Shown here piece by piece: positions 1 through 64,000 of a DNA stretch of 64,000 nt (position 1 is the stretch's first letter; the number at the start of each line of letters is the position of its first letter). This DNA comes from Chara braunii. Taxonomy: Eukaryota > Plantae > Charophyceae. The stretch covers positions 4,743,075-4,807,074 of the forward strand of contig BFEA01000005.1 in NCBI GenBank assembly GCA_003427395.1, given 5' to 3'. Position numbers and translations under genes: made by a program. A model generated the notes under the pieces. The model was not told the origin of the DNA, did no database searches, and saw only the letters and a list, made by a program, of their open reading frames with translations.

Positions 1-403
1 CCTCTTGATCGTTTCGATTCAGAATCTAAGATAGATTCAGCTTGATCCTACAAGGATCATCTTCTGTTATCACTGATAACAGGTCGGTTGCCGATTCGCC
101 GGTTTACGATTAAACCCCAATTCACTTCTGCCACTCAACCTAAAGGCTTTAGCCTTGTGATTTGAACTGTTTTGTTGTGTTTTCATCCGGACTTTATTTT
201 GAATTGCCATTTAAAGAAAAGTACTGAGTATTTTATTTTGAGATTTGCACCAAGAGTGAGGCTTGTATGGCTAAAAGCAAGGGGAGAATGCAGAGAATGG
301 TTGAAGTTGACCCCGTGTAGCGCATGGACTTTTTTTTGTTGAATCTTTGATGTGAATGCAAGTATGTTTAATGATTCGGAGTTTGGATTTGACTGTCTGC
401 ACT

Positions 404-460
<57 letters not shown>
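404..460. repeat. (CA)n-(AT)n microsatellite
   Basis: Directly visible dinucleotide run. Confidence 0.95.
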
Positions 461-464
<4 letters not shown>

Positions 465-1249
465 GAGAGGAGTCCCACTGTGATTGTGAGAAGTGATCGT
501 CCTATATTAATAACCCTCTATATTTATGTGATATATATATATGTCTTGAGTGTTTCGCTCGGCCTACTCGGACTACGCGTAGGGGCTAAACAGGTTGTGC
601 GTTTGAGAGAAGAGGGAGATCCCTTGTTATTCTTTGTTTTTTAGAAGTTCTACAGTTGGACGTTGTAGTCCGTGGCAGTCGTCAAAGTCAAAACCCTTGA
701 TTTCTTTCCAGGCCATAGGTGAAGGAGTTGGTCTCCAAGGCCATAAGAGACGATTGTCACCACAAATTTGAACCTGTGTACCACCCACTCTCCGCAGGGT
801 GCAGAAAAGGGTGTTGTTCTCAACCGCACTTGGCGGTTTTCCAGTGTCAAGAGATCGATCCCTCAAGGCGCTTGTCAGCCGACACTTGAGTGTCGAATGA
901 GACCCTCGAGATTCACGAGGACCTCATGAGTATGGGTACTACATTGTACGTCATCATTGCGATCGCTTGCGTACGCGTGCATTGCGAATCGATATGAGTT
1001 AGCCCTGCGTCCACGCGGTTTTATACGAAGCCTCGCGCGCAACGCTGATTCGATTTCCACATCGGAGAGTTATGGGATGGCTACTAAGGGGCTAAGATTT
1101 TTGTCGTGTTGTTTGTTCATTGTCGTTCTGTATATGTATATGTACGTGAGGGTTGTATATGTTTTTATTTTTATGTACTTTATAGTGGTGTGCGTGTGGC
1201 GTGTGGGATGCGTCCTAGTCGACCGGCGACGAGTCGCGCTTGGGACCTT

Positions 1250-4200
1250 AGCCCCCCAAGATGTCGGTTCGCGTACGGGTCCGATAGAGGCGTAATACCT
1301 CGCGTACCCCCTATGGTACAGCGAACGAGAAACGCCCTCGGCTGGTCCACCTTTACGATTGCAACTGATCAGCTTTCGTACTGTGGATTGGTAGCTCGGC
1401 GGGGATACGCCCACCGAAGGGAGGTGACAACTCCCGTAAGGTGGAGGTAAGTTGTGCCTCGCGTAGGCCCTATCCTGTCGTAGGGGCTCTCGAGAGGTAT
1501 GGCTGACACACTCGGCGGGAGCCGCTTGCGGAAGCTCCATGTACATTCGTGACGAAGGAACAAACCAACTCCTGCATGACGCGACCCGGAGGGTCCCGCG
1601 CTGCCTTGTGCGGTGTCGGACCGATGCGCTCGACAACGGTCCAAGGAAGTACGGGGGAACACGAGGGTGATAGTCGAGGTCGCAATAGTAAGGCGACATC
1701 CCCGTGGCTGGCGAGACGGTGTGGTTGTAGGCGATCTCCACGTGGGCAAGATGGAGATCCCACTGCTGGTTGTCACGAACAATCTTTCGGAGAATATCTC
1801 AGAGAGTCTTGTTCGTGATCTCAGTCTGGGGATGGTAAGATGAGGAGAAGCGGAGCTGGGTATCATACACCTCGTGAAAATGTCGCTAGAATCGGCTGGT
1901 AAAGCGCGGGTCACAGTCAGATATGATGCTCAGAAGTAAGCCTTGGTCACGCACGACTCAGTCAAACACGACGTCGGTGACCTCACGTGAACTGATGGCA
2001 TAGCAGCACGGAACAAAGCGTGCACGCTTCGTGAAGCGGTCGACGACGACCAGGATAGCATCATGACCGAGGGGGGTCAGAGGACGAAGAGGACCAACTG
2101 CCAACGACCCTCAGGGATAGGAAGAGGTTGGAGCAAACCATAGGGTAAGTGGTTCGCACTGTTCATCTCCTGACAGGTGGGACACTTTGTGACGTAGTCC
2201 TTCACAAAGTCCTTGCGCTTCGGCTAGACGTACAGGCGGCTCACACGAGCCAACGTCTTGTGGAAGCCCATATGACCAGCGGCTGCCTGGTCATGGAACT
2301 GTGCTACTGCCCGGACACATAGTTGTCCAGTGGAGGGAACGCAAATACAGGGCTCTCTGGTGCCCTGTGAACCATGCCAGTACACAAGACCATTGTTCCA
2401 GAGAGAGTAGTTCGGGACGGTTTTGCCACTCCAAAGGGTCGCATGGATGTCACGATAGTCTGGGCAGTGGTGGTGCTGAGTGCGAAACTCGTCGATCACC
2501 GAGTGGTGGACGATGGTGACCGAGATGGCAGCGGGCTGGAGCTGCTCTTGGTCATGGTCAGGGCACCGGGATAAGGCATCTGCGACCCGATTAGTCTCAC
2601 CCTTGATGTGCTCAGTGGTGAAACTAAACTCGGATAGGTCGCGCCACCAGCGAGCCTGTCGAAGAGTGAGTTTCGGCTTTGTCGGAAAAACCTGAACAAA
2701 AGAGTTGTCCGTGCACATCGTGAATGGTGCCCCGTGCAGGTAGTGACGTCAGTGTCGAGCGGCATAAACTAATGCGAGAACCTCATGTTCATTAACAGTG
2801 TAGTTTATCTCAGTGGGCAGGAGATGACGAGAGCAGAAGGCTATCGGACAATCACCTGAGCGAGACTCGACAGTGCCGTCCTCGACGATGGTAGGAGAAT
2901 AGTCAATAGAAGGCTCGTTAATAGCGGGACGAGTAGGCGTCAGGCGGGAGGCATTGGTAGGGGTAGGGGGTGGGAAGCGAGGGATACGAGGATGAGAGGA
3001 ATTAGGAGAGGAAGGGAAAATCTGAGAAAGCATTGCTCCTATAACAAAGTCTAACGCACCAGTAGTAAGGATAAAAGGGCGATCAAAATCGAGTAGGTGA
3101 AGAACCTGTGCACATGTCACTGCCTTCTTGAGGGCGCGGAAGGCGTCCTCGTGGAGGGGTGTCCAAGCCCATGACGGGTTCTTCCGGAGGAGGGTGGAGG
3201 TAAGGACGTAGGAATCCCTAGCGTATCCCTAGATGAAATTACAATCGTAGCTGGTAAGGCCTACGAAGTTGCGAAGCTGTTTGGCGGATGTGGGGACCGG
3301 CCACTCCGCAATAGCAGTGATCTTTGCGTCGTCCATGTGGAGACCCTGGTCAGACATGTAGTGTCCTAAGAAATCCACTTTGTGTTGTGCAAAACGGCAC
3401 TTGCTCAACTTAGCGTAGAAGCCAATGTCTGCGCAAGCGGTCAAGGACGTCGTGGAGGTGTCTGAGATGCTCCTCAAGGGTATGACTGTAGAGCAGGATA
3501 TCGTCGAGGTAAACGAGAACGTACTGCTCCAGGATGTCCCTAAAGATGTCGTTCATCACCCTCTGGAAGGCAGCGGGTGCGTTGGTGAGGCCTAATGGCA
3601 TCACTGTAAACTCGTAATGGCCGAACTTGAAGCGCGATCAGAATGTTGTCTTCGGCTGGTCCGCTGCAGCGACACGAATCCGATGGTAACCGCTACGAAG
3701 ATCAATCTTCGTAAAGAAGCGCTTGCCTGCCAGGCGGTCGAACAGCTCGTCGAAACGAGGCATGGGGTAGTTGTTCTTAACCGTGTAGCGGTTGGGACCT
3801 TGATAGTCCATGCAGAGACGAAGAGTTTCGTCCGCTATGCGAGCAAAGAGGACGGGTGCACCCCACGGGGAGTTGCCAGGTTTAATGAAACCCAGTCTAA
3901 GGAGTTCCTCAAGCTGACGCTTGAGTTCGGTGGCCTCAGGGATCGAGAGTCTGTAGGGTGCCTGGTGGTGAACACTATAGTCAGACACAAGTTGGATGGA
4001 GTGCTCGATGTCGCGCATCAGTGGGATGCCCGAGTACGAGAACGATGATGGAAAAACGTCATGGTGAGGTCACGAACTGCGGGCTCCAGGTCAGCCAAAT
4101 ATCGTGCGAGTTCCTCAGCGTCAGCGTCAGCGTGTGATGGCGGGGTGGACTCGACGAACGGCGGAGGGTGGGAAGTAGAGATGGGAGTCATAGAGATAGA

Positions 4201-7200
4201 AGGTTCCAGAGTGATGAGCTCGGCGTCGGGACAGGGTGGATCATAGTGTAAGAGATCCGTAACATTCACCATAAAGAAGGTGACGTTGTCTTGTCGGATG
4301 AAGTGAGCGAACTGCCGAGGCGAGGTGACAGTGATCGTAGGAGATGGTGTGGGCACGGAAGGCTCAGGTGGAGGAGGATCGGGGAGCGGTGTCGCAGAAA
4401 TACCAATGAAAGGTACGCGATACGTCTGTCCACACTTCGTTTTGAGAATGAGAGTGTTGGTCACCCAATCGGCCTCGGTGTTGCAGAACCGACGAGACCA
4501 TGGAGCACCGAGAATGAAATTGTACCCTGTCTCCATCACATCGAAATGTACAGAGGAGCGGTGGCGATGAGACGCCGGGGGACGGTCAGTTCGCTCGAGA
4601 GTGAGGAAGAAAGGGAGGTCGGTGACCATCTGATCGAAGCAGTGCTGAGTCTTGTCATCCCCTAGGGTAGCAGAGATGGGAGTCGGTGACCCTGTCGTGG
4701 GTAAACGGGTTTCTTTCACCACACGTGGGTGAATGGAGTCGCCTTGAGAACCGGAATCCCACATCGCTGAGTACATCCTCGTGGAGGTTCCCAGTCGTAC
4801 TGGAATGATCATGAGGGTGCGATCAGGGTCAGAGAGGATGGTGAGAAGGCGACGTAGTGCAGCAACATGGAGGGTGAGTCGCTCCTGACGAGCCAGGAGC
4901 ATGATTAAGTCCAGAAGAGAGGATACAACGTCCTCGCGAGTCGCAACTTGAAGCTGCTCGTTGCAACGGGCTGAGCGAATGGCTCGACGCGTCGGTAGTC
5001 GCGGCGGGGTAGGAGGTGAGACGGTGGTTTGCGGAGACGCAGACGGTACTACGACAGATGGCTGAGTACACTTTGTCGGGTCCTGCGATACCTCAACTCC
5101 AGTAGCGAGAGGGGCAAACCGCGACAGGGATGTCGGGGAGCCGACTACTGAGGAGGGCGCAGGTGTACAGTGCACCGTAGCTAGGAGGCGCCTCGGGGAT
5201 GTGAGGCGCCGGGGGGGGACTGAGCACGACCCTGGCGGGAAAGGTCAGCGTAGTGGCGGTCGAGGGCAGCGGTATAAGGGCACCCTGAGGAGGTATGATC
5301 GTCCTGGTGGCAGCGCAAAACACCCACGGCGGCCCAAAATGGTCGAGCGCTCCTCAGCGAAAAGGACGCCACGAGGAGGGACAAAGCCTTGAGGGAGGTC
5401 CTGCTGAGGGCCTCGGGGGGCGACGTGCCAATGTAACCAGAGTGGTTGCGTGCCAGGAAGAGGGTGGAGAGGATGAGTTGGAGGCGCTCGGCCATAGGGA
5501 GAGTAGAGTCCTCCAGGTGGAAGTGGACGGCCTCGCCGATGTGGAGGTCGTCGCTATGGTCACCCTCAGGCGACAGCGGGGCAACAGCGTCCTGCTCACC
5601 ATATTCGAGCGCGCTGCAGCGTCGCGAGAAGTGGCGGCCCTACTGCACGGAACGGCGAGGGCAGCCACGGAAAGGGGAGCGGCGCTGGGAAGTGTCGTGA
5701 GAGGAGGAGGGGGCGTAGCCAGTACGCTGAGGCTGGGAGGAGGAATCGGGGTGAAGACGAGCCCCCATCCGCTGATGGGTCCTGGCGGTCTCATAGGCCT
5801 GCGGGGCCGATGTGAACTCATACCGCCATAACTCGGAGCGATACTCAAGGGGAAGGTTGGTCAAGAAACGGGCGATGAGGGCAGCCTCAGGGAGGAACGC
5901 CACATCACAAACGGAGGCGGGCGTATTGAAATGATGGCACACCACTTGTCCGCTTGGCGGACATTGCCCTGTACAACGGTACAGGGATACTCATGTCTTG
6001 GTGGTTGGAGTCTGCCACTCGCATGCTCCAGCTCATGGGCGCCCCACCCGACACGTGGGTGGGTCACCTCTCCACGTGCCTGCATGGCGGTCCTTTCGAC
6101 GCCTGGGAGGATTTCTACACACACTCCCTTCGTGAGGGCCGGACCCCGACCTTCATAGATTTTCAAGCGTTCCTCGAGGACTACTTCGGAGCCCGACATG
6201 ATGTCACTGACGCCTTCGAGCGCGTCGTCAGCACATGCTGGTCCGACTCTGGTGGTGTTGCCGGTCTGGACCACCACATCCAGGTCTTTCAATACGCCCG
6301 CCTCTATTTGTGATGTGGCATTCCTCCTTGAGGCTGCATTCATCGCCCGTTTCTTGGCCAACCTTCCCCCTGAGTACCGCTCCAATTTATGGCGGTACGA
6401 GTTCACATCGGCCCCGCAGGCCTATGAGACCGCCAGGACCCATCAGCGGATGCGGGCCCGTCTTCACCCCGATTCCTCCTCCCAGCCTCAGCGTACTGGC
6501 TACGCCCCCTCCTCCTCTCACGACACTTCCCAGCGCCGCTCCCCTTTCCGTGGCCGCCCCCGAGGAGCGGAGGCCTGTGCTACGGCTGAGTAAGTCAGCG
6601 CAGGTCCTAGAAAAAGGGCGCAGCTGACTGTACACCCGGGCCGCATGGGGGAGCGATGGGGGAACAGCAGCAGGTTGCGAGGGAACTGCGGTAGAAGAGG
6701 TTGCAGCAACCGAGGGAATAGGAAGAAGGTAGGATGGGGCTGGATAGGGTGCAGGGCGAGGGAAGCGAGCCTGTATGGAAGGAAGAGTGGAGGAAGAAGG
6801 GGGTGCGTCCGAAGGCGCGGCCATCTGTGAGGGTGGGGGTGGCTGAAGGCGTAAGAGGGTGAGGTCGGCCCGGGTCTGGGTAAGCTCGTCCTCGAGACGT
6901 CGAACGTAGATAGAGCGAGGAGTGGCAGGAGGAAGAGTGGGGGAGGTGGACGCACGAGCGGCGCGGGGCATCCCACAGGGGGGAGAGTCGGGTGGCGCTG
7001 CGGTCGTGCGAAGGGGAGGGAGAAGCGGGGCAACCGAAAAAGTTGAGACCACGGCAGGGGATTGTGGTCCCGTGGCCGTAGCGACCGGAATCTGGGCGGT
7101 TGTGCCCGTAGGGTGGGGGAGGGTCTGGCCCGTGGCAGCCGTCGCGCTAGGAGCGTGGACGATCACCAGGATGGTCGGGTCGGGGGCGGCAGAGGAGGAA

Positions 7201-7630
7201 GCTTTGTCGTGGCCACCATGTCGGAGGACGGGGGACCCGGACTTGGAGCCAAGAAGAAGAAGAGAGAGAGTTGGGAGAGGAAGGACGACCAGCGTCTTGG
7301 AGTTGCCGCAGGCCAGCGACAAGAGTCGCCACCTGTGCTTGTAAGGGCGCAAGGAAGGAGGTGATGAGGGTGTGCAGATCCCCCTGGGGCTGATGGCCCT
7401 GGTCCGTCGGCACGGGTGTGGAGCCCGATGCCGAGGTCGTTGTCGCCTCGGCGACTTAGGACACACCGTCAGTCATAGGGAGGTAACGGGCCGGACTAGA
7501 GAGGGTCGGAGGAGGTCCGCGTGAGCAGAGGGCGTAGGGGAGATCTATGATAGAAGGCGACGGGCGGCGCTGGTAAATTGAGCGAGGGCGTCGTCAAAGG
7601 GGGACGGGTGGTTCGGATCCAGGGTGCCTG
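1250..7630 (-). mobile_element. Decayed Ty3/Gypsy LTR retrotransposon 1 (gag, protease, RT, RNase H, integrase); LTRs not resolved and ends approximate
   Basis: Minus-strand order: gag (~7470-5180, degenerate zinc knuckle RCHQDDHTSSGC), protease (SAMWDSGSQ), RT ([32 protein letters not shown]; 4018-3229), RNase H (~3120-2550), integrase (GHMGFHKT..CPTC, AYNHTVSPATGMSP). Many frameshifts and stops. Confidence 0.93.
5659..6559. repeat. Inverted repeat, ~273-bp arms (5659-5931 and 6287-6559), in gag of element 1
   Basis: Manual alignment shows about 15 mismatches in 273 bp (~95%). The 355-bp spacer encodes gag core on the + strand. Confidence 0.95.
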
Positions 7631-7661
7631 AATGAGAAGGGAAAGTGAGGGGGGGGGGTGG

Positions 7662-7700
7662 AGAACCCTAAACCCTAGAAAAACCCTAAGAAAACCCTAA
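7662..7700 (+). repeat. Degenerate telomere-like/telo-box cluster (AACCCTA x4)
   Basis: gagAACCCTAAACCCTAgaaaAACCCTAagaaAACCCTAa. Confidence 0.7.
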
Positions 7701-8849
7701 CTGGAGTTTGAGTGGTTAGGGTAGGTTACCGGTGACCTAATCAAGAAAATAAAATAGCAAGCATAGGAAGGGAAAAAATAATTAAATAGTGAAATTTTGA
7801 GAGAAAAGTGAAAATAAATAAAAAATAAATAAAGAATAAAAATAATTAAAGAAATAAGTAAACACAATATGCAGAGAGAAATAATATTTATTTCTTTTGG
7901 AAATTTTGGCTGAATTTCCCTACCCCCCATGGGGTCAGGAATGTGTGAAGGGAAAGGAGAGACTAGATAAGCACATTAAGTTTCAAAATGTCGAAAATTA
8001 AAAAATTTCAGAAAATAAATAAAGAAATAAAAAAGACATAAATAAATAAATAAGTAGATGAGGAGATGGAGAGAAAAGTGTCTGATTTTTCAAAAATTTC
8101 GGCAACATTTTGTTACCCCCATGGGGTCGAAGTTTGCCGTCAAGAAGAAAGGCTAAGTAAAATGAGAAGATTTTGCCAGCACTGCACTACTCCCAAGGGG
8201 TCAAAATGTGTTGAAAAGACTAAGTGAAAGAAAAAACAGAAAATTTTGGCACCACTTCGTTACTCCCACAGGTTCGGAATGTGTGCCGAAAGCAAGAATG
8301 ACTAACTCCTAATCAAATTTAAGGGTGCCGCAAAGAAATTCAAATTTCAGAAGGGGAAAAAAAAAAAAAAAAAAATCAAAAAATTAAAAAAAATGGTGGA
8401 AAATAAGATAATTCGAATTTTTAAAAAAATGAGGAAATATAAATCAAAGAAAGATAAAAAGAAGAAAAAATAGAAAGAAAAAAAAATCGAAGTAGGAGAG
8501 AAGGGGGATGAAAAAGTGAAGGAGAAAAGAGAGAAATAGGTGGGAGAGAGAAAAGAGTAAAGGGGGAGATGAGAGAAGTGATGGGTTGTAGTTGGGGGAG
8601 AGGGGGGGTGAGAGAATGGGAGAGAAAGGGATGGGAAGGGTGGGGAGGGATCAAGAAGCAAAGAAAAAAGGGGAGAAAGAAAAGAAAATAAATGAATAAA
8701 GTAGAGTAAAATAGTGGGTGGTGGGAAAAAATGTGGGGTGCGAAGAGGGGTATGAGTGGTGAGAATGATTAGAAGGAAGTGAGTGAGGCAGAAGAGAGAG
8801 AAAAGGTAGAGAAAGTGGGTTAGTAGGGAGGAGGAAGAGAGTGGGATGA

Positions 8850-9947
8850 TACCTGGTCATTGGTGTCTCCAAGGGCACAAGGTATACCACGACCAGGAGG
8901 GTCTTGGCCTTCGCTGCCACAAGCCAGCTGGAGGACAGAGGGGGCTGAGATCTTGATCAACCCCTAGCAGCAGTACTGCAAATCTGTAGATCTAGGGTAG
9001 GTTGTGTGAGCAGACCCTCACCAGTGTAGAGCAGCCCCCTGATCAGGGGGGTCTTCAGTTTCACAGCAAGCTTCCACCTGGCACTGTAGATGACCACGTG
9101 TGCAGGCAGCAGCAGCCAGGGGGGGGGGGGGGGGGGAAATAGCAGCCCAGCCGTTACTGCCCTGCTGGCCGCTGCTCGCCGGGGGGGGGGGGGGGGGGTA
9201 AATAGCTGGCATGCACCTCTTCAAGAGCTGCGTGCCGCAGTACATAACCATAAACACACTGTGGCGAGTGTGTTATAGCAGCAGCTACGCATGCGTATAG
9301 CCAGCAGCTGCCCAGGTTCAAACCCTGGTGGCAGCGTACATCCCAGAATCTTGATAGTATAAAATCCGAGAGCAAGGCGGGGCGGGGCACCGACAACGGG
9401 GCAGCGTGTGCGTGTGCAACGGCCTTGGCCTTGGTGCTTGCACGCATGTGTCGTAACGCCGCTTCTCTTTTCGCGCCACGTGGCGGCTCCTTGCTGCTGC
9501 ACCTTTTCTTGAATTTCCTGTTGTTTTCCGCTCCAGACAACAAAAAAATAGCGAAAAACCCCGCTGTCGGGTTTCGCCGTTTTCCCTGCTGTGCGGTGTG
9601 GCAGGTGGGAGCGGGGAGCGTTCCCGCTCTGATACCAGTGTGACAGACCCACCAACTGTGGTGCTCCGCCTGGGACAGAGATGGAGATGGAGGATGAAGG
9701 GGGAGCGAGATGGCAGAACACAGCTCCCACGTTGTACTCCAACGCACGTACTCCAAGATGTGCGAATGTAGAATGACCCAGAAAACAGACAACAGCTTGG
9801 GTATAACCTAGCGGACTGACGGGACTAGATTGGACTGGCTGGTACCAACAGAGGTACCGACCTGGATTGGACTACCCCGAATACAACACAGGCCTGTGAG
9901 AACAGGCCAAGGGGCTGGTCTCACAGGCCAACCAGAGGTCCGCTACA
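8850..9947 (-). mobile_element. Truncated LTR element 5' end: ~309-bp LTR (9639-9947), tRNA-iMet primer-binding site (PBS) and leader
   Basis: The minus strand reads TGTAGCGG...CTGTCACA, then C, then TGGTATCAGAGC. A (CT)n tract abuts it at 9948. No second copy of this LTR was seen in the window. Confidence 0.75.
9626..9637 (-). promoter_or_regulatory. Primer-binding site complementary to the 3' end of initiator tRNA-Met
   Basis: + strand gctctgatacca is TGGTATCAGAGC on the minus strand, the canonical plant retroelement PBS. Confidence 0.9.
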
Positions 9948-9982
<35 letters not shown>

Positions 9983-10974
9983 CCCACTCTCCTACATTCA
10001 TCTGTAGGAAGAAAATTAATGTACCGCAACAATTGGGAAGATACAACAGGAGGTGTATTGAAAAAATGACATAAGCCGGTAGGGGTGAACTGAAAATTGT
10101 TTGGGCCCTCTGAAAGTTGGCATGTACAAAATATTTTGAAAAGTTAGACCGGTACCTAATAGGGGTATATTGCAAAGATGGGTACCGGGTATTTTGAAAA
10201 GTTTGACGGATACTTGGCAGGGTATATTGCAAAAGTGGTGGGTCCAATTCACATGAAGGGTATTTTGTAAATATTGTCTTATTGTTAGAAGGGTATTCCG
10301 CTATACCCATATCGTTTCGGGCGCATTTTGACATTTATCTTAACTTTGAGGGGTATAATGCAAAGTTTCCCTACTAGGTATTACTAACCGAAGTTTGCAT
10401 TTTTTTTTGTTCATTACGAAAATAGGTTTCAAAAATTTGTTTGTCTACTGCTATTGATAGTTCGACTTTTTTTTTATTTTTTTATTTTTTATAATAAAGG
10501 TTGTGTAGGTTGGAGACAGTCTTACGGGGGGACCCTGTCACACGGCCATCGAGGGCAGACCCGCCAGGAGGGCCGGTGCGCCGAGCCTTCCTACGCTATT
10601 GGAGCGGGTACTACACTCGCCAAGCGAGACCTCTCACTGACGGGTCCGACCTCGATGGTATCTTTTGCCCTATCTCTTCCCTGTACACCCAACACACACA
10701 CACACTTGAACCAGGTAAGACTCTATGATGATAGCTCACATCCTCACGTACCCTGGAAGGGGAAGGTTTCAACCAGGACCAGCGCTCCCTAGTCGCCTGC
10801 AAATCGCTAGTAGGACACCCCCGAACTCAGATAATGTATCTCCCAGGACATCTCGGTTGGGAGGCAGTCACGCACCCAAATCGCTGGGCCGATTCCTTTA
10901 AGGGAAAACCTCCGGCCCACCCGCCTTGCTGCCTCAGTTATGTTCTATTATAGTTGGTATTTATAGTTATTGTT

Positions 10975-11590
10975 CCAGGCTAGTCTGAAACTGAATGTTG
11001 CCATGGAGCTATGTAGGCAGTGTCTTACCTAAGACAACTCTAGACCAGCTTGTGTGCCACTCCAGGCTAGTCCGGAACCAAATGTTTCGACAGAGTCACC
11101 CTACGCAGGGTCTTATCTAAGCCAACTTTAGACCAGTTTGGGTGCCTCTTGGGGTTGTGTCATGGTTGGTACGTGTACCATTCCAAGCTAGTCCATAAAC
11201 GAATGTTTCCATGGAGCCACCCTGGGCAGTGTCATTCCCTAAGCTAACTCTAGACCAGCCTGGGTGCCACTCCAGCCTAGTCTGGAACCGAATGTTTCCT
11301 TAGAGCCACCCTAGGTCGTATCTTACCTAAGACAACTCTAGACCAGTTTGGGTGCCTATCGGATTTATGTTATGGTTGGTATGGGTATATTCCGGGCTAG
11401 TCCGGAACCGAATGTTGCCACAGGGCAGTATCATTACGTAAGTCAACTCGAGACCAGCCTGTGTGTCACTCCAAGCCGATTCGGCTCCGAATGTTTCCTA
11501 GGAGCCACCCTAGGCAGTCTTACCGAAGTCAACTCAAGAGCAGCCTGAGTACCAATCAAGGTTATATTATGGTTGGATTGTGTGTTGTTA
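10975..11590. repeat. Higher-order tandem repeat: 6 subunits forming ~208-bp dimers
   Basis: Subunit starts at 10975, 11062, 11183, 11272, 11392 and 11471; shared core ccaggctagtccggaaccgaatgtttcc...taagNcaactctagaccag. Confidence 0.9.
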
Positions 11591-11814
11591 TGTACTTTAT
11601 GCCCACCAGTCTCCGACCCTCCTTATTTTCGCTGGACAAGTAAGGGCGTCTACTCTTCTCTCCAGACCCCCTATCAGTTCCACTACAATCCCCCCTTCCC
11701 ACAAGGGGGTAGCTGCGACATCACCCCGGGCTATCCTCCCCTGAAGACTGCTGGCGACCGGCACAAGCATCATGCTAACACGAATGTATCCCTCGCATAA
11801 GCGATATGAGACGC

Positions 11815-12010
11815 TGTCCTCCAGCTAGACTTTGAACCCGTGACCTCTCCCAGGATATATGAATGCTCTAACCACCCACGCTCATGCTTACTGTCCCGGG
11901 TTCTACCTCAGCTATGGCCGGGGGACTACTCCGTGGGGTGTCAATCTAACACCATCCCGTGCATTCGCAGGACAGGCTGAGCCCGGTGCTGTAACCAACT
12001 GAGCTACCAC
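11815..12010 (-). mobile_element. tRNA-derived SINE-like element with two tRNA-like heads
   Basis: Minus strand: GTGGTAGCTCAGTTGGTTACAGCA (A box at 12006-11995), then GTGGTTAGAGCA...GAGGTCACGGGTTCAAAGTC (B box ~11839-11828). No complete cloverleaf. Confidence 0.6.
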
Positions 12011-12665
12011 GTTTCGTCCAACTTGTCCTGTCTGGTCCAAATATTTTGCAAAACTTTCACCTTACGTCCAGGCCCTGCGGCTGTGCTCTCCGTGCCCTCT
12101 CGGCCGCCAGCTCAAAATAATGGTTCGATGTGTTCACCGCGCCCAGAGGCACCCTTCGAAGTGGTTCGACGGCAGTCAAATAGCCGTCCGACCAGAGCTC
12201 CAAGAAAGATCTAACGGTCAATAGGCAATGGAGGAGCTTAGGTTGGGGAGGCCCGGTCCGGACAGACCGTCCCACGGCGTGGGGCTCCCAACGAGCAATG
12301 CGCACACCCGGAGGTAGTCGCGGATTATCGGAGCCGCCCATCTTCCGGCCGGAGCTGCGCGCATGTGTCGTGGGGGCCATCAGCGGGGTTCGGACGGGAA
12401 ATACCGCGAAGAAACCCGAGCAGGCTGGTTCTGAAGGGAGAAGAGCTGCCGAAGACTGGTCCCTTTTGATCGGGCATCCGACGGCGGCATGTTGGACACA
12501 GGCGGTGCTGGGCCACACAGTGTGAAATGTGGTAAAGTGTACGTGACGGGTATTGAAAGGTTCTTCACGCTCTCGGCCATAGCCGGCAGAGCTAAGTAGA
12601 GGACACGTAGCATATCGCAGCCCCTTCTCGAACTCGAGCCGACTGCCGAAAGGAGGACGTTCAAG

Positions 12666-12722
12666 ATGACGGCCGAGACGGCAGCTGAGGTCGCTAAAGA
12701 GCTGGAGGCACAGAAGCATGAG
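12666..12722 (+). CDS. NACA: NAC alpha subunit, coding exon 1 (MTAETAAEVAKELEAQKHE)
   Basis: ATG at 12666, 19 codons, then donor GTGAGA at 12723 (phase 0); joins exon 2 in frame. Confidence 0.8.
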
Positions 12723-13186
12723 GTGAGAGAGTGCCTGAACATCGCCAGTCTCTTTTTGCGGTCGTCGTCTTTTCGATCTTCACTGTTTGATATAATCTTA
12801 TGCTTTCTTTGGGACCCTCCGGAAGTGAATGGCCATTGTAGTCCATGTCCTATGCCTCGTCGCTGACGCGAACACTTGGCGGCGTATTCTGCGTGCCGGC
12901 GCATGCCACATGCCGCCATCTATGAAAAACAGTGGAGACGGGATTCAGATTGGCCGGCTGACGTGTCCTTCTGTTTGTTGTCTTGCCGATCGATCGCTGC
13001 TTTGTGATTATTCGTGAATGTCATCAGTCCCAGTCAAATGTAAGGCACGAAATGTGTGGCCGGCCGGCTGCTTTTGCTTTATCATTCTTCGAAGTTTTGG
13101 CACGTTGACGAGGCTGTTTTTTGATGAATGTGGCAGAATTATGTGTTCCTATTGCTGATTGATATGTGTTGCTCTCTATGTTGCAG

Positions 13187-13277
13187 GAGCCAACCGTCGA
13201 GGACGTAAATGATGACGATTCGGATGACGAGGAAGATGATGACGACGTTCCCGACCTGGAAGAAGCCCAGCATGAAG
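13187..13277 (+). CDS. NACA: NAC alpha subunit, exon 2 (EPTVEDVNDDDSDDEEDDDDVPDLEEAQHE)
   Basis: Acceptor ...ctctatgttgcag ends at 13186 and donor GTACGT starts at 13278 (phase 1). The acidic tract ending in VPDLEE is typical of the NAC-alpha N-terminus. Confidence 0.92.
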
Positions 13278-14869
13278 GTACGTGTCTTTACTGATCTTAT
13301 CTTTATACTAGGCATCCGGAAAATTCTGTTCTGATGCATTGAATGGAATCAGATTTGGACTGCTATATACTATGCCTTCTATTCCAAACAGTCTCTGTCA
13401 TCTGTCGTCTCTTTTTCCTTCCCTTAGACGATATATGCCAGTTTATGGCAGTGTATCTCGCGAGCAGGTGCTCTCTGTTGGAGTGTGAGCCTCTTTTAGC
13501 TCCTCCTTGGCGTCGTTCTCCCGCACTCTTGAGGGCGTGGTCTCCATGGCTGTGCTATCCGCCAGGTCATGACGATTACTCCCATCTCGTAGGTCGTTTG
13601 TCAAGTTCTCATCGACAAGTACTGAGACTGTAAATGAGTTTGCTTCGTTTCTTTTGTATGTTCTTTTATCGATGTTGTAACCTATTCTTACTTTGGTGTG
13701 CGTGCTGTCGACTGCATGATTCGATCAATGCCTTCTGAGAGGGCCTCCGTCGTCGAATTGTATTCTCCGCGCCTCCTTTGCTCTCTTTTCGATTTCACTG
13801 CTTGCTCGTTGTCTTCCTGATCCCTTCATCGAGTGTCCGAATCCCTGGGGATGTGTACTTATGCCCTCGTACTCAAAACCTTCCGTTAAGCCTCTCGCCT
13901 TTGCTACGCGCGAACTGGTTTTAGTCTTATGTGAACTCCTTCAGCTCTGATTCCGCAGCATATTTTTCGGGCGTGTTTAGCTCGTGTTATTTGGATCGAC
14001 TCATATTTACGAGGGGCGTCATGAGTGAATATATTGGAATATGTTTTGTGAGGCGCTTCAGCATGTCCAGCCGTGACTGCTATCCCTTTCGCGTGTCGTT
14101 TTGCTTTCTTCTCTGAGGTTTTCTTTTCCCTTCGAAAGAGTTATGTGGCGTGCGGGGCATAGGCAAAATTGTCGTATCTATTCGAACCCTAGCCAGGCAC
14201 AAATCAGCACCGCGGATGCTGTATTTGTCCTGAGGTTTGTTAGGTCATGGCGCACATGCCATATCTGAGCCCTAGCTGCGACTTAAGTTTCAGCCAGCGA
14301 TGTTCCCCCTCCAACAGGGGTCTTACGTCGTGGAAGATCTGCTCGGCGTGAGGTTCCGAATTGTGGCTCCCCGGTGTCGTAGCCCTCCTTTTTTTCGTGC
14401 TTGTGTATTGGCCGTCTTCTTCTGTGTTTTGTATCTTGTGCCGGATCTTGATTTACTCAGCCAATCAATTTTCGATGGCCGGTTGTTCAATCTGAGTTCT
14501 TCAAATTTTCCATACGTTGGGTAAAATTTCCGTGTGTTCCTTTCCACCCTGCATGTTCTGCCTCTCTCTTGATTACCATCTCCGGCTTGTGCATCCTTGC
14601 GAGTGCACATTCAAAAATTTCCCCTCCTGTCTATTTTCTACTCTGGCTTCCTCATAAGTGGGGTATCACGTCATACCTAATTTTCTCTATTTGCCTGTCA
14701 CATTAAATTTGCAAGTCCCTCAGACTCGTGCTTCGCGCGTCCCTCGGACTCGTTGTACGATCACCTTGTTCGTCTACCTGTAACGAGTTTCTTTGGGATT
14801 CATATCTATGCCTGACCTCCGTGCCTATCTATCCAATTATTTTAGTGCTTGCCTGTGTCCTCACATCTA

Positions 14870-15810
14870 CTCTTATGTGCGTGGCTTTATGCCTGGGTTG
14901 CTCTCCTCATGCTCCGCTTCCCTCCACCTGCGTTGATCCTCTCCTGCGGCGCTCCAATCTTCCGCAACTATTTCCTTCGTGGGTTCTCCCGTCCCGCCTG
15001 GCTTTGAAGTCTGCTGTTCCCCTCGTCCGTGACCACCCCCTCATGCGCGACTTCCCATTGTTGCGAGTCTTTCCCGCGTGCTTTTACCGTCTTGCGTGGC
15101 GCTCGCTCGTCTTGCGGGGCTGTTTCATATCTTGGGTGGCTCTCCCCGGTCTTGCTTGCCTCTCCCCCATCTTGCGTGGTCTTGCGTGGGTCCGTTCATG
15201 TCTTGCCTCTCCGGGGTCCTGTATGGATCCTCCCATTTTGGCTGCGCCCCCCGTCTTGGCTTCCCCTCTTTCATATCTTTCGCCCTCTTGTGTGGACCCC
15301 GTCTTGGTCGGCCCCCCCTCCTTCGTGGGCGTCCTCCGCACCATGCAATTCCCGTGCTCTTGCTCGGCCCTCTTGGCGGTTGCCTCTTTCTTTTCCGGCT
15401 CCCTCCGGTCTTGCGTGCCCTCCTGTGAGGCTTCCCCCTTCGTGGTTACTGTCACCCTCTTACGTGGCTCACTGTCCTCTTGCGTGGCCTATCCCCCTCT
15501 TGCATGGCCCACACCCGATGTGGTTCTTCCTGTCGTGTGGCTTACCGTTGAGTGGAGCATCCCTGTTTTGTGACGACAGCCGTGTTGTGTGGCTCACCCT
15601 CTTGCTTGGTTCAGCCTCTTTCGTCGCTTACCCTACTCCTGCGTGGTACGACCCGGTTTTGCGTGGCTCAATCCCTTTCGCGGAGTAACCCGCTTTTGCG
15701 TGGCTCAGCTCTCTCTTTTGGCTTAGTTTTGTATGGCGGCATGCCTGCGCGGCTCCCCTTCTGCAAGACTATGCTTCTGCGTGGCTTCTTTTCTGCGTAG
15801 CTGCCCCCCT
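14870..15810 (+). repeat. Degenerate ~19-bp minisatellite (core TTGCGTGGCTC) in NACA intron 2
   Basis: About 20 recurrences of tgcgtgg-like cores, with ~18-21 bp spacing over 15410-15800. Confidence 0.75.
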
Positions 15811-18553
15811 GCTAGCCAGTCTTTTCCGCACCTGGGATGTTTACTTTTGGCTCCCATCGGCGGCTCGAAGATTGCGGTTTTCGAGCTGCGTGACTTCATT
15901 GGTGTGCTTTTCGGTTCCAAATATAGTCTGTTTTTTTCCGTTTACCAAATCCATGTTTCCTTCTTTCTCATTGTTATCATCTGCTGCGTGTCCGCTTTTG
16001 CTGATCTTTCTCTACCTCCCCATAAATCATCTGTTCTGCCTCCACACATCTAGATGGAGCGAGCTTGTATACGATCTCGCCTTGCTACCTTGCTGCATTT
16101 CATCTTGCTAATTAATCATCCCCCGTTTTTTCCTGGTCTCTCTTTCTCCGCTTCTTTCGTTGGTGGCTTGCCTTTGTTTTTCGGTGTGTTTCCTCTTCAT
16201 TATGTCTTGTCATACCATCCTACAGGGACGTGATCTTAATACCGCTTGCTATTATTTACTCATGTCTTGTTCGCCTGTGCTACCATGTATTCCATCGTCA
16301 TATCCAATACTTGATTTGGTCCTCTCGCTGACCTTTGCAAACCCTACCATGGCAGTCTTTTGTCCTGAGCATTTCCATCGGCTCTCTTTGGAGTCTGGGC
16401 GGAATCTCCCCAGAAATCGCCTTTGATGCACCCACTTTTTCAGCCATTGCCACTAAAGTCGTGCTGGCTTCTCCATTTTCTGCGTGGATTCATGCTTTTG
16501 TGCAGTGTTTCTGTCTCTGCCTCGTCAGTCTGGGCCGCGTGTTTTGCCACCTCGCCCACTTTGCGCTTTGATTACCCCTCTTTTTCGTCTTTCCTTGATC
16601 TTGTGCTCGATTTCTCAGGTATTAATTTTTTGTACTCAGTGTCCATCGCGTTCTTCCTAATGAACCCTTTCCATTTACCAGTACTTGTCCTCCTATGCGG
16701 GCGTAAATGTTATCCTATGTTTTACTTCCTTTTGATCTGTTCGTACGGCCCCATTCAGTTCGGCTGTGGCCTACGTTCTTTCAGGTTTAGCACTTGTTGT
16801 CATTTTAGTCTGCCTGGGTTTTTTCTGCCTCTGTTTTTTTTATGTTTTGCTCCATTGAGGCGGGGTTTGCCGTTCGTTCGTTGATTGTTTCTCTGCTTTC
16901 CTCGCGTTTGCAATTTTTTTGTGGCTTCATTTTGGATTTAAATTCTCTATGAATTTGGGGCCACGTGTTGCGCTTGTTTATCTTTGTCGTGTCGTTTCTC
17001 TTGTTCTATCTAGGGTTCTTGATACTCTGTCTGCTTCACAATTCAGTTTCCTACGGTTTAGTCTTATCTCTCACACATCAGGTGTGTCGATTTCACTTTT
17101 CTTCTCGCTTGCATTGTTTATTTATCCCTCGTTTTCCGCTTTCCTCTTCTGAGTTGTCTTCACCCTATGTAGATCCTGCCTAGTCTCGATTTCGCGTTTC
17201 TGTTCACACAGTACTTTCCGTCTCGGTTTCTTCTTTTCCCTCCCATGTTGACTTTCATTCTATATGAGGTTGTCTCATTTCCTGTCGGCGCTCTCTTTTT
17301 CCAACCATCATACCGTTGTCTTCGAGTTTCGTTCTCTGCACTCCCTCTCCCCTTTGCCTTCGGCCGCTGTCCGCTCTCTCCCTTTTTGCCTTATGAGGAA
17401 TTCGGGTCTCGTTTTCTTACGAGCACTTTCCCCTTGTCTGTATCACGCCTGTACTCTCAAGTATTACTCTTCCCCCATCTTCCCTGCCCTGCTGTCGTTT
17501 GCCTATGATGATCGGATTCGGGCATTTTCGCCAGCGATGTCTGCCCTTGTCACCCTCGGCTGGCCTGCCACCCCGCCGCCGCCTCGTTGTCCTGTCGTTA
17601 CCCTATGCCTGTGCTGTCCTGTGTCTCTCACGCTCTCAGATCATAAGCCGCTCGCAATTTCGTCGGTCGGTGTGAGATTTTTATCGTGTATTGTCTTTTT
17701 GATCCCTCTCGGTCGCCCACTGCTTGTCCAGCCTATGATCAATCCTGTGCATTCGGATTACTCCCACTGCACTCGCCCGTCCGTTTGTGCTTTTGGATTA
17801 TTTCACGCATGTGTTTCGCTTCCTTCGTTTATTGTAATATACGCTACTGTTGTGGCCTTTTACTTCTCCGCAGAGCTATTTTCTGGACCCGCCATGGCTG
17901 GCATGGTTTTTATCTTTCCGCCTTCCACTCGTCTTCGGCTTTCGGCCTTTTCCTTCGTTCGATTCCTTTCTATTTTCTTTTTCTTGACCTCCACCCTCCC
18001 GTTCGCTTGCTGTTTTTTCTCGCTTGTCTTTCCTTCCGTCCCTGATTCTCTCTTTGCACTTTTCTTTCCTTCATATGTCATGCTGTCTTAATTCCTCTTC
18101 GTGCTCCCGTGTCGGTTGTTGTTGTCGTTCTCATGCCCTGGCTACTTGCAATTCTGCACCGTCCGCGCATCATTCAAGACTTTTGTGAATTTGGCCCCGT
18201 ATACGTACGTGAAACTTGGCTTACTTTGCCCAGGTAAGTTCAGGAATTTCTCAAGTCTGTATTTCAACAGCTTGTGCGTGTACCAACTGAGCTAGGCTTG
18301 TCAGTGTGTGGAACTTGTAGCCGCCCAGAACTTCCTAAGATATCTGTTTTGACACTCAACGCCTGGGTTTGCTGGGTTGCTAATGTCTCACGAACGCCTC
18401 TTGGGTCTTTTTTCCTCCCGGGATTGTGTGCTGCTGTATACAGTGTAATTGCGTCCACGAGATTCGATATCGGCGAGGAGGTGGCTCCCTTTTTCAGTTT
18501 CCTTGTCAAGCTGTAAATAACCGTTCTTTTTCCCTAATGCCGTTTAATTTTCG

Positions 18554-18695
18554 TTTCCATTATTCTTCCGCACTGTAGCCGAATGATGTGAGCCATTGCC
18601 GTCTCCTCACTCTTGATGCCGTGTGACTTTCTTTTCCATTATTCTTCCGCACTGTAGCCGAATGATGTGAGCCACTGCCGTATTCTCTCTCTGGC
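18554..18695. repeat. Tandem duplication, 79-bp period
   Basis: tttccattattcttccgcactgtagccgaatgatgtgagcca occurs at 18554 and 18633. Confidence 0.9.
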
Positions 18696-19100
18696 GGGTG
18701 TATTGCCCTCCCCCTGCCTCCCTTTTTGGTGCTCAGCCTACAATGGTGATCTGTTTTCCTGCTTCTGAACGCTTTGCTTATTTGCGGATATGCCACGAAT
18801 CGGCATTGGGCCGAATGAATCGTTTTGGTCTGTTAGTAAGAGGTGGGATGGACCGTCTATCAGTCGGAAGATGATTTGCCGTTTCTGTTTGCTATTGGCC
18901 GCGGGATGTGCTGCAGATACTGAAGTGCGAGCCAGAAATGAACGAGTAAGGATATTCCAGGCAAGGCGCGAGTGTGTGAATAGCGTGCAATCGTTTGAAT
19001 GTTATCTGATGTTTGGTGCACATGTTTGTCTAACCGCCGCACCTCGCTCAATCGTTGACACTGCGCTCGCTGATGTGTGTTGCACATGTTTTTTGTGTAA

Positions 19101-19325
<225 letters not shown>

Positions 19326-21374
19326 TAACGCGGTTCCTCTTCGACATTTCCTGACGGAAGGCGTAATTAATCCTTCCTCGTGACGTGGATATTAGCACTG
19401 CAGGTAGTCCAGAGGGTGCTGCCTGCTTTTATCAAGGCTGGTGTGCTCCGCACGTCCTGTGATGTAAAGAAACAACTATTGCGAAGAGAAATGGAGAAGA
19501 AGGAATAACTCGAGAGCAAGAGTTGGCTTGGTGTCACTTGAAGTTGAATCCGTATTCCTCATCGGATGTTAAACACAAACGGCAAGGTTGATCTTGGGAA
19601 AAGAACGTCGGGTGGCGAAGTTGATCTTCAACTAGGGAACGGAAGGCACTGATATTGAGGCTTGATTTGTCCCGCGAGGAGGGCAGTTGGAAGATGAATT
19701 GGGGTCATTATGGTTCTCTGATGTACCGGGTCCGTACTGTGGTGTTTGGTTAATGCTTGCGAGAACCCGAGTTTACTGTTGTGAACAAATGCCTGAGACT
19801 CCGTAATTCTGGATTTTGCAGACTAGGTTCGAAACCGTGCTGAGTCTGTCATCGATCTTATGGAATTTTGAGGCAGAGAGAACATCGGCTTGATCTATGA
19901 ATCCAACAGACATTTCCACAGCGAGTTTATGGAAAGGGGAGGGGAGATATTCATGGTGGTCATGTATTTCTTATCTTGTCTAAGGTGTTTGATTGCTGGA
20001 AGATTTGACACTGCGTGGTCTGAGAGATTGTGACTCTCCATGAGAGTTTGTTCTTCACGTTCGGTGAACTGCATGCCAGAACCTCAAGAACATCAACAGG
20101 GAAGCTAGATGCTCAATGACTGTGAATTGCGCAAGAAAGTACAGAATGGAAGAGGCCTTCTTTATCTAGTAATCAACGTTTCTCCAGCCCAAAGGTGCAG
20201 GGAATAGCTAGGCCGAAAGGGGCGTGTATCTTGAAGAGCAGGGTAGTGGATTGCACGGGAAGGGAGCGGAAACCAAGCTATGATACATCTTCTATGGCCA
20301 AGCTTCTGTGAGGAGCTGTAGGTTGAATTTGCAGAGCAAGGAAATGCTGATTATCATGTGATTGCTGCCCGCAAAGTCCCTTTGAGACTCACTCTGAGTC
20401 GGATAGTATTGGTTGATGATGCGCGATTATTATCGTTTAACGATTATAGTGGGCTTGAACAGGCGACCTGTCTGTCATCCATGATGGACACGACGGACTT
20501 CCAGGTCTACTCACATTGGGCGGTGGGTCTGGCGCTGTTCGGTGCTGGTGTCAATTCTGTTCTCTGATCACACAGAATACAAAACAGGCCGAGGAATCCG
20601 TCTTGACGTGCGTGATCTCCAGCGGTAGCACTCCGACCGGTCTACATTCGTCAGTGGTAATCTGTACCAGGGGGACAGGAAATGTTCTTGATGTGCATAA
20701 TCTTCCCGTGATGTGCGTAATCTTCCAGTCGACCTACAGATGTCCGAGTAGGTTCTGAGATCCCTATCCCTACATTTATAATATCGCATACGCGAGAAAT
20801 CTGCCATCCGGGCCGTCCCGGTCCTACCGGCCCGACGGTTCGGATTGTCACCTGATCTTAAGACTTTTAATCTCGGCCGTTGGCCAACTGGTATACGGTC
20901 GATCGTGGCCCGATCTTAAAATTTTAAGATCGCACGACCATCTGCCCCGTCGGGCCAGGACCATGGACGGCCTGGATCATCGCGCGACGGTCGACGGCCC
21001 AGATCGTGGCCCGATCTTAAAATATTAATATCGCACGACCATCGGCCCCGTCGGGCCAGGACCATGGACGGCCTGGATCATCCCGCGATCTTAGAAGTTC
21101 GCAGCACAACCGAAGTTAGGGCTATCAGGCGTGGGGAGAATGCGGCTCCAGGCGGGCCGGTCTCCTCTAATCGTATAGGGCGCCAGCGTTTCGGCCTCCG
21201 TGCGTATCTTTTGTTGCGCACGGAGCCTGTGTATAGCGAACGAGACAATGCGCACTCACACGGCTTCCCGCCACCCGCCCGCCCGCTCGAACAAGAACAT
21301 GCACAAACACGCATATGGACGCACACACGCACGAACACATGCACATGCACGCACGCACGCAAATGCATCATGGG

Positions 21375-21431
21375 CAGACTGTCGGGGTTCAACCTCCTGA
21401 TGAGTTGGTGAAAGTCCAACATAACAATCTG
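21375..21431 (+). ncRNA. Decayed type III hammerhead ribozyme motif, copy 1
   Basis: CAGACTG-TC / stem I GGGG-TTCAA-CCTC / CTGATGA / stem II GTTGG-TGAAAGT-CCAAC / ATAA (canonical GAAA) / CAATCTG. Confidence 0.65.
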
Positions 21432-21508
21432 GCACAGTCGGGCTTTTCCGGGGGGTTCACGAAACACACGAACCGTGGGTGGGTGGGTGTGCTGAAATGC
21501 ATCACGGG

Positions 21509-21565
21509 CAGACTGTCGGGGTTCAACCTCCTGATGACTTGGTGAAAGTCCAACATAACAGTCTG
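21509..21565 (+). ncRNA. Decayed type III hammerhead ribozyme motif, copy 2
   Basis: Same layout 134 bp downstream, with perfect stem III (CAGACTG/CAGTCTG) and intact CTGATGA. GAAA is changed to ATAA and there is a C-C mismatch at the base of stem II. Confidence 0.65.
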
Positions 21566-21653
21566 GCACAGTCGGGCTTTTTTGGGGGGTTCACGAAATA
21601 CACGAACTGTGGGTGAGTGGGTGTTCTCGTGTGCGCCTGCGCGTGCGCACGAG

Positions 21654-21685
<32 letters not shown>

Positions 21686-22468
21686 AGGTAGAGAGCGAGA
21701 GAGAGCACTCAAGCTCACCACCATGACGACGCTGACTGATGGAAATGAGGATGACGACGGCGATGAAGATGAAAGATGATAATGGTGTCGGGAAAGGGGG
21801 CCGAAACAGGCTATAGTGGTTTTGTTTTTCTTTTCTACTGAGTCTGATCGCGAGGGGGAGACGAAGACGAGGAGAAAGGCGAGAAATAGCAAAAGAAACA
21901 CGAGGGAAAGGAAGGCGGAAGCCGAAGAGGAGGGAGGGTAGGGAGGTACAAAGAGATGGAGCTGGTGGAGGAGAAGGGGGAAGAGGAGGACAAAGGAGAG
22001 ACGAGAAGAGGGAAAGGAGGGGGCCGAAACAGGCTATGGTCGTTTTGTTTTTCTTTCCTACTGACTCTGATCGCGAAGGGAGACGGAGCAAAGCGAAGGG
22101 AGGACGAGGAAGAGGGAGAGGAAGACGTGGAGGAAAAGCAAGGTGAAAGCTTAAAGGAGGGAGTGTAGGGAGGTAGAAAGAGATCGAGCTGGAGGAGGGG
22201 AAGTGGGAGGAGGACAAAGGGGAAGGACGAGAAGAGGAGGGAAAGGAGGAAGAATTGGAAAGGTTAGGGGGAAAGTCGAAAGGGTGGGGGGCGAATGCTA
22301 GAGGTGCGAAATGGCACCACATAGATGCGCCATGTGGCGCGGATTTTTTCGTTTTCTCTTTTCCGTTATTTGTTTGTTTGTGTTTGTGTGTTTGTGTTTG
22401 TGTGTTTGTGTTTGTGTGTGTGTTTGTGTGTGTTCGTGTGTGTGTGTGTGTGAGAGAGAGAGGGGGGG

Positions 22469-22499
22469 NNNNNNNNNNNNNNNNNNNNNNNNNNNNNNN
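22469..22499. other. Assembly gap (31 N)
   Basis: N run. Confidence 0.99.
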
Positions 22500-22615
22500 G
22501 CCGGGGGGTTGAAGGTGGGAAATCGTGAACGTGGCTAGGATACATGGTGCGGAATCGTGCTTTCTTTTGACTTCTCGGTTTAATGTGTTTGTGCACACAC
22601 ACACACACACAGAGG

Positions 22616-22657
<42 letters not shown>

Positions 22658-22914
22658 GTGGGAAGGGGAGAGAGCTCGGGGGAAGTCGAGGTGGTCTTCG
22701 GTGGGTTGAAGGCGTGATGTCGTTTTTCGTTTCCTGTGTTCTTTTCGGTTTGTGTTTGTGTGTGAGAGAGAAGGGAGATAGAGACATAAAGAGAGAGAGA
22801 GAGAGAGATGGGTGAGGGGGAAACCGGTCGACTTCGGCGGTGGGTGGGGGGAGGTGAAAGTGCGCAGCGTGACACAATCTGTTTTCACGGTTCCTTTTTT
22901 TTTCCCGTTTCGTT

Positions 22915-22945
<31 letters not shown>

Positions 22946-23321
22946 GTGACGGGGGAGGGGGAAGTGTTAGCGGGGAAGGGGAGATAATGTAGAAGTCTGT
23001 GCAGGGGGCGGAAGGGGAGATCAGGTAGAAGTCTGTGGATTTTCTTCGTTTTCTGTTTTGTACGGTTTCTCTGTGTGTGCGTGTGTTAGAAAGGGAGGGG
23101 AAGGGGAGATAAGGTAGAAATCTGTGCAGGGGGCCATACGTGTTATTTTTCGTTTTCTGTTTTTTACGGTTTCTGTGTGTGTGTGTGTGTGTGTTAGAGA
23201 GAGAGAGAGAGAGTTTGCATCTGTCGGTTGCCTCCAGATTTTCTGCATCACCGGTCGCGTTTGTTCTTGCGATTGAAGCGGTAATAGGTCATGTAGTATT
23301 GGGCTATGAGTGCTGTGCTAG

Positions 23322-23756
<435 letters not shown>

Positions 23757-24293
23757 AGAATCTCGTGTCTTACCACCGTATAGCCTAGCTGAGAAGCGTG
23801 GTCAGCGGTGCTGCGTGTTGCAGTTTTGGGATCTTGTCACATGACCACGTTCTTATTGCGGGAAATATAAAGACGAGTAGAGTTTTGCCACGGTTGTGAT
23901 TGCTTTGTCTTGGGAGGATGTGTTGGCCGCGAGGTCGGAAGTCTTGCAGAGCTGTTGGGAATGGTTTTGGGTGGATCTGATGTACATAGACAAAGGAAGG
24001 GAGGAATGAAATGGGAGGGAGAGAGGGGTAAGGGGACTTCTGGGTGTGGGAGTGTTGCCCGTTCGCATGAAGAAGAGGTAGGATGAGGATGTATGTGGTG
24101 CGGTGTGGCAATGATAAAAGATGCTGTGATGGCCAGAGTGGAGGCAGACATGCGCTGTTCTTTTTCCCTGTCATTTTCTGTCTCCTGATTGTGAGAGCGA
24201 GGACAGACTTGTTGCTGATTGCGAGTGGTGGCTATCGTTGTCCAAGTGGAATCTTACCTTTTTTGCTGGTCTGGAGCTGTAGGGTGTACGTGT

Positions 24294-24553
24294 CAGCAAA
24301 AGCCGCCTGGCTATGGAGCATCAATCTGATGTGCGAGTATGTGTTCTCTGATTCACCGAAATGTTTTCTCAATTGACACCTTGTGTTTCGAGTCGGTTTT
24401 TCTATGGTGAAGCAGGCTGGTATATGTTGTTCGTTTTTTCTACGTTGAAGCAGGCTGGTATATGTTGCTCTGTGAAGTCGGTGTTGGGGTGAAGTGCAAC
24501 CATGTTTGGACTTAAATGCGTTGTGGACAGGATGCATATGAGTCAGCTCATAT
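24294..24553 (+). repeat. Dispersed direct repeat, copy A (copy B at 29865-30097)
   Basis: cagcaaaagcYgcctggc...tgcgagtatgtg...gattcaccgaaa...gtggacaggatgcata...gctcatat is shared by both. Confidence 0.9.
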
Positions 24554-25191
24554 CTGAATGGTTCTGATGGTGATCGGCGTCTTTGTTTGACGGTGCGCGA
24601 TGTCACTTATTTCTATCCTTCGATGTGGTGGTGTTCATGTTGAGTGGAGTATTTCTTTCCTGAGCTAGCGCTCGTGTGCTATGGCATTGCTAACCTATTT
24701 GAAATCCTTCGGAAGTGTTTCAATTTCGTCGTTATGTATAAGCGTGGAGTGCAGTGTCCGAGTCCTGCAAACTCTTTGCTTTGTAAAGTTCAGTTTACGA
24801 GTGTTACAAACTCTGCGTACGGATTCACTCTTGGTTACATGAGAGTGGGGACTGCAGTGCTGAGTGTTACAAAATCAGCATGGAAGCCTCTGGTATTCCG
24901 AGTATAGTTGGATGGCTGTTATCGTGTAGTGGAACCAGGACGTGTTGTTCTATTGAAAGAGATGTACTGAATGCTTTGTCGTTCCGAAGATCATGCATGA
25001 GCAGCAGGTGAAAGGGCGAGTCTGCAGCTGGTCTTGGCAGTTACGAGAATGAGAATTGAACGGAACAATGTACATGGAATTTCACTCGTGCGTCCAATAG
25101 TCTTTGCAGCTCTGGGCTGTTAAGTGCGCTAAAGGAAGGGGGAAAGAAATTGCATTGTTACGGCCCGAGTTCAGTATGGTGCTCTATTTTA

Positions 25192-26848
25192 TCCCTACAC
25201 TTGATAGAAATTGCTAACGTGAGAATTGGGCAATCCCGGCTGGCCACGGTCCTACCGGCCCGGCGGTCCAGATTTCCGCACGATGTTGAAGACTTTAAGA
25301 TTGCGCGACCATCCAGGCCGTCCATTAGAGACGCTTTGTTGCTTGTCTCTCTACTCTACTTGTGAAGCAGCCCGCGACCTCTTAAGGGCCCATCAACAAA
25401 ACGAGAACATACAATACAAAATGAAAAACGAATGGTTATTTCAGATTTGCTTATATGGACGCTGCAGAGCATTGGCAATACGGATTTCAAGATGCAGCCA
25501 CTCCGACGCTCTGGATCAAAGAGGGCCTGTACGGGATGGTAGGCACTGGAAAAAACTGTCGGGCCTAACGCCCAGTGGATGTTGGGCATTTGCCAGCTGA
25601 CGGCCCGTTGAGTTCAGGGCCTGGTCATACTCTATGCGCGACCCGGTGACAAACTCTACAGGATGTGCTGCATCGTAACGAAGCTGACAAACGTCTTATA
25701 GACTCTCTCTGCGCGCTGAATGTGTGGCTCTCTGAATTTATGGCTCTGTAGTGTGGCTGATGTTTCTTGCTGACGGTCAAAGGCGCCCTCTTTCCCCTGC
25801 GAAAGCAAGCACGCACATGGACACATACATACCCGTGCATGTTCACATTCGTAATCTGGACACGCACATGGTCACACGTGTATGCACTTGCATCCTGGAC
25901 ACATGCCCACGCATGTATGCACTTGGATCCCGGGCAGACTGTTGAGGTTCCTCTCCTCTATGAGTAAGTCCTGCGAAACAGTCTGTCATTCTTCGCTTTT
26001 GCGGAGTTATGTATGGCGAATGTGACAATCACACGCACGAGCACAATCATGCACACGCACACGCATACACATCGGCACACACACCAGCGCACACGAACAA
26101 ACCCATTCACGTGCGCACACACATACACACACACCGGGTTGGTGCGTTCTTGCTGGAGGAGTCTTCTGTCTTAGGTTAGCTGTCTCGTATCTTATTCCTC
26201 TTTGGGAGTGACGCTGGTAAGTAGTTTGGGATGAATGTCAGGAATTCCAATGCTGTCATATTTGATTTGCTTTTGGTAAATTAGTTTTTTGTGGGGCGAT
26301 GTGGAAGGCTCTCCTTGTTTTTTCGGACCTTTCGAGGGGTCCGGGTCGGTTTTTCTTGCTGGAGTGGTCTTCTGTCTTAGGTAAGTTGCCTTCTGCCCCC
26401 CATCCCCTTATGGTTTGAAAGATACATGTATGCATGTGCATATGTGCGAGTGTGCCGCTTTTCTGGCAGACGGGTGTCTGGGCACTTGGCGCTGAACCAG
26501 GCAAATGTGGCCAACCTTGCATTTTCTATTATATTGCCTATCTATACTTTTCGTTATGGATGGCTTGTGGTGATTTCTCGAGGGAAAGAGAGGTAATCTG
26601 GGGTCTTTTAAAACAACACGCGTGCACACGCACACAACATGCACACATACCTCATAATAGCGAACATGGCAAATATCCAAGCAGGCGCACTTGGTTGGTA
26701 AAATTCCGCAGTAGGAAGGAAGAGGGGCAGAAAGGGCTCGAGAGTGTTCCGCAGTAGGAAGGAAGAGGGACACAGAAAGGGCTCGAGAGTGCCGCAATAG
26801 GTGGGGAGATCTACAGGGGCCTAACCGTGAGCACAGGGTGTCGACTAG
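25192..26848 (+). mobile_element. Candidate non-autonomous Helitron (1657 bp) carrying a hammerhead-like motif
   Basis: A|TC start and CTAG|T end (26845-26848), preceded by an imperfect GC hairpin ccgtgagcacagg. No TSD or TIR. Homologous to the intron-3 element. Confidence 0.5.
25935..25985 (+). ncRNA. Decayed type III hammerhead ribozyme motif, copy 3
   Basis: CAGACTG-TT / GAGG...CCTC / damaged CTGATGA (..TATGA) / GTA-AGTCC-TGC / intact GAAA / CAGTCTG. Confidence 0.55.
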
Positions 26849-27837
26849 TTCTAAGACGGGTGCTCTTAGACTTAAAACTACCAGTGCTTGGCACAGCTAT
26901 CAATTCCGAGCCTCCAGCGACCGGTATGTTGAGCCTGCCAAGCCTGGCAGTACCAGTAGTTGGACGGGCCGAGGCTGGGGGCCAACAGCAAAAAAGAAAA
27001 AAAACAAACAACAACCGTGTGGATGTGAATGCAGTTGGATGCAATTCTCCTGAGTGATAATGTGAGCACGTCGCAGTTTGGGTGTATAAGCCCCGTGACG
27101 TTTTTGTCAGAATCCGAAAGTAAAATAACGAAAAAAAAAGAACAAAGAAATGAATCTCAAAGAAGAAAAAAAAACGAAACATGAATTTGGCCCTGAGATT
27201 AGTTAGATACATTTGTGTGTGCAAGTGTGAGTTGCCCTCAACGAGGGATGCTCAGTAGATCACGGGATATGCCCTGCCTCGCTGGCAGGGGTATCTAAGA
27301 GAAATGAAAAGAAACAAAAGCAGAAAAAATAGACATTCAGAATCTACCTGAAATGCTAGTTACGAGCATTCCACCAAGAACAGACGTGACCACGACCCTC
27401 GCCCAACTTAGTATTCTTTCTTTTTTTTGGTTTTCTTTTCTACGTCGCAATTCTCAGTGACCGACCGTTCATGTGAACGAGACCCCCCTCGAATGCGGCG
27501 CGTTAACGGGACACCTCCGCGGCCCATAGCTGGGCCAAGTACTGGTGGTTTAATACTTAGTTTTTGGTTCTCGTGGTTGATTCTCTACTTTGTTATTTTA
27601 CCCCTTTTCTACGGTTGCGTAGCCCCCTCCGACTTTTTATTCATTTGAATTTTGCTCGTTTTGGCTCTGCCAACTGTCGTTGGGGTAAGTAAGACCCACA
27701 AACCAACCGTGGGTAATGGTCCCAGACAGGCACATTGTTACATTACGGCTTGTTTTGTGAGGAATTCCCGGCCTCGTGTTTTCATGACAATGGAATCCTT
27801 TACGTTTCCCAAAAAAAAAGGAACCATGGCAAATATT

Positions 27838-27885
<48 letters not shown>

Positions 27886-28645
27886 ATGATCATGGGGATG
27901 CTGAAGATATGGAGCATGATATATGACATGGTAAGAGAGACCACGAGAAGTGTAGGAATATTATGTCGCAGACATCAGGAAGTTGCATCGGGAAGGGATA
28001 GAAGCACGCTGTTGTGTTTTTTTCCTTCGTATTGACTCTGATTGGGAAAAGGAGAAGAGGCAGGGCAGCATCGGGAAGAAATGGAGAGGAAAAGAGGGAC
28101 ATGAAGATCGGACATGGTGATGTGATTAGGTCATGTACTACAAGTGCAAAAGCGGAGGGAAAAGACTTGGGAGATGACGTGAAAGACTCTGGATTGGAGT
28201 GCAATGGTGATGGAGAGGAGAATGCGGGGAAGTCAGGATCAGGGAAAAGGATCATGGGTGTGGCAGTCGTTGGGGATCTGAAATCAGGACGAAGCAGCAG
28301 ACTTACAACCGTCGGAGGAGGATGGGTGCACCAGTTGAGGCAAGGGAGTGGGCAAGGAAGAGGGTGAGGAGGCGGACTGAAGGGGACACCAGTGGTGTGG
28401 AGGGGTACCACTTGGTGCAATCTTTTCTGTCTTTTCTTTTTTTTCGTTTTATTTTCTGTGAGTGTAAGAGAGAAAGAGATCGTGTGGGTGTGAGAGAGAG
28501 AGAGAGAGCATTGGTCATGTACCTCTGTGAATGTGTGACGCATCATATTTGTTTTTGCGGGCGAAGTGGCAACAGGTCATCTAGTTCACTTGAGATGCCT
28601 TCCTCGATTTCCATACACACAATGTACTGCCTTGAACTTCACATG

Positions 28646-29013
28646 CGGTTAACCAGGGGTGTTATTTTCGACGAATTTTGCACTGAATTGCACTGAAACT
28701 GTCATATTGTGCTGAATTTTTGCTTTTTTTCTTGTTTTCCTTTTTGTGTGATATATATGTGCTGTAGGGTGCGTCATGTGTGCAGTTTTGACATGTTCGG
28801 ATCAATAATGAAAAAGTTGAGTTCGTTGGACGCTTCATTTAGACTCGGACGGTGTCTTTGTGTTAGGGTTTCATAGTTTTTTTTTGTTTTTTTTTGGTTC
28901 TTTTTGGCCTGTTTCCTTTTTTGACGTTTGCACTATGGTCTCATATCGTTTGTTTTTAAAATTTCAGCGCAATTGCCAACGAAAACGGCGAATATTTGGG
29001 CCCCCGTTAACCG
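28646..29013. mobile_element. MITE-like element with imperfect ~50-bp TIRs and TTAA at both ends
   Basis: Left cggttaaccagggg...aattgcactgaaa versus reverse complement of right cggttaacggggg...aattgcgctgaaa. TTAA at 28649-28652 and 29007-29010. Confidence 0.5.
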
Positions 29014-29864
29014 TTTCTCTTGAACTTTCTTAATCCATACGGGCTCTGGGCAATGAACCTTTTTCTCCGTAAACATGTGCGCACTGTCAAGGCATTGGAA
29101 CTGATTTACCATCAGTGCTTTGGTTGTTTATGCCAGAAGACAGCTATGTGTTCTCCTGAAGCGCTCTTTGGTTTTCCCCTGCTCTTTGGTTTCACCCTTT
29201 CGAAAAGCAGTGAAATGGAACGATATGGATCGGCCTGCAAAATCCTCCCCATTGGGATTGAGCAACGTTGCCCACTATCCAAACATGTTGAAAGGCACCT
29301 TAGCTTGGAAAGTCTCATTTGCTGCCATGTGAAATGCTCTCTCATACCACCCCAACTCCAGCTGCCTGTGCACTTCATTTTTCTTGCCCACAAGTCTCAG
29401 GACAGAATCTACAGTGCGCAGGCCTGGTAGAGGTTAGGGGAGGAAGGGTACCACAATCATTTTTCCTCATGGTGTCTCTGTTGATTATAGGGTCGGTGAA
29501 TTGCAATTTCTGAGTGGTCAGATTTAGGTCCGGATGGAGAGGTGGGTGGTTTAAGCACGTGCTGATCCATGTAAAGGTTGTCATATCCTATAACACGAAC
29601 TTAAGAAATACAGACCTGTGTTCGAATGTGCACTTAGACTAAGAATAGAATTGCTTGGCGTGCAGTGCAGCCCCCTCCTATACGGAAGTTGTATCACTCG
29701 AATTCTCAGTTCTCTCTCTCGAAGTTTGCTCTGTACGGGGGACTGGTATCTCTCAAGTTTCAGTTCCCCCCCACTCGAAGTTTGCCGTTTCGTCGTCCTC
29801 CGAGGTGTGGGAGTTAGTAAAATGTGGCACAGGATTGGCTTGGCTTCGTACCCCAGTGGACCTG

Positions 29865-30097
29865 CAGCAAAAGCTGCCTGGCAACGGAGCATCAACCTGA
29901 TGTGCGAGTATGTGCTCTCTGATTCACCGAAAGGTTTTCTCGATTGACACCTTGTGTCTAGTTTCTCTTGACTCGGTTTTTCTATGTTGAAGCAGGCTGG
30001 TGTACGTTGCTCTGTGAAGTCGTAATTGGGACGAAGTGCAACCATGTTTGGACTTATATGTGTCGTGGACAGGATGCATACGAGTCCCCGCTCATAT
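29865..30097 (+). repeat. Dispersed direct repeat, copy B
   Basis: Matches 24294-24553. Confidence 0.9.
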
Positions 30098-31148
30098 GGG
30101 TCCAACTTTGTCAGAAAGTAGTGAAGCGGTGACAACAAATAATTTTAGATTTCCACGAATACTCTGTTCCTACGTTTGACTAGTCTCAGACATATTGCAA
30201 TGCAGCAAGGAAAATATTTTACAACCTATCTGCAGCTGTCTGTCAGTTGTTAGCAGTGTCTGTCACAACTAACTAGTCAAGTATAAAAATAAAATCGTTT
30301 GCTCGGTGTGCATGCAGCCGTATTGTTTTTCAATGATTGAATTGTTGACTGATATCCTCCCTCCCTCCCCCCCTATCCCTCTTCAGTAGTCAATTGATGT
30401 CAACATCCTGAAGCTCTGGTTTAGCGTGATCCACCCTTGTGCTCAGGAAATCGCTTATGGCCAGTTCTGCCCGTTCTTTACCGTCGCATGGAAGGATCCT
30501 TCCATCTGATTGATCGGGCTGATCAAGAGGCAGTGTAATGACAACCCCAAGGTCCTTGGGAAATATTTACAGCGCAGTGAGCAGAACCAAGGACAAGCGG
30601 CAAAGCATGCGTGTACTAAGTCCTTATGGGTTGTCATGGTGATCGTGACCGGAGTGCTTGTCCAGGGCCCTTCAGACGCAATGCCCGTCTCCCATCAGCA
30701 TGTTCCCAAGGAAGAATGTCGATTCTCGAGGTTGAATGCTTAGGACACCTCACAATGAGAGGACTCTCAAGACATAAGTCACTTGCTTACAGTAAAAAGT
30801 AATGACGAGGGTTGACAAGGTAAGGAGAAACGTACCTCATAATGCTGCCCCCAACCACAAATTTCTCACTGGTACCTTGACTTGCATTTACGATGGTCGG
30901 TCGATGCCTCAGCATAACCCACAAGGCAATGCAATTCCATCTCGGCTTAAATTGGCACATTAGCAAGCTCGCATCATCCAACGTGCACAGCCTATGTCAC
31001 CACATCCTTCCTGGCGCGCCCACATGACACTAGGCCGGCATTCATTGACGCTCATGCGTTATCCCTGCCTCACCATATCCTGCGAAGCAGCAAACAGCCA
31101 TTGCGAAGGAGCCAGCGGAGTGGCTCAAACCAGCTTTGATACCAAATT

Positions 31149-32210
31149 GCAAGGAAAATGAGAAATAGCTAAATGACAGAAACCTAGAGAGGCAGCAAGT
31201 CCATCGCAGAAATGAGAAGCAGAAATGCACCGATATTCCACCAACGGAGAACCAAAACACTGAACCTGATTGTCAATGGGAGCGTACTTTTTTTTAACTG
31301 ATCATAACAGATACTACACTTGATCTTAGCCAAAAGGCTGAGAAAGGTATGGGGGAGCATACTTTCACCATCACCAACATATGTATCCAGAGTCCTTCCT
31401 CCTACTTGATGATTAGTGCCCAGACTTCGATCACACAACTTACTAGCTGCCTACAAATTGACAATGCATCCAGGTGACGTCAGCACCAAAACTGATATAC
31501 ATGAAGATGTTGACCCTTGTAGACCATCTCCAAGACCAGGTAAGTTCCCTTACATCACCAACCTCGTCTCTCGCTCTCTCTCTCATCCTCACTCTCTCTC
31601 TCATCCTCACTCTCTCTCTCATCCTCGACTTCATCATCCACGTCTTCTCCCTCTTACATGAAGACCACCGCCACCTCCCGCTGACTGTCCAAGCCTAAGC
31701 TCGACTACGTGGGATGGGCTACGGCGCTGCCATCAACAGCGCCCTGCTTATCGCATGGCAGCACGCACGCGTGCAGACTTTCCATACATCAGCGCAGCAG
31801 CCCGTGAGCGCTAGCTCTAGCAGCGATGCCGCATCAGCATGCAAGTGTTCGATCCCCGACACTGAGCCGTACATTGAGCCCTGCACTGAGCCCTGCCCTT
31901 TCATATATCAAAAGTGACGACTTGTTTCTCTGTCCTTGTGAGCTTAGTATGTGGGCACAGTCCTCACCCAGGTATCCAGGTGCTCTTCCATCTGCTTGTC
32001 GCAAGAGAGTCAGCAAGGGTATCTTGGGGGTCCACTGCATGGGTTGTATAACAGCCTGTGCCTGCTGCATTGGTTGTGAAGCCAATGGATCCGTCTGCTG
32101 CTGCAGCACTTGCTACTGTAGGGGTAACTGTTGCACAAACTATTGTACATGCGGCGGCCCTCAGCGGCAACCGCTGATTACGAAAGTGAAGAAGGTATCG
32201 GAATCTGACC
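31149..32210 (-). mobile_element. Decayed Gypsy gag-like fragment (dispersed repeat; related copies at 36340-36910 and 40190-40520)
   Basis: Q-rich MLQQQTDP...QWTPKIPLL on the minus strand. The nucleotide block aaggaaaatgag...aatgcacYRaYatWcc...cacaact(t)acta is seen three times. Confidence 0.6.
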
Positions 32211-32289
32211 ACCACAACCTACTAATAATCCACCTGATTGGGGTATGCTAAACTGTGGAGAAAATGGTGGCATGTGCTCGTTGTCTTTT

Positions 32290-35090
32290 TGTAACGACTA
32301 CAAGCAAAACTGCGAGGAAGGAATGTACCTAGTTTTTTTCTCTGAGAAAGGGGAGGCTGTAAAATCACTCCCAGAGATAGAAGCAGTCGTTGCGCAATAT
32401 TTAGACTTCTTTGAGGAGCCTAGGGGTTTGGTGGAAAGGGAGGTTGTCAACGCAATAGAAGATGTCATTGGTAGCGAAGTATCTAGAGGGCGAATCGATG
32501 GGATGTTTCCTGCAGGTTTGACGAGCTTTGTCGCCAGGTCAAGGAGCTCATAAAGAAGGGCTGGATTTGGCCAAGTACGACCCCCTGCAGAGCGCCAGTT
32601 TTATTTTTCCCAAAGAAAGGGGGGTACCTAAGGATGTGCATTGACTTATAGGGGCCTCGATGGCATCACCGTTAAAAATGTGGAGACCCTACCACGCATT
32701 ACCGACCTCTTGGATACAGTGTAGGGATGCCGGTACTATACTTAGATAGATATGAAGTTCAGATACCACCAGATTTCTATCAGACTTGAAAACCAACACA
32801 AAATAGTTTTGCAAACCAGGTGCGGTCTGTACGAGTTTGTGATGATGCCATTTGAACTATGCAATGCTTCTGGGACCTTCCAACACACAACGAGCCCCTC
32901 TAACTGACCTCACATGCCTTGACACCCCATGAAAGTGGACCGACAAGTGTGAGACAATGTTAAAGAAATTGAAAACTGCCATTATGTTGAAGTGGACATT
33001 TTTTTATTTTTTGAATGAAATTGGAACAGAGTTTTCTGGCCGAAAACTCGTTCAAATTTGTTGCTCTTGAGGGTCCAGCCTGTTTAAAACGCTGGACCCC
33101 TAGGATGTACCCCTTGGATGTACGTGGACTTAGCTTGAGACCAAATACATGTAGGCAGTACTCTATGGATATATCTGGATTCTAGTTAAGTCCACATACA
33201 TCCAGGGGGTCCTGCGTTCTGTAAATGCCAGAGCCTCAGGAGTAGCAAATTTAAACGAGTTTCAGTCAGAAAACTCAGCTCCAATTTCATGCAAAAAATA
33301 AAAAAATGTTAATTTTGATGAAATGACAGTTGTATGCCCTAACAAAATATGAAGTTCTTAAACTTTCGATCTTGGACGACACAAGCACGGTCCTTGCGCA
33401 GAAGGAGGGGAACAAGTTAAGGTCGATCGAGTACATGAGTAAAAAATGCCTTGTTAGAAATTAGCTAAGTCCATGTATGAGTGTGTGCTCTATGCCCTCT
33501 ATAGAGTGCTGGTCCATTGGAGACACACTACCTCTTAGGCAAATTCTTTTATGTGAGATCTGACCATGAAACGTTGCGTTGGATTAAGGCACAGCCCGTG
33601 CTCTCCGACGCAATTAAGAGGTGGATTGAAGCCATAAATATGTACGGCTTCATGCTTAACCCTCTAAAGGGAGAGTACAACAAAGTGGCCGATGCACTAT
33701 CGTGTAGGGCACATTATCTGGGCGCGCTAATGATTGAGTTTGAAATTTCGGACGATGTAATTGGTTTAAGGTGGAAGCCCATCAAGAAGATGCAATTATG
33801 TCCAAGATCATCCGCAAACTGAAAGCTAAAGATTAGGCTACTTTCGAACAGGTTTTGCTGGTTAGCGAATTGTTGATCCTTGAGAAAGTTGGGAATAAAC
33901 GTTTGTGTGTACTGAATAGAGACTCTTTGCGTATTTCATTTTTAGGTGAGTGTCACGATGCAATTGGTCATTTTGGCTATAAAATGACAACAAGAAATTC
34001 AGTTCAGCAAGTTTGCTGGCCCGCATGGATGAAAGATTGAAAAAAATATGTAGAAACTTGGGATGTTAATGAGCGCGACAAATCATGGACGCAGGCAACG
34101 CTTGGGCTTATTAAGCCTTTGCCCATTCGTGCTAGACCAGTTCAGAGTGTGTCTATGGATTTCATGGATATCCTTGTGACCAGCAAGAGCCGTAAACGAT
34201 ATATCTTTGTCATTGTGGATAGGTTCATTAGACTCATCGGTATGCCTGAGACAGGTAAGACTGATCACGTCATCAAGTTATTTATGGACAACTGGGTGAC
34301 TTCGGTCTCTCTAAGTCTATTGTAAGCGATTGGGACGTTAGATTCACTAGTGAATTGTGGCAAAGTACAACAAAACAGCTGGGTACCCGACTGCAAATTG
34401 CATTAGGGAACCACCCTGAGTCAAAGGGACAGGCCGAACAGATGAACAGGGTAGTGTAACACTTGGTTCGACATTATATTAAACCACATCAAGATTACTG
34501 GAATGAGAAGTTACCTCTCATCGCCAGCCTGTATAACTGTTGTGCACAACACTATCGGTAAGACTCCCAACCAGCTGCCTCTTGGTTGGAAGCCTAAATC
34601 TCTGATTCCTGAAAACCAGCCAGCCGCAGCACCTGGTAGCATAAACTTTGTTGTCAAGCACGAACGAATGTTGTAGCAAGTTGTAGAGCACATAAAAAAA
34701 CTTAAGATGCCATGGTGCATCTTAGAACAAACACAAACGACGATCTGCATTTTAGGTAGGTGAACGAGTCTGGGTCAAATCATCATAGTTGGGATAGGAG
34801 TTGGGAATCTCATGTAAACTGACGCCACAATATTTTGGACTATGGGAAATCCTTGATATATTGGGTGATCAACCAGATGGTGCCTTATATGTGATTCGCA
34901 TCCTTGGTTACCTTCATACACACCCTGTTTTCCATGCCTCCAGGTTAGCACATTTTGCTGAGACAGACCACTTTCCGTCAAGGAGATCAATGTTGCTCCC
35001 AACCATGGACGGATATGTCGACATCGACGACATTGTTAAGCGCAAGCAACTGATGCATGTACCCAACCCCCCAAGCAGAGGACGCCCTCT
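32290..35090 (+). mobile_element. Decayed Ty3/Gypsy pol remnant 2 (partial RT, RNase H, integrase, start of chromodomain region)
   Basis: MPFELCNASGTFQ; HYLLGKFFYVRSDHETLRW..NKVADALS; ECHDAIGHFG; SVSMDFMD..IVDRF; HPVFHASRL..FPSRRSM. The YxDD segment appears to be deleted. Confidence 0.9.
32974..33331. mobile_element. Fold-back MITE (358 bp, ~165-bp imperfect TIRs) inserted in pol remnant 2
   Basis: AACTGCCATT...AATGACAGTT termini with arms complementary along most of their length. Removing it restores KKLK-YALTKYEVL. Confidence 0.85.
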
Positions 35091-35255
35091 TTTTCCTTTT
35101 TGTTTTTCCTTTTTCTTTGTATATACAAACAGGGCAATAGCCTTGGAGGATCGTCGCCAAACTGATCGACTGCAAGTAATTCAAACTTCAAAGCGATTTA
35201 CTTACCTGAGTGCAACAGAATTTGTCCATCAACAGCGGTTGGGTGTACCATTCAA

Positions 35256-35783
35256 CGACGTGGCCTTGGCGAATCTTCCTTTTCTGTCTGCTTTCGTTTC
35301 TCCAATCTCTCACATCCAAGTGATGATGTTTTTTTTTTTCTTTTTTTTAATCTCAGGGATAGCCGATGCTTGTTGTGGCTAACTTGATGAGAGTGATCTT
35401 TCTCTCGCTCTCTCTCTCCCTCTCTCTCTCTCTCTGTGCAAGGAGTCAGTTTTGAGTTCGCTAGCGTAGCCTGCTAGTCATAAAATTTGCTACCTCTTTG
35501 CGCGAGCTCCACAGGGCGACGTGGCCTTGGGGAATCTTCCTTTTTTGTCTGCTTTCGTTTCTCCAATCTCTCACATCCAAGTGATGATGTTTTTTTTTTT
35601 TTTTTTATTAATCTCAGGGATAACCGATGCTTGTTGTGGCTAACTTGATGAGAGTGATCTTTCTCTCGCTCTCTCTCTCCCTCTCTCTATCTCTCTCTCT
35701 CTGGGCAAGGAGTCAGTTTCGAGTTCGCTAGCGTAGCCTGCTAGTCACAAAATTTGCAACCTCTTTGCGAGAGCTCCACAGGG
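35256..35783. repeat. Recent tandem duplication, ~261-bp period
   Basis: cgacgtggccttgg...gagctccacaggg starts at 35256 and 35517, with near-identical copies. Confidence 0.95.
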
Positions 35784-36339
35784 CCGGGTGCCGAGTCCCA
35801 CCAGCAACATTGCGTTTTCTTGACGCTCGAATCTGGATGTGTCGGTGCAAATGTGCGGAAATCACGTTGAGTTTCCTCAACCCCACATCTCCACAAACGG
35901 TCCAAATACAGGCGTTGGGCAAACTATATGCTGCTTGTGGTACTTGGCCCCTGGTAGGCGCTACTCTGTTCTCAACTCCTTTATCCTTAATCCCAACTTA
36001 AATGGATTGCCCTGGTACCTGGTCCTGAAAATGAGAAAACTGCCCATTTATAACTTGCCATGTGTTGGGAGCGCTTCTATAAGTTTTTTTCGTCTTTATG
36101 AACTGGGAAGTATAGGGACCTGCCGAACTGTGTTTTTTTTGCCCATTCTGAACTATAGGTGTGACACATGCGTACTTGCCTCTTTCGTTTTCATAACTAC
36201 CTCGTCATATATTGTCCACAAAACGTTTTTCAGAAGACCTTCAAACTTTCTCTGCCATACCTTGACACTCCTTTGTCTAATTTGGTGGTCCTGTCTTTCA
36301 AATTGGCAGATTGTTTTTCTTTGTTTTTGCCCCCCTTCT

Positions 36340-37200
36340 GCAAGGAAAATGAGAAATAGTGAAATGATAGATATCCAGATTGCGAAGTCACATTGAAAGC
36401 CAACAAGTCTGAACGCTGTCCAGAAAGTAGTAATGCACCGACATTCCACCAACGGAGAAACAAAGCACATCCGAATGTCAATTAGAGCGTACTCTCGCCA
36501 CCACCAAGATATGTATCCAGAATCCTCCTTCTTCTTGACGCTAAGCGCCCAAACTACTTATACACAACTACTAGCAACCCACAAATTAAAAATGCATCCT
36601 GTTGACGTCAGTAGCAGAATCGAAGTACATGAAGATGTCGACCCTTGTAGACCATTGCCGGATTTGGTACGTGCCCTCACATCATCAACCTCATCTCTCA
36701 TTTTCAACCTTGATGTCATCACCCACGTCCTCTCCCTCATACACAAAGACCAACACCACCTTCGCTGGCTATGTCTAAGCCGAACCCCGGCTATGTGGGG
36801 CTGGCTATGGCGCTGCCCTTAGCAGCACCCTGCCTTCTCACACGACCTTATACATGCCCGCACAGTTGCCCACGTGCAGAAGCAGCCCCGTGAGTGCTAA
36901 CTTGAGCAACACTGCCTTATGTGCTTGCAAGTGTCCGATTACCCAGCCCTGCGACCTGCTCTTTCCTATATGGGAAGAGGCGGGCGCTTGCCTTTACTAG
37001 ACTACGTGATGCAAAGTTTTCAGTAGCTTCAGTTTCGGCCAAAGTGTCTGCGCCCACGCCCAATTCAGATAAATGTCTGGGACCGAATTGGTTACGCATG
37101 CCCAACCGCCCATGTACAAACGTGCGATGCTCCCTGCTTCGACCATGTTGCTAGAAGAGCCTAGAAGGCTCACAAATATTTTGATTTTCACGAGCAAGGC
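36340..37200 (-). mobile_element. Decayed Gypsy gag-like fragment
   Basis: Homologous to 31149-31830 at the nucleotide level over 36340-36910. Confidence 0.55.
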
Positions 37201-37369
37201 GGATTGTACCCAACTGGCCCGTTTGCAAAAATGACATGTTTAGGACGCATTGCGATTAAGGGGGCCCACCTTCATTTAGGGCAGGCACCCGCATGTTGCA
37301 AGGCCCTATGCTGAGGCATAAACCCTCGCAATCCTTCCTCCTTTACTTCAATAGTCCTCTTAGAAGTCG

Positions 37370-37630
37370 TTACACAACATGCTGCTTCCCTTTTAAATTT
37401 CGTTCATAGCATGATATATTATGGGGATAAGTCTTCATTAACTTTTTCCTTATAAACCACCGATCTTCTTTAGGATCTGTATGGTTTCTGAACCGCATTT
37501 GAAACTGTATCTGCGGTTTTGGAGGGCATTCCCTGCCCAAAGGCTTGGGCATAACCATCAATTGTGCTCAACAATGTCGTCGATATTCACGTGTCCATCT
37601 ATTGTTGCTGGCAACATAGATCTTCTTGAG
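37370..37630 (-). mobile_element. Gypsy integrase C-terminus/chromodomain fragment
   Basis: SRRSMLPATIDGHVNIDDIVE...QIQFQMRFRNHTDPKEDRWF; same family as the end of pol remnant 2, in opposite orientation. Confidence 0.8.
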
Positions 37631-38515
37631 TCATTTTACATACTAAGGTGAGGTGCTATGAAATACTCAACAATATGTAACCGTTAAGTGGGTTGTGGTT
37701 TAGCACGACGCTTCATATGTGTGAGTAATTCTTAATTAAATATGTACATTACAAATAGGCTTAAAACTGAAGTTAAGGCACAAAGATGCCATTAATATTT
37801 TACATAAGCATAACATACCAATGAGAGCAAAAACTCTTGATATTTCAACAAACATCAAAGAGATAGACCATGACCTATCAATGAATGTAGAAGAGAAAAG
37901 GTTTCAAGACTTTCAATATTTCGAATCTATTCCCCATTAAGAAAGGACAAAGCGGAAAATCCAAACCAAATGCATACTATATCCCATCAGGGTGATAAGC
38001 TGAACTCATTAGTACAATTTTTTTCGCTAAGTGATACATGAAAGTTTGTTTATTAAAATGTTATCATAAGATAACAGTTGATAATTTTGTGTCCATTCAT
38101 AGTAATTCCTTCTAAGAATATCTATCAATTGGGAGGACCTGTAATCGTCTACAGGTTAATATGAGATCAACATCTTAACTTTGAATGCGATCTCAATATT
38201 CTATCTATCCATATGATCATGCCTGGCGCTTGATGAATTGAGCTTTAAATGTTGGAAAAGGTGATAGAGTATGGAAACATCTTCCATGTGAAAGATATTA
38301 TCTCGAACTTTCTATCATGTGGTATTAAAAAAACGGTCATCTAACTTAAATAAGAAAGTTTCAAGATTTACTTAGACTCCGTTACAAATAAACAGTAGTC
38401 ACGTAGATCATCTATCATTCAAACAAGAGAAGGACTAATCCTCAAATCTTCACCACCTTGCACTCAATTTGTCATACATCATGTGGTCAATTCAACAAGA
38501 TTGCCACACATAGAA

Positions 38516-38990
38516 TAGTAAGACAGACAGTCATTGGCTCTCTATCCAATTGCCCCTCAAGAACATAGACAACGATTCACTCAAATTAACACGCATCGAG
38601 CAGCTGGACGGGCGCTCCCTGACCCTCTATTCAGCTACTCTTCCAATACAATTCAACACATTAATCCAAATCAAACTTAGTGAGCAACTGGACGGACACT
38701 CTTTGACCCTCTATCCATCTCATGTTCAATACCATTTCACATCATCACACATGAAGCAACTGAACAGACACACCTTGACCCTGTATCCAATCACTCCATC
38801 AATATTATTCAACACATCAGATCTCATAATCGCACGTGAAACAACTAGGCGAACACTCCATGACCCTCTATCCAGTTACTTCTCAAAACCATTCAATCAA
38901 CAAATCAAATCAATATACATGAAGCAACTGAACGGACACTTAGACCCTTTATCCAACTATTTCTCAAAACCATTCAATTTTTCATTCGTT
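38516..38990. repeat. Degenerate ~84-bp tandem repeat (about 6 units)
   Basis: Core gcaactggacggacactc-ttgaccctctatcca near 38600, 38684, 38756, 38841 and 38924. Confidence 0.85.
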
Positions 38991-39428
38991 AATTAGTGAA
39001 ACATTATCATTAAGTAGTCAATACGTCAATCATCAAGCAGTCCGATTATCCTTTACCAAAATAGTAAAAAAAATCGTCCTTTGAATCTCTACCTTATTGT
39101 TTGTCTAATATTAAACGGATCCTAACAATCCAAGTATTGTCAATATGCAATACTTTTTCCTAAGTACTTTATGAATTATGAGGATTGTTGAGGGTTGGGT
39201 TGCAAAAGTACAATAAGATACACACACAAGCGACATCAAAATGAAAAATGAATGTCTCGAACCATTTAATTATGCACCCAAAATAAATACGTGCTCATGA
39301 CTTTTCAAAATAACATAAAATGCAAAAGGTTCGTGACCTTTTCAATAATCCTAATCTACTTCAACATCAAGACAAAAGAGAGCAGATAACCCAAACCAAA
39401 TGTATAAGAGAAAAAACGCATCGGTGAA

Positions 39429-39532
39429 GTGTCAGAGTCTAAGCCCACATAAGCACATTATTATCAATATAACTTTGCAAGTGTCCGAGTCTAAGCCCAT
39501 ATAAGCACATTATTATCAATATAACTTTGCAA
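39429..39532. repeat. Tandem duplication, 52 bp x2
   Basis: gtgtcMgagtctaagcccaYataagcacattattatcaatataactttgcaa occurs twice. Confidence 0.95.
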
Positions 39533-40650
39533 TAGCCTGCACAGTGAAGGTCGTTTACTGACATGCAAATACAACAAACCACCATCTTACAAGTCTAACA
39601 AGTTAACCCTCTTTTCACTTCCACTCGTCTTGACCTCACTTTCCAAAACCTCACACAACCAGACATTCCATTTTCAGCTAGCTATTTAGTCCGACCTGAC
39701 CTTATCCATTGAGAACCCTTTTCGACTAAATCGGACCTTTGAGATAATGACTCGAAAATATTAGTGTCATTTTTGAGTGAGGGTTGAGTAGGTAACCTAC
39801 TTGCTATCATAAGGTAGCAGTTTGTAATCTTGTATATACGTATGACGAGCTCCTCCGGAATAATCTCTCAATCGTGGTGTCTAAAAACCTTCTTAAATTT
39901 ATAAGCGTCATAACAAGCTCAAAGCTTATACCCGGATATTGCCCCCTTCGACTGTATGCATTTACTCCTGCATTGGGGTAGGCGCATCCACATGTAAGCA
40001 TCCCTCTTTCTCTTCATCCTTCGCTCCCCCTCCTCGCTACATTCAACTTCTAATAAGTCCATCACCTTTTATGTCTCTCCGTCTGGGAAACATTGGACCC
40101 TCCCCACTTGTAGTTATCCTTTTCCCATTATGCTGCACCCGACCATGATCTCGACCAACTGCAGATCATAAGAAGGGAAATAAACACCACAAGGAAAATG
40201 AGCAAACCATGAAACGACATTTCAGAATCGCAATTTCACATAGACAGTAAAATAGTCGTGAACTGTCAAGAAGAGCAGAAATGCACTAATATACCGCTAG
40301 AGGAGAACCTAAGCAGCGAACTGAAACGTCAATGAAAACCTCATCCTATCACTAACAGTGCTCTCAAAGTTCTTCCTCCTACGAGTGCTTAACACCCATA
40401 CTACAATCACACAACTACTAATCTAGCTTACTCTAAATTTCAAAAAAACTCGTTGGCATCAGCAGAAGCACCCAAAGTACATGCAACTGTCGACCATGCA
40501 AACCTCCTCTAGGACCAGGTGTGTATCTCTTCGCACTGTTATCCTCTTTTGTTATTTCCCCCCTCCTACTTCTCGTTGTCACCTACCTACTTCTTATTGT
40601 TGCCTACCGACTTCCCTTAAACTTATGTAGCCATAATCACGGCCACATCC

Positions 40651-40708
<58 letters not shown>
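40651..40708. repeat. (AAT)n microsatellite
   Basis: Directly visible. Confidence 0.97.
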
Positions 40709-40710
<2 letters not shown>

Positions 40711-41210
40711 TGTATACAAGTTATCTTTCCAGTCTAATGCATCCACGATGAGGGGTGCTATGCCCGGGCAAAGCCAACATCCCGCTATTGGCTTCCTACT
40801 TTACTAATCGCAGGAAATTCATGAACTGAGGTAAGTGCCGCTCTTCTCTTCCACATCCCCTCCTTGTTCTTTTTCTTCTTAATATCCAACTTTCTCTCCT
40901 TCTCAACTTTCTCTCTCTCCATCCTGTTCCTTTGCTCATGCTCGAACCTCCTTGCTCTCGTTCTCTCCTACTTCTCAATGTTTCTTCTTACCAATGACCC
41001 AATGCAAGTTGCCGAGATAATTAAGACGACCAACTCCGGAGCAGAGGTGAGGAGCGGAATCTGGAGGATATGCACGAGAGCGGGGCAGACCAATGCGCCA
41101 TCGAGGAGAAGGAGACTTAGCACAAAGCAGATACTCTTCATTACAAGAGGGGGCATTCACGATAAAGAAAGATGTACTCTTGAATACGAGGATAATGTGC
41201 ACAACGATGA

Positions 41211-41556
41211 CCTTATGTAGCGCACCAAACATGTTCGGAACTTTTCCGAACGTCCGAACATGTTCGGGTGTTCGACCGAACGCCTCTTGAACGTGTTCGA
41301 CCGAACATATTAGAAAAAAAAAAAAAAGGTTTTCGATTCTTCACTCGAGTTTGGTTACGAATTTAAGCATACCTCCCAAGCAAAAGTTGTTTGTATTATT
41401 ATTTTATATAACATATATTTCTTTCAGATGTTTTTGATAATGTTTTTTTTTAATAAATATTTTTATGTTCGTGTTCGGAGGGTTTTGGCGCTCGTTCGCG
41501 TTCTGCCGCAAACGTTCAGGTTCGGTCACCGAACCCGAACACGATGTTACACAAGC
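41211..41556. mobile_element. hAT-like MITE (346 bp)
   Basis: Imperfect TIR (ccttatgtagc versus reverse complement gcttgtgtaac), degenerate 8-bp TSD (aacgatga / tacgagga), clustered CCGAAC/GTTCGG subterminal motifs and an AT-rich centre. Confidence 0.55.
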
Positions 41557-42039
41557 TACGAGGATGGTACTCATGAGAATGAGGGAGGCACTCACCACCT
41601 CAAAGAGGTGCTCACGACCCCAAAGGAAGTGCTAGCGAATACGAAGGAATGATAAATGATCACGAACAGGATACTCGTGGAGAAGGGCAACCTCGAAGAT
41701 GCTCGCTCCCCAACTGCGAAGGAAGAGTCAACTGCGACCACAAGCTCGACTCCTCCGTTCATCAATATGTAAATTGATAATGAAACTTCTGTTAAAACAT
41801 AAAAAGATACATCCCGGATTTGTTTACTAATATTTATTGTTACTAGTTTTTCCTACATGTACAATAAGTGTCCCCTTTCTCCGTCGATCTCCTCTATCCC
41901 TCGCTCCACTCCTCGACACTCCCTCCTCCTCCTCCTTCTTCTTCTTCCTTTCACACACACTTAAAGTTTCTTCCTGCCATTTGCACATTCTCTCTTTAAC
42001 GCACACACATACACACTCTTCCTGGTTATCGGTATCATA

Positions 42040-42330
42040 AACTCTGGGAGATGGACTGCCAACGACCCTCTGGTGTGGGTAGGGTCTGAAGTAACCCATA
42101 CGGAAGGTGGTTCGCACAATTCACCTCCTGGCACGTACGACACTCCTGGATGTAGGCTTTGACGAAGTCCTTCGACTTCGGCCAGGCGTATAGGTGGCAA
42201 ACACGAGCCAACATCTTTTGGAGACCCATATGGCCGACAACTGCCCCTACCCATACCTGAGGGTCGTTGGTGGGAGAGTCTTTTGACCATAAGGCAAATG
42301 CACCGTGCGAGAGTATCACGGTTCAATGTC
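42040..42330 (-). mobile_element. Gypsy integrase zinc-finger fragment, same family as element 1
   Basis: GHMGLQKMLARV..WPKSKDFVKAYIQECRTCQEVNCANHLPYGLLQTLPTPEGRWQ parallels the translation at 2100-2280. Confidence 0.88.
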
Positions 42331-45300
42331 GTACAAGCCGGTGAAAGTTCATCAAAACAGTCTAGCGTGCAGCCGGCCACTGCCCGATTGACTTGTTACC
42401 CATTTTCTTCTTCTTCTTCTTGTGCCCCTATTCTCTCCCCCCCTAATTGTCTTGTCTATTCCCCTCTTCTCCTTCTCCTTCGTCTTCGTCTCCTCGCCAC
42501 TACATCGCCGTGTCCGTTGTGTCGTAGCTATAGTAGCCATCGTCGTGTTAGTTCTTCCTCTCCCCATGGCCGATCATTTTTCTCCTCGGTCGCCTTGCTC
42601 CCCTCTATCACCGACCTCCCTCTCTTATGTATCCTCTCACCTCTCTCTCCCCCTCTCCTCTTTCTCTCTCTTTTCCTGCTATCCTTCTTCTTCGTCTCCA
42701 TCGCACGTCTCGTCAAGCCATCAACCATGAATCCGACCGAAATTGCGGACAAATTCATTGTGAAAAATGAAAAATGAATAATGAAAATACTTGCGTCATT
42801 ATTGTTCTTCCATCTCGTTCTCCGCGTCTCTCTTCTCTCACATCCTTCTCCTTTGTATAATGCATCCTCTACTTTCTACTACGTAAGCCTAAGAAGGGGT
42901 GGATCTGAAAGAGAAAGCAGATGTAGGCAAGATGGGGGCAAGGGCGGCGGAAAGGAGTGCAAGTCAGCGTCCCACACACTGAAGATCGGCCATTCGCGTG
43001 TCTCTTATGCTTCCGCAGGTTCACCTACGGGAACCTTGTTACAACTTTTCCTTTGTCTAACTCGATTGTGTCTTCTCCACATCTATCGAAGACTATTTTG
43101 CATCTTTCCTCTTTCCTGTGCGCATTTACCTTCCATTCACCACACTCATGCTTCTGCACCATTGAGTGCGAACTCCTCCATCACCGCACGTTGCTCCCCT
43201 TCGTCGTTCTCCTACTCTCCTATGATTCTCCTTCCTTCCTCCCTGCGCTCATCCTTCCTTTCCTCCTCTACATACTCTTTTTCCCTCGTGCCCATTTGCC
43301 ATTTTCCGCGTATACTCCTTCCTCGGTCTTATGACCTCCTCCTTGTTGCCTTTGCATTTCTCTCGCGGCGCGCGGTTCATTCTCCATCTCCGTTTTGCGC
43401 GCCTTCTCCCTCGCACGTCGCCACCATCTCCGTCCATTCACCCATCAACCCATTCGAACGCCCGCGTGCTGCCTCTCTCTTCTCCCATACTCTAGTTTGC
43501 AGTCCAATTGGGATCGGGTAATGGTCAGATCCCCCTTACTCACGACGGATCGAACTTACCCCTCGGGGATGAATCTGCTCCATAATTTTTAGGGAGATTT
43601 GAAAATCCTAACGTAAAAAGACAAAAAAAAGATAAAAAATAAAGATAAAAATAAGAGATATGGCAATAGATTTGATCTAAAATCTAAGAGAAAGTACAAT
43701 AAAATAATTCGTTAATAACTAAAAAAAAAAAAACAACGAGAAAAATTTAATGACTATGGATCCCATTGTGCCAACTGTCGAGCATAGGTTCTAAATCTAA
43801 CAAAAACTAGCCAACTAACAATTCGCGGGAGTGAGTGAGTTCGAGGCTGAGTTCTTGGACTGTCGTGGTCCGTGGGGCCTGCTTGGGGTTCTAAGGGGCT
43901 CGTTTGACAGTCATTGGGGTGTCCTCGGGGCCGAAGGAAGTTTCCTTGGGGGTTTTCAAGGAAATTCCCGTCGTCATTCCACCTGTCCTCGGGGACGTCG
44001 CCCGATGACATTTCCTTCGAACGATGTTAGACAAGAAAAAAGAAAAGAAAAAAAAAATCAAATCTGTTTGAGGTTGTCAGGCAATAGGGTGCCGCCACGA
44101 TCCAGATTCTCGGTTGTAACGTCTCTCTACCCATATGCCTGCTCCTCTCCGTGAAACGCAGATTCCTTTTGCCCAAGGGACCTCTTGAGGTCCCTTGGGC
44201 AAAAGGAAGAAATGGTAGGGGAATCCTCGGAGCCCAAGGAATTTCCTTCGGAGTGTTTTAACTTTTTTTTGTTTCCGACTGCATCCCCAAGGATAGGTGG
44301 AATGAACAATTCATTGGGGACTTTACGTGCCCGAGGAGTGTCGAACGAGCCCCTAAAGCTAAAAGAGTTTGCCCAGTGGGCCGCATGTCTCATTCCCTCA
44401 TGCAAGTTTGATTGGTTACCTACAAGGCTAACTCTTACTACAGTATGGTAATGAGATGTCTTCCTATAAGTGGATATTAGCCATCCTTACCTTATAGGAA
44501 AATTAGGCCTATCCGTTTTCTATTTTTTTCCTTAGTCGCCTCGGCCGCTTGGCCGGGGGCTTTATTAATTTTCAACCCCCGTTCGGACACGCGTCAGCAT
44601 AAACTGTTTGCCCTACTATCGTGTACGCTCGCCGCCCTTTTACTTGTGTTCGTGAACGTATACCCTATCAATCTTGACCATACGATTGGATACAGTTCGA
44701 ATGTCGTCGGTCTCTAGGCTTATCGGCGTTTTGCCCCTAGTTGTATAACTAATGTACCGACGGTTACCCTGTTCAACAAGTAATCTCTTAATAGTCCCGA
44801 CCCTACAGTGAGGATTTTACGACAGTTCTAATCATGCCGTCGGGCTTTAAGAGCGTTAGCATATTAATCCCAAAGTTTTACACACACCTTTAACCTCGGG
44901 GGTTGTTTTATTTTAAACCGCTCCCCCCCCCCCCCCCCCCCCCCCAATCTTCCAAGGTCGGAAGGGTTAAATACTAATTCTAACTGTCCTAACGCGCGTC
45001 ATGATAACGTGTGCATGAGCTAACCAATTTTTTTGTCCCATACGCCTCGGGCCTAATGGCCAACATGTTACGCAAAAGTGTGGACGCTTTTCAGTTCATT
45101 TCTGGCTCCGATACTGTAGCCGAAACCGTCACTCCATCGAATAAAAATACACGAACAAATACCCTTGTGGGCGTATTAGACCCAACATCTTAAAGTGTCA
45201 CACAAAAGTAGGTAATTGTTTTCATCTCAAACCGGCTTCGACATGGTAGTCGATATCGACGTTCTATCGAATGCAAACACATGGGTAAACATCCTTGTAA

Positions 45301-48088
45301 GGTATTAACCCTGACAGTGGTGCCTCTTTATTTATATTGTTTTGCTGGTGGTTTGGCCGGCCTTCAGTCCTAGGTCCAAGTGTTGTGCGAGTCCACCTGG
45401 TACTTGCAGACTGGACAAGGTGGACTGGGACTGAGACGACTGACTGAACTAGGACTAAAATGTCCCTTGCTGACCCAACTACAGACACTGACTCCTATGG
45501 CCTCGGAAAGTCAAGTCGACGAGTCTAGAATCTCCTAGTCTACGACTAACTGACCTCTATAGCTCCGAAGAGCCACGTAGTAACTTCTAGACTGACCTTT
45601 CGCTACACGTAGGATTAATCTCTAGGATTGACCCTAAGACTACTAACCTCTAGGTTGTTGGCTTAAGTCCACACGACCCAGACTACATATGGGTAACATT
45701 CGTATATGAGTTGACGGGCAAAATGCGGGTTCAAACACTCAAAAGTGTCAGTGGGTAACTTTATAGAGGGTTATGGATAGGGGTTGGGGTATGCACTGTC
45801 ACGCGACTGGGTGAAACCGTTTCACTCCGGCCGTCCTAAATTCGAGGTCCTCTGAGAATTCTCTAATCCAAGGCAGTACCTTTACCCTTCCTTGTTCTTT
45901 CATAGGCATGACCTATGATGACAGTAGTCTCTAGAAGTTCGGTTTTGGTGAACCCTCTCTCGTCCTCAGGTTCATGGTAAGCAAAACTAACTTATATTAC
46001 TTCTGGGGACGACCCCGACCTCCAGTCCTAAAGATGTCTTCTTCTACTATGTGACCTATGTCGTATGTGTCATCCATATCAGGTGGAATCATGGATCTCC
46101 GCGATGAAAACTGTTGCTTGGTGACACAAGGCAACAACTTAAACGCATAGAAGACCAGATACGTATGAAGGTGTGGTGAAAACTCTATTGTGTAGGATGG
46201 CCCGTCCTCTCCACCTTTGACTTCTAGGACAGACCACAATTCTTTGTACGCGGGCAAAAACTTATGTGAAATGTTTTCCTCTCGTGCGAATTCCTTTGAC
46301 TTGACCCTGATTAGGTCGCCTACCCTAAACTGTGACGGTCTGCGATGCTTGTTCATTTGCTCAATCATGCGCACCTGAGCCTTCCTAAGGTTTTCAACCA
46401 CCATGGCGACTTCCTTCTCATGCTGCAAGGCAAACTCTTTGGTACAGGGAGGTAATCTTTGAATATGATTCCGGTTCAGTCCCTCAAACGGCCTACGAAG
46501 TCTAAAGGACTTGTGTGACTCGTTAGGAGTCCGACAGATAGCTAGATGTACACTGTTGTTATAAGCGCCAACTACCTTGGGAAGCATCTCATCCTAATTT
46601 ACTTGCTCTGATCTAATATACATTCTGAGTAATTGCTGCAAGATCTTATTCATCTGCTCTATCTGGCCGTTTGTCTCTGGACGATGACCTGATGACATCA
46701 ACAACGTATAGCCGTAAACTTTCATAAGATCGTGCCAGTTCTGGCTGGTAAACCACGTGTCTCGGTCACTAACTATTGACAACGGTATGTCATGCTCACT
46801 TACCCAGAATTCAAAAAACTTCTCTATAACTAAGTTTGTTCTTGCCTCTCAAGGCAAAGGTATAAAGACTGCATATTTGCTAAATCGGTCTACTATGACC
46901 ACGACTTGGCTTTTGCCATGCCTACTTCTGACTCTTGTATCCATGAAATTAATGGAAACTGACTCTCCGGGTTCTGTGGGGATAGGCAAGTGTCTGAGGA
47001 GACCTAACGGTGCTTGTGCTGTTGTTTTGTTGCGCTGACAAACCTTAAAACTGCGAATATATTTTATGCAGTTTATCTTTATGCCAGACCATATACGACA
47101 TCATGAGATTGGCCAAAGTCTTTTGCCAACCAATGTGCCCTTCCGTATCATTATATTCCTCTGAGATCAAACTACGGATCTCTTCATTATTGGGGATGCA
47201 CAATCTATCAACGACGTTGGTCTTCTCAAAGAGTAGCCCGTTTGTGGTGCGATAATTTGACTTACTATCAAGAGCTTCCTTTGCTCTCTTTAGTAAATCG
47301 CCATAGATTGGATCTTCATCATAAACATCTTTTATCTTTTGCTGCATGTCAGTCCCTATGTCCAGATAATGTACAATCTCTCGAAAGTAATCTGCCCTTT
47401 TACTTAGAACGTCGGCGACCACGTTATACTTACCTTTAATGGGCTTATGCTCGAAGTCAAACTTGTCTATTTCAACTGCCCACCTAGTCAATTTGGTCGT
47501 CATCTTGGCTTGCGTTTTTAGCCATCCCAGAGTCTCATGATCTGAGTAGACTTTGAAGTGCCTCCCAAGCAGGTAATGTCTCCAATGGTCTAAGGCTTGC
47601 CTGAGAGCTTTAAGTTTTCTTTCGTATGTCGAGGATGCTTCTTTCTCTAAGGGCAACCTCATTGATATGAACTCTACGGGTCTATAGCCGTTGGCGTCAT
47701 CTTGCTGTAGCACAACACCTATCCTATATTGACTTGCATCAGTCGTGATGACAAATGACAATGAAGGATCAACTACTTTGAGGACAAGATACTTCACCAA
47801 GACCCTCTTCAACTTTTTCAACGCCGAGGTGCAATCATGGTCCCACTTCCAGATTGCTTCCTCCTTTAGGAGTCTGCGAAGGGAGCAACGACGGTGGAGG
47901 AGTTCCTCACAAACTTCCTATAATAGTTCACCAGTCCTAAGAACGATCACAATTCAGTTTGAGTGCGTGGAGTTGGCCAGTTTCTAATCGCTTCTATCTT
48001 ACTGTCCTCTGGCTTGATGTTGTCTCCATCTAACATGTGGCCCAAGTAAAGAACTTATGTCTTGGCCCACTTAAACTTCTTCGCGTTG

Positions 48089-51000
48089 GTTTGCGGTGGG
48101 GCACAGCGCTACCGGGAGCACTGCGCCCCGGTACCAACCATGGCGGCGGAGTGAGGCGGCGAAGCGGAAGTGCGCCTGACTCGAACTGGATTCGCTGTGG
48201 AACTTTCACATGGACGAAGTAGCGCATGACGATGGCATGACATAAGTGGGGTTGGGCTGGGCGTCAAGCTTATGGCTGTTGCTTCATCGGTTGCTCGTGT
48301 GATGGTGGAGTATGGGGATGTTCTTCGACGAACCAGGCAGTTTGCGCACGCGCGGGGAGCGAAGGTGCTCATCTACACCGTATCACAGGTTAATGGGGAG
48401 GTTATACTAACTCCCGAAGACTTTCAGGGAGTTTCGAGTTTTTACTCCATTGTCGCTGCGTTTTGCCCGTGACATAGGGCCTATGAGGTGTCGACTCTGT
48501 GGACGCCTGTGGAGTTCAATGGAGTAAGCCTTAGGTAACCCGAAGTGCGAGTGTAGTAGTTACCTGTCATCATCAGTGTTCCATTTCATCAGCATTAGGA
48601 AGAGGTTCGTCATCACCGCTTCATCAGTATCCGGGCATGACTTGAAGGAATCATCACGGCGAGGTGCGTCATCTGCATACTGGTTCGTCATTCTCGAGCA
48701 GGTGATGTATTTTATCATTAGGAAATTGTTTCATTAGTATCCCAAATTTCATCATCGTCCTTACTACCATCATTTGATTAGTGGTCATCTCACAGAATCG
48801 CAAAAAGCTCGCTATTACCATCCTCAGCATCGTCCTTGTCATTAGTCGTAAAATCATTTTAATTCTTACAATAGCCTTAGTGTGAGCTTAGTCATCCACA
48901 CCTTCATCATTACGATATCATCGATATTGTAGTATTACTGGTCTGCTTATCACCACCACTATTTGAGGCACCATCAACATCATTACTATCCGAGTCATAC
49001 TCACCATCATCATCTTTACAAGAATCATCATCAATTACACGCATTCCTGGGCTGTCATCGATGTAGCAAGTAACCACATATGCGGGATTTTCTCCCAGTT
49101 TGCTCATACAAGATTTTTATCCTCCCTCTTCGCACTTGTTTCCCTTTTATCTTCACTCGTTCCGTTCCTGCCGGGCGGTATCATCTATGAATTCTCTATT
49201 AACTCCTCACAAATTTTATTACTAGTTCTTATCTAGCAAGTAAGCACATATGCGGGATTCTCTCTCTTTTTGTTCATACGGGATTTTTTATCCCCTCTCT
49301 TCTCACTTTTTTCTTTTTAGGGAATTAACATCCAGGATTTCTTTTTACCTCTATTAATTCCTCACAAATTCTATTACCGGTTGTTGTCTTTTGCAAAATG
49401 ATTGCCGGGTCCCGTCGCTCAAAAGTTTACTGTCCCGTGCACCCTGGAGTTTATTCCCAGGGTTTTCATACTTAAGTTTTCGTTGTCTCAAATAATAGGT
49501 CTTCAGATGAATCGAATCTTCTGGAATAATTCAGTTGTGATAGGGCTACAGAGCCAACGGTCTACATGATTTGTTAGGTATCAAGGGATGGGTGGGGGTG
49601 AAATTTGGGAACCTTACGCTATAGGGGCACCACAAGGTGGGAGGTGGCTGCTCTGGAGGGGGTGAGGCAGATTATGAGGTTGAGGGTGAAGAGTTGGTCG
49701 CCTTCTAACCCGAGCGGGGGCAGATAGGGACAAGGGGTGGGCGAAGACATCCTTTAGGTGGGAACTGGCTACTTTCATGGATGGGAGGGTGGGTGGGGTC
49801 TATTCCAGGTTGAGGCCGAGGTGATTTATCCTTGGTGGTAGCAGTGTGGGACAGGGTGAGTGGGTTGGGGAAAGCTCTGTTCGGAGACCGTTGGACGCTC
49901 TGTTTTTGCCTTTAAAAAATGTTCACATACCTTTCGATGTCCTTATTTTTTTTATTGTCTACAATTCGGGGGAAGCAAGAGGGCTGATTGGGTGACAAAA
50001 TGCGTTCCTAGGAGGCAACCCTTAGTCTGTTCTTCCTCGAGTGAACTATGTGGTGGAGGAGGTTGGCTTGTCGATCGAGGCATAGAGGCGAGGGGGGACT
50101 TTTAGGAATGCGTGATAAGAGGTAGTGGTCCTGGGGGGGGTTTGGGGAGCCTTATCCTACAGGAGCGCCATAAGGTGGGAGGTGGCATCTCTGGAGGGGC
50201 TGGGGCAGATTTAAGGTTTGTTCTACTCTGGGGCTGGGGTTGAAGAGTTGGTCGCCTTCTTACCCTAGCAGAGGCAGATAGGGACAATGGGTGCAAGCTC
50301 CGTCATACGAGTCTGTGGTAGTGGGGGGGTGGTTTAGTGTAATGGCAGTCTGCTAGTTTACCCTTCTTCTATCCTCCCTCTGGCGAACTATGTGGTGGAG
50401 GAGGTCGGCTCGTTGTGAGGGGAAGAGGAGTAGAAAGGAGCGCTGGCAGAGAAGCCTGACAAGGAAGCAACAACAACCGAAAAAGCCGTCCTGTTTCGCC
50501 TGACGGTCACTTTAAGTGGCATAGTTTACCGTAAGATCTTGGCTTCCATTTTCTCTCTGTTTTTTAAAAATGATCTAAACAGGTGAGGATTTTATTGGCT
50601 CTGCCCTTTTTTGTTTCAATAATACGGGCAATTCTTCATCGACTGTGCGACAAGAGTTTGGGCTATGGGGCTGTATTTGGAGCATTCTCTTAAGGATGGA
50701 GGGAGCCCCTCTCTGCAAGGATTGCATAAGGAGGGAGATGTGGTTTCTTGAGAGAGAGGGGGCGGACACGTGGGTTCACTTTCTTCTGAGGTTGGGACTG
50801 ACCTTCTGGGCCAAAGATCCGGCCCGACAGGGGCAAATGGAGGCAGAGGTATTGGGATTTGGTAGGAGGGGTAGAGGGTGACTCCAAAGGACATGAAGAA
50901 CAAACTCTTGCGTGGACGGTTGGTTTGGAACTACTAGTATCATTGGGAGAGGAGAGAGCCTTATCCTGAGGCAACAACATATTGGAGGGAAATGCTGCAT

Positions 51001-51237
51001 ATGAGGGGGTAAGGGCAGTAATTGTGGGTTGCGCTACTCTGGGGCTGTGGTTGATTGGGGGGTTGACCTTCGGCGGAGGTAGGTAGTCGGCAAGGCAGAT
51101 GGCATCATGTTTGTCTGCAAAACCCTCTTCAATGAGGGTCGCGATCTGTGTGCTCTTCTGGAGGACCGGTTGGAGGGCGATATTGATGGTGAGGAGGCGC
51201 ACGTGGCAACAGAGGTGGCAGCGTCAACATCAAGATC

Positions 51238-51304
<67 letters not shown>

Positions 51305-51711
51305 TCGACACCGATGATATTGACGACTGCGAAGACAACGAAGGTCCCAATGCCAATACTCTTCACAAAAATGACATCATCAATCGCTGCGCCTGCAGTG
51401 TTGGCGACGACAATGACAATAGTGGCAACAATACAACCACAAACAACAACGACGATGACAACAACGAGAGCGACAACAACAACAACATCAACAACAATTA
51501 AAAAAAAAAAAAAATCCTAACTGGGAGTCGGGAAGTTGACGAAAGACGGAGAAGAGCTTTTACAATGCTGAACAACTCGACACCGACGTAAGAAGATCTG
51601 ACAGAGAGGTGGGATAAGGGAAAATGACAAAATATGCTCTCCAATTTTCTACCTGTGCTCTGTCACCAATAAGCTGTGAAGAAGAGAAACAGAGAGGGAA
51701 AAAAAAAAAAA
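48089..51711 (+). mobile_element. Poly(A)-tailed retroposed insertion (3623 bp) with 16-bp TSD
   Basis: TSD aaacttcttcKcgttg at 48073-48088 and 51712-51727, with an A-tract from 51699. The host RT reads through (NFKIN-x-KK-FKWAKT) when the insert is removed. Confidence 0.88.
51236..51310. repeat. (AAC)n microsatellite
   Basis: Directly visible. Confidence 0.95.
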
Positions 51712-54700
51712 AAACTTCTTCTCGTTGATCTTGAAGTTGGCTTCTCTCAACTTCTCTATGATCTACCTCAGATAACCCTCATATCCTTGGACGGTCTTGC
51801 TGAAAAATGGAATATCACCCAAATATACTACTACGAATCTATTGAGCTACTGCCGAAACAAGTCATTCATGCAGCGCTAGAATATGGTTGGTGCGTTAGT
51901 TAGTCCAAAGGGCATACTCTAAACTCATAATGCCCGTATCGGATCCGAAACGCCGTCTTGTACCGATCATCAGGATGTACCTCTATCTGATGGTACCATG
52001 ATTTCAAGTTGATCTTTGTAAAGTACTTACAAACCTTGTGCCCGATCCAACATGTCATCTATGCGGGGCAATGGTTCTGCATTCTTAACTGTTATGGAAT
52101 TTAGACTACTGTAGTTTATACACATTCTTAACTCTCCCTCTTTCTTAGGGACAAATAAGACAGGTGTGCCAAAAGGAGATGAGCTCGGTCTAATCCATCC
52201 CTTTTCGAGGAACTCGTCTAACTTATTACGCAACTTCTCCAATTGCTTGGGAGACATCCTGTAGACTGCTCCCTTAGGTGTTCTAGTGCCAGGTTCTATC
52301 TCTATACGATGCTGAATGAGTTTTGGCACTACCCTTGAGGGTGCCTCTTATAGGTCCTTGTACTCGTTCAAAAAACTGGTGATAGTCGGATGAATCTCTT
52401 TATCCTCCTTCGGCTGATCATAAACTGACCGGACATAAGCTACGAACACATGCTCCTCAAGTTGCTCCTTTTTGGCGAGTCTAGCAACCACAGGAGCACT
52501 GAGGCAGCAATGCGCCAGAGAGTTATCGACTCCTGAAGTATGGAAAAGGCGGGTTTTCTTGACCCCACCTTACGGCCTAAGGAGCCTGCACGCGTGCTCT
52601 CTGAGGTGCAATATCACCCGGGCTTCCTCTCCCCAATCTGTTCCAAGAACTATATTGAATGGGAGGTTATCTTCCACGAGGAGAGTCAGGTCGTGAAGGA
52701 CTTTCTCTACCATCCCCCCTTTGCTCTAGGCGGACTCTCTCTAATATGTACTCCTCGATCCGCATGGTACAGTTGTCTGCGAGGATACTGACTACAGGTT
52801 CCTTTAACTTTTGGACTTTGAGGCCTAGCCTCGACTTCTTTAGCGCTTCACGACAATTGTAGCTTCTAGTGGTCCGACTGTCCATAAGGCTTCCTACTCT
52901 AGCTCTAAAGATCCCGTCGTCTGCTAAGATGAGTTGCCCATTTTCATCCTTCTTCATCGTGGCCCAAACTTGCCTTCTCTCCTGACTCTTCAGCTAAGCC
53001 TGCGAGGGAAACACCTAGAGAGACTAACACAAACAGTCTTTGGGCAGCTAACTAGGCGTTGGCCAGCAATCTCTGCCAGGTAGGTATGTGGAGTGGGAGT
53101 TTATGACTTGCGCGCACACTCAATTCCACGTACTGGGGTAGGGGCAGTTGATACCTCTATCGACGGTTGCCTTTTGCTGCCCCAGGTGCAGCATTGCGGA
53201 ACCCCCTATACATCGGGTAAAAGTTGATGATGTGCCTAGGGTCACCGTAGAACACACACTGATATTTATCAATGCGCTCTTGCCAGACATTCTGATCAAC
53301 GTTGAGGGTTTCCCAAGGCTGGCCTTCAGGCCGTCCAGGGTGCTATGCACCCCTTCTGGTAGGTGATCAACCGGGACTAGGACGGTTAGCCGGGGGACCT
53401 TGACCCCTTCCTCCCACTTGGCGGTCTCAATTGCTGCCAAACCCCTGGGCACCTTGTCCATGACCACTTGAGGACCGACCACCCTTGCCCTGGCCTCGTC
53501 CTCGTCCTTGCGACCTCCCCCCGAGTACAACAGCAGCGTAAGTACTCCTCTTTCCTGCAGTACTGTCCTCTTCCTCTAGCCCCCACTCTATGTCAGTGTA
53601 AGGGATCTCCTCCGCACCACCTTCTTCCATTGTAAGGATCAAACTGTCTTTGGCCTTGACTTGGCCTGAGACGGTGCGCTCTTTCAACTTTTTTCCCTTA
53701 GCTAGGTCTTTATGCCAGAAAGTGGTAACTCGCATAGCTTGGGCGGCAAACGCAACAACCTCTTTATTGAGGAAATCGTAGGTCATTCCAGGCTGCTGTT
53801 TCTTATCAAAGAATTGCCCTTGCAAATGTTCGGGCAACGCGCGGTAGAAGAGTTGGACGAGCCGTGTTTAAGTAACTCCATGTCCGGGCACATCGATAAG
53901 TTTGTCCATAGCAAATTTGAGGGCATGTACGCTCCTCCATTGTCGCATGCAAATTGTATGGATCTTATCAGACACCCTTATTCCACTAGTGACGTTGGCA
54001 AATCATTCTCGCAGTGCCGCGAGAAAATCGTTGAGGTGAGTGACAACAGAATATTGGACCATGTCATTATTACTGTGAGCGGCACGTGCGAGCGACCTTG
54101 CAAAGCTGGTCCCTTCTTCTCGCGAAGCTTGGAAGGCTATCAAGAAATGATCTTCGTATTGCAAATGCATGTAGGACTTGACACTGGCCTCCCAGTTATC
54201 AAAGTTTTCCCCATTCTTCCCAGTATAGGGTTCTGGAAAATTAACTTTGACCCGTTCACGTCGTGTGCGCGGTTCCGGGACCACCATTTTGACACCTTCT
54301 ATTGCACCTGTACAAAATTTCTTTGTCCTACTTATTGTGGCACGCATCTCGTTTGTCAAGCGGAGCATCATTTCTTGGGCAAAATCTTGGAACCTTACGC
54401 GAAGGGATTCCAGGGCAATATTGTGCCCATGGAGGTGCCTCAACTGCTCTTGCTGTGCGGTTAGCATAGAAATCATGCTTTGGGTCAAGGTATCAATTTT
54501 CCTTCCTACTTCTACGTCTTCCCCTATCTTACCCAACCGCTCTTCTGCCACCCTCAATTCTCTCTCCATATGGTCTTGCATCTCCAAACGTCTCGTTTTT
54601 TCCCTTGAGAGACGTAATTGTCACTCCAACCGTTTTTCCTGCTTCTTTTTGGTCCAGTGCTTCTCTTTTAGCCTTGGGGACTATCAACTCAACCTCTCTG

Positions 54701-57700
54701 TCTGTGCCCAAGGACAAGGTTGCCACCCACTCCTTCACCGCCCTTTCCGTTTCCTCTGGCTATGCGAATCCTGAACTTGATTCTCCTCTCTCGTCCTCTC
54801 TTTCTCCAGTCCCTGCCAACGTTCCTCCTCTTCTATCCAGCAGGGGCTTTTCTTATTCTTCTTCCACTTCTTTTTCTTCTTCTTCTTCTTCTTCTTCTTC
54901 TTCTTCTTCTTCTTCTTCGAACGCGGCCAACTTCGCCTCCTGCTCTCTTTTCCACTTTTCCATTTCCTTCTCCATCTGCTTCTGCCTGACCGCTTCTTCC
55001 TCCATCAAGGCGAGATTCTTGGCCTGCCGGATCAACTCCTTCTCCATCTTTTCCTTTTTCTCATGGAGAATTGCAGGATCTCTCTCCTCTTGGATCGTAC
55101 TATATAGAGTTGTGTTGATTTCGGTTCTGGTGGTCACCATGTTGGTAGGGACACAATCACTGGCGATTCCACTCCTCAATAGTTAGACCTACCACCCTAG
55201 TACTGACTCCCTAAAGGACTATAGAGGTTTCTCGTCCACTTCAGCCACGTTATCACAGCCTTTGGATGCTTTCGCAACCATGGTCACCAATATTTCCATA
55301 GTGATCAGATGCTTCGACAACCACAATCACCAATTCCACCTGGCTTAAACTTCAGATTGACTCTCTGCCAACTATGCGATTCTAGCCTACACTACTGCTA
55401 GTGTTTCGCTAGAGAACTATTGGCTGATCAGGTGCCATCTTAAGGAGGTGCCCCAAAACTCCTCAGGAATTTTTTAACGTCGCAGTTAGGACTGGACTGG
55501 ACACCTGCTCTGCAGCTCGGAGTTCGGGTATAGTGTACCACCCCGAGCAACCTCCCGGTCTGTACCGGTCCTTGGGGTGTTTTCCCAAGTCGTCCAACCT
55601 CAGGTACACCGTACCCCTACTAAGTGCAGTGGAAACACAGGCTCACAAACCCTATCAGACCACATGCATGGAACCTATCGACCTGGATAGGAGAGACTCG
55701 ATGCAAAAAGCGATGTTATACTCCTCAGCAAGTACCAAGGTGAGTGTGCAACATCCACTGGGTATGAGGGACAAGGGCTAAGGCTTGGGGGAAATACACC
55801 GCTCCTCGCTCCGCACTACAGCTTGGTCAACGGGGGCCAGTCAACGCCGCTGGTCAATGACTGTTAACCTCTGGTCAAAGCCAGTCAATATTCGGTCAAC
55901 GCCGGTGTCGGACCAAATACCCTTACAAGGGTATTTGTCCATGCTTTTGCATCTGACACGGTGACGGCGTCGGCTACCATGATGGAGCCGATCTGAGATG
56001 AAATGGGTGTGCATGCTTTGGCGTGACACTTGAAACGATTTCCTCGGCCATTGAGGCCGAGGCGAATCGGTGAGAAATTTTCAAGAGTCTGTGCGCGCGT
56101 TGTCTTGACGTGCACTATGATGGTTAGGATTAGTAGCAATACCCTCGGACCGAAAAGGTCAAGGGGTTGATTGGGTCAGTATCGTTGTGAGGAAACCCGG
56201 GGAGGGGCGCCTACTGTTCGCTGAAGCCAAGGGCTACAGCGCCTGTCACTCACTGCGTCCGCTTCCGAGGTCCTCAGCGATCAGCAGGGTATAGGACTCT
56301 GCAATGCCTGTTGCACTCACGTTTTCAGGGAGGGAGCACCTCTCCCTTATTCCACCGGTTAAAGCGAAAACTATTCACTTGAAAATCAGGAACCGCACGA
56401 CGACCCGGTTGCATTAGGCCTAGCTATGGCCAATCTCTTTTCAGGATGGAAACCAAAAGTAAGATGGAAGGCGGAGGAAAAAGAAGAAAATTAAACCTTC
56501 TGAGTTTGACTAGCTGTAGCTCCTAGGAAAGCGCTGGTTTCAACCTTCTTGCTTTCGGGTATGTTCACTGTATTATGTTCTGAAACTGCATGTGTTGCAA
56601 TAACTCATTTTCTCGCTTTGGTCAGACACAGTTTCCGGAGCTCACAGACTTCAAGGGTGATGTTTCAATTATCATGTAAAACACAGACAGTCAAATCATT
56701 AGTAATTCATTGTTCTCTGAAATCCACGCTTGACAGCTTATCAGCGAAACGACTTATCCACTCTCACTCGGGCACACACTCGCAGGCGCGAGTACTCGCT
56801 GTTTCCTGTTGATGCCCGTGGATTTGCACGGGCTGCCTTGATTGTTTTGTGATCAGGAGAGTCATTCGTCTTTTGACAATTGAAGTTGCGGCGTGAAACC
56901 AGTTCAGATAGAATAAAATATATCGAAAATAAACAATATAGTTGAAGACAAAAAAAATTTATAGCTTTCTACGTATCTCCCTTCGTAACCTTTAATTAGT
57001 GGGGGCAGTGCTCTATGCCCCCAACTCCCCCACATCATTTATCACGTGGTTCATTTTAAGAAAGCTGGTCATGGTGCTTTTAGCCGCGCTACGCACACAT
57101 TCGGATGGCTCTCGCTCCTTGGGAGCTCTGTTTCAGCTCACACTAGAGCGCTTGCTCTCAAGCGGAATAAAAAAAAAGGAAATATAATTTGGAAATAAAT
57201 TCCCGGAGTGTCTTTGAGACACCCTGAGAGTGCTTTTCCATTCCGGGGTACACGAAACATCAATCAGACAAAAAAAGACATATGTTCATCCGGAAACAGG
57301 GAACTGATCACATATTAGAGTCCCCAAAGACTTTGGGCGCTCGCCCCCACAGCAACTCACATGCCCGAATAAGTATGAATATAACCCGCAATTGCTTTCC
57401 TCGAGACTAGCTATTCCAGTCCTTAGCGGACCCGCATCACATACAGATCCGGGAGTGAATTAACGAGTTGTAGCTGTTCTCACTAGGTGATTCGCGTTTG
57501 CTTGCCCGCCGTAAATATTCAGCTGATCGCGGTCCGCTTGACGTCGCCAACGAATCGTCTCATTCTCAGTGTCTCGGTGTTGCAGTTGGGCATTCGGAGG
57601 GGAAAGAACGGTTACCTTTAGTTCTGAAAATATACAGACTGATCAGTCACCTTTCGTTTGTGAAGGCCCATCCGGACGAGTTACACTAGTTGGCTTCGAA

Positions 57701-58465
57701 GCTGCGTCAGACACCGCCCTTAGTTTAACCGTTCGATGACGGCTTGACTACACACCGTTCGTGCACATCGCGTTCACCCGCCTACGACCACTTTGTCGCC
57801 TTTCGCTCAGTCAACTCCAGGGAACACTCTCCCTTTTTCGACATAGCCACGACAGGCTCAGCGAGCGGGCATCAGCCCGTACCACCTTCCTGCTCCAGCC
57901 AATCTAGTCCGAGCGAGCGTACCCCACATGCGTCAGTTCGAGAGAGCTGCAATAACCACATCCAGTCTCCCGCACAGTTGGCTCGAGGGCCGCCCTTCGC
58001 TATACCTCAGTGACTTTGGTCCGCTTGTTGTACGGGCGTGAGTCCGTCTATGCAGACAGTAAATGCCTCTCGCGTTTGAATCAAGCTCCTCTCCTCGCCC
58101 GCCCTGGCGGGCCTTCTTCAGTCAAGCCCCTCTCGACGATCATGACTCTTCGGGTTCGCTCGCACCTGATCGGTCACTCGCTTTCTCTCGCCCTTGCGCA
58201 CTCCTCCCCACTCTCTTACCCCGCTCAGCCTGCCTCGTCACTCATATATCCCTAATATCTCTGCCCGTTGCGGCAGCGCACTATGTGTGTTACTCAGGCC
58301 CCCCTGCGTGCTGCGCATGCCAGGTGCCCTATCACCAGTAGTTAGTTATTCCTCACTCTTCGTCAGATTCGCACGCGTGTGTGAGACGTCATGTCCTCGG
58401 TCACCTTCGCCTCTCTCGGGTCCCTCACTAAAGGCACAACGAGCTAGCTAGGCACTGTGCACACC

Positions 58466-58503
58466 CTGTCTCTTATACACATCTAGATGTGTATAAGAGA
58501 CAG
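58466..58503. other. Nextera mate-pair junction adapter (two Tn5 mosaic ends); assembly contaminant
   Basis: CTGTCTCTTATACACATCT+AGATGTGTATAAGAGACAG exactly, at the contig end next to a gap. Confidence 0.98.
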
Positions 58504-59333
58504 NNNNNNNNNNNNNNNNNNNNNNNNNNNNNNNNNNNNNNNNNNNNNNNNNNNNNNNNNNNNNNNNNNNNNNNNNNNNNNNNNNNNNNNNNNNNNNNNN
58601 NNNNNNNNNNNNNNNNNNNNNNNNNNNNNNNNNNNNNNNNNNNNNNNNNNNNNNNNNNNNNNNNNNNNNNNNNNNNNNNNNNNNNNNNNNNNNNNNNNNN
58701 NNNNNNNNNNNNNNNNNNNNNNNNNNNNNNNNNNNNNNNNNNNNNNNNNNNNNNNNNNNNNNNNNNNNNNNNNNNNNNNNNNNNNNNNNNNNNNNNNNNN
58801 NNNNNNNNNNNNNNNNNNNNNNNNNNNNNNNNNNNNNNNNNNNNNNNNNNNNNNNNNNNNNNNNNNNNNNNNNNNNNNNNNNNNNNNNNNNNNNNNNNNN
58901 NNNNNNNNNNNNNNNNNNNNNNNNNNNNNNNNNNNNNNNNNNNNNNNNNNNNNNNNNNNNNNNNNNNNNNNNNNNNNNNNNNNNNNNNNNNNNNNNNNNN
59001 NNNNNNNNNNNNNNNNNNNNNNNNNNNNNNNNNNNNNNNNNNNNNNNNNNNNNNNNNNNNNNNNNNNNNNNNNNNNNNNNNNNNNNNNNNNNNNNNNNNN
59101 NNNNNNNNNNNNNNNNNNNNNNNNNNNNNNNNNNNNNNNNNNNNNNNNNNNNNNNNNNNNNNNNNNNNNNNNNNNNNNNNNNNNNNNNNNNNNNNNNNNN
59201 NNNNNNNNNNNNNNNNNNNNNNNNNNNNNNNNNNNNNNNNNNNNNNNNNNNNNNNNNNNNNNNNNNNNNNNNNNNNNNNNNNNNNNNNNNNNNNNNNNNN
59301 NNNNNNNNNNNNNNNNNNNNNNNNNNNNNNNNN
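58504..59333. other. Assembly gap (830 N)
   Basis: N run. Confidence 0.99.
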
Positions 59334-60330
59334 CGGAGCCGAACCAGGAATAACCAATCGGAACTGCAGCAGCCCTTTACCATACCAGTACCAAATCTGA
59401 AGAATCCATTCGGAACCGTACCAATTTGTGCCGCATCAATTCCGAATCAACACCGAGCCTGAAACCTCTGCCCCGAGCTGCAGTAGCCCGAACCATACCG
59501 TACCAAATCAGAATCAGACTGAACCTGAGACGACGTCTCTAACTGCAGTGGACTGTACCATACTGATGCCGCGCCATTACTGAACCTGAAACATGCCGAA
59601 CATCGTACAATCCCGCAGTCCCGTGGTAGCACCAGCCAGCAGTCCCATGCCCATTCGAGATCAATTCCGAACCTGCGAACAATGTGGCGGCGTGTACCAC
59701 TCCGATGCCGAACCAATACCAAATCTGAAGCAGGCCTTTGCCGAACCAGTACCGAGCTTGATATATGCCGAATACCATAAAATGTCGCAGCCCAACAATA
59801 GTGCTGAAACTCCCCGAACTCTGCGCCCGAACCGAACCAGCGGTCACACCGAAGCAATGAAGCTGAGCGGCGCAACCGAAGTAACACAACGACGACACTA
59901 CGACAACCATCTAATCCCACACTCATATCTCATAGGTCGCGGTGTGAATACATCAGCGTAGTCATCCCGAACCTGAAATAGACTGGCTCCCAAAGCTGAA
60001 ACAAACCGCCATAGTGGCACCAAACCTGGAATAAATGGCCGCAGTGTTGGTGCCGAGCCCGAGCTAAATACCCGTGATAGCGCCGAACCTGGAATAATCT
60101 GTCGTCCAGGCTCCGAACCTGAAATACATCGTCATAGTGGCTCCAGACCTGAAAGTAAGCCACCGTAGCGGTTCCGGCCCTGAAACAAATAGCCATGATG
60201 ATGCTGATCCTGAAATAAATAGCCGTGATGATGGCGACCCTGGAAATAAATCACCCTGGTGCCCGAACCTGAAGTACACGGACACCGGCTCANNCCGAAC
60301 CTCAAACATGTCCGGTACCGAACCTGACAT
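59334..60330 (+). repeat. Degenerate ~30-bp minisatellite (core CCGAACCTGAAATA)
   Basis: The core recurs every ~25-33 bp over 59965-60330 and more loosely upstream. Confidence 0.75.
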
Positions 60331-61834
60331 CATGTTGTCGGTCCAATGTAACACGATCCCACGCTGTCCATATGCATGTGGCCATCGCCCGTACTGCCGG
60401 GCTCAGTAGGGTTAGTAAAAGGTAAATAGGGGACGCGTCATGGAGAGTTTCGATCATCGGGGGTTAGCAAAAAAAGTTAGAGCTCAGGGAATTTGATCAA
60501 ATCTGGGTTCTGAGCTGACGGTGGGTATCCCAAGCAAAACCAGACCAGGCATCGAATAATCATTAGCTCCTGTTTGTTCCATCATTTTCTATCGCTCTCC
60601 CTTTTCCTTAATTCTATTGTCTGAAATAGTGAATTAGCCGTAGGTTCTCCAAAAATGAATTCTGAGGGAATTTAATCAAATGGTTGAAATTCTCTCTTTT
60701 CTTCTCTCCCTTACCATTTTAAATCTTTTTCTCTGGTTTTCTATTTCATTGCCGGAAACATAAAATAACGAGGTATTTTCCTCAAAATTTAAATGCCGCG
60801 AAAAATAAGGGAACTAAGGGATATTACGTNTTCCTCTTCCCCCCTACTGTTCCCAATCTTTTTCTCCCATCTTTAGTTTAGGTACAAAAATAGACAAAAA
60901 TTGGAGGCCTCATTTCGGTCCCGGTCGTATGCCGCAAAAACGTTGCGGCGAAGTCGGTTCCCGCGATGCCTCTCCGCGGCAGGCCAATCCGAGTCTAGTT
61001 CTCTAAACGGTCGGGAATGACGGTCCCTTGATGCGCCGAGTGTGGCCACTTATCTTGGCATCTTTGAGGATTACTCCTAAGGCTCAGCACGCCCTGAATC
61101 AGGGGTGCCCTGAGTTCCCCTGATTTTTGTTGCCGGGTCATACGAGAGTTCCATCAAAACACGGACTTGTCCCTGAGCCTAAGTCCCAAAACTACAGATC
61201 TCAGGCGGCGCACTGCTTGCGGCCGCCTGACATCGTGTCATGTAAGCCTATGATACACGCTGAGACTTGGGCTGGTCCCTGTCTACCTACTAGATATTGA
61301 GCGTCTAAAAATACCAATGTTTGTCTTCCTCTACTCGACCTCCGAGTCGGGTACTCAGCACATCTACCTTTACTTGGTATGACACTGACCTACCTGCCAC
61401 TTGAGGGTTTTCCCCGCCACGACCTTCAGTGTCGCGGCCATAGCTAGGTACCAGCCTACCCGCCGCTTGAGTGTTTTCCACGTCACGACCCTCAATGTCG
61501 CGGCCACGGCTAAATACCGGCCCTGTGGGCTTGCCGGTTGACCGAGTACCCTTGTGAGACACACACTTAAGCCGACAAGGCGCTCCAATAGGCGCACAGA
61601 CCAGCAAGCGGGCGGACGCACACACAAATTTAGGAATGGGCTTGGGCCGCTACGCGCGCGGACCAAGCCCCACTACTCTACTTATATCGGGGCTGCTCCT
61701 ACCTTACCCGAAGTAGGAGTTAACCTGATAGGTTTCGGTATGGATTGATGAGTGACAGACTCGAGGATCGAGTCCACTTGCCTGCGGGTTAGCTCCTTTT
61801 GACAAGGAGCCCCGTACCATTTCGCCCCTGTTTC

Positions 61835-61872
61835 CGGCAGGCGGGGCTTGAACCCACGACCTCACAATTACG
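61835..61872 (-). mobile_element. tRNA 3'-half-like (B box) fragment
   Basis: Minus strand GTAATTGTGAGGTCGTGGGTTCAAGCCCCGCCTGCCG; no 5' half. Confidence 0.45.
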
Positions 61873-63152
61873 GTTAGTTGTAGTTGCCTCGTTGAAAACG
61901 GGGCTTGACACTTGGCAAGTTAGGACAGTTAGTAGTTAGATTCTGTTCTTTTATTTTATTTTCATTAGTATAGTTAGATTCTTCTTTTATTTAATTTATN
62001 ATTATTATTATTGTTCTGATTATTGTTTTCNGATCTCGTACTTCACAAGGTTCGTCTGCATCAAGGGATCTGCCGCAGAACCGAGGNAAGGTTCATTCCC
62101 CTCNGGGTTGGTGATACANGGTCGGGCTTGCCCGCCCGATACTGGCTCGCACCCTCGAGAAGGGTGAATCGCGAGAGAGGGAGTTCGCGATCGCTCGAGG
62201 GTGGAGATGTCCGCGCGGTAGGAGGAAGAGAGTAGGCGCGATGGAGATAGTTGCGCGGGGAGCAGCAGAGGTGGCGCATGGAAAGGAAGAAGATGGTCGC
62301 GAAGAGACGGATGGAACGCGTCGGAAAGATGGTAGGAGAAGTAGAGGAGAAGAAGAAGGAGAAGAAGGAAGAAGGAGGAGGAGGAGGAGAGGAAGAGGCA
62401 ANAGAAAGGCAACTCACCTGTCACCCGACCAACTTGTTGAATGAGCACTTGTGTCTGACGTGCCCAACGCGCCGGGGTTTCAGCATGTTGCGTGTCGTGG
62501 CGGATCCGCTTGCGAAACTGGAGAGGGCAATGCACCTACGGACGATGACGACGGCTCGGACGACGACGAAGAAAGAATAGGTAAGCCTTCAGTCTCACGA
62601 CTTACCTCGTGGTACCTTCGTCGATAGGAAACAAAAATAAAATAAAGTAAATAAATAAATAAATAAACATAATAAACTCGAACGAATCTATCACTAGAAT
62701 ATGGAAAGATTCACTATTATACATGTGTATGTGTGTGTGAACGAAGAATGTTGTCGATCGATTCATTGGGAGAAATCGATCGAATCTCTCACTACTACGC
62801 TGAGATANTACACCTATGTGTGTGTGGGTGTGTGATAGAGAGAGAAAGTGTTTTCTCCTTCCCTCTAAGTCCACCATCTCTCCCTCACCCTCTCGCTACC
62901 TAACCTGGCATCTACAGACTACGAAAGAGAGAGAGGAGGAGAGAGAAGAGAGAGAGAAGTCAAAAAGATCNAGGGAGAGATGGGGAANGTGAGAAGAGTG
63001 AGAAAGGGAGTACATTATGCGATCCAGCATACCGGGGGCAATGGGAAAGNCTCCGAGGCCGCGNCTNANTGNGCGCAACATCCAACAAAAGAATGAGCAG
63101 AGCGATCGAGCAAATCGATCGAATCTTCCGCTGCAACATCAAGGCATGCGCA

Positions 63153-63195
<43 letters not shown>

Positions 63196-64000
63196 TGTGT
63201 GTGAGAGAGAGAGAGAGGGCTTTACTTGGACTGCATATATGCTACACCGACGAATCCAGCGGTTGCTTGCCTGGATTGGAAGGTCTGGGCAACGTTCTTA
63301 AGGTTCATCGCAACGGGGGTAGAATGTTGTAACTATCGATCTTGAACGGGAATGCCAGAAAGCGCAAGTCATCGGCTCGTGCTGATTACTACCCTGCCCT
63401 TTGTACTCACCATCCGTAGCTCCTATCGATTGATTGGCCTCGTGAAGAGTCGGGGTCGTGATGATCGTGGCGGTAACCACTTAGGGTGTTGTGAGAAGTT
63501 CGTCAGACTTCGCCATTTGGAGGGAAGAGAAGTGAACTGCGCTGTAGGAGAAGACAGAGAGGAAAGAAGAAGAAGAAAAAAAAAAAGAAGAAGAAGAAAA
63601 AGAAGAAGAAGAAGAAGAAGAAGAGGAAAGGAAGCTCATCATGACGGGGATAGATTTTTGTAATTATCGATCTTTAACGAGGAATGCCTATTCAACGTGA
63701 GTCGTCAGCTCACGCTAATCACGTTTCTGTCGTTTGTACACACCGTTGTCGCTCCTACCGATTGAATGGGCCGGTGAAGCATCTGGATTGCGGTGATCTC
63801 GACGGTTTGCCGCTGGGGATGTTGTGAAAAGTTCATTGAACCTTATCATTTTGAGGAAAGGAGGTGCTGAAAGAAGAAGAGGGAGAAAGAAAAGAAGAAG
63901 AAGAAGGAAGGAGGAAGAAGAAAAAGAAGTAGGAGTAGAAAGAAGAGGAGGAGAGGAGAAAGATTACCTGAGCATGCAGGCGACTCCGACAACGGCGGCT

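Follow-up and report, generated by a model that had tools for sequence, protein, structure and literature searches.

Two tandem 134-nt units in intron 3 of the NACA gene of the charophyte alga Chara braunii most probably represent a dead, 5'-truncated copy of an abundant non-coding retroelement, characterised by a canonical type III hammerhead and by probable Penelope-like mobilisation, that was later duplicated locally; we put the probability of this reading at about 0.8. Both units lie within a stretch of 64,000 nucleotides, referred to here as the window. Every homologue with a name of a Gypsy protein encoded in the window is a C. braunii protein, and the further loci cited below (L001-L010) belong to assembly GCA_003427395.1. 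Judging from the anatomy of its copies, RNA of the family probably cleaves itself after a GUC triplet, and a Penelope-like reverse transcriptase of the Chlamys clade, the candidate partner, would then copy the RNA back into (CA)n or (TA)n tracts by target-primed reverse transcription, a process that would yield 5'-truncated, head-to-tail and inverted copies. One copy retaining the region 5' of the cut site would have come to sit in a CA-rich tract, inside a Helitron-like repeat within NACA intron 3. By comparison with the family, its core was lost by CpG decay, which produced G12A and altered both sides of one stem II pair, together with A13U. Duplication of 134 bp of element and flank would have followed, an order suggested by the changes that the units share, with each unit later being damaged further.

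The two units (Table 1) differ at 10 positions over 134 nt and both have the topology of a type III hammerhead, with three stems, of which stems I and II are loop-closed, and an NUH triplet. The placement and register given by an earlier, sequence-only reading of this DNA, namely two 134-nt units in sense orientation in NACA intron 3, were confirmed, the exon 3 junctions being supported by reads. The GUC triplets with predicted cuts after 21383 and 21517, stem I, the exact CUGAUGA and the AUAA that it had described are likewise all present. The core of CUGANGA and GAAA is not intact in either unit, as AUAA replaces GAAA in both. The stems are less regular than that reading had it: stem III, CAGACUG/CAGUCUG, stands overall but has one mismatch in unit 1 (A21427, giving CAAUCUG), and hairpin II, GUUGG..CCAAC, is found in unit 1 only, since unit 2 has C21538, a change of G10.1 to C by which the conserved G10.1-C11.1 pair is lost. 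One stem II pair is altered on both sides at the locus with pairing kept, and both of these changes are CpG transitions. The 3'-terminal 22-37 nt of the 134-nt unit consist of CA-/GT-rich flank.

Table 1. Features of the NACA locus and of hammerhead-related copies in the window, numbered from its first nucleotide.
Feature	Position	Strand	Remarks
NACA coding exon 1	12666-12722	+	ATG, GT donor, in frame; predicted from sequence only
NACA coding exon 2	13187-13277	+	Junction to exon 3 in RNA reads
NACA coding exon 3	19117-19250	+	Spliced reads at both junctions
Mid-copy host repeat	20762-21200	+	A/TC start; 101 bp duplicated internally; resembles (76%) the 5' end of the Helitron-like element at 25192-26848
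Tail-only remnant	21222-21250	+	Family 3' end, upstream of the CA-rich tract; matches the family tail in reads; the model was built from it and two other tails, so its score is not independent
CA/CACG-rich tract	21280-21360	not assigned	Probable insertion target
Tandem unit 1	21361-21494	+	5'-truncated type III hammerhead retroelement copy (~21361-21457, perhaps to 21472) plus microsatellite-like flank
Hammerhead motif 1, predicted inactive	21375-21431	+	GUC, predicted cut after 21383; CUGAUGA 21397-403; AUAA 21421-24 (G12A, A13U); stem III mismatch A21427
Tandem unit 2	21495-21628	+	93% identical to unit 1
Hammerhead motif 2, predicted inactive	21509-21565	+	Predicted cut after 21517; CUGAUGA at 21531; G10.1C at 21538; AUAA 21555-58
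NACA last coding exon	23418-23756	+	NAC and UBA/HYPK domains; reads
Hammerhead copy 3	25935-25985	+	GUU, broken CUGAUGA (CUCUAUGA), 6-nt stem II loss, CGAAA kept; then family tail 25996-26031 and (CA)n
Hammerhead copy 4	~42270-42366	+	Heavily decayed (CAAAA); ~25 nt of family 5' extension kept; 5' part compared by eye with the read consensus

The Rfam model Hammerhead_3 (RF00008), a check that the sequence-only reading had proposed, matched unit 1 with 34.1 bits (E=1.5e-4), below its gathering score of 48.5, and no hammerhead at the gathering threshold was found in the whole window. A relaxed type III descriptor identified 2 sites in the window versus a mean of 0.05 over 60 shuffles, and the 87-nt regions of the units have no folding advantage over shuffles (z 0.27 and -0.20). 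The units resemble RF00008 in their full topology and differ from it in G12A and A13U, present in both, and in G10.1C, present in one. G12A alone slows the full-length hammerhead about a million-fold (PMC2553840), and the native units should not cleave today, leaving instead with the spliced intron.

The NACA model was checked exon by exon and by reads. Splice reads join exon 2 to exon 3 (350 reads) and exon 3 to the last exon (522 reads), with an RNA depth of 420-570 on the exons and mostly 3-19, on the sense strand, in the intron. Because the reads join these exons and lie on the sense strand, the tandem can be placed in sense orientation in intron 3 (19251-23417), which is spliced normally. 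No pile-up of RNA ends was present at the hammerhead cut sites in two oligo-dT runs, which is weak evidence. A fall in intron read depth past ~20730 was considered as a sign of cleavage and rejected, as it sets in at the hairpin-rich host repeat, 650 nt ahead of the cut site.

For the family as a whole, a DNA run was matched to the locus at 80% likeness. Depth was 10 on unique intron DNA versus ~104,000 on the first hammerhead bin, a summed contig depth that gives an order of magnitude only, rather than a copy number, and that points to thousands of relatives. About ten copies or pieces occur in a biased sample of Chara DNA, 262 kb long when Ns are left out. The majority of family reads have G at 21421 (78%) and 21555 (85%) and A at 21422 (96%) and 21556 (97%), corresponding to CGAAA. 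In the family, the third position of stem II is a C-G pair and positions 21427 and 21538 are both G; a base other than A at position 13 makes up only 3-4% of family DNA depth. In addition, a genomic copy with an intact core, of the kind for which the sequence-only reading had proposed a search, was found in another Chara locus (L010:17047-17102, + strand; Rfam 46 bits, E=9.8e-8). One ground on which that reading would have been refuted, the lack of an intact core in every genomic copy, is thereby removed. In stem III the L010 copy has a U-A pair where the subfamily of the tandem units has C-G. Among 8 copies, two pairs are changed on both sides, a number not above shuffles in this small alignment (204/500). 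Because 78-97% of related reads and contigs have the letters of GAAA where the tandem has AUAA, and because the L010 copy is intact, the family is a genuine type III hammerhead family. An upstream hairpin at ~17001-17022 of L010 stands beside the intact hammerhead, and the two together would make a good natural substrate for a cleavage assay.

The proposal that the tandem is left over from a mobile, ribozyme-bearing family whose ancestor was canonical is supported by the family reading of GAAA and by the existence of the intact copy. The argument offered for it, a canonical consensus of three copies, fails, as the majority of the three reads AUAA; the canonical core is seen in the reads and in L010. 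The third copy does keep CGAAA, as had been noted, but has the other lesions listed in Table 1, and the list of three had missed both the fourth copy and the tail remnant. Copies 3 and 4 lie outside NACA intron 3 and are at least as decayed as the tandem units. Directly before copy 4 is a Gypsy integrase fragment (42055-42270, 76% like 2097-2277) containing a 26-bp inverted repeat (42059-42084 / 42245-42270), possibly a fold-back made at insertion.

Family RNA reads, from oligo-dT libraries, map to the two strands in comparable amounts, in keeping with dispersed copies being transcribed passively, and no accumulation of family RNA ends was evident in these reads. Intact family cores were not detected by a pattern scan of metagenome contigs or viral contigs, and no family copy was present in the Gypsy-centred Chara loci L001-L005 or in L009. 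The papers searched contained no description of this family.

The order of events at the locus can be approached by scoring the first 87 nt of each unit against the family read majority. By this measure, seven differences are common to both units, including G12A and A13U, and three of the seven are CpG transitions; one difference is private to unit 1 and two are private to unit 2. Since both units have the inactivating letters and few family sequences have T at position 13, the core appears to have been dead before it was duplicated, and the simplest order would be inactivation first and the 134-nt duplication second. Local duplication is common here, as two further two-copy duplications that hold no ribozyme (101 bp at 95% and ~225 bp at 80%) lie at most 1.5 kb away. 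The left edge of the duplication is also the 5' truncation point of the element, and a Penelope-style partial-tandem insertion from an already dead template is a possible alternative that also fits, while gene conversion could have homogenised the units after separate histories. By either duplication or partial tandem, there would never have been two active ribozymes 134 nt apart, unless gene conversion erased that history.

The sequence-only reading had suggested that the ancestor could excise a 134-nt monomer, the unit then being the natural monomer of a tandem retrozyme from which a pair of active ribozymes would once have freed an RNA of 134 nt, linear or circular. Such a history would account for two hammerheads in register 134 nt apart, and the canonical core of the family and the coincidence of the unit boundary with the element start speak for it, yet we regard it as very improbable. 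The core defects are common to both units. Constant family sequence continues 5' of 21360 (127 DNA contigs, 220 RNA reads) and is absent from the linker that precedes unit 2; beyond 21439 the units part from the family tail; and the unit includes flank. DNA depth drops to ~26 at 21594-21650, near the value for two local copies, and the predicted monomer (21384-21517) folds worse than shuffles (z=+1.26). In animals, moreover, tandem retrozymes have type I hammerheads and a length of 150-450 bp (PMC7229834), which 134 nt falls short of. A back-joint from 21517 to 21384 was not among the joints listed, these coming from oligo-dT libraries, which cannot show circles. The 134-nt monomer is, from these comparisons, not a family unit. 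An origin of the motifs by chance resemblance has a negligible probability: the score of unit 1 below the gathering threshold is the one point in its favour, set against the E value of that match, the excess of descriptor sites over shuffles and the canonical family majority, and it is already refuted by the intact copy in L010.

It could also be supposed that the AUAA form is a domesticated or variant element, with a slow ribozyme or an RNA structure kept to tune the processing of NACA pre-mRNA. The AUAA of unit 2 recurs in an RNA run whose sample carries other SNPs and indels in the intron (contig 21539-21650, one difference), and the stem II pair changed on both sides still pairs. The same two stem II changes are, however, CpG transitions, each unit has suffered further private damage, the 87-nt regions fold like shuffles, and the cut sites lack a pile-up of RNA ends, leaving domestication hardly credible. 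Because copies 3 and 4, outside the intron, are also dead and CpG transitions make up three of the seven shared changes, ordinary decay is enough to explain the present state of the locus, and selection is unnecessary. The same holds for the suggestion that loss of activity was tied to a sense position in the intron of an essential gene, which the condition of copies 3 and 4 renders superfluous.

A separate question, compatible with the family explanation, is whether the dead hammerhead reached the intron as a passenger captured by a non-autonomous Helitron-like element and not by retrotransposition. The host repeat upstream of the tandem has a DNA depth of 70-790 versus 10 for unique DNA, and its relative at 25192-26848 is a non-autonomous Helitron-like element, with an A/TC start, a weak hairpin and a CTAG/T end, that carries hammerhead copy 3. 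The hosts at 20762 and 25192 resemble each other at the 5' end (76% over 107 nt), and each has, 600-740 nt into its sequence, a hammerhead whose truncation point is about the same. Single DNA contigs that join host position 20845 or 21162 to the hammerhead start show that other loci combine host and hammerhead. Both Helitron ends are plausible for 25192-26848, whereas the intron host copy has the 5' end only, no CTRR/T 3' end having been found for it. The similarity upstream of the two hammerheads is of low complexity (67%), and the family tail precedes the hammerhead in one host and follows it in the other, an arrangement that fits independent insertions into a CA-rich target. Capture by a Helitron is a tentative alternative, rather less likely than not.

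With regard to mobilisation of the family, Penelope-like elements, including the Chlamys clade of Chara, are known for 5' truncation, partial tandems, inverted copies and (CA)n targeting (Craig et al. 2021, PMC8557442), and two Chara Chlamys subclades carry hammerheads (PMC8557442). In a small sample, the family copies in L006 (1660-1803) and L008 (21400-21721) have their starts within loop I or the core, just 3' of the cut site, and lie next to (CA)n/(TA)n, either stacked head-to-tail or accompanied by an inverted partner. A (CA)n or (TA)n tract adjoins the copies in L006 and L008 and window copies 1-3, and is not found beside those in L010 or copy 4. Because this anatomy matches the insertion features of Penelope-like elements, self-cleavage followed by target-primed reverse transcription by a Chlamys enzyme is the route that we infer. 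The stretch L008:21400-21721 represents a second subfamily, with CAGUUUG as the 3' strand of stem III and a longer tail, in direct and inverted 5'-truncated copies between (TA)n runs.

The likeness to Chlamys elements thus extends to the host genome, 5' truncation, partial tandems, inverted copies and (CA)n targeting. Chlamys elements differ in encoding a reverse transcriptase and a GIY-YIG domain, and in the type I hammerhead of the two hammerhead-bearing copies compared (L006 and L010). The comparison covered five Chlamys loci (L006-L010), found by a HMMER search with a reverse transcriptase fragment, and the Chlamys subfamilies of Chara are far more numerous. Searching proteins with a GIY-YIG fragment of Chlamys gave no matches. 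Chlamys-type pseudo-LTRs, 97% identical, were located at L006:8912-9527 and 14681-15301 and at L010:8641-9367 and 13883-14610, with a minimal type I hammerhead, very short in stem III, at L006:9193 and 14967 and at L010:9203 and 14446. None of the Chlamys elements at the five loci shares the family tail, and no terminal sequence in common with the family was found in them. Because the pseudo-LTR hammerhead is of type I and unrelated in sequence, and the tail is not shared, derivation of the type III element from a Chlamys pseudo-LTR is not supported, and the element does not appear to be a simple derivative of the sampled subfamilies. A frameshifted Chlamys-2-type Penelope-like element lies next to a Gypsy element at L001:11640-15060 (- strand); no hammerhead was found on its 3' side, which contains a gap.

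Among known hammerhead retroelements, the LTR retrozymes of flowering plants (summarised in PMC7761336) share with the Chara family a type III hammerhead, a non-coding retroelement and a streptophyte host. The Chara family differs in microsatellite targeting and 5' truncation, and in having no LTR pair, tRNA-Met primer-binding site or 4-bp target-site duplication. An assignment of the tandem to the plant LTR retrozymes was rejected on the spacing of 134 bp and on the absence of an LTR-like repeat pair 600-1000 bp apart, of a primer-binding site and of a target-site duplication; the search for the binding site, limited to tRNA-Met, covered up to 7 kb from the locus, and the flanks of the tandem do not repeat as a 4-bp duplication. 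Animal non-LTR retrozymes have type I hammerheads, tandem monomers of 150-450 bp and circRNAs (Cervera and de la Pena 2020, PMC7229834; Li et al. 2026, 10.64898/2026.07.22.740005). Like the Chara family, they are short, non-coding and hammerhead-bearing, have no LTR or primer-binding site, occur as monomers and dimers at very high copy number and are probably mobilised by Penelope-like elements, many of their genomic dimers being inactive. Unlike them, the Chara family is of type III, belongs to a charophyte alga and is mostly dispersed and 5'-truncated, the 134-bp period being local. At the tandem itself, the hammerhead is type III and not type I, both cores are broken and the linker does not belong to the family.

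As a dead local duplicate that is spliced away, the locus matters little in itself; the family, which is noteworthy, matters more. In published schemes, type III hammerheads go with the LTR retrozymes of flowering plants, and type I with the retrozymes of animals that lack LTRs and depend on Penelope elements. These pairings are mixed by a charophyte element of high copy number that combines a type III hammerhead with Penelope-style insertions. The analysis adds to this picture the intact copy in L010, an order of events at one locus and the contrast of type I with type III in the comparison with Chlamys. A further proposition, which we consider unlikely, concerns the parent family and not this locus: active, free of LTRs and equipped with a type III hammerhead, the family would be moved in trans by the reverse transcriptases of Chlamys elements and would give rise to small circular RNAs as well, with Helitrons as possible carriers of dead copies. 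If true, it would connect animal non-LTR retrozymes, plant LTR retrozymes and hammerhead viroids through a charophyte. With copies in the thousands, one could also ask directly whether introns are purged of active ribozymes on the sense strand.

Several minor features accompany these loci. The window contains a 5' fragment of U2 snRNA, probably a pseudogene (31279-31350, - strand; Rfam 53 bits), and a decayed 18S rRNA fragment beside a (GT)n tract (63216-63400, + strand). A 38-bp palindrome before a gap (58466-58503) resembles a residual Nextera mate-pair adaptor and is likely an assembly artefact. Dispersed copies resembling U6 snRNA occur at L008:581-685 (Rfam 81.5 bits) and L006:16302-16404 (61 bits).
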